From Candidatus Eiseniibacteriota bacterium (lineage in GTDB: Bacteria > Eisenbacteria > RBG-16-71-46), in NCBI GenBank assembly GCA_963717505.1, contig OY970342.1, positions 3,072,001-3,136,000 on the forward strand: a stretch of DNA of 64,000 bases. The letters are read 5' to 3'. Within the stretch, counting starts at the first letter, position 1; each line of letters begins with the position of its first letter. Made by a program: the position numbers and the translations under genes. A model generated the notes under the pieces. It made no database searches and was not told where the DNA came from. It worked only from the letters and a program-made list of their open reading frames with translations. Shown here one piece after another: positions 1 to 64,000 of the stretch.

Positions 1-2101
1 GATCCTCGCGTTCACCTTCACCAACCGCGCGGCGCGCGAGATGCGCGAGCGGATCGCGACCCTGGTCGGAGAAGCCTCGAAGGAACTCTGGGTCGGGACC
101 TTCCATGCGACCGCAGTTCGGATTCTCCGGCGCGAGGCGATCGCGGCCGGCATCTCGCCGGCGTTCGCGATCTACGACCGCGAGGACCAGGAGGGTCTGA
201 TCCGCGAGATCTCGCGCGAACTGGCCTGGCCCGAGGGCAGCTGGCGCATGGGTGCGGTGCTCGGCGCCATCTCCGACGCCAAGAACTCGCTGGTCGACCC
301 GGAGACGTTCACCCGCCTGGCGCAGACGCCGGCCGATCGCAACATCGCCCAGGCCTACGAGCGCTACCAGGCGGCACTAGCCCGTTCCGGGGCGCTCGAC
401 TTCGACGATCTGATCGTGAAAGTGGTGATGCTGTTCCAGCACAAGCCCGAGGTCGGCGAGCGATGGCGCTCGCGCTTCCACCACGTGCTGGTCGACGAGT
501 ACCAGGACACCAACCACGCGCAGTTCCGGTTGGTCGAATCGCTGGTTGGCGGCGACGGCCACGTGTTCGTGGTCGGCGACGACGATCAGTCGATCTATGG
601 CTGGCGAGGGGCCGACCTGTCGAACGTGCTCGACTTCGAGCAGACCTTCCCGGGTGCGGGCGTGGTGCGTCTGGAGCAGAACTATCGTTCGACGCCCAAC
701 ATCCTGGAAGCGGCGAACGCGGTGATCTCGAACAACCGCTCGCGCAAGGGCAAGACGCTGTGGAGCGACCGGCCGCGCGGTGTGCCGCTCCGCTTCGTGC
801 TCGCCGGCGACGAGGTCGAAGAAGCCAAGCGGGTGCGCGCGTTCGTTCAGTCGCAAACCGGGCGCGGCCGGCGGTTGCGCGACGTTGCCGTGCTCTACCG
901 CACCAACGCCCAGTCGCGGGCGATCGAGACCGAGCTGCGCCAGGCACGCATTCCCTATGAAGTGGTCGGTGGAGTGGCGTTTTATCAACGCCGTGAAGTC
1001 AAAGACGTCCTCGCCTACCTGCGCGTCGCCGTTCAGCCGGCGGACGCCGTCTCGTTCTGGCGTATCTGGAACACGCCGCGTCGCGGGTTGGGCGCGGTGC
1101 TGCGTGCCGCGGTCGAACGGCGCATGACCGAGACCGCGTCGACCCCGGCGGCGGCACTGGCCGCACTGGTGGCCGAGGGAGCGATTTCGACTTCGGCCGC
1201 GCGCGCCGGAGCGATGGCGCTGCTCGCGTTGCTCGAAGAGATCGGCGCCGATCCCGAGCGCGGTGCTGACCAGGCACTGGCCATGGTGCTCGAACGCACC
1301 GGCTATCTGGCGATGCTGGATGGTGAGGACGATGCGGCGGATCGGCGTGCCAACCTCGAGGAACTGTTGGTCGCGGCGGCGGCGGCCGCAGGTGAGGGGC
1401 ACGGCTCGCTGGTCGAGTTCCTGGGCGAGGCCGCACTGGTCACCGACATGGATCGCGCGGGGGAACACGGCGACCGGCTGCTGTTGCTCACCGGGCACAA
1501 CGCCAAAGGGCTCGAGTTCGCCGCGGTGGCGGTGACCGGCCTCGAAGAAGGACTGTTTCCCCACGCGTCGTCGCTGGAAGACCGAGACGAGCTGGAGGAG
1601 GAGCGGCGCCTCTTCTATGTCGCGCTGACCCGCGCGCAGGACGAAGTGCTGCTGACCGCGGCCGCCTGGCGGCGGCGCTTCGACGGCAACCAGGGCGGGG
1701 CGGTGTCGCGCTTCGTCGACGAGATCCCGGCCGCATTGCTCGAACGCGAGCGCTCGGTGTCGGCGCGCTGGTCGCGCGGCGGCGAGGGGTTCGGCGCTCA
1801 GCGTCCGCGGCGCTGGGATCTGGGGCCGAACGCGCGCGAGAACGAACCGGCGCTCGATCTCGACGAGCCGGTGATCACCGGTGCCGTCGAAGCGTCGGAC
1901 AGTATCGCGATCGGCACTCCGCTGCGCACCCCGCGCGCGGGTGCGGCCGCCGGCCGGGCGGTTCGCCACCCGCAGTTCGGGTATGGTGTCGTGCTCTCGG
2001 CCGAGGACGCGGACGGCGACCTCAAGTACACGGTGCGCTTCGGCACGCGGATCAAGAAGGTGCTCGGGCGATTCCTGGAGGAGATCACGAGTGAAACGTG
2101 A
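1..2101 (+). CDS. pcrA: ATP-dependent DNA helicase PcrA/UvrD (5' end outside window)
   Basis: Frame open from base 2 (ILAFTFTNRAAREM); motifs GTFH, VDEYQDTN, VGDDDQSIYGWRGA, LEQNYRS, AKGLEF, EERRLFYVALTRA; C-terminal Tudor-like VRHPQFGYG. Confidence 0.95.
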   Translation, partial: ILAFTFTNRAAREMRERIATLVGEASKELWVGTFHATAVRILRREAIAAGISPAFAIYDREDQEGLIREISRELAWPEGSWRMGAVLGAISDAKNSLVDPETFTRLAQTPADRNIAQAYERYQAALARSGALDFDDLIVKVVMLFQHKPEVGERWRSRFHHVLVDEYQDTNHAQFRLVESLVGGDGHVFVVGDDDQSIYGWRGADLSNVLDFEQTFPGAGVVRLEQNYRSTPNILEAANAVISNNRSRKGKTLWSDRPRGVPLRFVLAGDEVEEAKRVRAFVQSQTGRGRRLRDVAVLYRTNAQSRAIETELRQARIPYEVVGGVAFYQRREVKDVLAYLRVAVQPADAVSFWRIWNTPRRGLGAVLRAAVERRMTETASTPAAALAALVAEGAISTSAARAGAMALLALLEEIGADPERGADQALAMVLERTGYLAMLDGEDDAADRRANLEELLVAAAAAAGEGHGSLVEFLGEAALVTDMDRAGEHGDRLLLLTGHNAKGLEFAAVAVTGLEEGLFPHASSLEDRDELEEERRLFYVALTRAQDEVLLTAAAWRRRFDGNQGGAVSRFVDEIPAALLERERSVSARWSRGGEGFGAQRPRRWDLGPNARENEPALDLDEPVITGAVEASDSIAIGTPLRTPRAGAAAGRAVRHPQFGYGVVLSAEDADGDLKYTVRFGTRIKKVLGRFLEEITSET

Positions 2102-2387
2102 GGACGTGCTCAAGGTGGCGGCACTCGCCCGACTCGAGATTCCGGAGGCTCGGCTCGAGCGCATGACCCACGAGCTGTCGGCGGTGCTGGACTTTGCCGC
2201 CGCACTCGATCGCCTCGACCTGATCGGCTGCGAGCCCACCGTGTTCGCGCCGACCGACGCGCCGCTGCGCGCCGACCTCGTCGATGACGTCCGTCGCCTG
2301 CCAACCGAACTCGCGTTGGCGGCGGCACCCGAGACCGAGGACGGCTTCTTCCTGGTGCCGCCGATCGTCGAGAACGTGAACCCATGA
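2091..2387 (+). CDS. gatC: Asp/Glu-tRNA amidotransferase subunit C
   Basis: GTG 2091 after GGAGGAG; VAALARLEI...LRAD...APETEDGFFLVP; directly before gatA. Confidence 0.92.
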   Translation: MKREDVLKVAALARLEIPEARLERMTHELSAVLDFAAALDRLDLIGCEPTVFAPTDAPLRADLVDDVRRLPTELALAAAPETEDGFFLVPPIVENVNP

Positions 2388-2397
2388 GACGCACTGC

Positions 2398-3879
2398 ATG
2401 AAGACAGGAGACGCGATCGAGTTGTGGCGCCTGTCGGCGCGCGCGCTGGCCGGGCGCGTGGCGGCCGGCACCGAAGTCGCCGCCGCGGTCGAATCCGGCT
2501 GGGCCGGGCCCGCGGCCGCGTTCGAGGCGCGGGTCCACGCGGTCGCGCATGCCGACGGTCCGGCGCGTGCGGCGGGAGCGGCGGCGTCACGCTCGGGTCC
2601 GCTGCGCGGCGTGCCGATCGTGGTCAAGGACAACCTGTGCACCACCGACTTTCTGACCACCTGCGGCTCCCGGATCCTGGCCGGCTATCGACCGCCCTAT
2701 GACGCGACCGTGATTCGCAAGTTGCGCGAGGCGGGTGCGGTGATCACCGGCAAGACCAACATGGACGAGTTCGCGATGGGCTCGTCGACCGAACACAGCT
2801 GCTACGGCCCGACCCGCAATCCCTTCGACCTGGAGCGCGTGCCGGGCGGCTCGAGCGGCGGTTCGGCCGCGGCGGTCGCCTACGGACTGACGCCGATCGC
2901 CCTCGGCTCGGACACCGGCGGCTCGGTGCGCCAGCCGGCGGCGTTCTGCGGCGTGTTCGGCTTGAAGCCGACCTACGGCCGGCTGTCGCGCTACGGGCTG
3001 GTGGCGTTCGGCTCCTCGCTCGACCAGGTCGGCATCTTCGCGCGTCACGCGGGGGACATCGCCGAAACCTACGCGGTGCTCGCCGGGCACGATCCCAACG
3101 ACGCCACCACCCGCCGCACGCCGGCGCCCGATGTGTCGAAATGGGATTCGGGGGTGAAAGGCCTCCGCTTCGGCTGGCCCGCGAATCTCTGGGCGGAAGG
3201 TGTCGAGCCCGAAGTCATCGCCGGACTCGAAGAGGCCGCGTCGTGGCTCGAGCGCGCGGGGGCGACACGCGTGCCGATGGAGTTCATGCCCGGCGAATAC
3301 GGGGTTGCGACCTACTACCTGGTGGCGACCGCCGAGGCCAGCTCGAACCTGGCGCGCTTCGACGGTGTGCGCTACGGGCCGAGGCCTCAGGCGGACGACG
3401 TGCTGTCGCTCTACACGCGCGCACGCAGCGAAGGTTTCGGTCCCGAAGTCCAGCGCCGCATCCTGCTCGGCACGTTCGCCCTGTCGTCGGGCTACTACGA
3501 CGCCTACTACCTCAAAGCGCAGCGGGCGCGGACCCGCATCCGCCGCGAGTACGCCGACGCGTTCGGCCGCTGCGACTTCCTGCTGATGCCGGTGGCGCCG
3601 ACGCTGGCATTCAAGATCGGCGAGAAGACCGAAGATCCGCTCGCCATGTACCTGAGCGACATCTTCACCATCGGCGCCAACCTCGCCGGGATTCCCGGGC
3701 TGACCGTGCCGGTGACGCCGGCGCGAAATCGGCTGCCGCGCGCGGTTCAGCTGCTCGGGCCCGAGGATTCCGAGCCGGTGTTGCTGCGCGCCGGCCGCGC
3801 GATCGAAGTGCGCGGCGAGGCCACGAACATGAGACGCGACCACGAGACGGAGTTCGCATGGCCTACGAAGCCGTCCTAG
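2398..3879 (+). CDS. gatA: Asp/Glu-tRNA amidotransferase subunit A
   Basis: Amidase signature KDN, GKTNMDEFAMGSS, GGSSGGSAAA, GSDTGGSVRQPA; LSSGYYDAYY. Confidence 0.97.
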   Translation: MKTGDAIELWRLSARALAGRVAAGTEVAAAVESGWAGPAAAFEARVHAVAHADGPARAAGAAASRSGPLRGVPIVVKDNLCTTDFLTTCGSRILAGYRPPYDATVIRKLREAGAVITGKTNMDEFAMGSSTEHSCYGPTRNPFDLERVPGGSSGGSAAAVAYGLTPIALGSDTGGSVRQPAAFCGVFGLKPTYGRLSRYGLVAFGSSLDQVGIFARHAGDIAETYAVLAGHDPNDATTRRTPAPDVSKWDSGVKGLRFGWPANLWAEGVEPEVIAGLEEAASWLERAGATRVPMEFMPGEYGVATYYLVATAEASSNLARFDGVRYGPRPQADDVLSLYTRARSEGFGPEVQRRILLGTFALSSGYYDAYYLKAQRARTRIRREYADAFGRCDFLLMPVAPTLAFKIGEKTEDPLAMYLSDIFTIGANLAGIPGLTVPVTPARNRLPRAVQLLGPEDSEPVLLRAGRAIEVRGEATNMRRDHETEFAWPTKPS

Positions 3880-5306
3880 GGCTCGAGTGCCACATCCAGG
3901 TCCGGACCGCGAGCAAGATGTTCTGCGGCTGTCCGGCCGAGTTCGGCGCGGCGCCCAACAGCAACGTCTGTCCGGTTTGCCTCGGGTTGCCGGGCGCCTT
4001 GCCGGTCACCAACCGTGCCGCGATCGACGCAGCCCTCCGGCTCGGTCTGGCACTCGGCTGCGCGATTCGTCCAGTCAGCGTGTTCGCGCGCAAGAACTAC
4101 TTCTATCCGGACATGCCGAAGAACTACCAGATCTCGCAGTACGAGCAGCCCTTGTGCGAGGGCGGTGCCGTGCCGGTCCAGGTCGGGGACGTGGCGCGCG
4201 AGTTCGCGCTGACCCGGATTCACGTCGAGGAGGACACCGGCAAGTCGTTCCACCCGGAGCGTCACGGGGATCGGCGAGTGTCGCGTGTCGACTTCAACCG
4301 CGCCGGCGTGCCCCTGCTCGAGCTGGTGACCGAGCCGGTGTTCCACGACGCGGTCGAGTGCGGATCGTTCTTGAACGAGCTGCGCCGATTGGTGCGCTGG
4401 CTCGGGATTTCCGACGGCGACATGGAGAAGGGCCACCTGCGTTGCGACGCCAACGTCAGCCTGCGTCCGGCGGGTGAAACGAAGCTCGGCACCAAGACCG
4501 AGATCAAGAACCTGAACTCGATCAAAGGGGTCGAGAAGGGGATCGCCGCCGAGATCGCACGCCAGCGAGAGGTACTCGAGTCCGGCGGCCGGATCGAGCA
4601 GGCGACGCTGCTCTACGACGCCGATCACGACAAGCTGGCGGTCATGCGCTCGAAGGAGCACGCGCACGACTACCGTTACTTTCCCGAGCCCGACCTGCCG
4701 CCGCTCGCGGTCGACCCGGCCTGGCTCGACGACGCGCGCGCCCGGCTGCCCGAGCTGCCGTGGGCGATGCAGCAGCGGTTCGAATCGGCATTCGGTCTGC
4801 CCGGCTACGATGCCGGCGTGCTGACTCAGTCGCGCGAGGTGGCCGAATACTTCGAGACGGTGGCGCGCGTGATCCCCGCCAAGACTTCGAGCAACTGGGT
4901 GATGAACGAAGTGCTGGCGTACGCAAAATCGAGGAGCTTCGACGAAGTCCGCCGGCGGGTGCCCGCGCCGGTGCTGGTCACCATGCTCCAGCAACTCGGG
5001 GCCGGTTCGGTGACTGCGGCTACCGTCAAGGAAGCGATCGCGGCGGCGGCCAACGATGGCGCCGATCCGATCGGCTACCTCGATCAGCGGCAGGTGCTGG
5101 GCGGCGCCGACGATCTCCTGCCGCTGGTGCGTGCCGCACTCGACGAGAATCCGGGGCCGGTCCAGCAGTACTTGGGTGGCAAGGCGGCGACGCTCGGATT
5201 CCTGGTGGGCCAGGTGATGAAGAAGTCGGGCGGACGCGCCGCACCGGCCGTGGTTCAGCAGCTGATCAAGGACGAGCTGGCCTCGCGCGCCGGAGCCGGC
5301 TCGTGA
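3858..5306 (+). CDS. gatB: Asp/Glu-tRNA amidotransferase subunit B
   Basis: ATG 3858; GLECHIQ, PVCLGLPGALP, RKNYFYPD, DFNRAGVPLLE, DYRYFPEPDLP. Confidence 0.97.
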   Translation: MAYEAVLGLECHIQVRTASKMFCGCPAEFGAAPNSNVCPVCLGLPGALPVTNRAAIDAALRLGLALGCAIRPVSVFARKNYFYPDMPKNYQISQYEQPLCEGGAVPVQVGDVAREFALTRIHVEEDTGKSFHPERHGDRRVSRVDFNRAGVPLLELVTEPVFHDAVECGSFLNELRRLVRWLGISDGDMEKGHLRCDANVSLRPAGETKLGTKTEIKNLNSIKGVEKGIAAEIARQREVLESGGRIEQATLLYDADHDKLAVMRSKEHAHDYRYFPEPDLPPLAVDPAWLDDARARLPELPWAMQQRFESAFGLPGYDAGVLTQSREVAEYFETVARVIPAKTSSNWVMNEVLAYAKSRSFDEVRRRVPAPVLVTMLQQLGAGSVTAATVKEAIAAAANDGADPIGYLDQRQVLGGADDLLPLVRAALDENPGPVQQYLGGKAATLGFLVGQVMKKSGGRAAPAVVQQLIKDELASRAGAGS

Positions 5307-6601
5307 CCCGCGTGCTGATCGTCGGCGCCGGAGGTCGCGAGCACGCGCTCGCCTGGCGGCTGAGTCGCGATCGCGGGGTCGAGATCCACGCGGCACCCGG
5401 CAACGACGGCATCGCGACGATCGGCCGCTGCCACGCGGTGGCGGAGTCGGACCTCGACGGCCTCGGACGCTTGTGCCGCCAGGAGCGCATCAGTCTGGCC
5501 GTGATCGGGCCCGAGGCCCCGCTCGCTGCCGGGCTCGCCGATCACCTGCGCGCGGCGGGCATCACGGTGTTCGGTCCCACCGCCGAAGCCGCGCGCCTGG
5601 AGTCGAGCAAGTGGCACGCGAAGCAGGTGATGGCGGCGGCCGGAGTGCCGACTGCGCGCGCGATCGTGTGCAGCACGCGCACCGAAGTCGAGGCCGCGCT
5701 GGATCAGCTGGGAAGCCCGCACGTGCTCAAGGCCGACGGGCTCGCGGCCGGCAAGGGTGTGCGGGTCACTTCCGAGCGCGCGGACGCGCTCGAGTTCGCG
5801 CGTGAAGCCCTCGAGGGGAATCGATTCGGTGCGGCCGGCTCGAGACTGGTGATCGAGGAGCATCTGGCGGGCGAGGAGGCGTCGGTCATGGCGGTGTGCG
5901 ACGGCGTGCGCTTCGTACTGCTGCCGGCGGCGCGCGACTACAAGCGCGCTCGAGACGCCGACCAGGGCCCCAACACCGGCGGCATGGGCGCTTACGCTCC
6001 GTTGGCGGCTGTCGACGCGGCACTCGAGTCTGAGATCGGCGAGACCGTGGTCGGGCCGGTGTTGCGCCAAATGGCGCGACTCGGAGCGCCCTACCGAGGC
6101 CTTCTCTATTGCGGGCTCATGCTGACCGAGAACGGAATCCGCGTGCTCGAGTTCAACTGTCGCTTCGGCGACCCCGAGACCCAGGTGGTAGTACCGCTGG
6201 TCGAAGGCTCGTTCGCCGGCCTGCTCGACGACGCGGCGAGCGGCGGGATGACGTCGCCGCGCATCGCGCGCAGCTCGCGCGTGGCGGTCGCAGTCGCGCT
6301 GGTCGACCAGGGCTATCCCGACGAGGTTCGCGGCGGCGGGGTCATCGAAGGGCTCGACGCGGTGGCGGCGACCCCGGGGCTCCACGTGTTCGTTGCGGGT
6401 GCAGGCCGGGAGGGCGCAATCTGGAAGGTGCGCGGCGGGCGTGCCGCCTACGTCGTCGCCGAGGGCGAAACCGTCGAGGCGGCGCGCGAACACGCCTACG
6501 GTGCGGTCGCGCGGCTCGGCGGATCGGGGTGGCGCTGTCGGCGCGACATCGCGGCGGGAGCCGCGCGCGCGCCACGCGCGCGATCGGCGGGAGGGGTGTG
6601 A
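5303..6601 (+). CDS. purD: Phosphoribosylamine-glycine ligase
   Basis: GTG overlapping gatB stop; GGREHALAW, GPEAPL, KADGLAAGKGV, GPNTGGMGAY, EFNCRFGDPETQ. Confidence 0.96.
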   Translation: MTRVLIVGAGGREHALAWRLSRDRGVEIHAAPGNDGIATIGRCHAVAESDLDGLGRLCRQERISLAVIGPEAPLAAGLADHLRAAGITVFGPTAEAARLESSKWHAKQVMAAAGVPTARAIVCSTRTEVEAALDQLGSPHVLKADGLAAGKGVRVTSERADALEFAREALEGNRFGAAGSRLVIEEHLAGEEASVMAVCDGVRFVLLPAARDYKRARDADQGPNTGGMGAYAPLAAVDAALESEIGETVVGPVLRQMARLGAPYRGLLYCGLMLTENGIRVLEFNCRFGDPETQVVVPLVEGSFAGLLDDAASGGMTSPRIARSSRVAVAVALVDQGYPDEVRGGGVIEGLDAVAATPGLHVFVAGAGREGAIWKVRGGRAAYVVAEGETVEAAREHAYGAVARLGGSGWRCRRDIAAGAARAPRARSAGGV

Positions 6602-6612
6602 ATGGAGGAAGC

Positions 6613-7128
6613 ATGGCGTCGGTGAAGTCGAAGTCCAGGTCGAAACGCGCGGAGGACGGCACCTCGGGCCGGGCACAGGTCGGCATCGTGATGGGCAGCG
6701 AATCGGATCGCCCGATCATGGAAGAGGCGGCCAAGGTTCTCGCCGAGTTCGGGATCGAAGCCGAGATCGTGGTGCGCTCCGCCCACCGGACCCCCGAAGC
6801 CGCGGCGTCCTGGGCGCGCGAGGCATCGAGTCGCGGTCTCAGGGTTCTGATCGCCGGCGCCGGGGGTGCAGCGCATCTGGCCGGCGCCATCGCCGCCCAC
6901 AGCGGCCTGCCGGTGCTCGGGGTCCCGCTCGCCAGCTCGCCCCTCGGGGGCTTCGATGCGCTGCTTTCGACCGTCCAGATGCCGCCCGGAGTCCCGGTCG
7001 GGACGCTCGGGGTCGGTAGCTGGGGGGCGCGCAATGCCGCGCATCTCGCGGTGCGCATCCTGGCGCTTTCGGACTCGGGCGTTGCACGGCGCCTCGAACA
7101 GCATCGAGCGCGGCTCGCGGGGCGTTGA
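6613..7128 (+). CDS. purE: N5-CAIR mutase PurE
   Basis: ATG 6613 after GGAGGA; MGSESD, SAHRTP, AGGAAHL, STVQMPPGVPV. Confidence 0.96.
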   Translation: MASVKSKSRSKRAEDGTSGRAQVGIVMGSESDRPIMEEAAKVLAEFGIEAEIVVRSAHRTPEAAASWAREASSRGLRVLIAGAGGAAHLAGAIAAHSGLPVLGVPLASSPLGGFDALLSTVQMPPGVPVGTLGVGSWGARNAAHLAVRILALSDSGVARRLEQHRARLAGR

Positions 7129-7129
7129 C

Positions 7130-7795
7130 GTGGAGATCGTGCACTACGACGCGACCCAGCCCGAGCCCCGAGTCCTGATGGCGGCGGCCGAGGCGGTGTT
7201 GCGCGGTGGCGTGATCGCGTTTCCGACCGACACGCTCTACGGACTCGGCTGTTCGTTGTTCGACGTCGAGGCCGTGCACTTGGTGGCGCGGCTCAAGCGG
7301 CGCGATCCGCGGCTCGCGGTCATCTCGCTGATCTCGGATCCGCGCATGGTGTTCGGGCTGGCTTCGGAAGTGACGCCGGTGGCCGAACGCCTGATGGCGC
7401 GATTCTGGCCGGGGCCGCTGTCGCTCATCTTCAAGTCGGCGCGGATCGTGCCCCCCGAGGTGCGCGGCGAGGGCGGGACGATCGCGCTCCGCTGTCCCGA
7501 CGATGACCTGTGCCGCCGCCTGCTCGCCTTCATCGGTGGCCCGGTGGTCTCGAGCAGCGCGAACCTGTCGGGTCAGAAGACGGCGGAAACCGCCGAGGAG
7601 GTGGTCGCGATCTTCGGCAACCAGCTCGATCTGATCCTGGACGGCGGCCCGCGGCGCGGGGGCGTGGCGTCGACGTTGGTCGACATCACCCACGAGCGCC
7701 CGCGTCTGCTGCGGCGCGGCGCGATCGATGTCTCGCGCGAGCTGGGCTCGTTCGACGACGAGACCGGCGCCCGCAAACCCGCCGCCCAGGGGTGA
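7130..7795 (+). CDS. tsaC: L-threonylcarbamoyladenylate synthase (YrdC/Sua5)
   Basis: FPTDTLYGLGC, LKRR, FWPGPLSL, SSANLSG, ASTLVD. Confidence 0.93.
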   Translation: MEIVHYDATQPEPRVLMAAAEAVLRGGVIAFPTDTLYGLGCSLFDVEAVHLVARLKRRDPRLAVISLISDPRMVFGLASEVTPVAERLMARFWPGPLSLIFKSARIVPPEVRGEGGTIALRCPDDDLCRRLLAFIGGPVVSSSANLSGQKTAETAEEVVAIFGNQLDLILDGGPRRGGVASTLVDITHERPRLLRRGAIDVSRELGSFDDETGARKPAAQG

Positions 7796-9342
7796 AGCGC
7801 TCGGTTCGCGGCGGGACCACGGCCGCGCCTGCCGGACCGGTTGCGCGGGGAGTGCGGGCCCTGCTGCTGGGATTGCCGAGTGCCGCCTCGCTGCTCTTCG
7901 TTGCGGCCTACGTCGGCGTGGCCCTGGCGCGCATGACGTATCCGTTCGAGCTGGAATGGATCGAAGCCGGCATGGTCGAGAGCGCCCGGCGCGTCTCGGT
8001 GGGCCAGCCGCTCTACGCCGCTCCCAGCCTCGAATACGTCGCCTTCAACTACACGCCGCTCTATGCGGTGATGAGCGCCCCTCTGGTGTCGTGGTTCGGC
8101 CCGACGTTCTTTCCGCTCCGCCTGCTGTCGTTCGTCGCCTCGCTGGCGGTACTCGCGTTGATCTTCCTGATCGTCGTTCGCGAAACCAGGAGCCGGCTGG
8201 CCGGCGTCGTCGCGGCCGGGCTGTTCGCCGCGTGTTACCGAGCCGGCGGTACCTGGCTCGACATCGCGAGGCCGGACTCGCTCTACCTAGCGCTGCTGCT
8301 CGGGTCGATCGCGGTGCTCGCGTTCGATGCCTCACCCAGGCGCGGTCCGCTGTGCGGCGGGCTGTTGTTGGCCCTGGCCTTTCTGACCAAGCAGTCGGCG
8401 CTGGCCGTGGCGCTGCCGCTGTTCGCCTATTTCGCGATCTGGGATCGAAAACGCCTGCTCGGACTGGCCCTCGGATTCCTCGGCCTCGCGGGCGGGGTCA
8501 CGCTGGCCTGGGATCTGGCCTCCGGCGGCTGGTTCCGCTACTTCGCGTTCGCGGTCGCGAGCCGGCACCAGGTGGATGCCGACCTGATCCCCATATTCTG
8601 GACCCGGGACCTGCTTCCGGCATTGCCGATCGCGGTGGTACTCGCGCTCGCCGGGCTGATCGGCTTGGGTCGAGCCAGCGAACATGCGCATCCCGCGCGG
8701 CGCCGATGGTTCTACGCCGCCACCTTGGCAGGGTTGTTCCTCAGCTCGTGGTGGTTGCGTTGCTTCGACGGCGGCTATCTCAACGTGTTGATGACCGCCC
8801 ATGCCGCGATCGCCATCGCTTTCGGCTTCGGCTGCGCGCGCTGGCTTCAGCCGGGACCGGTACTGCGCGACTTCGGAATCGCCGTTGCGGCGTCGTTGGC
8901 GGTCGTGCTTCAGCTCGCGTGGCTGGCATACGACCCGCGGGCACTGGTGCCGGGCGCCGACGAGGTCAAACGTGGACGCCAGCTGATCCAGATCGTATCG
9001 AGCGTTCCGGGCGACGTGCTGGTGCCGTCGCACGTGGCCCTGGCGCCGCTCGGCGGCAAGCCGCGACACTTTCACGGCATGGCGATGACCGACGTGCTCA
9101 ACGATCCCGGCCCGACCGGGACGCGAATGGCGGAGGAGCTCGAGTCCACCCTGCGCGAGCACCGGTATCCGTTGATCATCCTGAATCGCGGCGATCTGTT
9201 GTTGGACCGCGTGCTGAAGCACTACACGTTGGGAGCCAGGATCACCGGCGACTCGACCGGGTTCTGGATGTCGACCGGGATGCGGACCCGGCCCGAGTAT
9301 CTGGCGGTGCCGAGTCGCGAGACGCCGGGCGGTTCGCGGTGA
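7792..9342 (+). CDS. Polytopic membrane glycosyltransferase (GT-C, ArnT/PMT-like)
   Basis: Many hydrophobic segments; loop LEWIEAG, NYTPLY, ARPDSL, FLTKQ typical of GT-C proteins; family call is inference. Confidence 0.7.
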   Translation: MKRSVRGGTTAAPAGPVARGVRALLLGLPSAASLLFVAAYVGVALARMTYPFELEWIEAGMVESARRVSVGQPLYAAPSLEYVAFNYTPLYAVMSAPLVSWFGPTFFPLRLLSFVASLAVLALIFLIVVRETRSRLAGVVAAGLFAACYRAGGTWLDIARPDSLYLALLLGSIAVLAFDASPRRGPLCGGLLLALAFLTKQSALAVALPLFAYFAIWDRKRLLGLALGFLGLAGGVTLAWDLASGGWFRYFAFAVASRHQVDADLIPIFWTRDLLPALPIAVVLALAGLIGLGRASEHAHPARRRWFYAATLAGLFLSSWWLRCFDGGYLNVLMTAHAAIAIAFGFGCARWLQPGPVLRDFGIAVAASLAVVLQLAWLAYDPRALVPGADEVKRGRQLIQIVSSVPGDVLVPSHVALAPLGGKPRHFHGMAMTDVLNDPGPTGTRMAEELESTLREHRYPLIILNRGDLLLDRVLKHYTLGARITGDSTGFWMSTGMRTRPEYLAVPSRETPGGSR

Positions 9343-9420
9343 CTGGGGACATGCTGCAACGCCGGGAGCGGTCCCCGCGTGCGATCGTGCAGGCTGCATG
9401 CCGCATGGGCGGCGCGAAGG

Positions 9421-9450
9421 TTGACGCCCGCCGGAGGGGGTCCCTATCCT
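9421..9450 (+). promoter_or_regulatory. sigma70-type promoter TTGACG-N18-TATCCT for the phosphatase gene
   Basis: -35 at 9421-9426, -10 at 9445-9450; GTG start 7 nt downstream. Confidence 0.6.
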
Positions 9451-9456
9451 GTTCCA

Positions 9457-9939
9457 GTGGAAGCAAGACTGCGGGTCCTGATGGTCTGCACCGGTAACAC
9501 CTGCCGGAGCCCGATGGCGGCCGCCGCGTTGCGGGCGGCACTCGGCGCCGAGGCCGCCCGCGTCGAGGTGGATTCCGCCGGTACGGCGGCCTGGGAAGGG
9601 CAGCCGGCGACCCGCTCGGCGGTCGAGGTGGCGGCTCGGGCCGGGATCGACCTCGACCAACACCGTTCGCGGCGGGCGACCCCGGACCTGGTGCGCTCGG
9701 CCGACTGGGTGCTGGTGATGGAGCGGGCGCATCTCGCTTCGGTGCGCGCCCTGGGCGCCGAGCCCGATCGCTGTCATGTCCTGAGCGAGTGGCCGGATCC
9801 CGGTGAGCCCGAACTGCCGGTGGTCGACCCCTTCGGCGGTTCGCTCGAAGCTTACGAGGAATGCTGGCGGCGGATCCGGCGTCACGCCGAACGCGCCGCC
9901 GGCCAACTGATCGAGAGCCTGCGCAGTCGTTCGGCCTGA
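9457..9939 (+). CDS. ywlE: Low-molecular-weight protein phosphatase, YwlE-type arginine phosphatase
   Basis: P-loop CTGNTCRS (Thr as in YwlE), DSAGT, DPFGG; tsaC...rpiB-glyA neighbourhood as in Bacillus. Confidence 0.8.
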   Translation: MEARLRVLMVCTGNTCRSPMAAAALRAALGAEAARVEVDSAGTAAWEGQPATRSAVEVAARAGIDLDQHRSRRATPDLVRSADWVLVMERAHLASVRALGAEPDRCHVLSEWPDPGEPELPVVDPFGGSLEAYEECWRRIRRHAERAAGQLIESLRSRSA

Positions 9940-9968
9940 TTTTTCACAGTCCCGCGGAGGTGACCCCA

Positions 9969-10946
9969 ATGGCGATGGAAAAGGCGAAGACGATCTGGAT
10001 GAACGGCAACTGGGTGCCGTGGGAGGACGCGAAGATCCACGTGCTGTCGCACGTGGCCCACTACGCGTCGAGCGTCTTCGAAGGCATCCGCGCGTACGAA
10101 ACCCCGCAGGGCCCGGCGGTGTTCCGGCTCGCCGAGCACATCGACCGACTCATGCTCTCGGCCAAGATCTATCGCATGGATGCGCCGTTCACCCGCGAAC
10201 AGATCCTGAACGCCTGCATCGAGGCGGTGGCGCGCAACGGCCTCAACGAATGTTACATCCGCCCGCTGATCTACCGCGGCTACGAGAACCTGGGGGTCAA
10301 TCCGTTCAAGAGTCCGGTCGAGGTCGCGATCGCGGCCTATCCGTGGGGCAAGTACCTGGGCGAGGACGCGCTCACCCGCGGCGTGGCGATCAAGGTCTCG
10401 AGCTGGCAGCGCATGGCGCCCAACACGCTGCCGCCGATGGCCAAGTCGTCGGCCAACTACATGAACGCGCAGCTGATCAAGATGGAGGCCCTGATCCACG
10501 GCTACGCCGAGGGCATTGCCCTCGACTCGAGCGGCTACGTCAGCGAGGGCAGCGGCCAGAACGTGTTCCTGGTGGTCAAGGGCGAGATCCTGACGCCCGC
10601 GATCCACAACAGCATCCTGGCCGGCATCACCCGCGACACGGTGATGACCCTGGCGCGCGAGCTGGGCTACCCGGTGCGTGAGGCCACGCTGCCGCGCGAG
10701 ATGCTGTACGCGGCCGACGAGATGTTCTTCAGCGGTACCGCGGTCGAAGTGTCGCCGATCATCTCGGTCGACAAACTGCCGGTCGGCGACGGCGTGCCCG
10801 GCCCGGTGACCAAGGCGATGCAGGAGGCGTACTTCGCGACCGTGCGCGGTCGCAATCCCAAGCACGCGGGTTGGCTGACTCCGGTGCGTGCAGCGGGTGC
10901 GGCGCGCGGAGTCGAGACCAAGGTCCCGGCGGCGCGGCGCGACTGA
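9969..10946 (+). CDS. ilvE: Branched-chain amino acid aminotransferase
   Basis: HYASSVFEGIRAY, YIRP, AKSSANY (PLP Lys), EGSGQN, LAGITR, SGTA. Confidence 0.95.
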   Translation: MAMEKAKTIWMNGNWVPWEDAKIHVLSHVAHYASSVFEGIRAYETPQGPAVFRLAEHIDRLMLSAKIYRMDAPFTREQILNACIEAVARNGLNECYIRPLIYRGYENLGVNPFKSPVEVAIAAYPWGKYLGEDALTRGVAIKVSSWQRMAPNTLPPMAKSSANYMNAQLIKMEALIHGYAEGIALDSSGYVSEGSGQNVFLVVKGEILTPAIHNSILAGITRDTVMTLARELGYPVREATLPREMLYAADEMFFSGTAVEVSPIISVDKLPVGDGVPGPVTKAMQEAYFATVRGRNPKHAGWLTPVRAAGAARGVETKVPAARRD

Positions 10947-10952
10947 CCCGCG

Positions 10953-11420
10953 ATGCGGGTGGCGATCGGCACCGACCACGCCGGCTTGGCGCTCAAGCTG
11001 CGCCTGGCGCGCGAGCTGGAAACGCTCGGCCATGAGGTGGTCGACCTTGGCACACAGTCGACCGAGCCGGTCGACTACCCCGACTTCTGCTTCCCGGTGG
11101 CGGAGCGCGTCGCGCGCGGAGAAGTCGACCGCGGCATCGTGCTCGGCGGCTCCGGCATCGGCGAGTCGATCGCGGCGAACAAGGTCGCCGGAATCCGCGC
11201 GGCCCTGGTGACCAGCGATGACACCGCGCGCCTGACCCGCCTGCACAACGACTCGAACGTGCTGGCGCTCGGGGCGCGGACCAACCCGGACCACGAGGCG
11301 TGTGCCCGCTGGCTGCGCATCTGGCTCGAAACCCCGTTCGAGGACGGCCGTCACGTGCCGAGACTGAAGAAGATCGCCGATTACGAGCGCGCGCACATGA
11401 CGCCCGCGAGCCGGGTCTGA
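10953..11420 (+). CDS. rpiB: Ribose-5-phosphate isomerase B
   Basis: [42 protein letters not shown]. Confidence 0.94.
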
Positions 11421-12676
11421 TGTCGCTGGCGAGCCAGGAACCGGAGCTGGCGCGCGCGATCGCCGCCGAAGGCCGGCGACAGGTCGAAACGCTCGAGCTG
11501 ATCGCCTCCGAGAACTTCGTGAGCCCGGCGGTGCTCGAAGCGGCGGGTTCGGTGTTCACCAACAAGTACGCCGAAGGTCTTCCCGGCAAGCGTTACTACG
11601 GGGGGTGCGAGCACGTCGACGTCGCCGAAACCATGGCGATCGAGCGTGTGAAACGGTTGTTCGGGGCCGACCATGCCAACGTCCAGGCCCACTCCGGAGC
11701 CTCGGCCAATCTCGCGGCCTACCTGGCGGTGGCGCCGGCGGGGGAGACGCTGCTCGGCATGAGCCTCGCGCACGGCGGACACCTGACTCACGGTCATCCG
11801 GTGTCGGCGAGCGGCAAGCTGTGGCACGCGGTGCAATACGGCGTGCGTCCCGAGGACGGACGCATCGACTACGATCAGGTCGCGGCTTTGGCGCGCGAGC
11901 ATCGCCCGAAGTTGATCGTCGCCGGCGCCAGCGCCTACCCGCGCACCATCGACTTCGCGCGTTTCGCTGCGATCGCGCAGGAGGTTTCGGCCGCACTGGT
12001 GGTCGACATGGCGCACATCGCCGGACTGGTGGCGGCCGGGCTCCATCCCAACCCGGTGCCGCATGCCGACCTGGTGACCAGCACCACGCACAAGACTCTA
12101 CGCGGCCCGCGCGGCGGCTTCGTCCTGGCGACGCGCGAGCGGGCCGAGGCGTTGGACAAGACCGTGTTCCCCGGACTTCAGGGCGGGCCGCTGATGCACA
12201 TCATCGCCGCCAAGGCGGTGTGCTTTGGCGAAGCGCTGAGCGATGGATTCCAGGACTACGCCCGGCGCGTCGTCGAGAATGCGCGCATTCTGGCCGAGAC
12301 GCTCACCGGTCACGGCTTCGACCTGGTGTCGGGGGGCACCGACAATCACCTGATGTTGGTCGACCTGCGCCGCCGGAAGCTGACCGGCAAGGTGGCGGAA
12401 GAAGCGCTCCATCGCGCCGGGATCACGGTCAACAAGAACGCGGTCCCCGACGATCCGCATAAGCCGTGGGTGACGAGCGGCGTCCGGATCGGGACGCCGG
12501 CGTTGACGACGCGTGGCATGGGCGCCGACGACATGCGCCAGATCGGCGATTGGATCGCGCGCATTCTCGAGCGGCCCGAGGACGCGAATCTCGGCGCCGA
12601 AGTCGGTCGCTCGGTCCGCGAGATGGCCGCGGGCTTCCCGGCATTCACCTGGGAACCGGCGGTGCGCACCCGGTAA
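11420..12676 (+). CDS. glyA: Serine hydroxymethyltransferase
   Basis: [43 protein letters not shown]. Confidence 0.97.
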
Positions 12677-12819
12677 TCCCCGTCCGCCTCGGCGGCCTCG
12701 ACGTTGCAGGCTGTAAACCGGGCCCGATGATTCTGCACGGGGGTTCGGACTCCGGGTGAGATGGCGCAGTCCCTGCGATTGTGGCGCAACGAGTTGCGCG
12801 CTCGCCGCCGGCGCTTCGA

Positions 12820-12835
12820 TGGCACCGGTTCTGCA
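12820..12835 (+). promoter_or_regulatory. Putative sigma54 (-24/-12) promoter TGGCAC-N5-CTGCA
   Basis: GG-N10-GC spacing, one mismatch to TGGCAC-N5-TTGC; upstream palindromes 12765-12777 and 12784-12799. Confidence 0.6.
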
Positions 12836-12873
12836 ACGGCGGAGCGGCCGCTCACCTGGAGACCTCCGCCATC

Positions 12874-13281
12874 ATGCTCGACTTCTCGCGTTTCACGGAG
12901 CAGATCCGCTCGACGCTGCACGGCGGCGCGGGACTCCACCGCTCGGCCCTGCTCGCGGCCCACGCCGGACGCCACGAACGCGCCGAACGGTTGTTCGAGG
13001 CGGCCGCGGGTCGCTACCGGCGCGACCTCGAGGTCGAACCCCTGGCGCGGCTCCGGGTGCATCAGATGATGGCGCGCGTCCTGGCCGGACGCGATCCGTC
13101 GAGCGATGCGCAACGCTGTCTCGAGGTCGAGCGCCGCCTGGTCCGTCTCGATCGCATCGAGTCCCCGCACCCGCCTTTCACGTTGGTGGACGCGCGTTCG
13201 GTTCTGGCGTCGTGGATCCGGCCTGGATTCAATGTGCGCGACTCGGACGTCGACGACTCCCAACAGCGCACGGCGGCCTGA
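12874..13281 (+). CDS. Hypothetical helical (TPR-like) protein, 135 aa
   Basis: ATG 12874 with GGAGA upstream; fills gap between glyA and moxR; AGRHERAERLFEAA resembles a TPR helix. Confidence 0.65.
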   Translation: MLDFSRFTEQIRSTLHGGAGLHRSALLAAHAGRHERAERLFEAAAGRYRRDLEVEPLARLRVHQMMARVLAGRDPSSDAQRCLEVERRLVRLDRIESPHPPFTLVDARSVLASWIRPGFNVRDSDVDDSQQRTAA

Positions 13282-13440
13282 CCAAACGTTGACTTGCGGG
13301 ACCGCGCCGGTCCCGCCTCCTCCCGCATCCGGCGTCGTACGTGGCATCGGTCGGAGGCCGTCGCTATACTGCGTCGTTCGCGATCGGTCGGAGCGCACTC
13401 GGTGCTTCGATCGCGATCGCTGCGACTCGCGGGGGCACCG

Positions 13441-14426
<986 letters not shown>

Positions 14427-14427
<1 letters not shown>

Positions 14428-15311
14428 TGCAGACCCACGAGCTGCTGCGCAAGGTGCGCCGGCTCGAGATCCGGAGCCGTCACCTGGTCGAGGACCTGTT
14501 CGCAGGTCGCTCGGTGAGCGTGTTCAAAGGACGCGGCATCGAGTTCGAAGAGGTGCGGGCCTACGTTCCCGGCGACGAGGTCCGCGACATCGACTGGAAC
14601 GTGACGGCGCGGCTCGGCGCCCCGTTCGTCAAGCGCTTCGTCGAGGAGCGCGAGCTGACCGTGATGCTGGTGGTCGACGTTTCGCGCTCGATGCGCTTCG
14701 GCACCACCGGCACCGAGAAGCGCGAGCTGGCGGCCGAGCTGTGCGCGGTGCTCGGATTCGCCGCGGTCAGCAACAACGACCGCCTGGGGCTGGTGCTAGC
14801 CGGCGAAGGGGTCGAGCACTTCGTGCCGCCGGCGCGCGGGCGGACGCACCTGTTGCGCCTGCTGCGCGACATCCTCGGGACGCCGGCCGGAAGTGGTACC
14901 ACGTCGGTCGCGGCCGCCGCCCAGTTCCTATTGCGTACCAGCCACCGGCGGAGCCTGGTGTTCTGGATCTCGGATTTCGAGGAGCCGCCGGATCCCGACG
15001 ACCTGCGGGTCCTGTCGCGCCGGCACGAGCTGACCGCGTTCGTCCTGCGCGATCCGCGCGACGAAGCCCTGCCGGCCGCCGGCTGGGTCGAGCTCGAAGA
15101 TCTGGAGACCGGCCAGCGCGCGATCGTGAACACCGGCAGCCGGCGGGTGCGCGAGCAATACCAGAAGGATGCGCGCGAGCGCCGTAAACGCGCGGAGCGA
15201 GCGCTGTCGCGTGCGCGCTGTCCGGTGCTCGAGGTGCGCACCGACCGCTCGTACGTGCCCACTCTGATCCGTTTCTTCTCGACGCGGCGCGCGCGCCGCG
15301 CCCGGGCATGA
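14427..15311 (+). CDS. DUF58 family VWA-like protein
   Basis: FKGRGIEFEEVRAYVPGDEVRDIDWNVTAR, DVSRSM, ISDF. Confidence 0.92.
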
Positions 15312-16291
15312 GTCGCGCGCGCGCAGGTGCGGTATTGGCCCTGGTCCTCTGCGCCACGTCGGGAGTGGCGGGAGTGGGGTTCGGTCAGGAGACCGACGCC
15401 GAGCTGCGCGCCCGCGCCACGGTGTCCCCGGGAACCGTTCGGCTCGGTGAGCCGGTGCGTTACCGCGGGGTGGTGTTGTTGCCGCCGGGCACCTCCCATG
15501 CGCGCTGGGTGCCGCCCGAGAAGGACCCCGACCTGACCTGGGGTGAGCTCGAGCCCAAGCGTGTGCGCGTCCAAGGCGCGAGCGCGCCCGACACGCTGAT
15601 GGTCGAGGCGACGCTTCAGGTGTTTCGCTTGGGAACCCTGATGATCCCGGGCCTGCGCTTCGAGTCCGGTACTGCGGGTGCCATCACCACCCACCGACTG
15701 CCGGGGGTGGCGCTGATCGTGATGCCCATGCTCTCGGCCGCGGACTCGAATGCCGACCTGCGTCCGCCGCGCGGGCCGGCAGCGGCACCGTGGTGGGAAC
15801 AGGTGCCGTGGCGTTGGGTGTTGCTGGTGCTCGCCGCACTCACGCTGATCGCGGCCGCCGTGGTCTGGTGGCGCCGGCGGGCGCGCCGCGCGATTCCCGG
15901 GGTGACGCCCGCGGCTGATCCCGCGGCAGCGGCACTGGCGGAGCTCGCGGCGTTGCGCGGACTCCACCTGCCGGCGCACGGTCGATTCGCCGAGCATGCG
16001 TTCCAGCTGACGCGCATCATCCGTCGCTACCTCGAGGTGGTGGTGCATGCGCCGCGTCCGGGTCACACGTCGAGCGAGCTGATGAGCGCACTCGAGCGCA
16101 CGCGACTCACCGACGACCACCGGAAGATGCTCGGGGCGCTGCTCCGGGTCTGGGATCGCGTCAAGTTCGCGCGCGCCCCATCGAACGTCGAAGAGTCGAT
16201 GCGCGCCGAGGAGCTGGTCGAGCAGCTGATTCGCCAACTGGGGCGTCCACCTGCGGACGCGACCGACACCACGACCGGAAGGGCGGCCTGA
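15308..16291 (+). CDS. Exported single-TM protein of the Bat operon
   Basis: Signal peptide, beta-rich domain, TM, C-terminal IIRRYLE...TSSE...DRVKFA helix domain; position between DUF58 and batA. Confidence 0.75.
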   Translation: MSRARAGAVLALVLCATSGVAGVGFGQETDAELRARATVSPGTVRLGEPVRYRGVVLLPPGTSHARWVPPEKDPDLTWGELEPKRVRVQGASAPDTLMVEATLQVFRLGTLMIPGLRFESGTAGAITTHRLPGVALIVMPMLSAADSNADLRPPRGPAAAPWWEQVPWRWVLLVLAALTLIAAAVVWWRRRARRAIPGVTPAADPAAAALAELAALRGLHLPAHGRFAEHAFQLTRIIRRYLEVVVHAPRPGHTSSELMSALERTRLTDDHRKMLGALLRVWDRVKFARAPSNVEESMRAEELVEQLIRQLGRPPADATDTTTGRAA

Positions 16292-17271
16292 TGCGCTTCG
16301 AGTACCCCTGGCTGCTGCTCGGGCTGGCGCTGATTCCGGCACTCGCGCTGTTCGTCCTGCCGCGCGCGCGGCGTCCGGCGGCGGTGCTGTGGGTGCGGAC
16401 GTCGTTCCCGGGTCGGGCCCGCGTCGGCGCCCTGGCGCTGCGCCTGGTGGAAGGGCTGCCCTGGCTCGCGATGGCGCTGGCATGCATCGCCATCGCCCGG
16501 CCGCAACAAGGCCTGCGCCTGAGCGAGGTCGAGACCCAGGGCGTCGACATCATGCTGTCGATCGACATCTCTCCGAGCATGGCGGCCGAGGACTTCCAGC
16601 CGGCCAACCGACTGATCGTGGCCAAGAACGCGGCGCGCGATTTCGTTCGCCACCGGCGCCACGATCGGATGGGGCTGGTCGGATTCGCGGGCACGGCCTT
16701 CCTACAATGTCCGCTGACTCTGGATCACCAAACCCTCGAGGACCTGCTCGGCGCCCTGGACTTCGGCATGGCCGAAGACGGCACCGCAGTCGGCATGGGG
16801 CTCGCTACCGCGGTCTCGGGATTGCGGGAGAGTCGCTCTCCGAGTCGCATCGTCATCCTGCTGACCGACGGGCAGAGCAATCGCGGCGCGGTCGATCCGC
16901 TGACCGCTGCCGATCTGGCGCGGGCGATGAACGTGAAGGTCTACACGGTGCTCGCCGGTCGGGGTGGCGTGGTGCCGGTGCCGGTCGAAGATCCGCTGCT
17001 CGGCCGGCGCACCGAGATGGTGCGTATGGACGTCGACGAGACCTCGTTGCGCGAGATCGCGAAGCGCACCGGGGGCCGGTTCTTCCGCGCCACCGATCCC
17101 GAAGCACTGTCCGCGATCTACGCCGAGATCGATCGGCTCGAGCAGGCGCCGATCAAATCGATCGAGTACCGCGAATACTTCGATCTCGGTCCGTGGCTGA
17201 TGCTCGCGGCCGCGGCCCTGCTGACATTGCATCTGGCCAGTGTCGCGACCTGGGCGTTCCGACTGCCATGA
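16291..17271 (+). CDS. batA: VWA-domain membrane protein, BatA-like
   Basis: MRFEYPWLL, ARPQ, MIDAS DISPSM, PLTLD, LLTDG, GGRFFRA. Confidence 0.88.
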   Translation: MRFEYPWLLLGLALIPALALFVLPRARRPAAVLWVRTSFPGRARVGALALRLVEGLPWLAMALACIAIARPQQGLRLSEVETQGVDIMLSIDISPSMAAEDFQPANRLIVAKNAARDFVRHRRHDRMGLVGFAGTAFLQCPLTLDHQTLEDLLGALDFGMAEDGTAVGMGLATAVSGLRESRSPSRIVILLTDGQSNRGAVDPLTAADLARAMNVKVYTVLAGRGGVVPVPVEDPLLGRRTEMVRMDVDETSLREIAKRTGGRFFRATDPEALSAIYAEIDRLEQAPIKSIEYREYFDLGPWLMLAAAALLTLHLASVATWAFRLP

Positions 17272-19013
17272 TCTTCTCCGATCCGCGCTGGCTCGCTGCC
17301 CTGTGGGTGGTTCCCGTCGCCCTGGCACTGGTGTTCTGGCTCGACCGGCGAGCGCGGGGCGCTCTGCGCCGGCTGGTCGGCGAGCGCAGCGACGTCTCGC
17401 TGCTCGCGCAGGTGCGGCCGCGCGGACGGATGTGGACGGGCGGCCTGCGGGCACTGGCGATCGGGTTGCTGGTCGTGGGTGCGGCGCGGCCGGAATGGGG
17501 CCGCGAAGTGGTGCGCCGCGCCGCGACCGGCTCGGACGTGGTGCTGGTGGTGGATGTTTCGGCGAGCATGGACGTGCGCGACGTTGCGCCGAGTCGACTC
17601 CACGAAGCGCGGCGTGAAGCGGCCGCGGTGCTCGAGCGGCTGGGCGGAAGTCGCGTCGGGGTCGTGGCCTTCGCCGGCGACGCGGTGCGCCTGTGCCCGC
17701 TGACGCTCGACCGCGCCGCCGCGCGGCTGACGCTCGAATCGCTGTCGAGCTATTCGGTGAGCGCACCGGGCTCCGACCTGGGGCGCGGACTGCGGCTGGC
17801 CGCCCGGATGCTGCCGGCCGGGCGGCGCGAGGAGCAGGCGATCGTGGTTTGGACCGACGGCGAGGATCTCGAAGCCGGCGCGCACGAGGCGGCCGACGAA
17901 CTGGCCGAATCCGGCGTGCGCGTGTTCGCGGTCGGCGTCGGCACGCCGGCCGGGGACGTGGTCCCGGTGCTCGACGAGCAAGGGCGCGTGGTCGACATCA
18001 AGCGCGAGGAGGGTGGGGCCCCTCATCGCAGCCGGCTCGACATCGAGGTGCTGCGCCACGTGGCGCGCCGCACCCGCGGCGCGGTGTTCGCGGCGTCGCG
18101 GCCGGGGGGGGAATTGCCGCGACTGCTGGCGGCTCTGGGCGCGCTGTCTCGTTCGGCCCGCGGCGAGCGCCTGGTCGAACGTCCGGTGGCACGTTTCATG
18201 TGGTTCGCGGCCGCGGCGTTGTTGCTGCTCGCGATCGAACGGGTCGGCTTCCGCCGCCGCCGCGAGGTGGCGAACCGGCTCGAGCCACCCGCCGACGCGG
18301 CGCCGGCAACGCGCCGGATGGCGGCGGGACGAGCTGCGGCCGCGGCGATCGCGGTGGCGTTGCTCGTGCCGGGCGAGACGCACGCCCAGAGCGACTGGGC
18401 GCGCGGCGACCGCGCGTATCGCTCGGGCCGGTTCGCGGAAGCGGACTCGCTCTACACTCGGCGCCTGAGTCGGAAGGAACATCCGTCGGTCCGTCTGAAC
18501 CGAGCGACCTCCCGTGCGCTGGCGCCCAAACCCGAAGGGCGCGCCCGCGGGCTCGAGGAGCTGGATGGGCTCGCCGGTCGCACCGACGCCGTCGGTCCCT
18601 GGGCTGGCTACAATCTCGGCACGCTGCTCGGTGAAGACGGCGAACTCGAGCGAGGACTCGCGACACTCCGGCGTGCGCTCGAGCGGAATCCGGCCGACGA
18701 AGATGCCCGCTGGAACTACGAGGTGCTGCGCCAGCGGCAGGAACGGCAACGCCAGCAGGAGCCGCCGCCGTCGCCACGACCCCAGCAGCCTCAGCCTCAG
18801 CCGCAGGGCTCGCCGCCGCCTACGCCGCCACCGTCGCAGGGCACCCCGCAGCCGGATGTGGCGCCACCGTCACCCGCGCCGCGTCCGATTCAGGGGATGA
18901 GTCGCGAACAGGCCGAGCAGATCCTCGACGCGCTCCAGGAGATGCAGCGCATGGAGCAGCAGCGGCAGCGACGCGTGCGGGTGCTGCAGGAGAAGCGCGG
19001 CCGTGACTGGTAG
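17268..19013 (+). CDS. VWA + TPR protein (BatB-BatC fusion)
   Basis: ARPEWG, DVSASM, WTDGED, then TPRs (YNLG, ARWNYE), Pro/Gln linker, MSREQAEQIL...RDW end. Confidence 0.85.
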   Translation: MIFSDPRWLAALWVVPVALALVFWLDRRARGALRRLVGERSDVSLLAQVRPRGRMWTGGLRALAIGLLVVGAARPEWGREVVRRAATGSDVVLVVDVSASMDVRDVAPSRLHEARREAAAVLERLGGSRVGVVAFAGDAVRLCPLTLDRAAARLTLESLSSYSVSAPGSDLGRGLRLAARMLPAGRREEQAIVVWTDGEDLEAGAHEAADELAESGVRVFAVGVGTPAGDVVPVLDEQGRVVDIKREEGGAPHRSRLDIEVLRHVARRTRGAVFAASRPGGELPRLLAALGALSRSARGERLVERPVARFMWFAAAALLLLAIERVGFRRRREVANRLEPPADAAPATRRMAAGRAAAAAIAVALLVPGETHAQSDWARGDRAYRSGRFAEADSLYTRRLSRKEHPSVRLNRATSRALAPKPEGRARGLEELDGLAGRTDAVGPWAGYNLGTLLGEDGELERGLATLRRALERNPADEDARWNYEVLRQRQERQRQQEPPPSPRPQQPQPQPQGSPPPTPPPSQGTPQPDVAPPSPAPRPIQGMSREQAEQILDALQEMQRMEQQRQRRVRVLQEKRGRDW

Positions 19014-21321
19014 CCGCGGGCGCGCCGGCGTCACGTGCGTGGGAGCGATGCTGGTGGCTCTGCTGGCCGGCGCTCCGCTCGCGCGTGCCGAGGTCGGAAT
19101 CGAGGCGCGCTTCGATCGCAGCACGATCCCGCTCGGCGAGAGCGCGACCCTGATGGTGATCATCAAGGGCAGCAACGCCGCCGAGACGCCCGACTTCCAG
19201 GTTCCCGAGGGATTGGACGCGAACGCGGCCGGCCGATCGCAGAGTTTTTCGTGGGTGAATGGCCGGAGCTCGAGCGAGGTCGCATACCGTTACGAGATCA
19301 TCGGTCGCGCCGAAGGCACGTACACCATTGGCCCGATCCGGGTGCGGGCCGGCGGGCGCACGTACGAGTTGGAGGCGATGCGCCTGCAGGTGGTGTCGGC
19401 CCCGGCCCCGACCTCGTCGCCGCGATCACCGGCGGCCGGAGATCCGTACGCGGATCTCAGAGTGGATGTCAGTCCGGCGCAACCCTATGTGGGTCAGCCG
19501 GTGATCCTGCGCGTGCGCCTGGTCCAGTCGGCGCCGCTGGCCGACGATCCACGCTACACGCCGCCCTCGACCACCGGATTCTGGGGAGAGCGGCCGAGTG
19601 CTCCCGAGTCGTACTACGGGGAGGTGAATGGGAGTCGGGTGCTGGTGACCGAAACCCGCAGCCGGCTCTATCCCCTCGAGACCGGTGTTCAGACCGTTGG
19701 GCCGGCTTCGGCGATCATCGTGCTCCATAGCGGCGCCTCGCGTCTCGATCCGTTCGGCTGGTTCGGCGGCGCCCGCCGGGCGATGGAGCTGAGCAGTGAT
19801 TCCTTCCGGGTTCGCGTGCGGGCGCTCCCCGCCGGTGCCCCCGAGAGTCATTCCGGCGCTGTCGGACGGTTCGAAGTGGCGTGGAACGCCGACGCCGGGC
19901 GCGTGACCCAGGACCAGCCGATCACGGTCCGACTCGAGGTGCGCGGCAATGGCAACCTGCCGCTGTTGCGCCCGCCGATCCTCAGCGACGAAGATTTCGA
20001 CGTCCTGCCGCCGGTCCTGGACGACAGCCTGGCGGCTCCCGGTTCGCTCGAGTCCGGACGGCGCACCTTCCGCTGGACGCTGCTGGCGCGCCGCTCGGGA
20101 TCGTTGACGATGCCGTCGCCACACTGGAGCTGGTTCGATCCGTCGTCCGGGCAGTACCGCACACTGGACCTCGAACCCCTGCGCTTCGAGGTCGGGCCCG
20201 CGACGTCGCGCGCCGAAGATCCCGGAGCGCGCTGGCCGGCAGTGTTCGTGGAGCATCCGCTCGATCCGTGGCGGCGCCCGGCGAACCCGTGGTTGGCCCT
20301 GATCGCCGGGGCGTTGATCGGCGCTTCGGTGTGGCGGGTGCGGTCCAGCCAGCCGGCCTCGACCGATCGCGAAGCCGTTGCGCGGCGCGGCGCGCTGTCG
20401 GCGGCACTCGGACGTGCGCGTGGCTCGGAGTACTGGTCGGCCGCCGATCAGGCGTTGGCGTGGTTGCGCGCTCGCGGGCGGCCCGAGGTCGAACTCGAGC
20501 GTGTGGTTGCTGCGGCGCGCTACGGACGTGAAGCGGGTTCGCATCAGCAGGTGAACGATGCCCTGAAGCAGGCGCTGGCTCGCGCGATCCCCGGGAGTGG
20601 CGGCCGCGCGTTGCAGGTGGCTCTGGGGGTTGGCCTCGCGGCCTGTGGTTTGGCGGCGGTGGTTTTCGCTTCACCGTGGCCGGGCACCGGACGCGGTCGC
20701 GATCTGGCGATCGCGGCCGATCGCCTGGCCCAGTCGGGTGACCTCGGCCGTGCCGAGCGTGCATGGGACGAAATGTGGCGGAGCGGATCGCGATCCCCCG
20801 GGCTCGCGGCGCGCCGCGCGTGGGGCGAGCTGGCGGCCGGTCAGGTGGCCGCGGCCTCGGCGTGGATTCTGCGCGGCGAAGCGACCGGCGAGCCGGACCG
20901 CTCCCTGGCCTGGGTGCGCGAACGCGTGCGCGAGGCGGGCGGGCTGGCCGGGACGTCGGCGTCCGTCTTGCCCCTGGGGGCACTGGTGTGGTCGGGGGCA
21001 GCCTTGCTCTTTCTCGTGATGGCGGGCGTGTGGCGTTCACCCCGTGCCGCGCTCGCCTGTATCACCGCCGGGGTGCTGTGCGCCGCGGCGCCGGATCTCG
21101 GCCAGGTCTGGCGGTCGCGCGAACCCCGCGCCGTGGTGGTGCGCGAGGTCGGACTCGAGGGCACGGCTTTGTCGCTCGAACCGGGGCGTGTCGTGGTCGT
21201 CCGGCAGCGTTCGGGCGAGCGCGCGCAGGTGCGCGCCGGTCGCGGCGTCGAGGGCTGGGTGCGCGCCGATCACCTGCTCTCGCTCGAGCCTGCTCGAGTC
21301 GACGCCAAGGAGCCGGGGTGA
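19003..21321 (+). CDS. BatD-family protein with C-terminal TPR/SH3-like (BatE-like) region
   Basis: Signal peptide, SQSFSWVNGRSS, GAVGRF, GNGNL, FDPSSGQY; C-terminal VEGWV SH3-like; start may be ATG 19048. Confidence 0.8.
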   Translation: MTGSRGRAGVTCVGAMLVALLAGAPLARAEVGIEARFDRSTIPLGESATLMVIIKGSNAAETPDFQVPEGLDANAAGRSQSFSWVNGRSSSEVAYRYEIIGRAEGTYTIGPIRVRAGGRTYELEAMRLQVVSAPAPTSSPRSPAAGDPYADLRVDVSPAQPYVGQPVILRVRLVQSAPLADDPRYTPPSTTGFWGERPSAPESYYGEVNGSRVLVTETRSRLYPLETGVQTVGPASAIIVLHSGASRLDPFGWFGGARRAMELSSDSFRVRVRALPAGAPESHSGAVGRFEVAWNADAGRVTQDQPITVRLEVRGNGNLPLLRPPILSDEDFDVLPPVLDDSLAAPGSLESGRRTFRWTLLARRSGSLTMPSPHWSWFDPSSGQYRTLDLEPLRFEVGPATSRAEDPGARWPAVFVEHPLDPWRRPANPWLALIAGALIGASVWRVRSSQPASTDREAVARRGALSAALGRARGSEYWSAADQALAWLRARGRPEVELERVVAAARYGREAGSHQQVNDALKQALARAIPGSGGRALQVALGVGLAACGLAAVVFASPWPGTGRGRDLAIAADRLAQSGDLGRAERAWDEMWRSGSRSPGLAARRAWGELAAGQVAAASAWILRGEATGEPDRSLAWVRERVREAGGLAGTSASVLPLGALVWSGAALLFLVMAGVWRSPRAALACITAGVLCAAAPDLGQVWRSREPRAVVVREVGLEGTALSLEPGRVVVVRQRSGERAQVRAGRGVEGWVRADHLLSLEPARVDAKEPG

Positions 21322-21872
21322 AAACCCTCCTGCTCGCGATCGCCCTGCTCGGTCCAATCGAGGCGCTGGATCGCGGGATTCAGGACTGGGTGCAGCAGCA
21401 CACGCGCCCGGGATTGGATCGACCGGCGCGCATGCTGACGGACGTCGGTCGCCCCTGGATCCTGGCCGGCACGCTGGCGGGAATTGCGCTGTTCGATCGA
21501 ACGGCCGGCGTGGCCACCGCCGGCCGCGCCTTGATGGTGCTGGTTCCGACCAACCTCGCGGTGGAGGGGCTCAAGCGGCTCACGTTCCGCGCGCGACCGG
21601 ACGGCGAACGCAAGCGCTCGAACGCCTCGTTCCCTTCGAGCCACGCGGGCAACGCGTTTGCGATCGCCGCGGTTCTGGCCGGGCGCTGGCGCCGATGGGC
21701 GCCTGGGTTCTACGCCTTCGCCACCGGAGTCGCGTTGTCGCGAATGGTCCTCAATCGCCACTATTTCACGGACGTCCTGGCGGGCGCTGCGATCGGGCTC
21801 GGCTCGGCCTGGCTCGTGGACCGATTCCTCGCCGCGCGCGCCGCCCGCCGGGCTGCGAAGCCATCCGGGTAG
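21318..21872 (+). CDS. PAP2-family membrane phosphatase
   Basis: KRLTFRARP, SFPSSH, SRMVLNRHYFTDV = three PAP2 motifs. Confidence 0.9.
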   Translation: MKTLLLAIALLGPIEALDRGIQDWVQQHTRPGLDRPARMLTDVGRPWILAGTLAGIALFDRTAGVATAGRALMVLVPTNLAVEGLKRLTFRARPDGERKRSNASFPSSHAGNAFAIAAVLAGRWRRWAPGFYAFATGVALSRMVLNRHYFTDVLAGAAIGLGSAWLVDRFLAARAARRAAKPSG

Positions 21873-21920
21873 CCGCCACCACCACCGGTCTGATAAGGTG
21901 CGCACGGCGGAGGATTGCCG

Positions 21921-22388
21921 ATGTCGACTTCGACCGGCCCTGCAGTTCTCGACACCTCGCTCGCCATCCCGGAACTCAGGCTGAAGCGCAAAGACGCCGC
22001 ACTGCAGGAGATCGTGGATCGCGTACGCGATCCCGCGGCCCTGGGTGATGCCGGTTTGCTCCTCGAGACGCTGCTGCTCCGCGAACGACTGGGCTCGACC
22101 GCAGTCGGCAAGGGGGTGGCGCTGCCGAACGCCCGCTCGATCGCGGTGCCCGAACCCCGGCTGGTGGTCGCGCGCTCCTTCCGCGGTATCGACTGGCGGG
22201 CACCCGACGGGGCCGACGTCGAGCTGGTGTTCCTGGTGTTGTCGCCGGCCGAGTGGTCGGTGGAAATGCACCATGAGCAGCTGGGGCGCGCCGCCACGTT
22301 CGCCCGGCTTCAGCGCAACCGGCAGCGCGTGCTCGAAGCACCGGACGCCGAAGCCATGGTGTCGGTGGTGCGGGAGATCGCGCCATGA
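21921..22388 (+). CDS. PTS IIA (Fru/Ntr-family) domain protein lacking phospho-His
   Basis: RERLGSTAVGKGVALPNAR, GIDW.APDG..V.LVFL; canonical PH is PN. Confidence 0.85.
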   Translation: MSTSTGPAVLDTSLAIPELRLKRKDAALQEIVDRVRDPAALGDAGLLLETLLLRERLGSTAVGKGVALPNARSIAVPEPRLVVARSFRGIDWRAPDGADVELVFLVLSPAEWSVEMHHEQLGRAATFARLQRNRQRVLEAPDAEAMVSVVREIAP

Positions 22389-22416
22389 GTCGGACCGAAC
22401 CCCGGATGGAGATCCG

Positions 22417-22752
22417 ATGAGCGTCGGCGACATCCTGAGGCTCCACGATGTCCACCTGCTCGAAGGTGAGCTGGGGGACGGTCCCGCGGTGTCGCGCCTG
22501 CGCAAGCTCGGGCTGACGATCGCCCCCCATCGCGACGTCGAGCGGGTGCGCGAACGGTGCCTGGCCGCGATCGACCCGCGCTGGCGGACGCTCTACGAAC
22601 GCGCTCATCGCCGATACGGACGGGGCGTGGTCGCGGTGCGCGACCGGGTTTGTCAGGGCTGTCGGGTGACACTACCGACCTCGGCGGCGCCGTCGGGCCC
22701 CGGCCTGCTGACCCAGTGCGAGTCCTGCGGGCGCGTCCTCTATTGGCGCTAG
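22417..22752 (+). CDS. C4-type zinc-ribbon protein (DUF164/zf-RING_7-like, short)
   Basis: LYER...VCQGCRV...QCESCGRVLYW; ATG 22417 after GGAG. Confidence 0.8.
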   Translation: MSVGDILRLHDVHLLEGELGDGPAVSRLRKLGLTIAPHRDVERVRERCLAAIDPRWRTLYERAHRRYGRGVVAVRDRVCQGCRVTLPTSAAPSGPGLLTQCESCGRVLYWR

Positions 22753-22837
22753 CCGGCACGCCCGGCCCCTCGCTCTGCTATGCTCGACCGGTCACCGGGC
22801 AACCCAGAACCCGGCCGGGAGCCTCCAAGGAGAACCC

Positions 22838-23257
22838 ATGCGTCATCGCCGAGGGCCGCGAATCCTGCTCGCGGCGCTCTGGATCGCGGGCTCGGGCTGC
22901 ACCTCGCTGCGCGAGATCCCGCCGAGCGACTACGCGGCACAGGAAGAACGCAAGCACGTGCGGGTCGAAACCCGCGAAGGGTTGCAGTACGAGTTCGACT
23001 ACATGCGCGTCGAGGGAGACTCGCTGGTCGGGTTCCGGCGCCAGGACGTTGAAGGCTCGTTCGACGAGTTCGCGACCCTGCGCATGTCGTTCGACAACGT
23101 TCAGAAACTCTCGAGCCGTGGCGTGGATTGGTATCGGACCGGTCTCGTGGGAGGCGGCGTGCTGGCCGCGGTGCTGATCGCCGGGCTGAGCGCGGCGATG
23201 GCCTCTGATGACGGCGAATCCGACGGTGGTCCGGGCAAGCCGCCCGACCCTAGGTGA
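22838..23257 (+). CDS. Putative lipoprotein
   Basis: AGGAG RBS; basic N-terminus, hydrophobic stretch, GSG-C lipobox; C-terminal hydrophobic helix; extended -10 TGCTATGCT at 22776. Confidence 0.7.
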   Translation: MRHRRGPRILLAALWIAGSGCTSLREIPPSDYAAQEERKHVRVETREGLQYEFDYMRVEGDSLVGFRRQDVEGSFDEFATLRMSFDNVQKLSSRGVDWYRTGLVGGGVLAAVLIAGLSAAMASDDGESDGGPGKPPDPR

Positions 23258-23284
23258 TGGGTTCGGCCGGGAGGAGCTGCCGGT

Positions 23285-23650
23285 TCATCGGGTGAGCAGG
23301 TCGGTGATGGCCGCTGAGGCCAGGCCACCGAGGCACGAAGCGGTCAGGTCGAGGGCGTCGAATCTGCCGTTCCGCGCATCCCAGAGTTCCTTGGCGACGC
23401 CGAGTGTGACCGAGCCGACGAGCGCCGCCCCCGGCGAGCGTGAGGGCAGGCCGATCATCGAGCCCGCAGTGAATCCCATGGTGCCATGTTGCATTCGGTC
23501 GGGACGCAGGAGACCGACCTGCCACGACCGCACCAACGGATCCGGGAAGGGTGGTGGCAGGCTGGGGCCGTCCTCGGCCGCCGCCGGCAGAGCACCCGAG
23601 AAGCACAGTGCCAGGAGAGCGAACCGCCATCGCCAGGATCCGACCTTCAT
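23285..23650 (-). CDS. Small exported/membrane protein, YfiM/DUF2279-like
   Basis: GGAGGAA RBS; signal peptide; DRMQH...AKELWD...FDALDL pattern. Confidence 0.65.
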   Translation of the reverse strand: MKVGSWRWRFALLALCFSGALPAAAEDGPSLPPPFPDPLVRSWQVGLLRPDRMQHGTMGFTAGSMIGLPSRSPGAALVGSVTLGVAKELWDARNGRFDALDLTASCLGGLASAAITDLLTR

Positions 23651-23683
23651 CGTGGTTCCTCCGTGTCCCTCGGTATCGGCGCG

Positions 23684-25120
23684 ATGACGCCGCTTCGTGA
23701 GTGGCTGAGCCGGGTGCTGATCGGCGACGATCCACGCGCCGCGACCGCGCGCGCGGCCGCGCGTCTGAGTGCCACCGCCTGGCCGGCCGGGACGCTCGAA
23801 GTGCTCGGGCGATTGCGGGCCGAGGAGGGCCAAGCCTACCTGGTGGGCGGCACAGTGCGTGACGCGCTGCTCGATCGCGAGGCGCATGCGACCGTGGACG
23901 TTGCGACCGACCGAACCCCGGCCCAGGTACTGGCGCTCTTCGCTCGCGTCGAGCCGGTCGGTATCCGCCACGGGACGGTGCTGATCCTCGAAGGATCTCT
24001 CAAGGTCGAGTGCACGACCTTCCGCCGGGAGTCGGGCTACGCCGATGCCCGCCATCCGGACGCGGTCCTGTTCACGCACGACCCGATCGAGGATCTGTCA
24101 CGACGCGACCTGACGGTGAACGCGATGGCCTGGGACCCGGAGGCGCGCCGGCTGCTCGATCCGCACGGCGGTGCACTCGATCTCGAGCGCCGCGTGTTGC
24201 GCGCGGTCGGGGATCCCGAGCGGCGTTTCCGCGAGGACGCGCTCCGCCCGCTGCGGGTGGCGCGCCTGGCGGCGACCCTCGGGCTCGAGCCGGAACCCGA
24301 GACGCGAGCCGCCCTCGGCCGCGTGCTCGATCGCGCGCGGCGCATTGCCTGGGAGCGCGTCGGGCAGGAGCTGGATCGCATGATGCGCGCACCCCGGCCT
24401 TCGGTCGGCTTCGAGCTGCTGCGCGAGTCGGACCTGCTCGCCCTTTGGTTGCCCGAGCTGGCCCGCTGCGCCGGCGTGCCGCAGAATCGCTGGCACGCGT
24501 TCGACGTCTATCAACACTCGCTGCGCGTGTGCGACGCGGCGCCGCCCGAGAAGCCGCGCGTGCGCTGGGCCGCCCTGCTGCACGACATCGGCAAGCCCGA
24601 CACGCGCGTCGAGCGCGACGGGGAAGGCACCTTCTATCAGCATCAGGTGGTGGGCGCCGAGCTCGCCGATCGCGCGCTCCGCCGGCTCCGGCACCCGGCA
24701 TCCGAGCGCGAGGCGATCGTCCACCTGGTGCGCGAGCACATGTTCGAGTTCCGCTCGGCATGGAGCGACGCTGCGCTCCGCCGCTGGCTGCGCCGCGTCG
24801 GGATCGACGCGGTCGCCGATCTGTTCGACCTGCGCATCGCGGACGCTCTGGGCAAGACCGAGCACGCCGTGTTCCCGGCGGATCTCGAGCGCATGCGGGC
24901 ACGCATCGAGCAACTGCTGGCCGCGTCGTCGGCGCTCGACGTGGCCGACCTCGCGATCGACGGCCGCGACGTCATGCGGGTGCTCGGCGTGCCGCCGGGG
25001 CCGGCGGTCGGCCGGGTGTTGGAGTCGTTGCTGCACGAGGTGCTCGAGCACCCGGAACTCAATCAACGCGAGCGTCTCATCGCGCGCCTCGACGCGATGC
25101 GCATCGCGGTCAGTTCTTGA
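23684..25120 (+). CDS. cca: CCA-adding/poly(A) polymerase family nucleotidyltransferase with HD domain
   Basis: LVGGTVRD, TTFR, DLSRRDLTVNAMA, FREDALR, ALLHDIGK; DxD motif reads TVD. Confidence 0.85.
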   Translation: MTPLREWLSRVLIGDDPRAATARAAARLSATAWPAGTLEVLGRLRAEEGQAYLVGGTVRDALLDREAHATVDVATDRTPAQVLALFARVEPVGIRHGTVLILEGSLKVECTTFRRESGYADARHPDAVLFTHDPIEDLSRRDLTVNAMAWDPEARRLLDPHGGALDLERRVLRAVGDPERRFREDALRPLRVARLAATLGLEPEPETRAALGRVLDRARRIAWERVGQELDRMMRAPRPSVGFELLRESDLLALWLPELARCAGVPQNRWHAFDVYQHSLRVCDAAPPEKPRVRWAALLHDIGKPDTRVERDGEGTFYQHQVVGAELADRALRRLRHPASEREAIVHLVREHMFEFRSAWSDAALRRWLRRVGIDAVADLFDLRIADALGKTEHAVFPADLERMRARIEQLLAASSALDVADLAIDGRDVMRVLGVPPGPAVGRVLESLLHEVLEHPELNQRERLIARLDAMRIAVSS

Positions 25121-25146
25121 CAGTGTTCGCAACCGACCCGTATCCT
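25117..25146 (+). promoter_or_regulatory. sigma70-type promoter TTGACA-N18-TATCCT
   Basis: Perfect -35 overlapping the cca stop; -10 at 25141-25146. Confidence 0.65.
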
Positions 25147-25197
25147 GCGTCGCCGCAAATGCGCGATGGATCCCCGATCCGCCTCCCGGAGTCCTTG

Positions 25198-26199
25198 ATG
25201 ACCCTGTCGGCCGTGCAAAAGCCCGTCCGCCGCGAGCTCGGGCAGGTGCAGGCACTGCTTCGTTCCTCGTTCCAGACGCCGATTCCGCTGATGAACCAGG
25301 TCGGCGGTCACGTGCTGGCGACCCGGGGCAAGAAGTTCCGCCCGACCCTGCTGCTCCTGGTGGCCAAGGCACGTGGCGCCATGAGCGATGATGCCGTGCG
25401 CTGCGCGACGGTGATCGAACTGGTGCACGCCGCCTCGCTGATCCACGACGATTCGGTGGATCGCAGCGCACTCCGCCACGGCCAGCCGACCGTGAACGGC
25501 ATGTGGAGCGACGAGATGGCGATCATCATGGGCGACTACCTCTACGCCCAGGCGATGGCGATCCTGGTGCGCCACAAGCTCGGGCTGGCGATGGAAGTCA
25601 TGGCTCGGGTGGTGGCCGAGATGTCGTGTGGCGAGGCGCTCGAGTTCCAGCACGTCCGCGACTTCGAGATCACCGAGGCTCGCTACGAGGAGATCCTGCG
25701 CGCCAAGACCGGATCGCTGATCGCCGCCGCTACCGAGATCGGCGCCGGCCTGAATGGCGGTGCGCGTTCGCCGCGGGTGCGCGAGCGATTCCGGCGCTTC
25801 GGCGAGGCGCTGGGCGTCGCATTCCAGATTGCCGACGACCTGCTCGACTGGCAGGGGGATCCGCAGGTGACCGGCAAGTCGGTCGGCTCGGACCTCGACG
25901 AGGGCAAGGTGACGCTGCCGCTGATCGCGGCCCTGCGCGCGGCCACCGCCGCGGACCGCCGCGCGATGCTCAAGCTCGCCCGCCGCCGGCATCGCTCGCC
26001 GGATCAATGGCGCGAGTTGATCGAGCGGATCGAGCGTGCGGGCGGTTTCGCGTATGCGCGCGCGCGTGCCGATCAGCTCGCCGACGAGGCGCGCACGCTG
26101 GGCAACGGCGAATGGACGCCGGCGCCGCGCGGCGCCGCGGCCGACGCGCGCCGTGCGCTGGTCCGCGCGATCGGCTACGCCGCGCGGCGCGACCGTTGA
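25198..26199 (+). CDS. Long-chain polyprenyl diphosphate synthase
   Basis: GKKFRP, HDDSVD...LRHG, GDYL, KTG, FQIADDLLD, GK.TLP. Confidence 0.93.
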   Translation: MTLSAVQKPVRRELGQVQALLRSSFQTPIPLMNQVGGHVLATRGKKFRPTLLLLVAKARGAMSDDAVRCATVIELVHAASLIHDDSVDRSALRHGQPTVNGMWSDEMAIIMGDYLYAQAMAILVRHKLGLAMEVMARVVAEMSCGEALEFQHVRDFEITEARYEEILRAKTGSLIAAATEIGAGLNGGARSPRVRERFRRFGEALGVAFQIADDLLDWQGDPQVTGKSVGSDLDEGKVTLPLIAALRAATAADRRAMLKLARRRHRSPDQWRELIERIERAGGFAYARARADQLADEARTLGNGEWTPAPRGAAADARRALVRAIGYAARRDR

Positions 26200-26233
26200 C
26201 CCGCCGCGCATGCGGCGAGCGGAGGTCGCAACC

Positions 26234-26617
26234 ATGACTCGGCCCCGGCCCCAGCCGTCCCTGGCGGCGCTCGAGCTGCTGCAGGCCGCGGCGGAAACCG
26301 CGATCGCCAAGAAGGCGGCCGATCCGGTCGCTCTCGACCTGCGGGACGTCGGCGGTGTTTGCGACTACTTCTTCATCTGTTCGGGCAGCAGCGAGGTTCA
26401 GGTCAAGGCGATCGCCGAAGCGATCGAGGACCGGCTGCGCGAACGCGGAGCGCGCCCGTGGCACGTCGAAGGACTGGAGAGCCGGCGCTGGGTGCTCCTC
26501 GACTATGTCGAGGTCGTCGTCCACGTCTTCCACGCGCGTACGCGCGAGTACTACATGCTCGATCGCCTTTGGGGCGACGCCCGGAGCGTTCCGCTTGATC
26601 TGGACCTCGCTGACTGA
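26234..26617 (+). CDS. rsfS: Ribosome silencing factor
   Basis: KKA.D...LDL, DYFFICSG, WVLLDY..VVVHVF...REYY.LDRLW. Confidence 0.93.
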   Translation: MTRPRPQPSLAALELLQAAAETAIAKKAADPVALDLRDVGGVCDYFFICSGSSEVQVKAIAEAIEDRLRERGARPWHVEGLESRRWVLLDYVEVVVHVFHARTREYYMLDRLWGDARSVPLDLDLAD

Positions 26618-28307
26618 GGGAATCGCCGCCGCGCTGCGCACGATCGGGGCCGGAGACCCGGTGGACGCGGGCACGATCGAGCTGGCGATTCCGCGCGATG
26701 CCACCCACGGCGACTGGACCAGCAACGTCGCCATGGCGCTGGCGCGCACCCTGAAACGGCCGCCGCGCGCGTTGGCGGAAGCGATCGCTGCGGCGTTCCC
26801 GCAGGATCCGCGCCTCGAGACGCCCACGGTGGCCGGCCCCGGGTTCCTGAACTTTCGCTATCGCTCGGAATTCCTCGCGTCGTTGCCGGGCCGGATTCGC
26901 GAGGTCGGCGAGGCGTTCGGACGCCACGACCACGCCCAGGGCGAGGCGGTGGTGGTCGAGTACGTGAGTGCCAATCCCACGGGTCCGCTCAACGTGGTCA
27001 GTGGGCGCGCGGCCGCGGTCGGCGCGGCCCTGGTCCGTCTGTTGCGCGCCACCGGGCACCGCGCCGAGGGCGAGTTCTACGTCAACGACGCCGGCAATCA
27101 GGTCGACCTGCTCGGCGCATCGGTGGCGGCGCGATTCGCCGAACGCATCGGCATGGCGCGACCGTTTCCGGAGCAGGGCTACAAGGGCGAGTACGTGGCC
27201 GAGCTGGCGGCGGCGCTGCCCGAGGCCGAAGCACGCGCCGCACTCGGGCGTGACCAGGTCGCCTGGTTCCGTCGCGAGGCGCTCGAGCGCATGCTGGCCA
27301 GCCAGCGGCGCGATCTCGCCGACTACGGCGCCGAGTTCGCCACCTGGTTTCGCGAGTCGACGGTCCACGAGCGCGGCGACGTCGCGAGCACTCTGCGCGA
27401 GCTCGAGCAGCGCGAGATGACCTACCGCGCGACCCGGCCCGAAGTCGACACCGGCGGGCGCGACGACGCCGAGGAAGCCGCGGCCACCGGCGAAGCGACC
27501 TGGCTGCGCACCAGCCGCTTCGGGGACGAAAAAGACCGAGTGATCGTCAAGAGCGACGGCCAGCCGACGTACCTATTGCCGGACATCGCGTACCACCGGG
27601 ACAAGCGGGCGCGCGGGTTTCGCCGGGCGATCGACCTTTGGGGGCCGGATCACCACGCGCACATCGCGCGCATGAAGGCCGCGCTCGCGGCCCTGGGGGT
27701 CGAGCCCGATTTTCTCGAGGTGCTCATCGTCCAGCAGGTCAACCTGCTCGCCGGCGGCCAGCCGGTGAAGATGAGCAAGCGCGCGGGTGAGTTCGTCACC
27801 CTGCGCGACCTGATGGAGGACGTCGGCGCCGATTGCGCCAAGTTCTTCTTCCTGATGCGCGGCACCAGCGCCCACCTCGACTTCGACCTCGACCTCGCCC
27901 GGCGCCAGAACGACGACAATCCTGCCTTCTACGTTCAGTACGCGCACGCGCGCATCTGCTCGGTGATCGCTTTCGGAGCGGAGCGGGGCGCGGCCCCGGG
28001 TCCGGGGGCTCAACCCGAAGCGCCGGAGGAAGTGGCACTCGTTCGACTGCTGGCGACGTTTCCCGAGGTGATCCGCGGCGCGGCGTTCACCCGGGAACCG
28101 CAACGGATCCCGGCGTTCCTGATCGAGGCCTCCGCAGCGTTCCACCGCTTCTACCATGCCTGCCGGGTGGTGACCGAGGACGCGGCGCGCACCCGGTCGC
28201 GCCTCGAACTCGCCGATGCCACGCGCATCGTGCTGCGCAATGGCCTGGCCCTGATCGGCGTGACCGCGCCCGAGCGCATGGCGCGGGCCGTGGAGCCGGT
28301 GGCGTGA
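26595..28307 (+). CDS. argS: Arginine-tRNA ligase
   Basis: HGDWTSN, AGPGFLNF, EYVSANPTGPL, YVNDAGNQ, KMSKRAG, YVQYAHARI; TTG start inferred. Confidence 0.95.
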   Translation: MIWTSLTEGIAAALRTIGAGDPVDAGTIELAIPRDATHGDWTSNVAMALARTLKRPPRALAEAIAAAFPQDPRLETPTVAGPGFLNFRYRSEFLASLPGRIREVGEAFGRHDHAQGEAVVVEYVSANPTGPLNVVSGRAAAVGAALVRLLRATGHRAEGEFYVNDAGNQVDLLGASVAARFAERIGMARPFPEQGYKGEYVAELAAALPEAEARAALGRDQVAWFRREALERMLASQRRDLADYGAEFATWFRESTVHERGDVASTLRELEQREMTYRATRPEVDTGGRDDAEEAAATGEATWLRTSRFGDEKDRVIVKSDGQPTYLLPDIAYHRDKRARGFRRAIDLWGPDHHAHIARMKAALAALGVEPDFLEVLIVQQVNLLAGGQPVKMSKRAGEFVTLRDLMEDVGADCAKFFFLMRGTSAHLDFDLDLARRQNDDNPAFYVQYAHARICSVIAFGAERGAAPGPGAQPEAPEEVALVRLLATFPEVIRGAAFTREPQRIPAFLIEASAAFHRFYHACRVVTEDAARTRSRLELADATRIVLRNGLALIGVTAPERMARAVEPVA

Positions 28308-29251
28308 GCGACCGGAGCATCCTGGTGGTCGGGTCGGTCGCACTCGACTCGATTCGCACGCCGTTCGGCGCGGTCGAGGAGGCGCTCGGCGGCTCGGCGT
28401 CGTATTTCGCGGTCTCGGCCAGCCACTTCGCGCCGGTGCGGGTCATCGCCGTGGTCGGCGAGGATTTCCCCGACGAGCATCGCACGCTGTTCGCCGAGCG
28501 CGGCATCGACACCTCGGGACTCGAAGTCGCGGCCGGCCGTACGTTTCGCTGGCGGGGGGAGTACGCCGCCGAGCTGGGGCACGCGCACACGCTCGAGACC
28601 CAGCTCAACGTGTTCTCGGAGTTCCACCCGCAGCTCGAGGACCGCCATCGGCAGACGCCGTTCGTGTTCCTCGCGAACATCGACCCGGAGCTCCAGCTCG
28701 AAGTGCTCCGCCAGACGCGCGGCGCGCGTCTGACACTCTCGGACACCATGAACTACTGGATCGCGCGGCGACCCGATCGCGTGCTCGACGTACTCCGCGA
28801 AGTCGACATCGCGCTGTTCAACGAGGAAGAGGCGCGCTCGCTGGCCGGCGAGACCCAGATCGTGCGGGCGGCCGAGCGGCTGCTCGAGCAGGGAGCCCGC
28901 GCGGTGATCATCAAGAAGGGCGAGCACGGCGCGCTCTATCAATCACGTGAAGACCGGTTCATCACGCCGGCGTTTCCGGTCGGCAGCCTGGCGGATCCGA
29001 CCGGCGCCGGGGACTCCTTCGCCGGCGGCGTGCTCGGCTGGCTGGCGCGCACCGGTCGCCGCGACACCGCGACCATCCGGCAGGCCCTGGTCTGTGGTTC
29101 GGTCATGGCTTCGATCGCGATCGAGGGGTTCAGTCCACGCCCACTGGCCGAAGTTTCCCCCAGTGAAATCCGGGAACGGGTTCGGGGCCTCCACCGACTG
29201 GTTCACTTCGAGCTGCCCGAGGATCTGCCCGGATCTGATGCGCGACCTTAG
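28304..29251 (+). CDS. PfkB-family carbohydrate/nucleoside kinase
   Basis: VGSVALD, LGGSASY, NEEEA, DPTGAGDSFAGG. Confidence 0.92.
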   Translation: MSDRSILVVGSVALDSIRTPFGAVEEALGGSASYFAVSASHFAPVRVIAVVGEDFPDEHRTLFAERGIDTSGLEVAAGRTFRWRGEYAAELGHAHTLETQLNVFSEFHPQLEDRHRQTPFVFLANIDPELQLEVLRQTRGARLTLSDTMNYWIARRPDRVLDVLREVDIALFNEEEARSLAGETQIVRAAERLLEQGARAVIIKKGEHGALYQSREDRFITPAFPVGSLADPTGAGDSFAGGVLGWLARTGRRDTATIRQALVCGSVMASIAIEGFSPRPLAEVSPSEIRERVRGLHRLVHFELPEDLPGSDARP

Positions 29252-29269
29252 TGTTCCGGGCTAAAGTCA

Positions 29270-29278
29270 TGGTAGAGT
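29270..29278 (+). promoter_or_regulatory. Putative extended -10 promoter TGGTAGAGT for the 29319 gene
   Basis: TGn + TAGAGT in the intergenic gap; GGAGGAG RBS further downstream. Confidence 0.4.
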
Positions 29279-29318
29279 GTGACCTCGACGCCTCACCCCC
29301 CTGGAGGAGCCGCCTGAG

Positions 29319-30038
29319 ATGAGCAGCCCACGGGCACTCGACACCGCCCAAGTGGAAGAAGCCATTCGTCGACACGCCCGAGGTGTCGAAAGCGTGCGGG
29401 TCCAGGCCGAAGGCGAGGATCTGCGCGAGATCCATGTGATGCCGCGGCCGGGGTGGACTGCCAAGCAGATCGTGCGCGATATCAAGACCATCGTGCTCAA
29501 CAAGTTCGACAAGGCGATCGACCATCGCATCGTTTCGGTCGCCGACGCACCCGACGAGTGGCCCGGCGGTGAGGCCGAGCCGGCACCCAAACGCGGAGCG
29601 CCGCGGTCCGTCGACGCGCGTGTCCGATTCGGCAGCGTCAACGTCTATGTCACCGGCCGTCGAGCGCAGGCGCAGGTCGAAGTGCGCTGGAAGGGCGTGC
29701 CGCGCATGGGCAGCGCCTCCGGCTGGAGCAGCCGCGACGAAGCCCTCGATCTGGTGGTTCAGGCCACGCTTGCCACGATCCAGGAATTCCTGGACGATGG
29801 CATCGCCTTCGGGTTCGAGGGCGTCGAGGTGGTTCGAGTCGGACGCCGGGAGGTCGTGGTGGTCGGACTCGAGCTGTTGGCGTATCGTGCCCACAAGAGT
29901 CTGGTGGGTGCGTGCACGGTGGAAGCCGACGTGCAACAGGCGGCAGTGCTCGCCACCTTGTCGGCACTGAATCGTGTGCTGGGCGGACTGCCGACCCGCG
30001 AACCCACCGAATACGTTTTGAGGCCGACATCGTCCTGA
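29319..30038 (+). CDS. Hypothetical cytoplasmic two-domain protein; C-terminal part resembles the LeuA allosteric domain
   Basis: GGAGGAG RBS; N-domain EIHV...KQIVRDIKT...IDHRIVSV; C-end DVQQAAVLATLSALNRVL; fold call by eye. Confidence 0.75.
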   Translation: MSSPRALDTAQVEEAIRRHARGVESVRVQAEGEDLREIHVMPRPGWTAKQIVRDIKTIVLNKFDKAIDHRIVSVADAPDEWPGGEAEPAPKRGAPRSVDARVRFGSVNVYVTGRRAQAQVEVRWKGVPRMGSASGWSSRDEALDLVVQATLATIQEFLDDGIAFGFEGVEVVRVGRREVVVVGLELLAYRAHKSLVGACTVEADVQQAAVLATLSALNRVLGGLPTREPTEYVLRPTSS

Positions 30039-30090
30039 GGGAGGACAGCGAAGCGAAACTGGAGCGAAGCGTACCCACCTGAGGCAGCTC

Positions 30091-30132
30091 AAAAAAAAAC
30101 ACTCCGTCGGGGCAACCCGATCAAAGGAGGTG
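30091..30132 (-). terminator. Hairpin followed by T9 on the minus strand (possible intrinsic terminator of an antisense transcript)
   Basis: TCGGG-GCAA-CCCGA core (30107-30120) extended by CACTCC/GGAG(G)TG; A9 at 30091-30099. Confidence 0.45.
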
Positions 30133-30138
30133 GGTCGC

Positions 30139-30165
30139 GTGAAGATGGGTAAGGCTGGGTGGTAG
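30139..30165 (+). CDS. Putative 8-aa micropeptide MKMGKAGW
   Basis: AAAGGAGGTG (30123-30132), 6 nt spacer, GTG AAG ATG GGT AAG GCT GGG TGG TAG. Confidence 0.55.
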   Translation: MKMGKAGW

Positions 30166-30256
30166 ATTTCGCCCGCAGTACGTAGAACCTCCTGATTGTT
30201 CGGTGTCGGTCTCACCCAACGTGGCAATCCCGCAACCTGTCCCCCGGGTGACAACC

Positions 30257-31579
30257 ATGGTCGACGTCCCGCCGTTCGCCCACCCTCGGTGGTTCCGGGT
30301 CTACTTCTTCGCCGCACTGCTGACCGCACTCGCCGCCTTCGTCGCGACGCCGTCCGGTGCCCAGCCGCCACTCCTGATTCTCGGGGTCGTGGTCGGCCTG
30401 ATGCTGGCGCTCGAGCTGACGCCGATCGAGCTGCCCGGCGGCGGTTACGCGACCACCAGCGCGGTCGTCGACCTGCCGGCCATCGTGCTGATCGGACCGT
30501 TCTGGACCGCGGTGCTCGACGTGATCGCGATCGGCGTCGCCCAGGGGCTGGTGCGCCGGCGCGCGCCGATCAAGGTGATCCACAATGTCGCGGTCGCGAT
30601 CCTCACCGACCTGGCCGCCGGCTGGGCCTGGCACGCGGCCGGTGGCGCGACTTCGGGACGAGCGTTCGCCGAATGGATGGCGCCGTTGTTCGCGATGGGC
30701 TTCGCCTACTTCGCGGTCAACTCGACGCTGGCCGCGGTCGCGGTCGGCCTGACCCAGGGGCCGAACCCACTGCGGGTGTGGGAGCGGAGTTTCCTCGACG
30801 GCATCATCCACCACGTCTCGTTCCTGGCGCTCGGCATCCTGGCGACCATGACCTACCGGGTTGCGGGGGGGTGGGGACTCCTGTTCTTCGCGATTCCGTT
30901 CATGGTCGCGCGCCATTCGTTCCGGCTCTACGTGGAGATCCGCTCCGACTTGAAGGACTTCGTGCGCGCGCTCTCGGAGGTGCTCGAAGAGGTCGATCCC
31001 TACACCCGGCACCACTCGGCGCGAGTCTCCCAGTACGCCGTGCGCCTGTCCCGCGAACTGGGGCTCCCGGAACGCGAAGTCGAAGAGGTCGAATACGCGG
31101 CCCTGGTCCACGACCTGGGCAAGATCGGGCCGCAGCATCAGCACATCCTCCAGAAACCGGGCAGCCTGTCGCACGAGGAGCAGCGCACGCTGCGCTCGCA
31201 CCCGGCCGCTGGCGCCGAGATCGTGCGCAAGGTGCGGGCCCTCCGGCGGCCGGCCGAGATCATTCGCGCCCACCACGAGCGTCCGGACGGACAGGGCTAC
31301 CCGTTCGGACTGCAATCCGACGACGTTCCGATCGGCGCTCGCATCCTCAACGTTGCCGACGCGTTCGACGCGATGACCTCGGACCGGCCGTATCGCCGCG
31401 CATTGTCGGTGCGGGCGGCACTCGACGAACTCAGACGCGGCGCCGGCACCCAGTTCGACGATCAGGTGGTCGCCGCGCTGGTGCGGATGAACGAGCAGCA
31501 GCGCTTCCCGCTGTTGCCGAGTCCGAGCAGCGAGGACCTGCAGCAGCTGCGCATTCGCCCCCTGCGTCTGCGCGCGTGA
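30257..31579 (+). CDS. Membrane-bound HD-GYP cyclic-dinucleotide phosphodiesterase
   Basis: About 6-7 N-terminal TM segments; DPYTRHHSARV, VHDLGKIG, HHERPDGQGYP, VADAFDAMTSDRPYR, GTQFD; alternative GTG 30203. Confidence 0.92.
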   Translation: MVDVPPFAHPRWFRVYFFAALLTALAAFVATPSGAQPPLLILGVVVGLMLALELTPIELPGGGYATTSAVVDLPAIVLIGPFWTAVLDVIAIGVAQGLVRRRAPIKVIHNVAVAILTDLAAGWAWHAAGGATSGRAFAEWMAPLFAMGFAYFAVNSTLAAVAVGLTQGPNPLRVWERSFLDGIIHHVSFLALGILATMTYRVAGGWGLLFFAIPFMVARHSFRLYVEIRSDLKDFVRALSEVLEEVDPYTRHHSARVSQYAVRLSRELGLPEREVEEVEYAALVHDLGKIGPQHQHILQKPGSLSHEEQRTLRSHPAAGAEIVRKVRALRRPAEIIRAHHERPDGQGYPFGLQSDDVPIGARILNVADAFDAMTSDRPYRRALSVRAALDELRRGAGTQFDDQVVAALVRMNEQQRFPLLPSPSSEDLQQLRIRPLRLRA

Positions 31580-32595
31580 TGCGCTACCGCGACGCGGGGG
31601 TCGACCTCGACCGCGCCGACGCGATCAAGCATCGGCTGATCGAATCGGTGCGCTCGACCTGGGGTGCCAACGTGCGGCCGCTGGTCGGAGGGTTCGCCGG
31701 CGTCATGGAGTGGCCGGCGGGGCCGACGCTGATCGCGGCGACTATGGATGGGGTCGGGACCAAGCTGCACGTCGCGCTGGCCGCGGGTCGGGTCGGGGAT
31801 GCGGCCGCGGATCTCGTCTATCACGGCGCCAACGACCTGCTGGTCCACGGCGCCCGCCCGCTCGCCTTCCTCGACTACATCGCCCAGGCTCGGCTCGATC
31901 CGGAAGTGATCGCGGATGCCGTCGATGGGCTGGCGCGCGCGTGTCGCGAAGTGGGCGCGGTCCTGCTCGGGGGTGAGACGGCCGAGATGCCCGACACCTA
32001 TCTGCCGGGGGTCATCGACGTCGCCGGCTGCATGATCGGCACAACCGAAGACGCGCGACTGCTCGACGGCCGCCGTGTTCGCGACGGCGACGTGCTGCTC
32101 GGGATCGGCGCCGAGGGGTTGCACACCAACGGCTTCTCCTTGGCGCGGCGGGTGCTCGCGGAGTCGCGACTGGGACTCGAAGATCCTCTGCCCGGCGGCT
32201 CCGGATCGATCGCCGCAGCCTTGCTCGCACGGCATCGTCCATACGGCCGCTCGGTCCTGCCGCTGATCGAGCGGGGTCGGATCCGAGCCCTGGCGCACGT
32301 CACCGGGGGCGGCATCGCCGGAAACCTGGTGCGCGTGTTGCCCGAGGGACTCGGCGCCCGGATCGACGGCCGCGCCTGGCCGCGTCCGGCGCTCTTCCGA
32401 TGGTTGATCGAAGCCGGCGCGATCCCCGAGGACGACGCGCGCGCGAGCTTGAACCTCGGCATCGGACTGATCGCGGTCGTCGACCCCGAGGTCGCGACCG
32501 AGGTGAGTGAGGCGCTGGCCGCGGCCGGCGAGACCGTGCACGCGATCGGCGGCATCGCGGCCGGACCGCGACGGGTGGAGTGGATGGAGCCATGA
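31579..32595 (+). CDS. purM: AIR synthetase
   Basis: YRDAGVD, DGVGTK, FLDY, GGETAEMP, GLHTNGFSL, HVTGGG, NLGIG. Confidence 0.96.
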   Translation: MRYRDAGVDLDRADAIKHRLIESVRSTWGANVRPLVGGFAGVMEWPAGPTLIAATMDGVGTKLHVALAAGRVGDAAADLVYHGANDLLVHGARPLAFLDYIAQARLDPEVIADAVDGLARACREVGAVLLGGETAEMPDTYLPGVIDVAGCMIGTTEDARLLDGRRVRDGDVLLGIGAEGLHTNGFSLARRVLAESRLGLEDPLPGGSGSIAAALLARHRPYGRSVLPLIERGRIRALAHVTGGGIAGNLVRVLPEGLGARIDGRAWPRPALFRWLIEAGAIPEDDARASLNLGIGLIAVVDPEVATEVSEALAAAGETVHAIGGIAAGPRRVEWMEP

Positions 32596-32625
32596 TCCCG
32601 CGGCGTTCCCGCGGAGGGAGGAGGG

Positions 32626-33687
32626 GTGGAGGTGACGATGGAGCGTGGAACGCAGTTCGAGACAGCCCCCGAAGTCCTCGATCGATTGCTGGGTGAGTCC
32701 CCGGCGTGGCGCGACGTGCTGGCGGCGCTGCCGCGGGTCGCCACCAGTGATCTGCCGGTCCTGATTCTGGGAGAGACCGGCACCGGGAAGGAGTTGGTGG
32801 CGCGAGCCCTACACGATCTGAGCGGACGCTCGGCCCGTGGGTTCGTCGCGCACAACTGCGGGGCGACGCCCGACAGTCTGATCGAGAGCGAGCTGTTCGG
32901 GCATTCGCGCGGCGCGTTCACCGGGGCGGTGACCGATCGCGGGGGGCTGTTCGAGGCTGCCGACCACGGCACACTGTTCCTGGACGAAATCGGTGATGCC
33001 AGCGCGCTCCTGCAGATGAAACTGCTGCGCGTGCTGCAGGAGGGCGAGGCGCGGCGGGTCGGCGAGATCAAGGTGCGACGGGTCGACGTGCGCGTCGTGT
33101 CGGCGACCCACCGCCGGCTCGAAGAAGGCATCGGGGGCGGGTCGTTCCGCGCCGACCTCTACTATCGGCTGAGCTCGGTGCGCATCGAGTTGCCGCCGCT
33201 GCGCGCGCGAGGCCAGGATGTGCTGGTGCTGGCGCGCGCGTTCCTGGCGCGGGCCGCCGGTCGCGCCGGCCTGCCGCCGCCCCGGCTCGAATCCGAACTC
33301 GCCGAGCGTTTGCTCGCGCATCCGTGGCCGGGGAACGTCCGCGAGCTGGCGAACGGGTGCGCGTATGCGGTGCGCGTCGCCGGTGCGGTCGACCGCGTCG
33401 GCCCCGAGCATTGGCCGCCGGCGGCACCGCTCGGAGCGGCGCGATCGGCGTTTGGCCTCCACGCCGAGACTCGGGCCCTCGAGGAGCGGCGGCTGCGCGA
33501 AGCACTCGACCGTGCCCGGGGCAACAAGTCGCGCGCGGCCCGAACGCTGGGTCTGTCGCGCCAGGGTCTGCTCAAGAAACTCCGGCGCTACGGGCTCGAA
33601 ACGGTCGATCCGATCGACGAGCTGGCGGGCGTGGCCGAGGGTGCGCCGGGGACGCCGGCCCTTGACGGTGCGGGAGGCGGTCCGTAA
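32626..33687 (+). CDS. sigma54-dependent activator (AAA+ and Fis HTH) with no sensory domain
   Basis: GETGTGKE, ELFGHSRGAFTGA, FLDEIG, WPGNVREL, GNKSRAARTLG; only about 20 aa precede the AAA+ domain. Confidence 0.92.
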   Translation: MEVTMERGTQFETAPEVLDRLLGESPAWRDVLAALPRVATSDLPVLILGETGTGKELVARALHDLSGRSARGFVAHNCGATPDSLIESELFGHSRGAFTGAVTDRGGLFEAADHGTLFLDEIGDASALLQMKLLRVLQEGEARRVGEIKVRRVDVRVVSATHRRLEEGIGGGSFRADLYYRLSSVRIELPPLRARGQDVLVLARAFLARAAGRAGLPPPRLESELAERLLAHPWPGNVRELANGCAYAVRVAGAVDRVGPEHWPPAAPLGAARSAFGLHAETRALEERRLREALDRARGNKSRAARTLGLSRQGLLKKLRRYGLETVDPIDELAGVAEGAPGTPALDGAGGGP

Positions 33688-33690
33688 TGT
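33662..33690 (+). promoter_or_regulatory. sigma70-type promoter TTGACG-N17-TAATGT
   Basis: Just upstream of AAGGAGGA RBS and ATG 33713. Confidence 0.55.
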
Positions 33691-33712
33691 GCGGCGCCTC
33701 TCAAGGAGGAGC

Positions 33713-34732
33713 ATGAGCGTGGCGCGCAAGAACCTTCGCGTCGGACTGGTCGGAGTCGGTGGCGCCGCCCAGGTGAATCACATCCCCGCCCTCAAGAAGG
33801 TAGAGGGCGTGGACCTCGTCGCCCTGGTCGATCGCGATCCCGAGAAGGCGCAGCGGGTCGCGCAGAAGTTCCAGATCGAGCGGGCCACCGATCGACTCGA
33901 CGATCTGCTCGAAGCCGACGACATCGACGCGATCGACATCTGCACCCCGAATTACCTGCACGCGCCGATGGCGATCGCGGCACTCGAGGCCGGCAAGCAC
34001 GTGCTGTGCGAGCGTCCCCTGGCACGCCGGGCCGACGAGGCCGAGGCGATGGTCAAGGCCGCGAAGAAGGCCGAACGCGTGCTGATGTGCGCGGTCCAGC
34101 ACCGATTCCGCCCCGATGCCCAATTGCTCAAGCGCTTCGTCGACAAAGGCGACCTGGGCGAGATCTTCTTCGCCAAGGCCGGTTGGCTGCGGCAGAAAAC
34201 CGATTGGGATTCGGATGCCTGGCGCAGCCAGAAACGCGAGTCGGGCGGCGGAGTCGTGCTCGACCTCGGCTTCCAGATGCTCGACCTCGCGCTGTGGACG
34301 CTCGGGCAGCCGGAAGTCGAAACGGTCAGCGCCAGCGTCCATCGCATGCGCAAGGACGAGGTCGAGGACAGCGCCACCACGCTGCTGCGGCTCGCCGGCG
34401 GCGCGACGCTGACGCTCGAGCTGACCTGGGGCCTGCTGATGGAGAAGGACTTCGCGTACCTGAACCTGTTCGGATCGGGGGGTGCGGCTCTGCTGAACCC
34501 GTTCCGGGTCCACAAGGCCATGCACGGGTCACTGGTCAACGTGACGCCGACCCTGGATCCCTCGCGCCACCAGTACAAGCTGTCGATCGAAGCGCAGATG
34601 TCCCACTTCGCCGACGTGCTGCGCAAAGGGGCCAAACCGATGGGCGCGGGCGACGAGATCGTGCCGGTGATGGCGCTGCTCGACGCGATCTATCGTTCGG
34701 CCGAGCAGGGAAAGGAAGTGCGGCTCGGCTGA
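33713..34732 (+). CDS. Gfo/Idh/MocA-family oxidoreductase
   Basis: VGLVGVG, ICTPNYLH, GKHVLCERP, GGGVVLDLG. Confidence 0.92.
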   Translation: MSVARKNLRVGLVGVGGAAQVNHIPALKKVEGVDLVALVDRDPEKAQRVAQKFQIERATDRLDDLLEADDIDAIDICTPNYLHAPMAIAALEAGKHVLCERPLARRADEAEAMVKAAKKAERVLMCAVQHRFRPDAQLLKRFVDKGDLGEIFFAKAGWLRQKTDWDSDAWRSQKRESGGGVVLDLGFQMLDLALWTLGQPEVETVSASVHRMRKDEVEDSATTLLRLAGGATLTLELTWGLLMEKDFAYLNLFGSGGAALLNPFRVHKAMHGSLVNVTPTLDPSRHQYKLSIEAQMSHFADVLRKGAKPMGAGDEIVPVMALLDAIYRSAEQGKEVRLG

Positions 34733-34766
34733 ACGCAGTGCGACCTTTGCGGCGCTCGCCGCCGGG

Positions 34767-36239
34767 TTGCTCCTGGGGATCGCGTTCCTGCCCGGGCCCT
34801 GGGCGGGCTTGGCGTGGATCGCCTTCGTGCCTTTGCTCGCCGCCCTCGAGCGGCGTGTGCGCTCGGGCGGGCGCGCCTTCGGGCTCGGCTACCTGTTCGG
34901 CCTGGCGTTCTATCTGGTCGGCATCCACTGGATCGCGCTCCTGTCCGACGTCGCGATCACGGTGCCGTGGCTCAAGTACCCGGCGTGGCTGGCCGCGGCC
35001 GCGTACCTCGCGGTGTTCCCGGGTCTCGCGGCTGCGATCTCGGTGGCGCTGGCGCGCCGAACGCGCGTCTCGCTCGCGATCGTGTTCCCGTGCGTCTACC
35101 TCGCGGTCGAAGAGCTGCGCGCATCGGGCGAGTTGGGCTTTCCGTGGTTCCAGCCCGGCTACAGCCAGCACGCGTTCGTTGCGGTGCTGCAGCTCGCGAG
35201 TCTGGGCAGCGTGACGTTGGTGACCTTCTGGCTGCTGGCGGTGAACGCGCTGCTGTGGACCGCCTGGCGCGGGCCGGCTCGAGCGCGCGCCGCACTCGGC
35301 GCGGCATTGGTCTTTCTGTTGCCGTGGCTCTGGGGCTGGCGCGTGCTGGCGGCCGCTCTACCCGCCCAAGGACCGGCGGTCGCCCTGGTCCAGGGCAACA
35401 TCCCGGGTGCGATGAAGTGGTCGGGCCGGCACCAGGCGGAGATCTTCGAGGCCTACGCGACTCTGACGGCGCGCGCGGCGGCGGACTCGCTCCGGCCGGT
35501 GATCGCGATCTGGCCCGAGACGGCGACCGGCACCTATCTGCGGATGGACCCGATGTGGCATCGGGCCATGGATCGGCTGGCGGAGGTGACCGGCATTCCC
35601 GTGTTCGCCGGCTACCCCGACTACGAGTACCTGCCGCATGACGCGGTGCGCTACTACAACTCCGCCGGAACCTTCGGCGCCGGGGCGGCCGACACGCTGC
35701 GCTACGCCAAACGACACCTGGTGCCGTTCGGCGAACGCATGCCGTTTCAGGATTGGCTCCCGGCGATGGGCAAGGTCCGCCTGGGGCAGGCCGAGTGGAC
35801 CCCCGGTCGCGACGCGGTGCTGATCCCATCGGCCGCGGGACCGTTCGCGCCGCTCATCTGCTTCGAGTCCATCTTCCCCGACCTGGCGCGGCACGACGTG
35901 CGCGCCGGCGCCCGCTGGCTGGTGAACGTGACCAACGACGAGTGGTTCGGCAACAGTGCCGCGCTCTATCAGCACGCGGCGATGGCGGTGTTCCGCGCGG
36001 TCGAGAACCGCGTGCCCTTGGCGCGGTGCGCCAACACCGGGCTCACGCTCCTGGTCGACGCGCACGGCCGGATCCAGGGTTCGCTGCCGGTGTTCGCGCC
36101 CGGAGTTCGCGTCGGCCGACTGTCGGCGGCGGGTGCGCCGACGCCGTACTCGCGATTCGGGGATTGGCCGGGAGCCTTCGCCGGGCTCGCGGTCGCCGCC
36201 CTCGGTGTCGTTGCGCTGCGTCGCGTGCGCGCGCGTTGA
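34767..36239 (+). CDS. lnt: Apolipoprotein N-acyltransferase (start uncertain)
   Basis: GFPW, VQGNI, WPE, YAKRHLVPFGE, ICFES, TNDEWFG, RAVEN, ANTG. Confidence 0.93.
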   Translation: MLLGIAFLPGPWAGLAWIAFVPLLAALERRVRSGGRAFGLGYLFGLAFYLVGIHWIALLSDVAITVPWLKYPAWLAAAAYLAVFPGLAAAISVALARRTRVSLAIVFPCVYLAVEELRASGELGFPWFQPGYSQHAFVAVLQLASLGSVTLVTFWLLAVNALLWTAWRGPARARAALGAALVFLLPWLWGWRVLAAALPAQGPAVALVQGNIPGAMKWSGRHQAEIFEAYATLTARAAADSLRPVIAIWPETATGTYLRMDPMWHRAMDRLAEVTGIPVFAGYPDYEYLPHDAVRYYNSAGTFGAGAADTLRYAKRHLVPFGERMPFQDWLPAMGKVRLGQAEWTPGRDAVLIPSAAGPFAPLICFESIFPDLARHDVRAGARWLVNVTNDEWFGNSAALYQHAAMAVFRAVENRVPLARCANTGLTLLVDAHGRIQGSLPVFAPGVRVGRLSAAGAPTPYSRFGDWPGAFAGLAVAALGVVALRRVRAR

Positions 36240-36264
36240 CGGAACGTGGAACGCTGACTAACAT
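36236..36264 (+). promoter_or_regulatory. sigma70-type promoter TTGACG-N17-TAACAT
   Basis: -35 overlaps the lnt stop; upstream of asd. Confidence 0.55.
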
Positions 36265-36332
36265 GCGGGCTTGACGCCCTTGACCTCCTCGTGCGGAGCC
36301 CATCGCGCGTGACTTCATCACCGGGTGAGCCC

Positions 36333-37346
36333 ATGACCTGTCGGGTCGCGATTCTGGGCGCGACCGGCCTGGTCGGGCGTACCCTGCTCGAGGTGCTCGA
36401 ACGCCGCGGCTTTCCCACCGCCGCCCCGCGCCTGCTCGCGAGCGAGCGCTCGGAGGGCCGGACGCTGAGATTTCGCGGCCGCGACCTGGCGGTCGAGCCG
36501 GTGGCCGAGGCCGCGTTCGATGGCATCGATCTGGCCTTGTTCGCCTCGGCCAACGAGATCAGCCGGACCTGGGCCGACCCGGCCCGCGCCGCCGGGGCTC
36601 GAGTCGTCGACAACAGCAGCGCGTTCCGCTACGACGATGGCGTCCCGCTGGTGGTGCCCGAGGTCAACGGATCGCTGCTGGAATCGCGACCGAACCTGGT
36701 CGCCAATCCCAACTGCTCGACGATCGCGATCGTCCTGCCGCTCGCGGCCCTGATGCCGATCGCTCGGCTCGAACGTCTGGTGATCGCCACCTACCAGTCG
36801 GTGTCGGGAGCCGGGGCGGAGTCGCTCGCCGAGCTGGAGCGTGGCGTGCGCGACGGTCTCGAGGGGCCGCCGCCGCCTCGCGCCGGAGGGTTGGCCCCGT
36901 TCGCGTTCAACGTGGTGCCGCAGATCGACCGGTTCGAAGACAACGGCTACAGCCGCGAGGAAATGAAGATCGTCTGGGAGTCGCGCAAGATTCTCGGCCT
37001 GCCCGAGTTGCCGGTGACCGCAACCGCGGTGCGGGTGCCGGTCCGGGTGGGACATGCCGCCGCGGTGTGGTCGTCGTGGAGTCGCGCGATCGACCCGGAC
37101 GAGGCGCGCGAACGCTGGAGCCGATTCCCGGGTCTCGAGGTGGTCGACGATCCGAAACAGCTTCGCTACCCGACGCCGCTCGGCGTGGCCGGACGCGATC
37201 CGGTCCAGGTCGGGCGCGCGCGCCGCGATCTCGCGGACCCGAGGGGACTCGTGTTCTTCGTGGCCTCGGACAATCTCCTGAAGGGCGCGGCTTTGAACGC
37301 GGTGCAAATCGCGGAGCGTTTGTGCCGGCAGGGAGTGGCGGCGTGA
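36333..37346 (+). CDS. asd: Aspartate-semialdehyde dehydrogenase
   Basis: GATGLVG, DNSSAFR, VPEVN, NPNCST, TYQSVSGAG, RVPV..GH, DNLLKGAALN. Confidence 0.96.
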   Translation: MTCRVAILGATGLVGRTLLEVLERRGFPTAAPRLLASERSEGRTLRFRGRDLAVEPVAEAAFDGIDLALFASANEISRTWADPARAAGARVVDNSSAFRYDDGVPLVVPEVNGSLLESRPNLVANPNCSTIAIVLPLAALMPIARLERLVIATYQSVSGAGAESLAELERGVRDGLEGPPPPRAGGLAPFAFNVVPQIDRFEDNGYSREEMKIVWESRKILGLPELPVTATAVRVPVRVGHAAAVWSSWSRAIDPDEARERWSRFPGLEVVDDPKQLRYPTPLGVAGRDPVQVGRARRDLADPRGLVFFVASDNLLKGAALNAVQIAERLCRQGVAA

Positions 37347-38089
37347 CCTCGCAGACGCTCGCGGTTCCCGCACGTGGCGACGCGCTCGGAGCGTTGCTCC
37401 TCGGGACCCTGGCCGCGGCCATGGTCGCGAGCCGTCTCGAGGTGGCGCTCGGGTGTGTCCTGCTTGCGGTCGGACTGGCGTGGACCGCGGGCGCTCGGCG
37501 GCCCTCGGCGGCATGGTGGCAGGCGATGGGGTGGGGCATGGGGCTCGGGCTCGCGCTCAACCTCTATCTGGTCCCCGGTCGACCGCTGCCGCTGCCGGCC
37601 CTGTTCGGGCGCTCCGCGACCGCCGAGGGTCTGACCGCCGGAATCCTGGTCGGCCTGCGCGTGGCCGGCGCGTTGGTCGCGATGCAGGGTCTCAGGGCGG
37701 CGTGGCCGGGAGACCGGGCCGCCGATCATTTCGCGACGTGGCTCCGGCCGCTCGAACGCCTCCGGGTTCCGGTGCGCAGCCTGCGCGAGACGATGCGGCT
37801 GGCGTTGCGCATGATGCCGGCAGTCGCCGCCGAACACCGCCGAATCCGGCGACTGCAGGCCCAACGCGCCGGCGCTCCGCCGCGCGGACTCGCCGAACGC
37901 CTGGCGCGCGAACGCGCGGCGTGGATTCCGACTTTGATCGCGGCGATCGAGTCCGCCGACCGCCTGGCGCTCGCCCTGGAGGCGCGTCACTACCGCCTGC
38001 GACCGACGCCCGACGAGTTGCGGATCCCTGGCTGGGCGGCCGGTGTTTCGATCGCGATCGTGCTGGTTTCGCTGCTCACGCGGGGCTGA
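37343..38089 (+). CDS. ECF transporter T-component-like (EcfT/CbiQ) membrane protein
   Basis: Hydrophobic; LRPLERLRVPV, LALRMMP, degenerate coupling motifs QAQRAG and ALEARHY; precedes truA. Confidence 0.75.
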   Translation: MTSQTLAVPARGDALGALLLGTLAAAMVASRLEVALGCVLLAVGLAWTAGARRPSAAWWQAMGWGMGLGLALNLYLVPGRPLPLPALFGRSATAEGLTAGILVGLRVAGALVAMQGLRAAWPGDRAADHFATWLRPLERLRVPVRSLRETMRLALRMMPAVAAEHRRIRRLQAQRAGAPPRGLAERLARERAAWIPTLIAAIESADRLALALEARHYRLRPTPDELRIPGWAAGVSIAIVLVSLLTRG

Positions 38090-38974
38090 ATGAGGGTGAT
38101 TCGATTGCTCGTGGCCTACGACGGCACCGACTTCCATGGATGGCAGGCGCAACCCGGGCAGCGCACGGTTCAGGGCACGCTGGCCGAAGCGTTGGCGGGC
38201 GCTCTGGGCGAGACTCCGGGGCTTCACGCCGCCGGGCGGACCGATGCCGGAGTGCATGCGCGTGGCCAGGTGGTGTCGTTCGCGACCGGAAGCCGACTGC
38301 CGATTCGCGCCGTGGTCCCGCGCACCAATCGCGCCCTGCCGCGCGACGTCCGGGTGCGCGCGGCGTCCGAGGTTCCGGAAGACTTCCACGCTCGCTTCTC
38401 GGCGCGGGCGCGCCGCTATGCCTATCGATTGCTCGACGATGACGACGTCCTGCTCGGTCGCTTCGCCTGGCGTCCGCAGTACCGCGTCGAGCCCGATCGA
38501 CTGGAAGCCGCCGCACGGGCGCTCGAGGGCGAACACGACTTCTCGAGCTTCCGCGCTTCGGGGGGCTCGACGAGCTCGCCCCACTGTCGCGTGTATCGCG
38601 CGTCGTGGTCGCGGTGGGAGGGTGGCGTGCGATTCGACGTCGTGGCCGACCACTTCCTGTATCACATGGTGCGCACCGTGGTCGGAACTGCGCTCGCTGC
38701 GGCGCGAACCGCGGACCCAGGGACGGCCATGCGACGGGTGATCGAAGCGCGCGATCGGTCGGCCGCCGGCCCGACCGCGCCGGCCCAGGGCCTGACGCTC
38801 GAGGAAGTGTATTTTGGAGAACGCTCGGCAGGCTCGCTTGAACAACGCTCGACAGGCTCGCTTGGAGAACGCTCGGCAGGCTCGCTTGGAGAACGCTCGA
38901 CAGGCTCGCTTGGAGAACGCTCGACAGGCTCGCTTGGAGAACGCTCGACAGGCTCGCTCGGAGAACGCTCATGA
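38090..38974 (+). CDS. truA: tRNA pseudouridine(38-40) synthase with repeat-derived C-terminal tail
   Basis: YDGTDFHGWQ, AGRTDAGVHA.GQ, FHARFSA, GEHDFSSF, FLYHMVR, APAQGL. Confidence 0.96.
   Translation: MRVIRLLVAYDGTDFHGWQAQPGQRTVQGTLAEALAGALGETPGLHAAGRTDAGVHARGQVVSFATGSRLPIRAVVPRTNRALPRDVRVRAASEVPEDFHARFSARARRYAYRLLDDDDVLLGRFAWRPQYRVEPDRLEAAARALEGEHDFSSFRASGGSTSSPHCRVYRASWSRWEGGVRFDVVADHFLYHMVRTVVGTALAAARTADPGTAMRRVIEARDRSAAGPTAPAQGLTLEEVYFGERSAGSLEQRSTGSLGERSAGSLGERSTGSLGERSTGSLGERSTGSLGERS
38814..38970 (+). repeat. Tandem repeat, 24-bp unit TTGGAGAACGCTCG(A/G)CAGGCTCGC, 6 full units + 13 bp
   Basis: Units start at 38814, 38838 (variant TTGAACAA), 38862, 38886, 38910, 38934; partial at 38958. 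Confidence 0.97.
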
Positions 38975-40128
38975 ACTCGCCGTCGCTGCGCGCTACCATT
39001 GCCGGGGCGGCGTTCGGCGTGCTCGCCACGCTGGCCGCGATCGGCTGGCTGTCGCCCGGTGAGCGCAGCGGAACCGCGGACGCCGCGTCGTCCTCGATCG
39101 CCGGGAGTCGGCGGAGTGCAATCGTCACCGCGGCCGAGCGGGTCAGCCCGGCGGTGGTTTCGGTCAGCGTGGTCGCGACCCGAGTCGTTCGCACCGATCC
39201 CTTCGGCGGCGCCCTGCGCGACGAGTTCTGGGAGCACTTCTATCCGCCGATGGAGTACCGGGAGCGCTTTCCCGGACTCGGTTCCGGCGTGATCGTCGAC
39301 GCCGAAGGCACGATCCTGACCAACGAGCACGTGGTGCGCAACGCCGAGGAGATCACGGTGACTCTGTCGGACGGCCGGCAGCTGCCGGCGCGCCGGCTCG
39401 GATCGACGGCGACCTACGACCTGGCGGTGCTCAAGGTCGAGGGCAAGAAGCTCGCGGTGGCTCCACTCGGGGACAGCGACAAGCTGTACGTCGGCGAGTG
39501 GGCGATCGCGATCGGCAATCCGTTCGGCTACCTGCTCAACGACACGCAGCCGACGGTCACCGCCGGCGTGGTCAGCGCCACCCACCGGGACGTGAAGAGC
39601 GACGCGACCGAGAGCGGCGTGTACAAGGACATGATCCAGACCGACGCCGCCATCAATCCCGGGAACAGCGGCGGCCCGCTGGTCAACGGCGACGGCGAGG
39701 TGATCGGCATCAACACGTTCATCTTCACGCGCGGCGGCGGCTCGCTCGGCATCGGGTTCGCGATTCCCATCAACTTGGCGCGACGGATCCTCGACGAGAT
39801 CCGGACGTACGGCCGCGTGCGCGCCGCATGGCCCGGGTTCCAGGTGCAGCCGATCACTCCGTACCTGGCGCGCCGCCTGGGTTTCACCGACACCGAGGGC
39901 CTGGTGGTCACGCGCGTCGATCCCAACGGACCGGCGGCCGTGGCCGGAGTCAAGGCCGCCGACCGGCTGCGCAAGGTCAACGGCATCGTCATCCGTACGG
40001 TCGACGACGCGCAGAAGAGCATCTACGGCGCCAAGGTCGGCGATCGGTTGCGACTGCTGCTCGAGCGCGCGGGCAAGACGATCGAGGCCACGGTGATCCT
40101 GACCGAAGCCCCGGCGGACGACGCGTGA
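38971..40128 (+). CDS. htrA: HtrA/DegP-family serine protease, one PDZ domain
   Basis: N-terminal TM; GSGVI, TNEHVV, DLAVLK, QTDAAINPGNSGG. Confidence 0.93.
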   Translation: MNSPSLRATIAGAAFGVLATLAAIGWLSPGERSGTADAASSSIAGSRRSAIVTAAERVSPAVVSVSVVATRVVRTDPFGGALRDEFWEHFYPPMEYRERFPGLGSGVIVDAEGTILTNEHVVRNAEEITVTLSDGRQLPARRLGSTATYDLAVLKVEGKKLAVAPLGDSDKLYVGEWAIAIGNPFGYLLNDTQPTVTAGVVSATHRDVKSDATESGVYKDMIQTDAAINPGNSGGPLVNGDGEVIGINTFIFTRGGGSLGIGFAIPINLARRILDEIRTYGRVRAAWPGFQVQPITPYLARRLGFTDTEGLVVTRVDPNGPAAVAGVKAADRLRKVNGIVIRTVDDAQKSIYGAKVGDRLRLLLERAGKTIEATVILTEAPADDA

Positions 40129-41420
40129 TCGCTCGCTACGTGCGCCCGCGGATGGGCGAAGTGTGGAGCGATGCCCGTCGACTCTCGCTCTGGCTCGAGG
40201 TCGAGCTGGCGGTGACCGCGGCGCGCGAGGCGCGCGGCGCGGTGCCGGTGGGGACGGTCGAGCAGGTGCGCGCCACGGCGATCATCGACGAAGCCCGCAT
40301 GCTCGAGATCGAAGGACGCGTGCACCACGACGTGATCGCGTTCTTGTCGATGATCGCCGAATCCGCCGGAGATCCGGCCCGTCACCTGCACGTGGGAATG
40401 ACGTCGAGCGACCTGGTCGACTCCGCACTCGCGTGCCAGATCGTGGCCGCAGGGGCGGTGCTGCGCGAAGAGCTGGTTCGGACGCGTCGCGCGGCCTGGT
40501 CGCTGGCGCAGGCGCATCGCCATACGCCGCGAGTCGGCCGTACGCACGGCGTGCACGCGGAGCCGACCACCTTCGGCCACACCTGCCTGGTGTGGAGCGA
40601 GGAGCTGGGACGCCAGCTTGAGCGCCTCGACGCGGCACTCGCCGGGTGCGCGGTCGGCAAGGTCTCGGGTGCGGTCGGCACGCTCGCCCATCTCGACGCG
40701 GGAATCGAGCGGGACGCTCTGGCGCGACTCGGCCTGGTTCCCGAGCCGGTGGCGAACCAGGTCGTCCAGCGCGACCGGCACGCCGCGCTGATGTGCACGC
40801 TGGCCGGTATCGCCGGCACGCTGGAGAAGATCGCGCTCGAAGTCCGGCATCTGCAGCGCACCGAGGTCCGGGAGGCCGAGGAGCCGTTCGTCGAGGGGCA
40901 GAAAGGCAGCTCGGCGATGCCGCACAAGCGGAATCCAGTGCGCAGCGAGCGAGTCTGCGGCCTGGCCCGACTGGTGCGCGGCCATGCGCACGCCGCCCTC
41001 GAGAACCAGGCGCTGTGGCACGAGCGCGACATCAGCCACTCGTCAGTCGAACGGGTGATCCTGCCCGATGCGTTTCAGGTGCTCGACTTCATGGCCGCGG
41101 AGACCGCCCAGATCCTCGAAGGCCTGCGGGTGCTGCCGGCGAACATGCGCCGCAATCTCGAAGCCGGCGGCGGCCTGGTGTTCTCACAGCGCGTCCTGCT
41201 CGCGTTGGTCGAGGCCGGACTCGCTCGCGACGAGGCCTATGCGATCGTCCAGCAGCACGCGCTGGCGGCGCTCGACGGCGGAACCAGTTTTCGCGAGGCG
41301 CTGGCGAGCGATCCGCGAGTGCGGAAGCTCGACGCCCGGCGATTGGAATCGTGCTTCGATCTCGCGCCCTACCTGAGCGGCATCGACCAGGTGTTCGCCC
41401 GGGCCGAGGCGCCCCAGTGA
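40125..41420 (+). CDS. purB: Adenylosuccinate lyase
   Basis: HDVIAF, TSSD, GRTHGVHAEPTTFG, SGAVG, GSSAMPHKRNP, ERDISHSS. Confidence 0.96.
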   Translation: MIARYVRPRMGEVWSDARRLSLWLEVELAVTAAREARGAVPVGTVEQVRATAIIDEARMLEIEGRVHHDVIAFLSMIAESAGDPARHLHVGMTSSDLVDSALACQIVAAGAVLREELVRTRRAAWSLAQAHRHTPRVGRTHGVHAEPTTFGHTCLVWSEELGRQLERLDAALAGCAVGKVSGAVGTLAHLDAGIERDALARLGLVPEPVANQVVQRDRHAALMCTLAGIAGTLEKIALEVRHLQRTEVREAEEPFVEGQKGSSAMPHKRNPVRSERVCGLARLVRGHAHAALENQALWHERDISHSSVERVILPDAFQVLDFMAAETAQILEGLRVLPANMRRNLEAGGGLVFSQRVLLALVEAGLARDEAYAIVQQHALAALDGGTSFREALASDPRVRKLDARRLESCFDLAPYLSGIDQVFARAEAPQ

Positions 41421-41439
41421 TCGCGCCGGGGATTCCCTC

Positions 41440-43788
41440 ATGACGCTCGCACCCACGACACCGCTCGCCTACGCGGCAGAGGATCTGAACGATCCCGCCG
41501 CGGTGTCGCGGGGGTTGCGCGCACGCGGCGTGGCGCTCGACGCCGAGGAGGTCGTGTTGCTGCCGCGACTCCTGGGTCGCCCGCCGACCTGGGCCGAGGC
41601 GGTGTTGTTCGGGATCCTGTGGAGCGAGCACTGCTCGTACAAGTCGACGCGACATCTGTTGCGGCGCCTGCCGACCCGCGCCCCGCAGGTGCTCCTCGGA
41701 CCGGGCGAGGATGCCGGCGTCGTCGCGTTGCCGGTGCCGTGCGAAGACCTGGCGCTGGTCCTGGCGCACGAGAGCCACAACCATCCGAGTCAGGTGTTGC
41801 CGGTCGAGGGGGCGGCCACCGGCGTCGGCGGCATCGTGCGCGACGTCGTGTGCATGGGCGCCGAGGTCACCGGCGTGCTCGACGCGCTGCGTTTCGGCGA
41901 CCCGACGCGCGGCGTCAGGAGTCGCGACATCGTGCGCGGCGTGGTTCAGGGCATCGCGGACTACGGCAACGCGCTCGGTGTTCCCAACCTGGGCGGCGAT
42001 GCCTGGTTCGACGAGCGTTTCGGCGACAACTGCCTGGTCAACGTGATGGCGGTGGGCGTTGCGCCGCGCGACGGCATCCTGCGGAGTCGCGTTCCCGAGG
42101 GCCCGGGTCCGTGGGTGTTCGTGCTGGTCGGCAAACCGACCGACGAGAGCGGCTTCGGCGGCGCAGCCTTCGCGTCCGAGGACCTGACCGACGAGGACCG
42201 TCGCGAAGCGGTGCAGTTGCCGGATCCATTTCTCAAGCGGGTCCTGAACGTGGCGAATGCCGAGGCTTTCGCGCGCGTACGTGCGCGCGGCATACCGGCG
42301 GGGTTCAAGGATCTGGGGGCGGGTGGCGTGGCGTGCGCGACCAGCGAGCTGGCGGCCGCGGGTGGCCGCGGCGCGGTGATCGAACTCGAGCGTGCGCATC
42401 GCGTGGCGCGTCCGGTGCCACCCGAGGTGCTGCTGTGCGCCGAAACCCAGGAGCGTTATTGCTGGATCGTGCCCGAAGCGTTCGCCGACGAGCTGGTGAC
42501 GCTCTACGAGCGCGAGTTCGCGTTGGGTGACATCTATCCCGGCGCCGGGGCACGGGTGATCGGCCGGGTCACCGACCACGGGCGCTACCGTGTGGAGTGG
42601 GGTGGTGAGGCGATCGTCGACTGCCCGGTCGAGGCGATCACCGAGGGGCGTCGCGTCGATCGGCCCGCGCGCCGTCGGGCGCCGGCGCCGCCGCGCAAGC
42701 CGCGACGGGCCACGGTGTCGCCGCACGAAGCACTGCTGCGCCTGCTGTCGTCGCACAACGGCTGTTCGCGCGAGTATCTCTACCGCCACTACGACAGCGA
42801 GGTTCAAGGACGCACCTGGCTCAGGCCGGGCGAAGGCGATGCGGTCGTGTTCACGCCGGCGCGCGGACGTCCGCTCGGCGTCGCGCTGGCGATCGGCGGC
42901 AATCCGCACTGGTGCGAAGCCGACCCCGAGCTTGGGGCGCGGCACGCCGTCGCGGAGGCGGCGCGCAACGTGGCCTGCGTCGGTGGGCGACCGTGGGCGC
43001 TGACCGACTGCCTGAACTTCGGGAATCCCGAGGACCCGGAAGTCATGGGCGACTTCGAGGCGACGCTCGAAGGTCTCGCGGTCGCGGCCGAAGCACTCGG
43101 CCGGCTCGCAGCACCGGGTGCCCCCCTGCCGTTCGTGAGTGGGAACGTCAGCCTGTACAACCAGAGTCGCGATCGCGCAGTGCCGCCCTCGCCGATCGTG
43201 ATGTGCGCCGGGATGGTCCGCGACGCGGGGGCGGCGGTCGGCATCGGGCTGGAAACTCCCGGAACGTTCCTGGTGCTGGTCGGCGAGCCGCGCGACGAGA
43301 TCACGGGTTCGAGCTACCTGCGCGACGTCCTGGGCGAGACGCGCCGGACGGCTCCGCCGTCGCTCGACCTGGGGCGCGAAGCGCGACTCCAGGAACTGGC
43401 AGTGCTCGCGGCGGAGGGCGCCTGGGTTCAGGCCGCCCACGACATCTCGGACGGCGGCCTGCTGGTGACGGTCGCCGAGATGGCCTTGGCCGCCGCGGGT
43501 GACGTCGGCGCCGAATTGGATTTGGCGCCGCTCGAGGCCGCGACCGCACCGGCACTGTTCTCCGAGCGACAGGGCATCGTTTTCGCGGTGAACGTCGAGC
43601 GCGCCCCGCGGCTCTATCAGGCGGCTCGCGAGCGGTCGTTGCTCGCCTGGCCGATCGGCACGGTGATCAAGGGGCGGAGTCTGGGCGTCCAGACCGGCGA
43701 GGGCGAACGAATCCGCTGGTCGCTCGACGAGCTGGCCGCCGCCGCCGCCGCGCCGCTGCCGAAATTGTGGAACGAGGAGATCGAGTGA
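41440..43788 (+). CDS. purL: FGAM synthase subunit PurL (small form)
   Basis: WSEHCSYKS, ESHNHPS, GAATGVGGIVRD, DLGAGG, DCLNFGNP, SGNVSLYN, HDISDGG. Confidence 0.96.
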   Translation: MTLAPTTPLAYAAEDLNDPAAVSRGLRARGVALDAEEVVLLPRLLGRPPTWAEAVLFGILWSEHCSYKSTRHLLRRLPTRAPQVLLGPGEDAGVVALPVPCEDLALVLAHESHNHPSQVLPVEGAATGVGGIVRDVVCMGAEVTGVLDALRFGDPTRGVRSRDIVRGVVQGIADYGNALGVPNLGGDAWFDERFGDNCLVNVMAVGVAPRDGILRSRVPEGPGPWVFVLVGKPTDESGFGGAAFASEDLTDEDRREAVQLPDPFLKRVLNVANAEAFARVRARGIPAGFKDLGAGGVACATSELAAAGGRGAVIELERAHRVARPVPPEVLLCAETQERYCWIVPEAFADELVTLYEREFALGDIYPGAGARVIGRVTDHGRYRVEWGGEAIVDCPVEAITEGRRVDRPARRRAPAPPRKPRRATVSPHEALLRLLSSHNGCSREYLYRHYDSEVQGRTWLRPGEGDAVVFTPARGRPLGVALAIGGNPHWCEADPELGARHAVAEAARNVACVGGRPWALTDCLNFGNPEDPEVMGDFEATLEGLAVAAEALGRLAAPGAPLPFVSGNVSLYNQSRDRAVPPSPIVMCAGMVRDAGAAVGIGLETPGTFLVLVGEPRDEITGSSYLRDVLGETRRTAPPSLDLGREARLQELAVLAAEGAWVQAAHDISDGGLLVTVAEMALAAAGDVGAELDLAPLEAATAPALFSERQGIVFAVNVERAPRLYQAARERSLLAWPIGTVIKGRSLGVQTGEGERIRWSLDELAAAAAAPLPKLWNEEIE

Positions 43789-44603
43789 TGAGCCGCCCCA
43801 AGATCGCGGTCATCCAGTTCCCCGGCGTCAACTGTGAAGCCGAGACCGTTCGCGCGGCCGAGCGTTGCGGGCTCGACGCCGAGGTGTTCCGCTGGACGCG
43901 CCCGGCCGCCGAGCTCGGCACCTACGCGGCCTATGTGTTGCCCGGCGGATTCTCCTATCAGGATCGTGTGCGCGCGGGTGCTATGGCCGCGAAGGATCCG
44001 CTGGTCGAGGTGCTCGCCGACCAGGCTCTTCGCGGCTGTCCGGTGCTCGGCATCTGTAATGGCGCACAAGTGCTGGTCGAGGCCGGCCTGGTTCCGGGCG
44101 GCGGGACCGTCGAGCTGGCGCTCGCGCGCAACCGGATGCCGGATCGCAGCGGCTACCATGCGCGGTGGATTCACGTGCGGGTCGAGACCTCGGCGTGCAT
44201 ATTCACGCGACACCTGACGCCGGGCGAGGTGCTGCCCTTGCCGGTCGCGCACGGCGAGGGTCGTTTCACCGGCGCCCCGGGACGGATGGCGTCACTTGCG
44301 GCCCGAGGACAGGTGGCACTTCGCTACACGACCTCGGAGGGTGGCGACGCGCGTGGATTCCCCGACAATCCGAACGGCGCCGAGGCCGATGCCGCCGCGG
44401 TGTGCAATGGCGCCGGCAACGTGCTGGCGATCATGCCGCATCCCGAGCGCGCCCAGGATCTGGGCGGGTTGTGGCGCGGCGCCACCGGCCGATGGGCCGA
44501 GGCCCGCCGGCGACTCGGGGCGGGGTTCGACGGCGCCAGCGATGCCGGCCCCGGGCTCGAGCTGTTCCGTGGGCTTGCCCGCCATCTCGAGGTGGGGGCA
44601 TGA
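43788..44603 (+). CDS. purQ: FGAM synthase glutaminase subunit
   Basis: FPGVNC, PGGFSYQD, GICNG, AHGEG, NPNG, MPHPER. Confidence 0.96.
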   Translation: MSRPKIAVIQFPGVNCEAETVRAAERCGLDAEVFRWTRPAAELGTYAAYVLPGGFSYQDRVRAGAMAAKDPLVEVLADQALRGCPVLGICNGAQVLVEAGLVPGGGTVELALARNRMPDRSGYHARWIHVRVETSACIFTRHLTPGEVLPLPVAHGEGRFTGAPGRMASLAARGQVALRYTTSEGGDARGFPDNPNGAEADAAAVCNGAGNVLAIMPHPERAQDLGGLWRGATGRWAEARRRLGAGFDGASDAGPGLELFRGLARHLEVGA

Positions 44604-45208
44604 CCCTGGAGCGGAAACCGAGGGTTCCGCGGGTGCGAACCAGCCAGGCCTGGATCGAGCTCAAGGCCGACGATCCCGAGGCGGCATCGGCCCTGTGGGT
44701 GGCCCGCCACCGGCTTGCCGCAGGACGTGAGGTGACCGGGCTCAGGCGGTTCAGGCTCATCGAGTTGACCGGGACCTTGCCGACCCGGCCACGGGTCGAA
44801 AAGTTACTTCACGAATCCACACAGTTCTACAATCCTCATAAGGAGCGCTGCCACCTGCGCTCGAACCCGCGCGACCCGGTTCCGATCAAAGCCGAGGAGG
44901 ACCTGGTTCTGGTCACGGAACGAGGGGGTGAGCGCCGTACCGCAGCCGAGCGCTGGTGGCAGCACCAGACCGGGCGAGCGGTCGAAGTTCGGGAAGGGAT
45001 CGTCTGGGTCCTTTCGCTCGCGAGCCCGAGCAACGCCCAGAGGCGTTCACAGGTGGCCGAGCTGGCCGTGGTTCGCGACCGAGAGCATGGTTTGTTCTGC
45101 AATCCCCTGTGCCAGGATGCGCGCACGGAGCACGGCAAGCCGCCGCTGCCGTGGATCGGCGATGCGGCCGCACCCGAAGCGAAGGACGATGGGAAGGAGG
45201 AGCGGTGA
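44600..45208 (+). CDS. Probable tandem (double) PurS-like protein, 202 aa
   Basis: Coupled between purQ and purF; two roughly 85-aa halves ending FYNPHKE and LFCNPLCQD; first half has LK..DPE. Confidence 0.65.
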   Translation: MTLERKPRVPRVRTSQAWIELKADDPEAASALWVARHRLAAGREVTGLRRFRLIELTGTLPTRPRVEKLLHESTQFYNPHKERCHLRSNPRDPVPIKAEEDLVLVTERGGERRTAAERWWQHQTGRAVEVREGIVWVLSLASPSNAQRRSQVAELAVVRDREHGLFCNPLCQDARTEHGKPPLPWIGDAAAPEAKDDGKEER

Positions 45209-46647
45209 ACGGCTGGACGCCCGACAAGACCTGGCGTGAGGAGTGCGGGGTGTTTGCGGCGGTCGGGGTGCCGCGCGCCGCCGAAGTCGTGTGCCTCGGA
45301 CTCCACGCGCTGCAGCATCGCGGCCAGGAGTCGGCCGGCATCGTCTCGTGTGACGCCTCAGGCGAGTTCCGTGCCGAGAAGGGCATCGGGCTCGTGTCCG
45401 AAGTGTTCGATGACGCCAAGATCGCCGGGCTGCGCGGCAACGTGGCGATCGGGCACAACCGCTACTCGACTACGGGCAGTCTGACCCGGGAGAACACGCA
45501 GCCGCTGATGGTGGTCTATCGCAACGGACCGCTGGCGCTCGGTCACAACGGCAACCTGGTGAATGCGCGCGAGCTGCGCGAGTCGCTCGAGGCCTCAGGC
45601 TCGATCTTCCAGACGACGCTCGACACCGAGATCTTCCTGCACCTGATGGCGCTGTCGGCGCACGACGACCCGGTCCAGGCGCTGATCGAGGCGGCGCGCC
45701 AGGTGCGCGGCGCCTACTCGCTCGTGGTGCTGACCCGCGACGCGGTGCTCGCGTTCCGCGATCCGTACGGCTTCCGCCCGCTGGTGCTCGGTCGCCTGGG
45801 CGACGGCTACGTCGTGGCCAGCGAAACCTGTGCGCTCGACCTGGTCGCCGCCGACTACGTGCGCGACATCGAGGCCGGCGAGCTGGTCCGCATCGATCCG
45901 CAAGGCGTGCGCTCGATCCGGGCGTTCCCGGCCGAGCCGGCGTTGCGCCAGTGCATCTTCGAGCACATCTATTTCTCGCGACCCGACAGCCGCGTTTTCG
46001 GGGTGACCGTCGACCGCGTGCGCCGCCGCATCGGGCATCGCCTGGCCGAGGAGCATCCGGTCGACGCCGATCTGGTGCTTTCGGTTCCCGACTCGAGCAA
46101 CTCGATCGCGCTCGGCTACAGCGAGGCCACCGGCATTCCGTTCGAGCTGGGCTTGATCCGCAATCACTACGTCGGGCGCACGTTCATCCAGCCCCAGCAG
46201 TCCGGGCGGGACTCGAGCGTGCGCGTCAAATTCAATCCGGTGCGCGAGGTGCTGGCCGGCAAGCGCATCGCTCTGGTCGACGACTCGATCGTTCGCGGCA
46301 CTACCAGCCGCAAGCTGGTGCGCATGCTCAAGAAGAACGGCGCGACCGAAGTGCACTTCCGGGTCGGTTCGCCGCCGGTGACCTACCCGTGCTTCTACGG
46401 CATCGACACGCCGAGTCGGCGCGAGTTGATCGCGGCGCTCAAGACCACCGACGAGATCCGCGACTTTCTCGGCGCCGATTCGCTCGGCTACCTGTCGCGC
46501 GAAGGCCTGCTCGCCTGTGAGCAGGAGAGCCAGAACTTCTGCCATGCTTGCTTCAGTGGCGAATACGCGGTTCCGGTCGATCCCACCGCCGGCAAGCTGG
46601 TGATGGAACAGATCCACGGGCCGAGGACCCCGGTTTCGAGCCGGTGA
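45205..46647 (+). CDS. purF: Amidophosphoribosyltransferase (propeptide/Fe-S type)
   Basis: REE-CGVF, LQHRGQE, HNGNL, CIFE, VDDSIVRGTT, PCFYG, CHAC. Confidence 0.97.
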   Translation: MNGWTPDKTWREECGVFAAVGVPRAAEVVCLGLHALQHRGQESAGIVSCDASGEFRAEKGIGLVSEVFDDAKIAGLRGNVAIGHNRYSTTGSLTRENTQPLMVVYRNGPLALGHNGNLVNARELRESLEASGSIFQTTLDTEIFLHLMALSAHDDPVQALIEAARQVRGAYSLVVLTRDAVLAFRDPYGFRPLVLGRLGDGYVVASETCALDLVAADYVRDIEAGELVRIDPQGVRSIRAFPAEPALRQCIFEHIYFSRPDSRVFGVTVDRVRRRIGHRLAEEHPVDADLVLSVPDSSNSIALGYSEATGIPFELGLIRNHYVGRTFIQPQQSGRDSSVRVKFNPVREVLAGKRIALVDDSIVRGTTSRKLVRMLKKNGATEVHFRVGSPPVTYPCFYGIDTPSRRELIAALKTTDEIRDFLGADSLGYLSREGLLACEQESQNFCHACFSGEYAVPVDPTAGKLVMEQIHGPRTPVSSR

Positions 46648-46662
46648 GTCCGGCTCTACGGC

Positions 46663-46691
46663 TTGACCCGCGAGCCCGGCGTTCCTAGCGT
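46663..46691 (+). promoter_or_regulatory. sigma70-type promoter TTGACC-N17-TAGCGT for the lysS operon
   Basis: In the purF-lysS intergenic gap. Confidence 0.5.
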
Positions 46692-46730
46692 GCGTCGCTC
46701 GGGGTTGCCGCCGACCCGCCGGAGACCTTC

Positions 46731-48281
46731 ATGTCCCTCGACGAGCTGATCCGCCAGCGGCGCGAGAAGATCGCCCGTTGGCGGGCGATCGGTGTCGCGC
46801 CGTTCGCGTATTCCTACGATCCGACTCACCGGGCCGCCGAGCTCACGGCCCGCGGGGACGCCGTCACCCAGGAGCCGGGCGAGATCGTGCGCATCGCCGG
46901 CCGGGTGATGACCCTACGCGGTCACGGCAAGGCCGGGTTCGCGCACGTGCTCGACGGCACGGGGCGGATCCAGGTCTACTTCAAGGCCGAGATCCTTGGG
47001 ACGCAATTCGGCAGGTACGAATTGCTGGACGTCGGCGACTGGATCGGCGTCGAGGGACCGTTGTTCCGAACCCGCACCGGCGAGATCACCGTGCGCGCCG
47101 ACCGGATCGAGCTGCTGGCCAAGTCGCTGCGGCCCCTGCCCGAGAAGTGGCACGGCCTGCGCGATCCCGAGACTCGATACCGGCAGCGCTATGCCGACCT
47201 GTTCGTCAACCTCGAGGTGCGGGAAGTGTTCCGCCGGCGCGCGCGCATGATCTCCGCGCTGCGCTCCGGACTGGAACAGGACGGATTCCTCGAGGTCGAG
47301 ACCCCGGTCCTGCAACCGCTCTACGGCGGTGCCTTCGCGCGGCCGTTCGCGACCCGCCACCACGCCCTCGACATGGAGCTGTATCTCCGCATCTCGAACG
47401 AGCTCTACCTCAAGCGTTTGATCGTCGGCGGCTTCGAGCGCGTGTTCGAGTTCGCCCGCGACTTCAGGAACGAAGGCATGGACCGGACCCACAATCCCGA
47501 GTTCACGATGCTCGAGTTCTACGAGGCATTCGCCGACGTCGAAGGCATGATGCGGCGCACCGAGGCGCTGGTGGCGCGGACCGTAGCCCAGGCGAGCGGC
47601 GAGGGGCCGGTGCCCTATCAGGGCGCGACCCTCGACTTCTCGGCCCCCTTCCGGCGGCTGTCGATGCTCGACGCGGTCAGCGAGCGGGTCGGCGAGTCGG
47701 TGCACGACTTCGACCCGGCCCGCCTGCTGCGGCTTGCGGGACGCCACGGAGTCGCCCCTCCCCGGCACACGGCCCCGGGGGTCGCTCCGGCCCCGCCGTC
47801 GGGCGGCGCGCTGCTCGACGCCCTGTTCAGCGAGTTGATCCAGCCCGAGTTGATTCAGCCGACCTTCGTGATCGACTACCCGATCGAAACCTCGCCGCTC
47901 GCTCGCGAGCATCGCGAGCGCCCCGGCGTGGTCGAGCGATTCGAGTTGTTCGTCGCCGGCATGGAGCTGGCGAACGCCTTCTCGGAGCAAAACGACCCCG
48001 ACGCTCAACGCGCCGCGTTCGAGGCGCAGGCGGCGGCGCGAGCCCGCGGCGACGAAGAAGCCCAGCCAATGGACCTCGACTACGTCCGGGCCCTCGAGTA
48101 CGGCATGCCGCCGACCGGCGGTTGCGGCATCGGCATCGACCGCTTCGCCATGCTGCTCAGCGATCAGCGCTCGATCCGCGAAGTTTTGTTGTTCCCGCAC
48201 CTGCGACCCGAGGAGGGCCGCCCGATCGCCGACGACGCCGCCGCGGAGGCCGAAGCCGGGATCGAACCCGGCGCCCGATGA
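46731..48281 (+). CDS. lysS: Lysine-tRNA ligase (class II)
   Basis: LPEKWHGL, RYRQRY, FRNEG, HNPEFTMLEFY, ELANAFSE, GMPPTGG.GIGIDR. Confidence 0.97.
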   Translation: MSLDELIRQRREKIARWRAIGVAPFAYSYDPTHRAAELTARGDAVTQEPGEIVRIAGRVMTLRGHGKAGFAHVLDGTGRIQVYFKAEILGTQFGRYELLDVGDWIGVEGPLFRTRTGEITVRADRIELLAKSLRPLPEKWHGLRDPETRYRQRYADLFVNLEVREVFRRRARMISALRSGLEQDGFLEVETPVLQPLYGGAFARPFATRHHALDMELYLRISNELYLKRLIVGGFERVFEFARDFRNEGMDRTHNPEFTMLEFYEAFADVEGMMRRTEALVARTVAQASGEGPVPYQGATLDFSAPFRRLSMLDAVSERVGESVHDFDPARLLRLAGRHGVAPPRHTAPGVAPAPPSGGALLDALFSELIQPELIQPTFVIDYPIETSPLAREHRERPGVVERFELFVAGMELANAFSEQNDPDAQRAAFEAQAAARARGDEEAQPMDLDYVRALEYGMPPTGGCGIGIDRFAMLLSDQRSIREVLLFPHLRPEEGRPIADDAAAEAEAGIEPGAR

Positions 48282-49516
48282 ACGTCTCCTTCTGGATCGC
48301 GGCCCGTTACCTGCGCACGCGACGCCACAATGGCTTCATCACCCTGCTCACCGGCATTTCGATCGGCGGCGTGGCGCTCGGGGTGACCGCGCTGCTCACC
48401 GTGCTCGCGGTGATGAACGGCTTCGAGAACGAGATCCAATCGCGGATCGCCGGCACCGATGCCCATGTCGTGTTGCTGGGGGCGGACGCCGCCGGCATCG
48501 CCGAGCCCGAGCCGGTAATCGAGCGGCTGCGAGCCGAGCCGGGCGTGGTCGGGGTGGCACCCTTCACCTACGTCAAGGCGATGGTGTTCCGCGAGGGCCT
48601 GACCGAGGGGATGGTGGTCAAAGGCGTGGACCTCGAGCGCGAACGCGAGGTCACGACCATCGGCCGAAACATCCAGCCGCCGCTCGACTCGATCCCGACC
48701 CATACGCCAGGAGGCCTGCCCGGCATCGTCCTGGGCTCCGAGCTGGCCGCCCGCCTGGGCGCCCGGGTCGGGCAGGCAGTGGTGCTGGCGACTCTGTCGG
48801 GGGCGCCGCAATCGGCGCTCGGCTTCGCGCCACGCCTCCGGCAGTTCGAGCTGGTGGGTGTGTTCACCTCGGGGCTCTACACCTACGACTCGAGTTTCGG
48901 ATTCATTTCGATCCCCGCCGCCCAGGAGTTCTTCCAGCTCGGATTCGGGGTGACCGGGATCGAGGTCCGGCTCGCCGACATGTTCGACGCGCCGCGCGCG
49001 GCGGGCGCTCTGCTGCGCGCCGCGGACCGGCGGGATCTCCGGGTCAACAACTGGATCGAGCTCAACCGAAACCTGTTCACCTGGATGAAGCTCGAGAAAA
49101 CGGTCATGTTCCTGATCCTGGCGCTGATCGTCCTGGTCGCGGCGTTCAACATCGTGAGCACGCTGTTCATGGTCGTGCTCGAGAAGCGGCGCGACATCGG
49201 CGTGCTCAAGAGCATGGGCGCGGACGCGCCGACCGTGCTGCGGATCTTCCTGGTCGAAGGACTGCTGATCGGCGGCATCGGGACCCTGCTCGGAGTGGTT
49301 CTGGGCGGCGTGCTGATCGCCGTCCTCCAGCGTTATCCTTTTGTCCGGTTACCGGGCGACGTCTACTTCATCGAGCGGCTCCCGGTGCGTCCCGAAGCCG
49401 GGGATTTCGCGGCGGTGATCGCGGCGGCGCTGGTGCTGTGCGCGGTCGCGGCCCTCTACCCGGCCTGGCGAGCCTCGCGGCTGGATCCGGTGGATGCGAT
49501 CCGCCGGCAGGCCTGA
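48278..49516 (+). CDS. lolE: Lipoprotein-releasing ABC permease LolC/E
   Basis: GVALGV.AL..VLAVMNGFE, VAAFNIVSTL, EKRRDIGVLKSMGA, YPAWRASRLDP. Confidence 0.92.
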   Translation: MNVSFWIAARYLRTRRHNGFITLLTGISIGGVALGVTALLTVLAVMNGFENEIQSRIAGTDAHVVLLGADAAGIAEPEPVIERLRAEPGVVGVAPFTYVKAMVFREGLTEGMVVKGVDLEREREVTTIGRNIQPPLDSIPTHTPGGLPGIVLGSELAARLGARVGQAVVLATLSGAPQSALGFAPRLRQFELVGVFTSGLYTYDSSFGFISIPAAQEFFQLGFGVTGIEVRLADMFDAPRAAGALLRAADRRDLRVNNWIELNRNLFTWMKLEKTVMFLILALIVLVAAFNIVSTLFMVVLEKRRDIGVLKSMGADAPTVLRIFLVEGLLIGGIGTLLGVVLGGVLIAVLQRYPFVRLPGDVYFIERLPVRPEAGDFAAVIAAALVLCAVAALYPAWRASRLDPVDAIRRQA

Positions 49517-49540
49517 GCGCATCCAACGGAGCGGTCATCC

Positions 49541-50245
49541 ATGGCGATCCCGGAGCCGATAACCGAAGCGGGTCTGGCGCTGGAGGCGGTCGACGTGCGC
49601 AAGTCGTATCGCTCGCCGACCGGGGTTCTCGAGGTGCTGAGGGGAGTGGATCTGGCGGTGGCGCGCGGAACCGTGGTCGCGGTGCTGGGGGCCTCGGGCT
49701 CGGGGAAGAGCACGTTGTTGAACGTGCTCGGAACGCTCGACCGGCCCGACGGCGGCTCGGTGACCCTGCGGGGGCGGCGGGCGGATCGGATGAGCGATCG
49801 CGAGCTGGCGGCGTTCCGGGCGCGTTCGCTCGGCTTCGTCTTCCAGTTCCATCATCTGTTGCCGGAGTTCACGGCCGAGGAGAACGTCATGATGCCGCTG
49901 CTGATCGCCGGAACGCCGGCCGAGCCGGCGCGCGCCCGTGCGCGCTCGGTACTGGCCGCGGTCGGACTCGACCAGCGCTGGCTGCACCGTCCCAGCGAAT
50001 TGTCGGGGGGCGAGGCGCAGCGGGTGGCGGTGGCGCGCTCGTTGGTCGCCGAACCCGAGCTGGTCCTGGCCGACGAGCCCTCCGGCAACCTCGACCGTGA
50101 GGCCGCGGGGGTGCTTCACGAAACCATGATCCGGCTCGCGCGCGAGCGCGGGCAGACGTTTGTGGTCGTGACCCACAATGATAGGCTGGCCGCACTCGCG
50201 GACCGCGTGTTGATTCTCGAGGATGGCCGGATCCGACCGGCCTGA
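49541..50245 (+). CDS. lolD: Lipoprotein-releasing ABC ATPase
   Basis: GASGSGKST, GFVFQFHHLLPEFT, LSGGE, ADEPSGNLD, VTH. Confidence 0.93.
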   Translation: MAIPEPITEAGLALEAVDVRKSYRSPTGVLEVLRGVDLAVARGTVVAVLGASGSGKSTLLNVLGTLDRPDGGSVTLRGRRADRMSDRELAAFRARSLGFVFQFHHLLPEFTAEENVMMPLLIAGTPAEPARARARSVLAAVGLDQRWLHRPSELSGGEAQRVAVARSLVAEPELVLADEPSGNLDREAAGVLHETMIRLARERGQTFVVVTHNDRLAALADRVLILEDGRIRPA

Positions 50246-50260
50246 GGAGACGTCCCGGCC

Positions 50261-50782
50261 ATGGTGTGTCAGGTGTGTGGCAAGAACCCGGCGACGGTGC
50301 ACTACACCGAATTCCATCACAACAAGATGTCGGAGATGCACGTGTGCAGCACGTGCGCCGAGGAGCGCGGGGTGAAGAACATCAAGGACAAACTCGACCT
50401 GACCCACGTCCTCGCCGACATGAACGACGGCATGACCCGCAACGACGAGGAGCGCGTCGGCGCCGTCCAGTGCCCGCGTTGCGGCACGAAGTATTCGCAG
50501 TTCAAGGAGACCGGACGGCTGGGCTGCGCGGCGTGCTACACCGCGTTCCAGTTCCAGCTGCGGCCGCTGTTGCGGCGGATCCACGGCGACACCCGGCATC
50601 GGGGCAAGACCCCGACCCGCGACGGCGAGGGGGCGTCCCGCTCGCGCCAGATCCACCGGCTGCACGACGAGCTGCAGCGTGCGGTCGAGCGCGAGGAGTT
50701 CGAGCACGCGGCCTCGATCCGCGACCAGATCCGGCAGCTCGAGTCCGAGATCAAGGCCGGCGGCGCGGCGGATCCGAAATGA
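50261..50782 (+). CDS. mcsA: McsA, activator of protein arginine kinase
   Basis: Four CxxC (CQVC, CSTC, CPRC, CAAC), IHG...HRGK.P, UVR domain EEFEHAASIRD. Confidence 0.93.
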   Translation: MVCQVCGKNPATVHYTEFHHNKMSEMHVCSTCAEERGVKNIKDKLDLTHVLADMNDGMTRNDEERVGAVQCPRCGTKYSQFKETGRLGCAACYTAFQFQLRPLLRRIHGDTRHRGKTPTRDGEGASRSRQIHRLHDELQRAVEREEFEHAASIRDQIRQLESEIKAGGAADPK

Positions 50783-51873
50783 GCGAGACCCCGAATTCGT
50801 TCCTCGACGCGATGCTGAACCGGCCGAGTCCGTGGCTGTCCGGCGAAGGGCCGTTCTCCGAGATGGTGCTGTCGACCCGGATCCGGTTGGCGCGCAACCT
50901 GGAGAGCGTGCCGTTCACGCATCGCGCGCGTGAAGAGCAATTGCAGGGCGTGCTGGTCAGCGTGTCGAACGCGGCCCAGCGCTCGTCGGCGCTGCGCGAC
51001 GGCCTGTTCGTGCGCATGGCGGATCTGAGTCCGGTCGAGCGGCAGACGCTGGTCGAGCGCCGTCTGGTCAGCCACGAGCTGGGCGATGCCAGCCGGCCGC
51101 GCGGCATCGTGATCGGTAGCCTCGAACGACTGGCGCTGATGATCAACGAGGAGGACCACCTCAGGCTCCAGGCGATGACCCCCGGATTCCAGCTGGCCGA
51201 GGCCTGGGGGATGGCCGACGCCGCGGACGACGAGTTGGACGGCGCGCTCGACTTCGCCTTCTCGGACGAGATCGGCTACCTGACGGCCTGCCCGACCAAC
51301 GTCGGCACCGGGCTCCGGGCCTCGGTGCTGATCCATCTTCCCGGTCTGGTCCTGCTCGACGAGATCCAGAAGGTGCTGAAGAGCATCATGCAGGTCGGAC
51401 TGAACGTGCGCGGATTGTACGGCGAGCACAGCGAGGTCATGGGCAATCTGTTCCAGGTGTCGAATCAGACGACGCTCGGACGCAGCGAGCACGACGCCAT
51501 CGACAGCCTCGATCGCGTCACCCGCCAGATCATCGAGACCGAGGAACGCGCGCGCGAGCGGATGATGCGCGACGCGCGCGTGCAGATCGAGGACAAGGTC
51601 TGGCGCGCCTACGGCACGCTCCGTCATTGCCGGTCGATTCACACCAAGGAAGTCATCAACCTGTGTTCCGCGGTGCGGTTGGGCGTGGCGCTGGGGGTTC
51701 CGGGCTTGTGTCCGCTGCCGGTGGTCAACGAGCTGATGGTGGCGACGCAGCCGGCGCACCTGCAGCGGCGGTTCGGCCCCGACCTGACCCCGCCCGAGCG
51801 CAGCGTGTATCGGGCCCAGGTGGTGCGCGAGCGACTCGCGGCCGCCGAGCGCGAGATGGATTCGGATTCCTGA
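50779..51873 (+). CDS. mcsB: Protein arginine kinase
   Basis: STRIRLARN, INEEDHLRLQ, GYLTACPTNVGTGLRASV, VRGLYGE, QVSNQ.TLG, QPAHLQ. Confidence 0.95.
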   Translation: MSETPNSFLDAMLNRPSPWLSGEGPFSEMVLSTRIRLARNLESVPFTHRAREEQLQGVLVSVSNAAQRSSALRDGLFVRMADLSPVERQTLVERRLVSHELGDASRPRGIVIGSLERLALMINEEDHLRLQAMTPGFQLAEAWGMADAADDELDGALDFAFSDEIGYLTACPTNVGTGLRASVLIHLPGLVLLDEIQKVLKSIMQVGLNVRGLYGEHSEVMGNLFQVSNQTTLGRSEHDAIDSLDRVTRQIIETEERARERMMRDARVQIEDKVWRAYGTLRHCRSIHTKEVINLCSAVRLGVALGVPGLCPLPVVNELMVATQPAHLQRRFGPDLTPPERSVYRAQVVRERLAAAEREMDSDS

Positions 51874-51937
51874 CACGAACATCGGGGAGTGCCGCGCCGC
51901 CCGAGCGGGCGAACGCGGCGTTCCAGTGAGGGACGAC

Positions 51938-54427
<2,490 letters not shown>

Positions 54428-54434
54428 CGCGCTG

Positions 54435-56876
54435 TTGCTGCTCGCGGCCCTCGCCCTCCCGGCGGGGGCCGGAGCGCAGCCGTCCCCGGCCGATTCGCTC
54501 GCGCGGCCGGGTGCCGCACCGGTTTCGCCCGACACGCTGGCGGTCCCCGAGGTCGAGGTCCAGGCGGCACCGGCCCGGGTGCGACGCGTCGGCGAGATCT
54601 CGGTCGAAGGCAACACCTGGACCGATCGCGAGCGAATCGTGCGCACCTTCGACGTTCCCAGCGGGGCCCGCTTCACCGACGAAGCACTGCGGCGCGGGCT
54701 GCGCAAGCTGTTCGCCCTCGGCCTGTTCGCCGACGCCTGGGTCGAGACCCGCGATCGTGGGGAACTGGTCGACCTGGTCCTGCACGTGCTCGAGCGTGCC
54801 CGGATCGGCAAGATCACGTTCACCGGGCAGAAGGCTCGCGACGCCGAGGATCTCGAAGGACGCCTGATCCTCAAGGTCGGCGACCCCTATCACCCGACCC
54901 AGCTCCAGACCCAGATCGACTCGCTGAAGCGCTACTACCGCGAGGAAGGCTATCCACGCGCCGAGTTCGAGGCCAAGGCCGACACGCTGCCCGATCGCCG
55001 CCTCGAGGTGACGTTCCAGGTGCGCGAAGGCGAACGCGTGCGCATCGAGCGAATCGAGATCGAAGGCGCCAAGGCGTTCGATGTCGATGCGGCGCGCAAG
55101 AAGATGAAGAACAAACCGCGCAGCATGTTCGGCGGCGGCGAGCCGAAGGACGAAGAGATCAACGCCGACATCGCGTCGCTCGAGGCCTTCTATCACAACC
55201 GCGGTTACCGAGACATGCGCGTGCTCGGTTACGAGTTCCGGCCGGGATCGCGCCCGGATCGGCAGATCCTGGTGTTCAAGATCGAGGAAGGCCGCCCGTA
55301 CAAGTTCGGCGAGGTGCGCTGGTCCGGCAACCGCTCGGTCGGTCCGGCGGCACTCGACCGGGTGTGGCGCAACTCGCCGAGCCGGGTGGTCTACGACCAG
55401 TCCCGGATCGACCAGGTGCGCAGCGAAGCCTTCGCGATGTACGCCGAGGAAGGGTATCTGTACCTCGACATCGACGCGCGTGAATCGGTCCGCGATTCCG
55501 ACAAGGTCGACGTCACCTTCGTGATCACCGAGGGCCGGCCGTCGCAGATCCGCTACATCAACATCAACGGCAACAAAGGCACCCGCGAGCACGTCATCCG
55601 CCGCGAGATGGTGATTCACGAAGGCGACCGCTTCCGTCGCTCGACCCTGGTGCGCACCCAGGGCGACATCTTCCGCCTCGGCCTGTTCGAGGACGTGCAG
55701 ATCGATTTCTCACCGGCCGACAGCTCCGACGTCGACATCGTGCTCAAGGTCAAGGAAAAGCAGGTCGGAACCGCCTCGGCGGGCGCCGGCTTCACCGGCG
55801 AGACCGGACTCACCGGGTTCCTCGAGCTCGGCCACAACAATGTCCTGGGCAACAATCAGTCGCTGAACCTGCACCTCGAACGCGGCGGCCGGCGCCAGGA
55901 CTACGTGCTGAGTTTCACCGAGCCCTGGTTCCGCGGGACGCCGACGTTGCTCGGTTTCTCGCTGTTCAACTCCGAACGCGAACGCGACCTCTACATCGAG
56001 AAACGCATCGGCGGTTCGGGGCGCATCGGGCGGCCGCTGCCGTGGCCCGATTACTCACGCGGCTCGATCGCCTACCGGCTCGAGCGCGTCGAAATCGACG
56101 CGCTGACCAACACGTTGACCGCGCAGGACAGCGTGGCGCTCCAAGGACTGCCGCTGGGTGAGCGGGTGCTGACCAGCAGCGTGACGCTCGGGTTCACACG
56201 CAACAGCGCCAACCACCCTCAGTATCCGACCGGCGGGACGCGGCTCATCCTCGAGAGCGAGCTGGCCGGTGGCATATTCGGCGGTTCGGTCTGGTTCAAC
56301 AAGAACCGCCTGGATGGCCGCATGTACTTTCCCTCGCCGCTCCGCGGGGTCAGCACCATGCTGCGGGCGCGCCTCGGCGTTCTGAGTCCCTACGTCGGTC
56401 AAACCACGCCGGTGCCGGAGTACGAGCGCTTCCGTCTGGGCGGCGGCACGACGCTCGATCCCCTACGCGGCTACGACGACTACCTGGTGGTGCCCGAGAA
56501 GTTCATCCGCGCGGTGCACGACACGCTGGACAAGAATGCGCCCTACGACAGCGTCAGCACGGCGGTGGTGCGCTACCCGGGCGGCCGGTTCATGTCGGTG
56601 TATACGGTCGAGCAGCAGTTCCCGATCGTCCATCCGTTGCATGCGGTGCTGTTCTTCGACGCCGGCAATACCTGGGACCTGGGGCACGAAGTCCGGCCAT
56701 TCGACCTCAACATGTCGGCGGGGATAGGATTCCGGCTCGAGATCCCGCTGCTCGGCAACATCGGCTTCGACTACGGCTACGGGTTCGATCGCATCGAGTA
56801 CAACAACCTGACCGGCACGTTCGTGAAACGGCCACGGTGGAAGGGGCATTTCCTGCTCGGGAACTTCGGCTTCTGA
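54435..56876 (+). CDS. bamA: Outer-membrane protein assembly factor BamA (start uncertain, may overlap clpC)
   Basis: Five POTRA-like repeats, GNKGTREHVIRRE, FTEPWF, LRGY, DYGYG, terminal Phe. Confidence 0.92.
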   Translation: MLLAALALPAGAGAQPSPADSLARPGAAPVSPDTLAVPEVEVQAAPARVRRVGEISVEGNTWTDRERIVRTFDVPSGARFTDEALRRGLRKLFALGLFADAWVETRDRGELVDLVLHVLERARIGKITFTGQKARDAEDLEGRLILKVGDPYHPTQLQTQIDSLKRYYREEGYPRAEFEAKADTLPDRRLEVTFQVREGERVRIERIEIEGAKAFDVDAARKKMKNKPRSMFGGGEPKDEEINADIASLEAFYHNRGYRDMRVLGYEFRPGSRPDRQILVFKIEEGRPYKFGEVRWSGNRSVGPAALDRVWRNSPSRVVYDQSRIDQVRSEAFAMYAEEGYLYLDIDARESVRDSDKVDVTFVITEGRPSQIRYININGNKGTREHVIRREMVIHEGDRFRRSTLVRTQGDIFRLGLFEDVQIDFSPADSSDVDIVLKVKEKQVGTASAGAGFTGETGLTGFLELGHNNVLGNNQSLNLHLERGGRRQDYVLSFTEPWFRGTPTLLGFSLFNSERERDLYIEKRIGGSGRIGRPLPWPDYSRGSIAYRLERVEIDALTNTLTAQDSVALQGLPLGERVLTSSVTLGFTRNSANHPQYPTGGTRLILESELAGGIFGGSVWFNKNRLDGRMYFPSPLRGVSTMLRARLGVLSPYVGQTTPVPEYERFRLGGGTTLDPLRGYDDYLVVPEKFIRAVHDTLDKNAPYDSVSTAVVRYPGGRFMSVYTVEQQFPIVHPLHAVLFFDAGNTWDLGHEVRPFDLNMSAGIGFRLEIPLLGNIGFDYGYGFDRIEYNNLTGTFVKRPRWKGHFLLGNFGF

Positions 56877-57454
56877 TGAGAAACCCGGAAACCGGAGGGA
56901 TCCGCGCGCGCGCGCCCGGCCGGAGCGCGCGGGCCGGGCTGGTGCTGGTGTGGCTGGGCGTGCTGGTCCCGGCGGCACACGCTCAGGTGCGCATCGGCTA
57001 TATTGACTCCGCCCGGATCTTCCAGGAGTACGACGCGGCCAAGGAAGCGCAGGCGCGCTTCGACCGTCAGGTCACGGGCTGGCGGGACGAAGCCGCCGAG
57101 AAGCAGAAGGTGGTCGAGACGCTGCGTGCCGAGGTGCGCGACCAGTCGCCGATCCTGTCGACGCTCAAGCGTCAGGAGAAGGAGCAGGCGCTGCAGCGGG
57201 CGGTCGGCGAGTACGAGAAGTTCATTCAGGAGATCTGGGGACCGCAGGGTCGGGCCGCCCAGGAGAACGAACGGGCCACGGCGGAAGTCGTGGCGCAGAT
57301 CCGCTCGGCGGTCGAGAAGATCGCCAGCGAACAGAACCTCGACTTGGTGCTCGATGCCGCGAGCGGCTATCTCATCTACGCGAACAAGTCCCTCGACTTC
57401 ACGCTCGCGGTTCTGGAAGAACTGAAGACGCGCTCCCCGGCGACGAGTCCGTAG
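56876..57454 (+). CDS. skp: Periplasmic chaperone Skp/OmpH
   Basis: Signal peptide AHA-Q, IGYID..RIF, coiled coil, DLVLD...YA...DFT. Confidence 0.9.
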   Translation: MRNPETGGIRARAPGRSARAGLVLVWLGVLVPAAHAQVRIGYIDSARIFQEYDAAKEAQARFDRQVTGWRDEAAEKQKVVETLRAEVRDQSPILSTLKRQEKEQALQRAVGEYEKFIQEIWGPQGRAAQENERATAEVVAQIRSAVEKIASEQNLDLVLDAASGYLIYANKSLDFTLAVLEELKTRSPATSP

Positions 57455-57490
57455 GACATGGGTCCTGGAGACCGACCGGAGAAGGAACTC

Positions 57491-58540
57491 ATGACGAAAC
57501 ACACCCTGGCCGAAATCGCGGAACTGCTCGGCGGGACCGTGGTCGGCGATCCGGCCACCGAGATTCGCGGGGTGGCCGGGATTCGCGAGGCGATGCCCGG
57601 GGACATCACGTTCCTGGCCAACGCCCGCTACGAGCCGCACCTGCTCGAGACCCGGGCGTCGGCGGTGATCTGCTCGCGCGAAACGCGCGAGGCGCCGATA
57701 CCGATCCTGCACGTCGACAACCCCTATCTCGCCTTCCAGCGGGTGGTGCGCGAGTTCCGGCCGGATCCGGTGCGCGCCGAGCCCGGGGTGCATCCCACGG
57801 CGGCGGTCGCCCTTGACGCGGTGCTCGGCGCCGGCGTTTCGATCGGACCCTGGTGCGTGATCGGCGCCGGGGCGCGAATCGGGGAGGGCTCGATCCTCAT
57901 GGCCGGCTGCGCCATCGGGCCGGGGAGCGTGGTCGGGAACGACACGTTGCTCTATCCCAATGTCACGGTGCGCGAGGAGTGCACGATCGGGAGCCGTTGC
58001 ATCCTCCACCCGGGCGTGGTGATCGGCAGCGACGGATTCGGATTCGCGCTCGACGCGGGTCGCTACCACAAGGTGCCGCAGGTCGGAACGGTCGAGATCG
58101 GCGACGACGTCGAGATCGGTTCGAACTCCACGATCGATCGGGCGACCACCGACGCCACCCGGATTGGCGACGGCACCAAGATCGACAATCTGGTCCAGAT
58201 CGGACACAACGTGCAGATCGGCAAACACTGCATCATCGTCGCGCAGGTCGGGATCGCGGGCAGCACGCGACTCGAGGACTATGTGACGGTGGCGGGGCAG
58301 GCCGGTCTGGTCGGGCACATCACGATCGGACAGGGGGCGATCATCGGCGCCAAGGCCGGTGTGTCGCGGTCGGTGCCGGCGAGTGCGGTGGTTTCGGGCT
58401 ATCCGGCGATGTCGCACGGATTGTTCAAGCGGGTCCACGCCATGCTGCAGCGGCTGCCCGACCTGTTCCAGCGCACCAAGGAGCTCGAGCGCCGCGTCGC
58501 TGAGATCGAACACGCTCCCGAGCGGGAACAAGTGCCGTGA
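57491..58540 (+). CDS. lpxD: UDP-3-O-acylglucosamine N-acyltransferase
   Basis: ITFL, NPY, hexapeptide repeats, GSDGFGF, IDR, KIDNLVQIGHN, GIAGS. Confidence 0.96.
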   Translation: MTKHTLAEIAELLGGTVVGDPATEIRGVAGIREAMPGDITFLANARYEPHLLETRASAVICSRETREAPIPILHVDNPYLAFQRVVREFRPDPVRAEPGVHPTAAVALDAVLGAGVSIGPWCVIGAGARIGEGSILMAGCAIGPGSVVGNDTLLYPNVTVREECTIGSRCILHPGVVIGSDGFGFALDAGRYHKVPQVGTVEIGDDVEIGSNSTIDRATTDATRIGDGTKIDNLVQIGHNVQIGKHCIIVAQVGIAGSTRLEDYVTVAGQAGLVGHITIGQGAIIGAKAGVSRSVPASAVVSGYPAMSHGLFKRVHAMLQRLPDLFQRTKELERRVAEIEHAPEREQVP

Positions 58541-59859
58541 AGCGAGCGAACCAACGCACCATCCAACACGAGACCAGCTTCTCTGGAGTCGGGCTCCACA
58601 CCGGCGAAGCCGGCCGCGTCACGTTTCGACCTGCGCCCGAAGACACCGGGCTGCTGTTCGTGCGCGCCGACCTGCCGGGCGCACCGGGGGTCCAGGTGCG
58701 AGCCGAGAACGCGCGCTTCGACCCCAAGGCCGGCCGGCGGACGATCCTCGAGCAGGACGGGGTCCAGGTCCATACCATGGAGCACCTGCTCGCCGCGGTC
58801 GGCGGGCTCGGGATCGACAATCTGATCATCGAGACCAGCACCATGGAGATTCCGGAACCGGCCGACGGCAGCGCGGCGCCGATCGCTCAGGTACTGCTCG
58901 AGGCCGGGATCGTCGAGCAAGAGCGGGCGCCCCGGCACATCAAGATCTCGAAGCCGGTGCGCTGGGCCTCGAACGGGGCCGAGATCTCCGCGACGCCGTT
59001 CGATGGGCTCCGGCTGACCTACCGGATCGAGTACCCGAATCCGCTGATCGGGACGCAGGTTCTGACGCTCGACGTGAATCGAGAAACGTTCCTGCGCGAC
59101 ATCGCCCCGGCGCGCACGTTCGTCCTCGAACGGGACCTCGACGCACTGCGCCGGGCCGGTTGGATCAAGGGCGGGCGGATCGAGAGCGCGGTGGTGGTCG
59201 GGGACGGCGCGATCCGGAATCCCGAGCCGCTGCGGTTCGACGACGAGTTCGTCCGTCACAAGCTGCTGGACCTGCTCGGCGACCTGACGCTGCTCGGCGG
59301 GCCGCTGATCGGACACGTCAGCGCCGTGCGCACCGGACACGAGGGACACGTGGCGTTCGTCCGCCAGCTGCGCTCGTCGCTGCCCATGCCGGGGCGGCGG
59401 GCGGGAGCGCCGCCGGACGAGTGGGACATCAGCGCGATCCAGGACCTGTTGCCGCACCGCTACCCGTTCCTCCTGGTCGATCGCATCACGCACCTCGAAG
59501 AAGGCAAGTGGATCGAGGGCATCAAGAACGTCACGATCAACGAGCCGTTCTTCGTAGGACACTTTCCGGGGCATCCGATCATGCCGGCGGTGTTGATCGT
59601 CGAAGCCATGGCCCAGGTCGGCGGACTGTTGCTGCTGAACTCGGTCGACGACCCGAGCGAGAACCTCATGTACTTCATGGGCATCGACGGCGCCCGCTTT
59701 CGCCGACCGGTCACCCCGGGAGACCAGCTGCGCTTCCACGTGACGTTGCTGCGGCTGAAGGGCGGCAGGGCGAAGATGCGCGGCGAAGTCTTCGTGGACG
59801 GACAGCGCGTCGCCGAAGCCGAGCTGATGGCCACCGTGGTTCCGCGGCGGCAGGCGTGA
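58537..59859 (+). CDS. lpxC: Bifunctional LpxC deacetylase / FabZ dehydratase
   Basis: GVGLHTG, TMEHLLAA, ARTF, HKLLDLLGDL; then LPHRYPFLLVDRI, GHFP..PIMPAVLIVEAMAQ. Confidence 0.96.
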   Translation: MKRANQRTIQHETSFSGVGLHTGEAGRVTFRPAPEDTGLLFVRADLPGAPGVQVRAENARFDPKAGRRTILEQDGVQVHTMEHLLAAVGGLGIDNLIIETSTMEIPEPADGSAAPIAQVLLEAGIVEQERAPRHIKISKPVRWASNGAEISATPFDGLRLTYRIEYPNPLIGTQVLTLDVNRETFLRDIAPARTFVLERDLDALRRAGWIKGGRIESAVVVGDGAIRNPEPLRFDDEFVRHKLLDLLGDLTLLGGPLIGHVSAVRTGHEGHVAFVRQLRSSLPMPGRRAGAPPDEWDISAIQDLLPHRYPFLLVDRITHLEEGKWIEGIKNVTINEPFFVGHFPGHPIMPAVLIVEAMAQVGGLLLLNSVDDPSENLMYFMGIDGARFRRPVTPGDQLRFHVTLLRLKGGRAKMRGEVFVDGQRVAEAELMATVVPRRQA

Positions 59860-60659
59860 GCGCGGCGGAGCCCGCGACCATGGAGGCGCCGCAAGTTCAT
59901 CCGGCCGCGTTCGTCGATCCGGCAGCACGTCTCGCGCCCGGCGTGGTGGTCGAGCCGGGGGCGATCGTCGGCCCGCACGTTCAGGTCGGCGCCGGGACCC
60001 GCATCGGCAGCTATGCGAACGTCTCAGGATGGACGCGACTCGGCGAGCATTGTCGGGTTCATCATTGCGCGGTGGTCGGGGGGCCACCCCAGGACCTCAA
60101 GTACAAAGGCGGCGAGTCGTACCTCGAAGTCGGCGACCACACCATTCTGCGGGAGTTCTCGAGCGTGCACCTGGCGGCCGAGCCCGGGAACATCACGCGG
60201 ATCGGCAGCCATTGCCTGGTCATGGCCTACGCGCACGTCGCCCATGACTGCCAGGTCGGCAATCACGTGATCCTGTCCAACGTGGTCCAGCTCGCGGGCT
60301 TCGTGACCATCGAAGACTGGGCGATCCTCGGCGGCATGGCGGGGGTCCATCAGTTCACGCGCATCGGGTGCCACGCGATGGTCGGCGGCGCCTCGCGTGT
60401 CGCGCAGGACGTGGCGCCCTACGTCAAGCTGGCCGGCAATCCGCCGCGGCCGGTGGGCCTCAACGCGATTGGGCTCGAGCGCCGTGGGATCTCGGCGGAG
60501 GCGATCGCGGCGCTCGAAGTCGCCTACAAGCTGCTCTTCCGCCGCAATCTGCCCGTCGTCGAGGCGGTGGCGCGCATTCGATCCGAGCTGCCGGCGCTGC
60601 CCGAAGTCGAGCACCTGGCCCGCTTCGCCGAGACGTCGGCGCGCGGGCTGACACGCTGA
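59856..60659 (+). CDS. lpxA: UDP-N-acetylglucosamine acyltransferase
   Basis: VHPAA, PQDLKY, ILRE, HVAHDC, VHQFTRIG, QDVAPY, GLN.IGL.RRG; start 59856 or 59880. Confidence 0.95.
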   Translation: MSAAEPATMEAPQVHPAAFVDPAARLAPGVVVEPGAIVGPHVQVGAGTRIGSYANVSGWTRLGEHCRVHHCAVVGGPPQDLKYKGGESYLEVGDHTILREFSSVHLAAEPGNITRIGSHCLVMAYAHVAHDCQVGNHVILSNVVQLAGFVTIEDWAILGGMAGVHQFTRIGCHAMVGGASRVAQDVAPYVKLAGNPPRPVGLNAIGLERRGISAEAIAALEVAYKLLFRRNLPVVEAVARIRSELPALPEVEHLARFAETSARGLTR

Positions 60660-60669
60660 GGAACGCGTC

Positions 60670-61668
60670 GTGAAACCGGTGCGGGTCGGCGTTTGGGGGG
60701 TCGGCGTCTGGGGTGAGAAGCACGCTCGGGTCTATCGGGCGCTCCCCGGGGCCGAGCTGGTCGGCGTCCATGACCAGGATGTCTCGCGCGCCCGGAAGGT
60801 GGCCGACGAGCATGGCGCCCGGGCGTTCGAGCGGGCCGAGGATCTGCTCGCAGAGTGCGAGGCGGTTTCGATTGCGGTGCCGACCATCGCCCACCGCGAG
60901 GCGGTCGAACGCGCCGCCGCCGCCGGTTGCCACGCGCTGGTCGAGAAGCCGATGGCGTTCGCGGTCGCCGACGCCGACGCGATGATCGCCGCCGCGACCC
61001 GCGCCGGCATCACGCTCCAGGTCGGCCAGGTCGAGCGCTTCAATCCGGCGTTGCTTGCGGCGCGTCCATTCCTGCGCGGCATCAAGTTCATCGAAGGCCA
61101 TCGCATGGCGGCGTTCCAGCCGCGTTCCCTCGACATCGACGTGGTGTTCGACCTGATGATCCACGACCTGGACATCGTGCTCCATCTGGTCGGTCAGAGT
61201 CCGACGGCGCTTTCGGCGGTCGGGGTCGCGGTGCTGTCGAGCAACGAGGACATCGCCAATGCCCGCCTCGAGTTCGCGGACGGCTGCGTCGCCAACCTGA
61301 CGGCGAGCCGGGTCTCGGTCGAGCGGTTGCGCCGCATCCGGTTCTTCCAGGGCGACGCCTATGTCTCGGTCGACCTGTTCGAGAAGTCGGGCGAAGCGTT
61401 CGTGATCAGCGACCCGAGGTCGTTCCGACCCGGTGCGGTGAATCCTCTGGAGCTGATGGCCAAGATCCGGCGGACCAAGATCGAGCCCAGCCCCGGTGAG
61501 CCCCTGTCCCTGCAGCTCGAGGCCTTCCTGTCCTCGTTGCGTGGCGAGGGCGCCGGGGCGGCTTCGGCCCGCGCCGGTCGCGATGCGCTCGAAATCGCCG
61601 AGCGCGTGCGATCGGCGATGAAGCAGCGCGCCGATCAGTGGAACCTGAATCCGCTCGGCGCTTCCTGA
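60670..61668 (+). CDS. Gfo/Idh/MocA oxidoreductase, probable GnnA
   Basis: GVGVWG.KHAR, VEKP, VERFNP, DLMIHDLD, TASRVS; between lpxA and lpxB. Confidence 0.8.
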   Translation: MKPVRVGVWGVGVWGEKHARVYRALPGAELVGVHDQDVSRARKVADEHGARAFERAEDLLAECEAVSIAVPTIAHREAVERAAAAGCHALVEKPMAFAVADADAMIAAATRAGITLQVGQVERFNPALLAARPFLRGIKFIEGHRMAAFQPRSLDIDVVFDLMIHDLDIVLHLVGQSPTALSAVGVAVLSSNEDIANARLEFADGCVANLTASRVSVERLRRIRFFQGDAYVSVDLFEKSGEAFVISDPRSFRPGAVNPLELMAKIRRTKIEPSPGEPLSLQLEAFLSSLRGEGAGAASARAGRDALEIAERVRSAMKQRADQWNLNPLGAS

Positions 61669-62810
61669 TCGTCGCCGGCGAGGCCTCGGGCGACCGGCAT
61701 GCGGCGCGGGTCGTCGCCGAGCTGCGCCGGCTGGGACCGATCGACGTGCGCGGGATCGCCGGACCGGCGCTGCGCGCGGCCGGCGTCACCGCGATCGGAG
61801 CCAGTGACGATCTGGCGGTGGTCGGATTCACCGGCGTGGTGGCGCGACTGCCGCGCATCGTCGGATTGATCGCCAAGCTCAAACGGCTGGCGCAGGACTT
61901 TCGCCCGCAGGTCGCGATCCTGGTCGACAGCCCGGGATTCAATTTTCGGATCGGTCCCGAACTCCACCGCCGCGGCGTGCGCGTGCTCTACTACATCGCA
62001 CCCCAGGTCTGGGCGTGGCACGCGGAGCGTGCCGCGGAGATGGCGCGCTGGGTGGATCGGCTGGCGGTCGTGTTTCCGTTCGAGGAGGAATTGTTTCGCG
62101 CGGCCGGAGTCGAGACCTCGTTCGTCGGCCACCCGCTGCTCGAAGAAGCACCGGCGGCGGCAGGGGAAAACCTGCACGCCCAGCTCGGCGTGCCGGCGTC
62201 GACCCGACTGATCGGGCTCCTGCCGGGCAGCCGCCCGGGGGAGCTGCGCGCGCACCTGGGAACCATGGTCGAGGCGGCGCGCCGTCTGGCGGCCTCGCGC
62301 CCCGACGTGCTCGGTGTGGTCGCGCTGGCGCCGGGCCTCGAGTCGCAGGTGCCGGCCACACTGCTCACCGGCAAGGGTCCGGTGCGGGCGCTCAGTGGAA
62401 TCACGCGATTGCTGCAAAGGGCCGCCACCTGTTGCGCCGTCGCGTCGGGGACGGCGACCCTCGAGACCGCGATTGCCGGCACACCGCTGGTCGTGGTCTA
62501 TCGGACCGGGGGGATCAACTATGCGATCGCTCGACGCGTGGTGCGGCTCGATCGGATTGGTCTGCCGAACATCGTCGCGGGCGCCGACGTGGCGCCCGAG
62601 CTGATTCAGGATCAGTTCACGCCGGACCGGCTGGCCGCGGTGCTCGGGCGCTGGCTCGACGACCCGACGGCATGCGCGGAGGCGCGCCGCGGACTCGAGC
62701 GCGTGCGCGGGCGTCTCGGCGAGTCGGGAGCCGCACGCCGGGTCGCGGGCCTGGCGTGGGATCTGGCGACCGGTACCCCCGCCGCACCCGAGATCGCGGG
62801 GGCTTCGTGA
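61638..62810 (+). CDS. lpxB: Lipid-A-disaccharide synthase
   Basis: AGEASGD, DSPGFN, PQVWAW, FPFE, FVGHPL, LPGSR, SGTATLE, LPNI. Confidence 0.96.
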   Translation: MEPESARRFLIVAGEASGDRHAARVVAELRRLGPIDVRGIAGPALRAAGVTAIGASDDLAVVGFTGVVARLPRIVGLIAKLKRLAQDFRPQVAILVDSPGFNFRIGPELHRRGVRVLYYIAPQVWAWHAERAAEMARWVDRLAVVFPFEEELFRAAGVETSFVGHPLLEEAPAAAGENLHAQLGVPASTRLIGLLPGSRPGELRAHLGTMVEAARRLAASRPDVLGVVALAPGLESQVPATLLTGKGPVRALSGITRLLQRAATCCAVASGTATLETAIAGTPLVVVYRTGGINYAIARRVVRLDRIGLPNIVAGADVAPELIQDQFTPDRLAAVLGRWLDDPTACAEARRGLERVRGRLGESGAARRVAGLAWDLATGTPAAPEIAGAS

Positions 62811-63496
62811 GTGCGCGGGGCGTGCCCTGGTGGATGCCGGTGGCCGCGACCGCAGCGACCTGGGTTCTGCGAATGTTGGCGGCGACCTGGCGCGTGGACC
62901 GATCGGGCATGCGCGAGGGCGACGCGGCAGTTGCGGCCGGCCAGCCGTGCCTGTTTGCGTTCTGGCACGCGCGCATGCTGCCGCTCGTGATCACCCATCG
63001 TGGCCGGGGTGGCGCCGTGCTGGTGAGCCGCCATCGCGACGGCGAGTGGATCAGTCAGGTGTTGCAACGTCTCGGTTTCCTGGTGGCGCGCGGATCGAGC
63101 ACGCGCGGAGGCGGCGCGGGGGCGTTGCAGATGCTCGAGTCGGCGCGCGCCGGACGAATCCTCGGGATCACCCCGGACGGTCCGCGCGGCCCGCGCGAGC
63201 GCGTCAAGCCCGGGACCGTCTACCTGGCGAGCCGATCGGGGTTGCCGGTGGTGCCGGTCGCGACTGCATCGCGCCGCACCTGGGTGCTCGATTCCTGGGA
63301 CCGATTCCGGGTTCCCAAGCCGTTCGCACAGGTGATCGTGACTTATGGTCCCGCGATCCGCGTGCCGCCCGAGCTCGACGAGACGATGGCCGAGCGATTT
63401 CGATCCGAGATCGAACGTGCGATCACGGAGCTGACCTCGACCACCGCGCGCCGGGCGGGAGAGGTTTGCGCGGCCTCCGGTTCGGGGGCGGCATGA
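62807..63496 (+). CDS. DUF374 lysophospholipid acyltransferase (LpxJ-like)
   Basis: FWH, SRHRDGE, RGSS, TPDGPRGP, SWDRF.VPKPF; within the lipid A cluster. Confidence 0.85.
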   Translation: MSARGVPWWMPVAATAATWVLRMLAATWRVDRSGMREGDAAVAAGQPCLFAFWHARMLPLVITHRGRGGAVLVSRHRDGEWISQVLQRLGFLVARGSSTRGGGAGALQMLESARAGRILGITPDGPRGPRERVKPGTVYLASRSGLPVVPVATASRRTWVLDSWDRFRVPKPFAQVIVTYGPAIRVPPELDETMAERFRSEIERAITELTSTTARRAGEVCAASGSGAA

Positions 63497-64000
63497 GCCT
63501 GGCGTGGAGTGCCTACCGCGTGGTGGCGCCGCTGCTCGGGATGCTGGCGCCGGTGGCACGTCCGTTCGCCATGCCCTCGGAGCGAGAGCGCTGGAAGGAG
63601 CGCATGGGACTCGGACCGTCGATCGGCGGCTGCGATGTCTGGATCCACGCGGCCTCGCTTGGCGAAACGCTCGGCGTGCGCCCCTTGGTCGATGCGCTCG
63701 GACGGCTGGCCCCGGAAGCCACGATGTTCCTGACGGCGATGACCCTGGCGGGCCGCGAACGGCTGACCTCGATCGATCCCGGTGCAGCCTTGGCGCCGAT
63801 GGACGCCCCGCAGATCGTGCGGCGTTTCTTCGATCGCGTAACACCCCGTCGGGTCATCCTGCTCGAAACCGAATTGTGGCCGCACTGGTTGATCGAGGCG
63901 GATCGACGTTCGGTGCCGGTGGTGGTGGCCAGCGCGCGGCTCTCGGAGCGCTCGTGCCGGCGCTACCTGAGGTTCGGCGGCGAGTTCCGCGAGCTGGTCG
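63493..64000 (+). CDS. waaA: Kdo transferase (3' end outside window)
   Basis: Translated by eye: WIHAASLGE, APMD, ETELWP, SARLSERS. Confidence 0.92.
   Translation, partial: MSLAWSAYRVVAPLLGMLAPVARPFAMPSERERWKERMGLGPSIGGCDVWIHAASLGETLGVRPLVDALGRLAPEATMFLTAMTLAGRERLTSIDPGAALAPMDAPQIVRRFFDRVTPRRVILLETELWPHWLIEADRRSVPVVVASARLSERSCRRYLRFGGEFRELV

What the first reader, a model, noticed from the sequence alone, without database searches (positions are those of the whole stretch)
29270..31579. Candidate undescribed signalling cassette: LeuA-allosteric-like protein + micropeptide + membrane HD-GYP
Seen: between the housekeeping genes pfkB and purM lie three co-oriented elements behind a putative promoter: an unknown 239-aa soluble protein, an unannotated 8-codon ORF with the best ribosome-binding site I noticed in the window, and a multi-TM HD-GYP protein with intact HD and GYP motifs. 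Known: HD-GYP enzymes degrade c-di-GMP or related dinucleotides, and membrane N-domains usually sense ligands. Inference: a peptide-linked second-messenger system in which the peptide is the ligand or leader signal, the TM domain is the receptor, and the soluble protein is a binding, processing or effector partner.
Basis: partly seen in the sequence, partly recalled or inferred. Interest (0 to 1): 0.85.

Follow-up and report, generated by a model that had tools for sequence, protein, structure and literature searches.

The report
Conserved micro-gene HD-GYP signalling cassette
An unannotated 8-codon gene and a folded RNA leader lie between an unnamed sensor-like protein and a membrane c-di-GMP phosphodiesterase, and the same arrangement recurs across many bacterial phyla, so it looks like an undescribed signalling unit.

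Summary
Between pfkB and purM lie a 239-aa protein ("X239", 29319-30038), an 8-codon ORF (GTG 30139 to TAG 30165, MKMGKAGW) behind the window's only AAGGAGGTG, and an 8-TM HD-GYP protein (ATG 30257-31579).

X239 relatives sit directly upstream of a homologous TM-HD-GYP in 38 of 39 Eisenbacterial loci and 66 of 69 loci from other phyla. The gap holds a Shine-Dalgarno site plus a short ORF in 37 of 39 and 69 of 73.

The usual product is a ~25-aa hydrophobic micro-protein (MKKxxxxLxSLxxLxLAGGAxxxW). Here only its G-K-A-G-W tail remains, as in a second lineage with a synonymous change.

New here:
- A structured RNA leader, absent from Rfam, encloses the ORF. It has AGCGAAGCG boxes, an SD-sequestering helix and a long-range closing stem, supported by covariation.
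- X239's C-domain has the LeuA/citramalate-synthase regulatory fold.
- The TM domain is MASE9-related and resembles ECF S-components.

Function is inferred, not shown. The most likely reading is a translation-gated micro-protein plus a soluble ligand sensor tuning c-di-GMP hydrolysis. The co-fold test could not be run. An earlier scan note (e1-927260) reported the same cassette on other DNA.

The parts
29319..30038 (+). X239: soluble two-domain protein. It has a ferredoxin-like N-domain (residues ~4-78), a disordered linker (79-97), and a LeuA/citramalate-synthase regulatory-type C-domain (100-222).
   Evidence: ORF. No Pfam or NCBIfam family above cut-off. AF2 model pLDDT 86. C-domain matches 3f6g at Z 10.7 and 3fig at Z 8.4; N-domain matches CDF C-terminal domains and similar at Z 7-8.6. 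Found in 39 of 41 related genomes and 80 of 101 genomes of the phylum.
30018..30032 (+). P1 5' arm (TTGAGGCCGACATCG). It lies inside the last codons of X239 and pairs with 30201-30215.
   Evidence: 14 of 15 pairs. Present in the MFE fold. Compensatory changes in relatives. Cognate versus shuffled helix scores.
30047..30055 (+). Box A, AGCGAAGCG
   Evidence: Conserved block in 20 of 20 family loci.
30063..30071 (+). Box B, AGCGAAGCG, directly 5' of the P2 strand
   Evidence: A4 G5 C6 G7 A9 G10 are invariant in 64 of 64 aligned leaders from several phyla.
30073..30080 (+). P2 5' strand ACCCACCT (anti-SD)
   Evidence: Pairs with AGGTGGGT at 30128-30135. Present in the MFE fold. Covaries with the SD-proximal spacer in other phyla.
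30060..30144 (+). Leader RNA core (box B, P2, P3 region, SD, start codon), as matched by covariance model R1
   Evidence: R1 was built only from 38 non-Eisenbacterial leaders. It gives a single hit in the 4.16-Mb genome, 27.2 bits, E 0.07. No Rfam family matches here.
30124..30135 (+). Shine-Dalgarno AAGGAGGTG plus the P2 3' strand
30139..30165 (+). Micro-ORF: GTG AAG ATG GGT AAG GCT GGG TGG TAG = MKMGKAGW. It is a shortened member of a micro-protein family.
   Evidence: The same 8 codons with one synonymous change occur in L120, whose X239 is 81% identical. Family tallies; codon-position entropies.
30201..30215 (+). P1 3' arm (CGGTGTCGGTCTCAC)
30257..31579 (+). MASE9-related 8-TM domain (residues ~11-220) fused to an HD-GYP phosphodiesterase domain (~227-423). 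The stop codon overlaps the purM start.
   Evidence: Pfam HD_5 E 2.5e-38. AF2 model pLDDT 87.9. PmGH 4mcw Z 26.1, and the TM domain versus the ECF S-component TmRibU Z 14.3. MASE9 hits 21 of 38 aligned relatives. hhalign to a MASE9 paralogue gives 96.7% probability.

Best explanation
This is one copy of a widespread, undescribed four-part c-di-GMP signalling cassette. The parts are:
(i) X239, a cytoplasmic protein whose C-domain has the amino-acid-binding regulatory fold of LeuA/citramalate synthase.
(ii) A structured mRNA leader.
(iii) A micro-protein gene enclosed by that leader.
(iv) A membrane HD-GYP phosphodiesterase with a MASE9-related TM sensor domain resembling ECF S-components.

Proposed working (inferred):
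- The leader keeps the micro-ORF's ribosome-binding site paired (helix P2, next to the invariant AGCGAAGCG box) until a signal opens it. The signal could be a metabolite or a protein, with X239 the obvious candidate.
- The micro-protein then associates with the TM domain of the HD-GYP enzyme and changes c-di-GMP hydrolysis.
- X239 adds a cytoplasmic small-molecule input, either on the RNA or on the enzyme.
- In most phyla the micro-protein is a ~25-aa single-helix peptide ending ...LAGGAxxxW. In this genome's lineage the helix has been lost, and only the basic G-K-A-G-W tail (probably cytoplasmic) is made. That tail is therefore likely the part that contacts the partner.

Shown: the parts, their conservation, the coding signature, the RNA helices and the folds.
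Inferred: every interaction and the direction of regulation.
For: Linkage:
- pfkB-X239-HD-GYP order in 20 of 20 family loci.
- HD-GYP downstream in 38 of 39 Eisenbacterial loci (the other is cut by a contig end) and 66 of 69 loci from Bacillota, Chloroflexota, Sumerlaeota, Armatimonadota, Actinomycetota and others.

Micro-ORF:
- Present in 37 of 39 and 69 of 73 loci. A 70th locus, L048, has its start masked by N.
- The SD-like pentamer lies 8-11 nt from the start codon in 95 of 108.
- In the L-x-L-A-G-G-A codons, positions 1/2/3 have entropy 0.69/0.15/1.68 bits across 48 distinct sequences.
- The peptides are hydrophobic, with net-positive N-termini in 61 of 70 non-Eisenbacterial copies.
- The 8-codon form recurs in L120 with a synonymous GGT>GGA change.

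RNA:
- P1 cognate helix score has median 31, against 18 for shuffled sequence (95th percentile 23). 95 of 108 loci lie above that percentile.
- For P2+P3 on 38 leaders, 87.2% of cells are paired against 29-50% for slid controls. The covariation score is 0.424 against 0.07-0.11, and 0 of 500 shuffles reach it.
- Model R1, built without any Eisenbacterial sequence, finds 33 of 39 Eisenbacterial leaders and 20 of 20 further leaders. Each is a single hit at the expected place. It finds 0 of 3 in loci lacking the HD-GYP.
- R1 gives one hit in the whole genome.
- The window leader folds at -84.5 kcal/mol, z -3.38.
- Leader and micro-ORF were seen only where X239 and HD-GYP are adjacent. They are absent in the variant loci L023, L078, L095, L099 and L124-L130, where the best score is 12.7 bits.

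Folds. MASE9 relation.

Galperin & Chou (bioRxiv 10.1101/2021.11.05.467447, section 12 read) argue that MASE9 binds its ligand within the membrane.

Weak hint of an abundant RNA: the only piece of 29270-31579 found in two metatranscriptome contig sets is one identical 324-nt contig, 29966-30289, spanning the leader.
Against: - No interaction was tested. The co-fold job was never accepted and there are no assays.
- The window's 8-residue peptide cannot span a membrane, so a membrane-partner role cannot apply unchanged here.
- X239 and the HD-GYP are separable. In family f10, 20 of 20 sampled genomes have the HD-GYP N-domain and 0 of 20 have X239. In family f15, 6 of 6 have X239 and 0 of 6 have the N-domain by this query. 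Loci L124-L130 show the one-gene versions in the same slot.
- L023 keeps both genes without leader or micro-ORF.
- Only 45 of 70 non-Eisenbacterial peptides have Trp in the last five residues, so the tail is not universally conserved.
- By the simple ungapped score, P2 exceeds the 95th percentile of shuffles in only 30 of 108 loci. Its best partner adjoins a box in 55 of 108.
- X239's N-domain fold is a common ferredoxin-like arrangement with no specific RNA-binding signature.
- The RNA-library contigs may be one data set filed twice, may contain DNA, and no silent control stretch was laid.
Confidence: 0.5

Rival explanations
1. Regulatory leader peptide. The micro-ORF matters only in cis. Its translation, or a nascent-chain arrest at the conserved C-terminal residues, remodels the leader and the long-range stem P1 and so sets expression of the downstream HD-GYP. 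The released peptide has no function.
For: - The most conserved residues are the C-terminal ~12 (LxLAGGAxxxW; G-K/R-A-G-W-stop), and the N-terminus can shrink to 3 residues.
- The ORF sits inside a helix-rich leader. The P1 3' arm ends about 7-47 nt before the HD-GYP start in most non-Eisenbacterial loci.
- A recalled resemblance of G-[KR]-A-G to the SecM arrest motif G-I-R-A-G-P. This comes from memory, not from a call.
Against: - The hydrophobic, N-terminally basic character of the N-terminal half is kept across phyla. An arrest peptide would not need this.
- The distance from the stop codon to the P1 3' arm varies from 5 to about 90 nt, so a terminating ribosome cannot always melt it.
- The HD-GYP's own SD lies outside P1.
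- One Eisenbacterial family carries 2-3 in-frame internal copies of D-G-K-[AG]-G-W followed by Asp rather than a stop.
- A 16-25-aa chain would still be inside the exit tunnel at termination.
Confidence: 0.2
2. One reading: an exported peptide signal. The N-terminal MKK-hydrophobic-AGGA part is a signal peptide, and the few C-terminal residues are released outside and sensed by the TM domain, as in a quorum-sensing circuit. The gene order recalls ComQ-ComX-ComP (recalled).
For: - The peptide resembles a signal sequence. The N-terminal Phr signal-region model TIGR04429 scores 17.0 and 15.5 bits on 2 of 7 peptides tested, below its cut-off of 25.
- A TM sensor gene lies directly downstream.
Against: - The core is highly conserved across phyla and single-copy in a fixed slot, unlike diversifying pheromones.
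- After an AGGA cut only 3-5 residues would remain.
- Eisenbacterial copies have acidic N-termini (23 of 38) and basic C-termini (33 of 38), and the window's copy has no hydrophobic segment at all, so export is implausible here.
- No exporter or processing gene is conserved alongside.
Confidence: 0.08
3. X239 and the HD-GYP are only neighbours by descent, and the leader plus micro-ORF is an independent small gene with no role in c-di-GMP signalling. It could be, for example, a type-I-toxin-like or membrane-stress peptide.
For: - Each large gene can exist alone in the same slot.
- The RNA architecture recalls type I toxin mRNAs such as hok or aapA1 (recalled). It has an SD-sequestering helix plus a long-distance 5'-3' pairing around a small hydrophobic ORF.
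Against: - The gene order is kept across at least six phyla whose flanking genes otherwise differ. This goes beyond inheritance within one lineage.
- Leader and micro-ORF were found only between X239 and HD-GYP, once per genome.
- Type I toxins are sporadic and often multi-copy.
- The 8-residue form here cannot be a membrane toxin.
Confidence: 0.07
4. The micro-ORF is a precursor of a modified peptide or cofactor (RiPP-like). The K-x-G-W tail would be the core, repeated 2-3 times in some genomes, and X239 would be the recognition or processing protein.
For: - In-frame repeats of D-G-K-[AG]-G-W occur in four named loci (L028, L030, L031, L033).
- The Lys/Trp spacing is conserved. Lys-Trp cross-linked RiPPs exist (recalled).
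- X239 relatives lie next to a B12-radical-SAM gene in L078 and L095.
Against: - No radical-SAM, protease or other modifying enzyme is conserved in the cassette.
- X239 has a ligand-binding regulatory fold, not an enzyme fold.
- The L078 and L095 loci have no micro-ORF or leader.
- Outside Eisenbacteria the tail is variable.
Confidence: 0.05

Closest known systems
MASE9-HD-GYP phosphodiesterases (T. maritima TM1467, S. venezuelae HdgA; Galperin & Chou, bioRxiv 10.1101/2021.11.05.467447, passages and section 12 read)
   Same: An integral-membrane domain of about eight TM segments is fused to a complete HD-GYP domain. 21 of 38 aligned relatives match Pfam MASE9, and the family profile aligns to a MASE9 paralogue at 96.7% probability. 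The catalytic domain superposes on PmGH at Z 26.1.
   Different: The window's own protein does not reach Pfam's MASE9 model. The parts of that paper and of PMC6205966 that I read do not mention an accessory protein, a micro-ORF or an RNA leader. The supplements of the preprint are closed and could bear on this.
Regulatory (allosteric/dimerisation) domain of 2-isopropylmalate synthase LeuA and citramalate synthase (Pfam PF08502; PDB 3fig, 3f6g)
   Same: The beta-beta-beta-alpha x2 fold of X239 residues 100-222. Z 10.7 over 108 residues to LiCMS and Z 8.4 over 105 residues to M. tuberculosis LeuA. Foldseek E 1e-5.
   Different: X239 is a stand-alone protein with a ferredoxin-like N-domain, and no catalytic barrel is attached. 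No longer fused forms were found, which is weak evidence. The sequence score is below Pfam's cut-off. The ligand is unknown.
Small membrane proteins that tune membrane sensors (MgrB-PhoQ, SafA-PhoQ: recalled; DbfQ-DbfRS: abstract seen in the listing)
   Same: A very small, often unannotated gene is encoded beside a membrane sensor and is proposed to act on it.
   Different: Here the output is an HD-GYP phosphodiesterase. The peptide's translation is gated by a conserved structured leader, a third soluble protein is part of the unit, and binding is untested.
ECF-transporter S-components and their small partners (RibU, FolT, BioY, ThiT, CbiM/NikM; the CbiN partner is recalled)
   Same: The TM domain, residues 35-205, superposes on TmRibU at Z 14.3 over 160 of 171 residues. 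It matches a NikM-type protein at Z 13.8 and FolT, BioY and ThiT at Z 11-13.
   Different: Sequence identity is only 9-17%. The tool warns that Z near 13 for helical bundles may reflect a common arrangement. No ECF energising genes lie nearby. This is a lead for an in-membrane ligand pocket, not a membership claim.
SD-sequestering leaders and riboswitches; mRNAs of type I toxins with a long-distance 5'-3' interaction (recalled)
   Same: An anti-SD strand pairs with the SD-to-start spacer, and a long-range stem closes the unit.
   Different: No Rfam family matches. The invariant AGCGAAGCG boxes have no known ligand or binding protein. The element occupies a fixed syntenic position between two signalling genes.

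Membership tests
HD-GYP domain (Pfam HD_5, PF13487) | Profile score above the curated cut-off | tested here: met
   131.9 bits against 27.2, E 2.5e-38.
HD-GYP domain (Pfam HD_5, PF13487) | HD dyad and HHExxDGxGYP motif intact | tested here: met
   ...ALVHDLGK... and ...AHHERPDGQGYP... are present. H285 D286 H339 H340 E341 G345 G347 Y348 P349 are invariant in 35 aligned relatives.
HD-GYP domain (Pfam HD_5, PF13487) | Fold of solved HD-GYP enzymes | tested here: met
   4mcw Z 26.1, rmsd 1.9 over 194 residues, 35% identity. 9rbz Z 25.6. 4r8z Z 24.5.
HD-GYP domain (Pfam HD_5, PF13487) | Hydrolysis of c-di-GMP (or cGAMP) | not testable with these tools
   Needs an enzyme assay.
MASE9 membrane sensor domain (PF20972) | Profile match of this protein's N-terminal domain | tested here: inconclusive
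   No hit on the window's protein at E <= 0.1. The own-genome scan hits only two other places. However, 21 of 38 aligned relatives match (best E 1.7e-11), and hhalign of the family profile to an own-genome MASE9 segment gives 96.7% probability, E 4.6e-10, over 119 columns.
MASE9 membrane sensor domain (PF20972) | About eight TM segments N-terminal to the output domain | tested here: met
   Eight hydrophobic 17-mers between residues 15 and 218. Helices in the AF2 model.
LeuA_dimer regulatory domain (PF08502) | Profile score above the curated cut-off | tested here: not met
   14.6 bits against 24.9. 2 of 20 distant relatives give sub-threshold hits and 18 give none.
LeuA_dimer regulatory domain (PF08502) | beta-beta-beta-alpha x2 regulatory fold | tested here: met
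   3f6g Z 10.7 and 3fig Z 8.4. Foldseek probability 1.00.
LeuA_dimer regulatory domain (PF08502) | Attached to a synthase catalytic domain and binding Leu/Ile | tested here: not met
   The protein stands alone at 239 aa, and no longer relatives were found (weak). Ligand binding is not testable here.
Any Rfam RNA family | Covariance-model match of the leader | tested here: not met
   Window 28800-31000 at E <= 10 gives only chance-level matches far below gathering scores. Twelve related loci at gathering threshold give no hit in the gap.
Type I toxin-antitoxin | Small hydrophobic toxin ORF in a self-sequestering mRNA | tested here: inconclusive
   The architecture is similar. The canonical peptide is hydrophobic. 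The window's 8-aa product is not.
Type I toxin-antitoxin | Sporadic, often multi-copy distribution independent of neighbouring genes | tested here: not met
   One copy per genome, always between X239 and HD-GYP.
Ribosome-arrest / attenuation leader peptides | Stalled ribosome position overlaps a helix that controls the downstream RBS | tested here: inconclusive
   The spacing from the stop codon to P1 varies from 5 to about 90 nt, and the HD-GYP SD lies outside P1. Stalling itself is not testable.
Phr-type exported signalling peptide precursors (TIGR04429) | Profile score above cut-off | tested here: not met
   Best 17.0 bits against 25. 2 of 7 peptides gave any match.

The most novel reading that the evidence does not exclude
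The cassette is a new kind of second-messenger control. A ribosomally made micro-protein, whose translation is switched by a previously unknown RNA element (a riboswitch or an X239-bound leader carrying AGCGAAGCG boxes), is the physical coupler between a soluble amino-acid-type sensor (X239) and an S-component-like membrane domain of an HD-GYP enzyme. Its G-K/R-A-G-W tail would act as an intracellular peptide ligand. The 8-residue version in this genome would then be one of the shortest functional bacterial gene products with a dedicated regulatory RNA.
Probability: 0.2. Interest if true: 0.88.

Novelty: new variant of a known kind. Interest (0 to 1): 0.72.

Why it matters
HD-GYP enzymes are the main c-di-GMP hydrolases in clostridia and many environmental phyla (Galperin & Chou preprint, abstract and passages read). 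The signals sensed by their membrane domains are unknown. The only studied MASE9 protein gave no phenotype (PMC6205966, passages read).

This cassette supplies three concrete, testable handles for one large subfamily:
- an unannotated micro-protein
- a soluble protein with an amino-acid-type regulatory fold
- a conserved structured RNA that is not in Rfam

It occurs in at least 593 genome records in one capped scan, and the profile search found 2682 protein clusters for X239.

It also adds a well-supported case to two open topics. One is how many very small genes are missed by annotation. The other is whether peptides can serve as in-cell regulators of second-messenger enzymes.

Tried and rejected
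- **Co-fold of peptide with TM domain.** I prepared the L071 34-aa peptide alignment A7 with residues 1-240 of alignment A6. The job was never accepted: the queue was full or the machine gave no usable answer. No binding result exists in either direction.
- **RNAalifold on the mixed 64-sequence alignment A4** predicted no pairs. The cause was misalignment between phyla. The 38-sequence alignment A5 gave P3, and P2 was then set by hand and counted.
A narrower alignment, A3, was used instead.
- **The metagenome scan** returned a single locus, L120.
- **Phylum-wide covariance-model scan.** It found 16 of 101 genomes, each with one hit. All 8 hits I could compare with X239 positions lie directly beside X239. 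The stricter filters missed even the window's own genome, so the scan says little about distribution.
- **Longer fused forms of X239:** none found, which is weak evidence.
- **Peptide families in Pfam and NCBIfam:** nothing above cut-off.
- **ESM Atlas:** only unnamed clusters, or clusters auto-named for LeuA_dimer.
- **Literature.** Six searches found no description of the cassette.
  - 'MASE9' occurs in 2 held papers, one of them irrelevant.
  - 'DUF5317' occurs in none.
  - PMC9017333 is not held, so its preprint was read instead.
  - PMC13724677 (passages read) describes a different family of ~8-kDa small proteins.
- **RNA-library contigs** cover only 29966-30289. The uncovered parts prove nothing.
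- **A sigma-70 promoter before X239:** none found by the scan.
- **X239 N-domain as a double-stranded-RNA-binding domain.** The Foldseek hits to such domains had rmsd 13-25 A. The wide search instead gave common ferredoxin-like folds. I dropped the idea.

Full report
**What is in the window**

The stretch 29270-31579 holds, on the + strand, three elements:
- an ORF of 239 aa (29319-30038, here called X239)
- a 218-nt gap
- an ORF with an HD-GYP domain that ends at 31579, where its TGA overlaps the ATG of purM

pfkB ends at 29251. Pfam confirms PfkB, HD_5 (131.9 bits, E 2.5e-38) and AIRS/AIRS_C for the neighbours. For X239 it gives only sub-threshold hits: FGAR-AT_N at 16.8 bits and LeuA_dimer at 14.6 bits against a cut-off of 24.9. 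NCBIfam has nothing for X239.

The micro-ORF reads GTG AAG ATG GGT AAG GCT GGG TGG TAG at 30139-30165. AAGGAGGTG at 30124-30132 is the only copy of that 9-mer in the window. By itself this is not significant, since 18 of 100 shuffles contain one.

The HD-GYP frame is open from GTG 30203, but relatives align only from about residue 24-31. I therefore take ATG 30257 as the start, giving 440 aa. This product has eight hydrophobic segments between residues 15 and 218 and intact HD and HHERPDGQGYP motifs.

X239 has a match in 39 of 41 related genomes. The two misses are 82% and 81% complete. It also matches 80 of 101 genomes sampled from the phylum, and source names point to Candidatus Eisenbacteria.

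In 20 of 20 family-level loci the order is pfkB-X239-HD-GYP. In 19 further loci from the order and class the same order holds, with purM behind.

A profile of X239 finds 2682 cluster representatives at E <= 0.001 in 1.84 billion proteins. One of them is a 213-aa hypothetical protein of Alkaliphilus metalliredigens.

593 of them encode a relative, and the best 80 loci were kept. By their record titles they come from Bacillota (mostly Clostridia), Chloroflexota, Sumerlaeota, Armatimonadota, Actinomycetota, Zixibacteria and Gemmatimonadota.

Of the 69 loci with at least 1000 nt downstream, 66 carry a homologue of the window's TM-HD-GYP starting within 900 nt. The three exceptions are L078 and L095, which have a B12-radical-SAM gene instead, and L099.

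Genes further out differ between lineages. The pairing is therefore not just inherited synteny.

**The micro-ORF is a real, conserved gene**

In the alignment of the 20 family gaps, every locus has AAGGAGGTGGG, a GTG or ATG start, and a short frame ending ...G-[KR]-A-G-W-stop. The usual length is 16-17 codons, for example MDLILELVTFFGRAGW.

Across all loci, the script found an SD-preceded short ORF in:
- 37 of 39 Eisenbacterial loci. L035 is cut by a contig end and L023 has none.
- 69 of 73 other loci with at least 300 nt downstream. A 70th, L048, has its start masked by N but reads ...LSLILTVGAGYTWR-stop.

Outside Eisenbacteria the product is about 25 aa with the consensus MKKxxxxLxSLxxLxLAGGAxxxWx.

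Three observations argue for selection on the protein rather than the RNA:
1. In the seven codons L-x-L-A-G-G-A, the entropy at codon positions 1, 2 and 3 is 0.69, 0.15 and 1.68 bits. This was measured on 48 distinct sequences from the 56 peptides that match the motif out of 70, so the selection is partly circular.
2. Length differences are in whole codons, and one Eisenbacterial family repeats D-G-K-[AG]-G-W two or three times in frame (L028, L030, L031, L033).
3. The SD-like pentamer ends 8-11 nt before the start in 95 of 108 copies.

The window's 8-codon form is an internally shortened member. The only close relative recovered from metagenomes, L120 (X239 81% identical), has the same eight codons with one synonymous change, plus compensating differences in the flanking stem. 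The short form has therefore been kept in at least two lineages.

No Pfam or NCBIfam family covers the peptides.

Four features recur:
- **P1** is a long-range stem. Its 5' arm lies at or just after the X239 stop (30018-30032 in the window, inside the last codons). Its 3' arm lies downstream of the micro-ORF (30201-30215).
  - The arms differ widely in sequence between lineages but stay complementary.
  - The best cognate helix score has median 31. Shuffled 3' regions give 18 (95th percentile 23) and non-cognate pairs give 19 (95th percentile 29).
  - 95 of 108 loci exceed the shuffled percentile and 64 of 108 exceed the non-cognate one.
  - Several of the 13 low-scoring loci have insertions that put the arm outside my search window.
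- **Boxes.** One or more AGCGRAGCG boxes are present (30047-30055 and 30063-30071 here). Six positions are invariant in 64 of 64 aligned leaders.
- **P2.** The strand directly 3' of the box pairs with the 3' half of the SD and the spacer before the start codon. Examples are ACCCACCT/AGGTGGGT here, GATATAGCCT/GGGCTATATC in many Clostridia, and GCGGTAAA/TTTACCGC in Desulfosporosinus.
- **P3** is a hairpin inside P2, often with a second AGCGRA in its loop.

On 38 non-Eisenbacterial leaders, P2+P3 have 87.2% of cells paired, against 29-50% when the partners are slid. The covariation score is 0.424 against 0.07-0.11, 10 of 12 pairs have changes on both sides, and 0 of 500 shuffles reach the observed values.

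The cruder ungapped P2 score is less impressive. Only 30 of 108 loci lie above the shuffled 95th percentile, and the best partner adjoins a box in 55 of 108.

A covariance model built only from those 38 sequences then found the leader as follows:

| Set searched | Leaders found |
|---|---|
| Eisenbacterial sources | 33 of 39 |
| Further non-Eisenbacterial sources not used in the model | 20 of 20 |
| Loci lacking the HD-GYP | 0 of 3 |
| Window's 4.16-Mb genome | 1 hit (window 30060-30144, 27.2 bits, E 0.07) |

Each locus hit was single and in the expected place.

The window's leader folds at -84.5 kcal/mol with z -3.38, and the fold contains P1 and P2. Rfam has no family for it.

**Natural variants**

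Within the phylum, the pfkB..purM slot occurs in four versions:
- the full cassette
- X239 plus HD-GYP without leader or micro-ORF (L023)
- HD-GYP alone (family f10: N-domain in 20 of 20 sampled genomes, X239 in 0 of 20; loci L124-L126)
- X239 alone (family f15: X239 in 6 of 6, N-domain in 0 of 6 by this query; loci L127-L130)

With filters off, the RNA model finds nothing above 12.7 bits in any of these variant loci.

Two conclusions follow. The two large proteins do not strictly need each other. And the leader plus micro-ORF was seen only where both are adjacent, which fits a role in connecting them.

**What the proteins look like**

X239 (AF2 model, pLDDT 86) has three regions:
- An alpha-beta-beta-alpha-beta N-domain (residues 4-78). 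It resembles CDF-transporter C-terminal domains, BolA and similar ferredoxin-like modules at Z 7-8.6. This range is common for unrelated matches.
- A disordered linker.
- A C-domain (100-222) that matches the isoleucine-binding regulatory domain of Leptospira citramalate synthase (3f6g, Z 10.7, rmsd 2.7 over 108 residues, 21% identity) and that of M. tuberculosis LeuA (Z 8.4).

The HD-GYP protein (pLDDT 87.9) superposes on three solved HD-GYP enzymes over residues ~220-425: PmGH (4mcw, Z 26.1, 35% identity), c-di-GMP-bound DvhD (Z 25.6) and PA4781 (Z 24.5).

Its TM domain (35-205) superposes on ECF-transporter S-components. TmRibU gives Z 14.3 over 160 of 171 residues, a NikM-type protein gives 13.8, and FolT, BioY and ThiT give 11-13, at 9-17% identity. 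The tool warns that Z near 13 is not decisive for helical bundles, so I treat this as a lead for an in-membrane ligand pocket.

By sequence the TM domain is MASE9-related:
- 21 of 38 aligned relatives hit PF20972.
- The family profile aligns to a MASE9 paralogue of the same genome at 96.7% probability.
- The window's own protein does not reach the Pfam model.

Galperin & Chou (preprint, section 12 read) defined MASE9 from T. maritima TM1467 and proposed ligand binding within the membrane.

**How it most likely works**

The shown facts are the four parts, their co-occurrence, the coding signature, the helices and the folds.

The inference is as follows. P2 keeps the micro-ORF untranslated until a signal acting at the invariant boxes opens it. 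The micro-protein then joins the TM domain and alters phosphodiesterase activity. X239 contributes a cytoplasmic small-molecule input, on the RNA or on the enzyme.

The canonical peptide has the marks of a membrane helix:
- a basic N-terminus in 61 of 70 copies
- about 17 hydrophobic residues
- a small-residue AGGA patch
- an interfacial Trp

Eisenbacterial copies instead have acidic N-termini (23 of 38) and basic tails (33 of 38), and they end in Trp (37 of 38). By the positive-inside rule (recalled), the tail would face the cytoplasm. That would allow the helix-less MKMGKAGW of this genome to act there.

I give this model 0.5.

The main rival (0.2) is a purely cis-acting leader peptide. It is favoured by the C-terminal conservation. 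It is disfavoured by the conserved hydrophobicity, the variable stop-to-P1 spacing and the internal repeats. The exported-pheromone, unrelated-small-gene and RiPP-precursor readings are each below 0.1, for the reasons given under the rivals.

**Expression hint**

Two metatranscriptome contig sets (X5, X6) each hold one identical 324-nt contig covering 29966-30289, which is the leader and micro-ORF, and nothing else of the 2310-nt stretch. The two sets may be one data set filed twice, contigs do not measure abundance, DNA carry-over is possible, and I laid no control stretch. This is a weak hint of an abundant, stable RNA.

**Novelty**

In the held literature I found no description. 'MASE9' occurs only in the Galperin & Chou preprint and one irrelevant paper. 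'DUF5317' occurs nowhere. Searches combining HD-GYP with small proteins, leader peptides or HdgA gave nothing relevant. The Streptomyces study of hdgA/hdgB (PMC6205966, passages read) does not mention accessory genes in what I read. Supplements of the preprint are closed and might bear on this.

The enzyme is a new member of a known kind. The accessory protein family, the micro-protein family and the RNA motif appear undescribed.

**Dependence on the unpublished genome**

Genome G026 (locus L027) is unpublished. It contributes one locus to the counts and one genome to those. No claim depends on it alone.

Noticed in passing
L028, L030, L031, L033 (Eisenbacterial family f3), between X239 and HD-GYP: The micro-ORF is 45-50 codons long. 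It carries two or three in-frame repeats of D-G-K-[AG]-G-W separated by acidic linkers behind a hydrophobic N-terminus. This looks like a multi-copy precursor or a multivalent tail.
   Followed up: partly
L124-L126 (family f10), L127-L130 (family f15), L023 (family f4): The same pfkB..purM slot exists as HD-GYP only, as X239 only, and as X239+HD-GYP without leader or micro-ORF. These are natural deletion variants that could guide experiments.
   Followed up: yes
L041, L044, L059, L062, L098 and others, directly after the HD-GYP gene: A DUF5317 (PF17248) membrane protein follows the HD-GYP in 45 of 63 non-Eisenbacterial loci. It was not found in the window's genome. MASE9 and DUF5317 ring in the same 2 of 14 control genomes, Thermus thermophilus and Thermotoga maritima. 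It may be a fifth cassette member.
   Followed up: partly
L044:1220-1464 and 1672-1757; L044:3279-3806: In Geosporobacter, a raiA RNA and a c-di-GMP-I riboswitch lie about 2-3 kb upstream of the cassette. A hibernation-promoting-factor gene lies directly upstream of X239. HPF is upstream in 12 of 66 loci.
   Followed up: no
L080, L090, L104, L107, L111: A second, tandem TM-HD-GYP paralogue follows the first. This recalls the hdgA-hdgB pair described in Streptomyces (PMC6205966, passages read).
   Followed up: no
L078:4780-6465, L095:5148-6746: In two MAGs, labelled Zixibacteria and Gemmatimonadota, the X239 relative is followed by a B12-binding radical-SAM protein instead of an HD-GYP. There is no leader or micro-ORF.
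   Followed up: partly
window 30299-30910 (HD-GYP residues 15-218): The MASE9-related TM domain superposes on vitamin- and metal-binding S-components of ECF transporters (TmRibU Z 14.3). I saw no such link in the parts of the MASE9 description that I read.
   Followed up: partly
window 31577-31581: The HD-GYP stop codon and the purM start codon overlap (TGATG). This suggests translational coupling of a signalling gene to a purine-biosynthesis gene.
   Followed up: no
L003, L018 and proteins such as P0008, P0019, P0038: In some relatives the X239 stop codon is replaced by CAG. The frame then runs on through the first conserved RNA block, adding ...QEASGAKR to the protein.
   Followed up: no
G000:C1:3674591-3675055 (L122) and 3781217-3781687 (L123), outside the window: Two further MASE9-type domains occur elsewhere in the same genome. 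Neither has an X239 copy or the leader: one search gives one X239 match and one leader match in the genome.
   Followed up: no
window 29966-30289: This is the only part of the finding recovered from two metatranscriptome contig sets, as an identical 324-nt contig.
   Followed up: partly

Follow-up and report, generated by a model that had tools for sequence, protein, structure and literature searches.

Genes of 8 to 26 codons escape gene callers. In the 64,000-nucleotide stretch of Candidatus Eisenbacteria DNA analysed here (the window), a Shine-Dalgarno (SD) sequence followed by an open reading frame (ORF) for eight amino acids lies between a gene for a 239-amino-acid (239-aa) protein and a gene for a membrane HD-GYP phosphodiesterase. 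We asked whether this micro-ORF is a gene, whether its peptide or the RNA around it is under selection, and how the product might act on its surroundings.

Results

The initial annotation of this site had described an SD, AAAGGAGGTG, and an ORF running from GTG to TAG with the product MKMGKAGW; this reading was exact, and we confirmed its coordinates. On the plus strand, the SD as read from the sequence occupies 30123-30132, and six bases (GGTCGC) separate it from GTG 30139. The micro-ORF spans 30139-30165 with the codons GTG AAG ATG GGT AAG GCT GGG TGG TAG, and direct reading places the stop at 30163-30165. The spacer from GGAGG to GTG is 8 nt in the window, as in 12 of 19 compared loci (7 to 10 nt in the rest), and the host has a canonical anti-SD, its genome containing the complement of the 16S tail. 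Taken from one genome alone, the SD/ORF motif is not beyond chance. AAGGAGGTG has one copy in the window, where 18 of 100 shuffles gave at least one match, and 17 copies in the 4.16-Mb genome versus ~25 expected from base composition; a start codon lies 3 to 11 nt downstream at only 4 of these 17 sites. Six frames in the genome end in G(K/R)xGW-stop, of which the flagged one alone is short and has an SD. What gives the micro-ORF its significance is conservation: the SD, the start, the frame, the C-terminal G-(K/R)-x-G-W and the stop recur in every related locus examined.

A strong SD, a start codon and a micro-ORF were present at this site in all 76 related Eisenbacteria loci with sufficient downstream DNA. 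Automated criteria scored 73 of 78 genome-contig loci as positive, inspection by eye added three with variant tails (SW-stop, GWA-stop and WW-stop), and the other two loci were too short to judge. Every locus having both flanking genes (19/19) carried the SD, the start and an ORF ending in GW-stop. GGAGG was invariant, and the T that follows it was retained in 73 of 74 aligned elements. Among far families, we found the ORF in 12 of 20 loci (8 of 13 families), as well as in family f6. The micro-gene, which was unannotated before, is conserved over much of the Eisenbacteria phylum, and its peptide family occurs in at least 11 families of Candidatus Eisenbacteria. Locus L122 of family f4 had the 239-aa and HD-GYP genes adjacent with no recognisable ORF between them, and no such ORF was seen in the nine loci examined in family f18 or in either of the two sampled loci of family f10. 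A metagenome scan found only one closer relative. The metagenome relative L100 carries the identical 8-aa ORF with one synonymous change (GGT to GGA); its element is 91% identical to that of the window at the nucleotide level, and its flanking protein is 81% identical at the amino acid level. Given 91% identity across the element, one synonymous change in 27 nt cannot split selection on the peptide from selection on the RNA in the window lineage.

The usual ORF encodes 16 aa with the consensus MDLILELVNFFG(K/R)AGW. In 53 unique 16-aa genes, the summed entropies at codon positions 1, 2 and 3 were 13.4, 4.7 and 17.4, and the second codon position was an invariant T at five hydrophobic positions. 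ORF lengths of 8, 12, 13, 16 to 19, 25, 27, 37 and 45 aa occurred, every length change being in frame, and peptides of the family ranged from 8 to 46 aa. The Trp codon was present in 77 of 77 unique genes (stops: TAA in 56, TAG in 15 and TGA in 6). Of these genes, 57 had K at the basic position of the tail, 18 had R and 2 had Q, with H also found in far families; exchanges of K and R ran by AAG to CGC. The codon statistics and the in-frame length changes show that the peptide sequence is selected at the amino acid level; together with conservation, the codon statistics bear out the initial proposal that the flagged ORF is a genuine coding unit. A second start at ATG 30145 had also been offered and found no support, as the start in the relatives aligns with GTG 30139.

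Members of the family seem to share a layout of a hydrophobic or amphipathic N-terminal helix of ~10 to 18 residues followed by a tail of small, basic and Trp residues. The tail is mostly G-(K/R)-A-G-W, at the C terminus or a few residues short of it. The 16-aa consensus of family f1 has acidic residues at positions 2, 6 and 9, individual f1 forms having two or three, and the far-family forms of 20 to 26 aa are largely hydrophobic. Two families have duplicated the tail module, with two or three copies of DGK(G/A)GW in f3-type peptides and three of GGHAWW in f17, and residues beyond the Trp are tolerated (GWF, GWM, GWA and GWGPGGP). The 8-aa form of the window is a shortened orthologue of the 16-aa consensus, derived in a lineage that kept the tail module alone; both window-lineage copies have the SD, the start, the five tail codons and the stop intact. 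Compared with NCBIfam at E up to 1, twelve family peptides of 20 to 45 aa gave no row, and the same twelve gave a lone Importin repeat row in Pfam (E 0.17, 12.6 bits versus a cut-off of 27), which we took as chance; both comparisons covered peptides of at least 20 aa, the 8- to 19-aa forms being below the minimum length. A search of the protein Atlas with one 45-aa member gave no usable match, and a 12-member profile retrieved seven entries only from a 5.8-billion-protein collection, of 21 to 46 aa and unnamed or "hypothetical."

The micro-ORF is embedded in a folded RNA of ~200 to 240 nt within a polycistronic transcript. On the plus strand, the long-range helix P1 joins a 5' arm, TGAGGCCGACATCG (30019-30032), which overlaps the codons L-R-P-T-S of the upstream gene, to a 3' arm, CGGTGTCGGTCTCA (30201-30214); this 3' box sits 35 to 76 nt 3' of the micro-ORF. 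Helix P1b pairs GGGAGG (30039-30044), immediately 3' of the upstream stop codon, with CCTCCT (30188-30193). Both sides had changed in 9 of 13 pairs of P1, with 92.7% of cells paired, and in 3 of 4 pairs of P1b. Overall, 91.6% of cells were paired versus 39 to 53% with the partners slid, and none of 500 shuffles reached the observed covariation score. The alignment left out five loci (L040, L062, L065, L081 and L096) whose best long-range stem was not of the P1 type. P1 and P1b covary, with compensatory changes in the long-range helix. The initial annotation had considered that relatives might conserve the RNA pairings and not the reading frame; the relatives retain both.

The P1 5' arm is followed by twin AGCGRAGCG boxes, which read AGCGAAGCG at both 30047-30055 and 30063-30071 and are nearly invariant in the 74 aligned elements. 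RNAalifold pairs the GC dinucleotides of box 1 with those of box 2, and there is no covariation between the boxes because their columns do not vary. A further helix, P3, pairs an anti-SD strand, ACCCACCT (30073-30080, the P3 5' strand), with 30128-30135, which comprises the 3' half of the SD plus GGT. At four P3 pairs (columns 88-90 and 99), 16 cells had changed from C to U or from A to G and kept a G-U pair versus 5 that were unpaired; columns 86-87 and 100 had many unpaired cells. In local minimum free energy (MFE) folds of 72 of 75 unique segments, at least 6 of the 9 SD nucleotides were paired. The conserved anti-SD strand ACCCACCU is thus predicted to mask the SD in the ground state. At the other end of the ORF, the MFE fold has a hairpin at 30154-30176 with the stop codon in its loop, in which GGGTGG (30157-62) pairs with TCGCCC (30169-74) and GC (30154-55) with GC (30175-76). 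A stem at the stop codon scored at least 6 in 29 of 78 unique loci; shuffled downstream sequence gave a mean of 7.9 such loci (maximum, 14), and a control with swapped partners gave a mean of 15.1 (maximum, 24).

The spacer 3' of P1 is rich in C and poor in G (42% C versus 23% G over 45 nt in 75 loci). For 74 sequences that ran from the P1 3' arm to +100, RNAalifold returned no structure, and we rejected a conserved hairpin over the ribosome site of the HD-GYP gene. An intrinsic terminator made of P1 and a U tract was also set aside: U-rich runs follow P1 in several relatives and are absent from the window. Scanning 29200-30400 for terminators gave a single unrelated site, which lies within the HD-GYP gene, and a scan of the same interval found no sigma-70-like promoter. 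Rfam searches of 29900-30400 at E up to 10 returned only the chance rows mir-1994 (17.7 bits; cut-off, 47) and COG3860 (10.9 bits; cut-off, 42.5), the whole window had no match at the gathering level, and 15 related loci at E up to 1 gave one miRNA row, located elsewhere; the element thus matches no Rfam family, the c-di-GMP-I and -II riboswitches included. With our RNA model of the element, R1, the expected locus alone scored strongly in four genomes (G000, G019, G149 and G096), and the second matches that G096 and G087 gave look like coding sequence. R1 missed the known element of G087 (family f15) and is thus insensitive to far families; in the f18 genome G204, nothing reached E 0.09. In the RNA libraries X5 and X6, which are possibly one data set, the sole contig on 29300-31600 was one of 324 nt at 29966-30289 in each library; the uncovered parts of the interval carry no weight as evidence.

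The upstream gene (29319-30038, plus strand) encodes the 239-aa protein, which is predicted to have an N-terminal ferredoxin-like domain and an allosteric (amino-acid-binding) domain of the LeuA/citramalate-synthase (CMS) type. Its 666 homologues are all unnamed or "hypothetical" and mostly from Candidatus Eisenbacteria. The AF2 model had a mean pLDDT of 84.9, and its best Foldseek match was LeuA (E 1e-5). Residues 100 to 222 aligned with the citramalate synthase regulatory domain 3f6g_B (Z 10.3, rmsd 2.7 Å, 108 aligned, 21% identity), and residues 3 to 78 aligned with the C-terminal domain of CzcD (Z 8.8). This structural modeling indicates a LeuA/citramalate-synthase regulatory fold, built of two beta-beta-beta-alpha units, with putative ligand binding. 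In Pfam, the LeuA-type model did not match the protein, and the only row was a weak one to FGAR-AT_N (16.8 bits versus a cut-off of 26). Weak Foldseek rows to dsRBD and ribosomal S5 (rmsd >10 Å) had suggested a dsRBD, an idea that we dropped because VIA-align ranked the LeuA/CMS regulatory and ferredoxin-like domains top.

The downstream gene (30257-31579, plus strand) encodes the membrane HD-GYP phosphodiesterase, with a multi-pass N-terminal domain followed by an HD_5 domain (PF13487, E 2.5e-38) that carries HHExxDGxGYP. We placed its start at ATG 30257 because tblastn alignments of relatives begin near that residue (at residues 2 to 13 in 15 of 18 relatives and at 38 to 53 in the other three). 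With the start there, the SD serves the tiny ORF and not the HD-GYP gene, as had first been argued. In 74 of 79 loci, an HD-GYP homologue is found downstream in the same orientation, and contig ends cut off the remaining five; in L119 it is purM, not HD-GYP, that comes after the ORF. Family f18 has a related HD-GYP gene in 41 of 41 cases and the 239-aa gene in 0 of 41; family f10 has the 239-aa gene in 15 of 15 and such an HD-GYP gene in 0 of 15. A Pfam scan of four neighbours gave HD_5, AIR synthase, a sigma-54 activator and, for the 239-aa protein, no assignment.

Discussion

The locus, from an uncultivated phylum, contains a micro-gene with a textbook coding signature, and the covariation-supported fold around it extends into the 3' end of the upstream gene. 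We infer, tentatively and short of calling it probable, that the peptide acts in trans with the neighbouring proteins. Opening of the SD-masking helix would gate translation of the micro-ORF, and ribosomes completing the upstream gene would have to melt P1, so that translation of the upstream gene and of the micro-ORF would be coupled. The peptide would then use its G(K/R)xGW tail to act on one or both of the proteins always co-inherited with it, the LeuA-type regulatory-domain protein and the membrane HD-GYP c-di-GMP phosphodiesterase, and it may thereby tune c-di-GMP turnover. We prefer a free peptide to a signal in the stop context because the tail is repeated, residues after the Trp are tolerated, and the next gene in L119 is purM. 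Taken further, the peptide might be an internal signal of c-di-GMP control, and the locus a previously unrecognised three-part RNA-peptide-enzyme module specific to Eisenbacteria. The tail would be a ligand of the stand-alone LeuA-type protein and/or the HD-GYP enzyme. The twin boxes and the SD-masking helix would make up a new RNA that responds to a ligand or a protein, switches synthesis of the peptide and is physically coupled to translation of the sensor gene. We put this forward as a candidate only and think it decidedly unlikely in its full form.

Several observations sit less well with a peptide that acts in trans. An 8-residue peptide with no helix fits a membrane-associated partner poorly, and residues near the C terminus matter most in cis-acting nascent peptides, which the short form matches better. 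Structure at both ends of the ORF and the C-rich spacer resemble a translation- or Rho-dependent leader, and (K/R)-A-G matches residues 1 to 3 of R-A-G-P, the SecM-type arrest motif. L122 of f4 keeps both flanking genes and has no recognisable ORF.

The main rival is a cis-acting leader or arrest peptide, whose effect would come from translation of the micro-ORF alone; we regard it as rather unlikely. A pause at G(K/R)AG-W-stop, perhaps triggered by a small molecule, would remodel the leader or block Rho or RNase and so set HD-GYP expression. The ORF does lie in the HD-GYP leader in 74 of 79 loci, a conserved strand masks its SD, a hairpin at the stop codon is enriched, the spacer 3' of P1 is C rich and G poor, and the 8-aa form retains C-terminal residues only. 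Arrest motifs reported in PMC10987492 include a K...W motif (KYxIW) and one that ends at a stop, and (K/R)AG matches residues 1 to 3 of R-A-G-P. Against an arrest peptide, W replaces the P or G that the RQH motif has at position 4. A signal of this kind also fits poorly with a tail repeated internally in two families, with a stop that is not fixed beside the Trp (GWF-stop, GWM-stop, GWA-stop and GWGPGGP-stop), with an N-terminal helix pattern that is selected at the amino acid level, and with purM as the next gene in L119. The stretch from P1 to the HD-GYP start yielded no conserved structure.

We consider it improbable that the ORF encodes the precursor of a modified or exported peptide (a RiPP-like product or a signal), with the helix as leader and G(K/R)xGW as core. 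A leader-like helix next to a short conserved core, present in two or three copies in f3 and f17, would suit such a precursor, and a Lys...Trp motif recalls Lys-Trp cross-linked peptides. However, the basic residue varies among K, R, H and Q, so that a Lys-specific cross-link is not conserved, and the window peptide lacks a leader. None of the four neighbours scanned is a radical-SAM, protease or transporter gene, and the sole constant neighbours are the genes for the 239-aa protein and HD-GYP. Below E 0.1, 12 peptides had no match in NCBIfam or Pfam.

More improbable again is a purely structural noncoding RNA with the frame as a by-product, or, in a weaker version, an 8-codon copy that is a decaying relic in a fold that is kept. 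P1 and P1b covary, the element is more alike between the window and L100 (91%, nucleotides) than is the flanking protein (81%, amino acids), and the X5/X6 contig stands alone on its interval, a weak point for contigs from possibly one data set. We disfavour this reading because the codon-position pattern, the in-frame lengths and the fixed SD-start spacing would be unexpected of noncoding DNA, and K/R exchanges among the 77 unique genes speak the same way. The relic version is countered by the intact SD, start, tail codons and stop in both window-lineage copies.

Least probable, and very much so, is a small hydrophobic peptide resembling a type I toxin, with an mRNA that SD sequestration and 5'-3' pairing hold inactive. 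The SD is indeed predicted to be masked, a long-range helix encloses the ORF, and the far-family forms are largely hydrophobic at 20 to 26 aa, but the element is single copy by the R1 model in G000, G019, G149 and G096, strictly syntenic and vertically kept over 11 families, the f1 forms carry two or three acidic residues in 16 aa, and the 8-aa form is too short to span a membrane. A branched-chain amino acid attenuator, suggested by the Leu/Ile/Val/Phe-rich peptides and the LeuA-type neighbour, was rejected as the main reading because the hydrophobic positions interchange freely, the acidic ones are conserved, and codons of this kind are missing from the window form.

The locus brings together a peptide, an RNA, a putative amino-acid-sensing protein and a c-di-GMP phosphodiesterase in a small system whose coupling is testable. 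Across the natural length series, from 45 to 8 aa, the essential part of the peptide narrows to five residues. Should the peptide prove to regulate the HD-GYP enzyme, or the RNA to sense a ligand, second-messenger control would gain a new input.

Comparison with known systems

Our literature search, which covered main texts, found no paper joining "Eisenbacteria" and "RNA motif" and none that deals with the peptide, the RNA or the set of three genes. Short ORFs in structured or riboswitch leaders are exemplified by mgtL in the Salmonella mgtA leader. Our locus is like mgtL-type leaders in having a very short ORF in a conserved folded leader, where the ribosome competes with helices, and a C-rich spacer. 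Unlike in those leaders, the peptide is selected along its whole length, some lineages have duplicated its tail, and the closing helix extends back into the preceding gene.

The type I toxin mRNAs hok and aapA1 have SD sequestration and long-range 5'-3' pairing. A small hydrophobic ORF, an SD predicted to be masked, as in type I systems, and a long-range closing helix are common to both, whereas our element is single copy and syntenic across the phylum, and the f1 peptides are acidic and very short. A membrane-inserting hydrophobic peptide, also typical of type I systems, is not seen at 8 aa in the window or 16 aa in f1; forms of 20 to 26 aa occur only in far families. RiPPs of the streptide type, with a Lys-Trp cross-link, have an adjacent radical-SAM/SPASM maturase and an invariant Lys and Trp at fixed spacing. 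In contrast, no radical-SAM maturase was found among the four neighbours scanned, other nearby ORFs being read by eye, and the Trp of the micro-ORF is invariant while its basic position is K, R, Q or H.

Arrest peptides of the RQH/SecM type end in (R/Q/H)-(A/G/D)-(P/G/S)-(P/G), according to PMC10987492, and the SecM arrest sequence is given in PMC10192921. The conserved C-terminal motif, with (K/R)-A-G at positions 1 to 3 of R-A-G-P, likens our peptides to SecM and RAPP-like RQH peptides (PMC10987492). The tail departs from the RQH motif in having W at position 4 in 77 of 77 genes and mostly K, not R/Q/H, at position 1. Unlike RQH peptides, ours precede HD-GYP rather than secA, secDF or yidC, have no N-terminal export signal or long spacer, and at 8 to 26 aa would be wholly within the ribosome tunnel at termination.

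In Clostridioides difficile, small membrane-associated proteins are encoded behind c-di-GMP class I riboswitches, as PMC13724677 describes. That case and ours share a structured regulatory RNA before a small-protein gene in a c-di-GMP context; by comparison, the Eisenbacteria RNA does not match a c-di-GMP riboswitch, is single copy and belongs to another phylum, and its peptides are far smaller (PMC13724677). The ~14-aa leader-encoded peptide peTrpL, reported in PMC7298713, has no similarity to the micro-ORF peptide in sequence or context, and with a trans function of its own it is a precedent for the function of a leader peptide.

Results

Conservation and coding signature of the micro-ORF. 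The short frame proposed in the initial annotation, GTG 30139 to TAG 30163-30165 on the plus strand (MKMGKAGW, eight sense codons), lies 6 nt past the Shine-Dalgarno (SD) sequence AAAGGAGGTG (30123-30132), and on rereading the sequence directly we found the SD, start, peptide, and stop exactly as annotated. The 16S tail of this genome is canonical (its complement is seen in the genome), so the ten SD bases are able to pair with the anti-SD. Judged in one genome only, the SD and start motif does not stand out: a single AAGGAGGTG is present in the window, a count matched by 18 of 100 shuffles, and the 4.16-Mb genome has 17 sites versus about 25 expected, with a start codon downstream of just 4 of the 17.

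A DNA search among 40 relatives matched 21. We inspected the intergenic region of the 19 loci with both flanking genes (the window and 18 relatives), and all 19 have GGAGG, a start codon 7 to 10 nt on, and a short ORF ending in G-(K/R)-x-G-W-stop; the alignment suggested in the initial annotation thus retained SD, start, terminal G-W, and stop throughout. A protein-anchored search of named genomes gave 78 loci, 73 of which passed an automatic micro-ORF test. Two others are cut by contig ends, and the last three carry the micro-ORF with the tails SW, GWA, and WW directly before the stop.

Codon statistics were compiled from 92 loci, at which 77 distinct gene sequences encode 68 distinct peptides. 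As judged by this comparison of sequences, the micro-ORF is a selected coding micro-gene. The peptides are 8 (window), 12, 13, 16 (53 genes), 17 to 19, 25, 27, 37, and 45 aa long, and every indel among the 77 genes is in frame. In the 53 sixteen-codon genes, which follow the pattern M-(D/E)-h-h-h-(D/E)-h-h-(E/N)-h-h-G-(K/R)-A-G-W, the entropies summed for the first, second, and third codon positions are 13.4, 4.7, and 17.4. Five hydrophobic codons have an invariant T at the second position, Lys and Arg exchange via AAG to CGC, and the third base varies in Gly and Ala codons. The Trp codon is TGG in all 77 unique genes, followed by TAA (56), TAG (15), or TGA (6). The 8-aa form is no assembly accident: it recurs, with a single synonymous difference over its eight codons, in the closest relative, a metagenome contig (L100) on which the upstream protein shares 81% identity with that of the window. 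The whole element, the folded RNA of about 200 nt around the micro-ORF, is 91% identical between the two, and this comparison alone therefore cannot tell peptide from RNA constraint.

A long-range helix encloses the micro-ORF. A covarying long-range helix takes in the end of the preceding gene, which encodes a 239-aa protein. The 5' arm of this helix, P1, is TGAGGCCGACATCG (30019-30032), within the last codons of that gene, and its partner is CGGTGTCGGTCTCA (30201-30214); P1b, GGGAGG with CCTCCT (30039-44 with 30188-93), extends it, all on the plus strand. P1 measures 10 to 18 bp in relatives, and at 87 of the 92 loci no other long-range stem scored better. In an alignment of 74 unique elements (L018, a locus with a two-repeat peptide, and five unclear loci were excluded), 91.6% of helix cells are standard pairs versus 39 to 53% with the partners slid, and none of 500 shuffles reached the covariation score. 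Both sides change in 9 of the 13 pairs of P1 and in 3 of the 4 of P1b (one P1 pair is AU in 32, GC in 22, GU in 18, and UA in 2), and RNAalifold also recovers both helices. The initial annotation had set against its proposal the case of relatives that keep the RNA pairings and lose the frame; the relatives retain both helix and frame.

The SD of the micro-ORF is masked. An anti-SD strand, ACCCACCT (30073-80), pairs with AGGTGGGT, the 3' half of the SD (30128-35), to form P3 on the plus strand, and a conserved AUCC further upstream is able to pair with the 5' half. Local folds pair at least six of nine SD-region bases in 72 of 75 unique segments. At the four central P3 pairs (columns 88-90 and 99), changes lead to G-U in 16 cells and leave 5 cells without a pair; pairing frequently fails at columns 86-87 and 100. 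Two near-invariant boxes, AGCGRAGCG, lie at 30047-55 and 30063-71 on the plus strand and may pair with each other via their GC dinucleotides, for or against which invariant columns say nothing. The variable hairpin region from the anti-SD strand to the SD contains a run of nine A (30091-30099) in this 68% G+C genome, with five A at the same site in L100.

The element has no Rfam match. With a covariance model built on its 5' half, one copy per genome is detected, both in this genome and in three of the four further element-bearing genomes, complete or nearly so, that were scanned. Outside the window, the genome has another intergenic tandem GCGAAGCG pair (G000:C1:1680732-1680791; L144:1501-1560), the only other intergenic one; a third tandem pair sits near 2,267,097 (minus strand). 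The pair at 1680732-1680791 lies between two convergent genes without a micro-ORF, scores 24 bits with the model, and is flanked by GTCTCA and TGAGACCGAC, resembling the P1 arms in swapped order.

Stop-codon hairpin, 3' spacer, and transcript coverage. At a subset of loci, the final codons of the micro-ORF fold with the nucleotides immediately past the stop into a hairpin whose loop carries the stop codon; it scores at least 6 in 29 of 78 loci versus a shuffled mean of 7.9 (maximum, 14). Folding places it at 30154-30176 on the plus strand in the window. The loop in relatives is often GGUA, and the hairpin is enriched over shuffles yet not universal. The 45 nt past P1 are 42% C versus 23% G (75 loci), and in several relatives this spacer between P1 and the HD-GYP start (30215-30256 in the window) opens with a U-rich run, so that it looks like a Rho site or a terminator; RNAalifold found no conserved structure in it. 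Each of two metatranscriptome runs, X5 and X6, possibly one data set, contains a single 324-nt contig that matches 29966-30289 exactly, and the rest of 29300-31600 is absent from both; these contigs, which tell neither ends nor strand, are a weak hint of abundant RNA.

Neighboring genes. The 239-aa gene (29319-30038, plus strand) has 666 homologues, none functionally named from experiment. The AF2 model (mean pLDDT, 84.9) has a ferredoxin-like domain at residues 3 to 78 (top match in structure comparison, the CzcD C-terminal domain; Z, 8.8) and a LeuA/citramalate-synthase allosteric domain at residues 100 to 222 (Z, 10.3; rmsd, 2.7 Å; 108 residues aligned). A connection to purine synthesis is possible. 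The protein also has a weak PurL N-terminal domain match (16.8 bits, below the Pfam cutoff of 26), and in families without the micro-ORF and HD-GYP gene (loci L115, L116, and L131) its gene is directly 5' of purM. Downstream of the element are the membrane HD-GYP gene (plus strand; HD_5; E, 2.5e-38) and, after it in the window, purM and a sigma-54 activator gene. We place the start of the HD-GYP gene at ATG 30257, not at the listed longer GTG 30203: at 15 of 18 loci, the relatives' proteins align from residues 2 to 13 counted from this ATG, and GTG 30203 falls within the P1 3' arm. A CCCC..GAYAGGAC context is conserved 5' of the start in relatives. A 413-aa open frame on the minus strand (29130-30371) covers the 239-aa gene and the entire element; we take it to be a G+C-rich artifact, given the homologues and confident fold of the plus-strand gene.

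Distribution across the phylum. Names of homologues and contigs place the window in Candidatus Eisenbacteria. The 239-aa gene is present in 152 of 206 genomes and 17 of 18 families of this phylum. Of 20 loci taken from 13 families at greater distance, 12, which represent eight families (f2, f5, f11, f12, f13, f15, f16, and f17), combine the boxes with a strong SD and a 20- to 40-aa ORF; the element with micro-ORF is also in f6. These distant ORFs have a longer hydrophobic helix and the tails GGRAGW, GRAGWF, GKSGWM, GQSNWW, SRGHW, HRAGW, and YRAGWGPGGP. One f17 peptide has GGHAWW three times, and f3-type peptides have DGK(G/A)GW two or three times, the two-repeat form being present in the unpublished genome G026 (L018) and, as a separate case, in public entry P0123; no conclusion depends solely on G026. 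Peptides with three copies of either tail (L127 of genome G099; entries P0121, P0122, P0125, and P0127) are 40 to 46 aa long, and have short, acidic or polar linkers, the rest of the family being too short to have been called as genes.

The micro-ORF was not seen in the sampled loci of f4, f7, f8 (contig end), f10, and f14; in f10 and one f7 locus, purM is immediately 3' of the 239-aa gene. Family f18 has a related HD-GYP gene in 41 of 41 genomes and the 239-aa gene in none, and a scan demanding a GGAGG core found no such ORF in nine f18 loci. The micro-ORF occurs where the 239-aa and HD-GYP genes adjoin, with two exceptions: L119, where purM follows the micro-ORF, and L122 (f4), where the two genes are adjacent and the ORF is absent.

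Discussion

Ribosomes finishing the 239-aa gene would open P1 and P1b, and translation of the micro-ORF would require opening of P3; with both steps needed, expression of the micro-ORF would be conditional and tied to that of the 239-aa gene. We tentatively favor a product that acts in trans as a peptide, since selection on the helix pattern acts at the amino acid level, the tail was multiplied independently in two families, residues past the Trp are tolerated, and the micro-ORF tracks the neighboring gene pair and not the HD-GYP gene alone. A cis-acting leader or arrest peptide is a more doubtful reading, to which the existence of the 8-aa form, a structure wrapping both ends of the micro-ORF, and the C-rich spacer would be suited. 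A further point in its favor is that (K/R)-A-G resembles the opening R-A-G of the R-A-G-P arrest motif, although position 4 of the tail does not fit the definition of that motif. Poorer fits than the trans-acting peptide are a RiPP-like peptide, which is improbable, a noncoding RNA or relic ORF, which is less probable again, and a type I toxin-like peptide, for which we see very little chance.

Twelve of the peptides had no Pfam or NCBIfam match below an E value of 0.1, and the one Pfam hit, at 0.17, is at chance level. A large protein collection holds just seven family members, two called "hypothetical protein" and five without a name, and our literature search brought up only general papers on arrest peptides and small proteins, none dealing with this peptide, its RNA, or the trio of genes. 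Small ORFs within structured leaders that mask the SD, next to the gene for a signaling enzyme, are an already known kind of arrangement; the peptide family, the RNA fold, and the overlap of that fold with the upstream gene are new.
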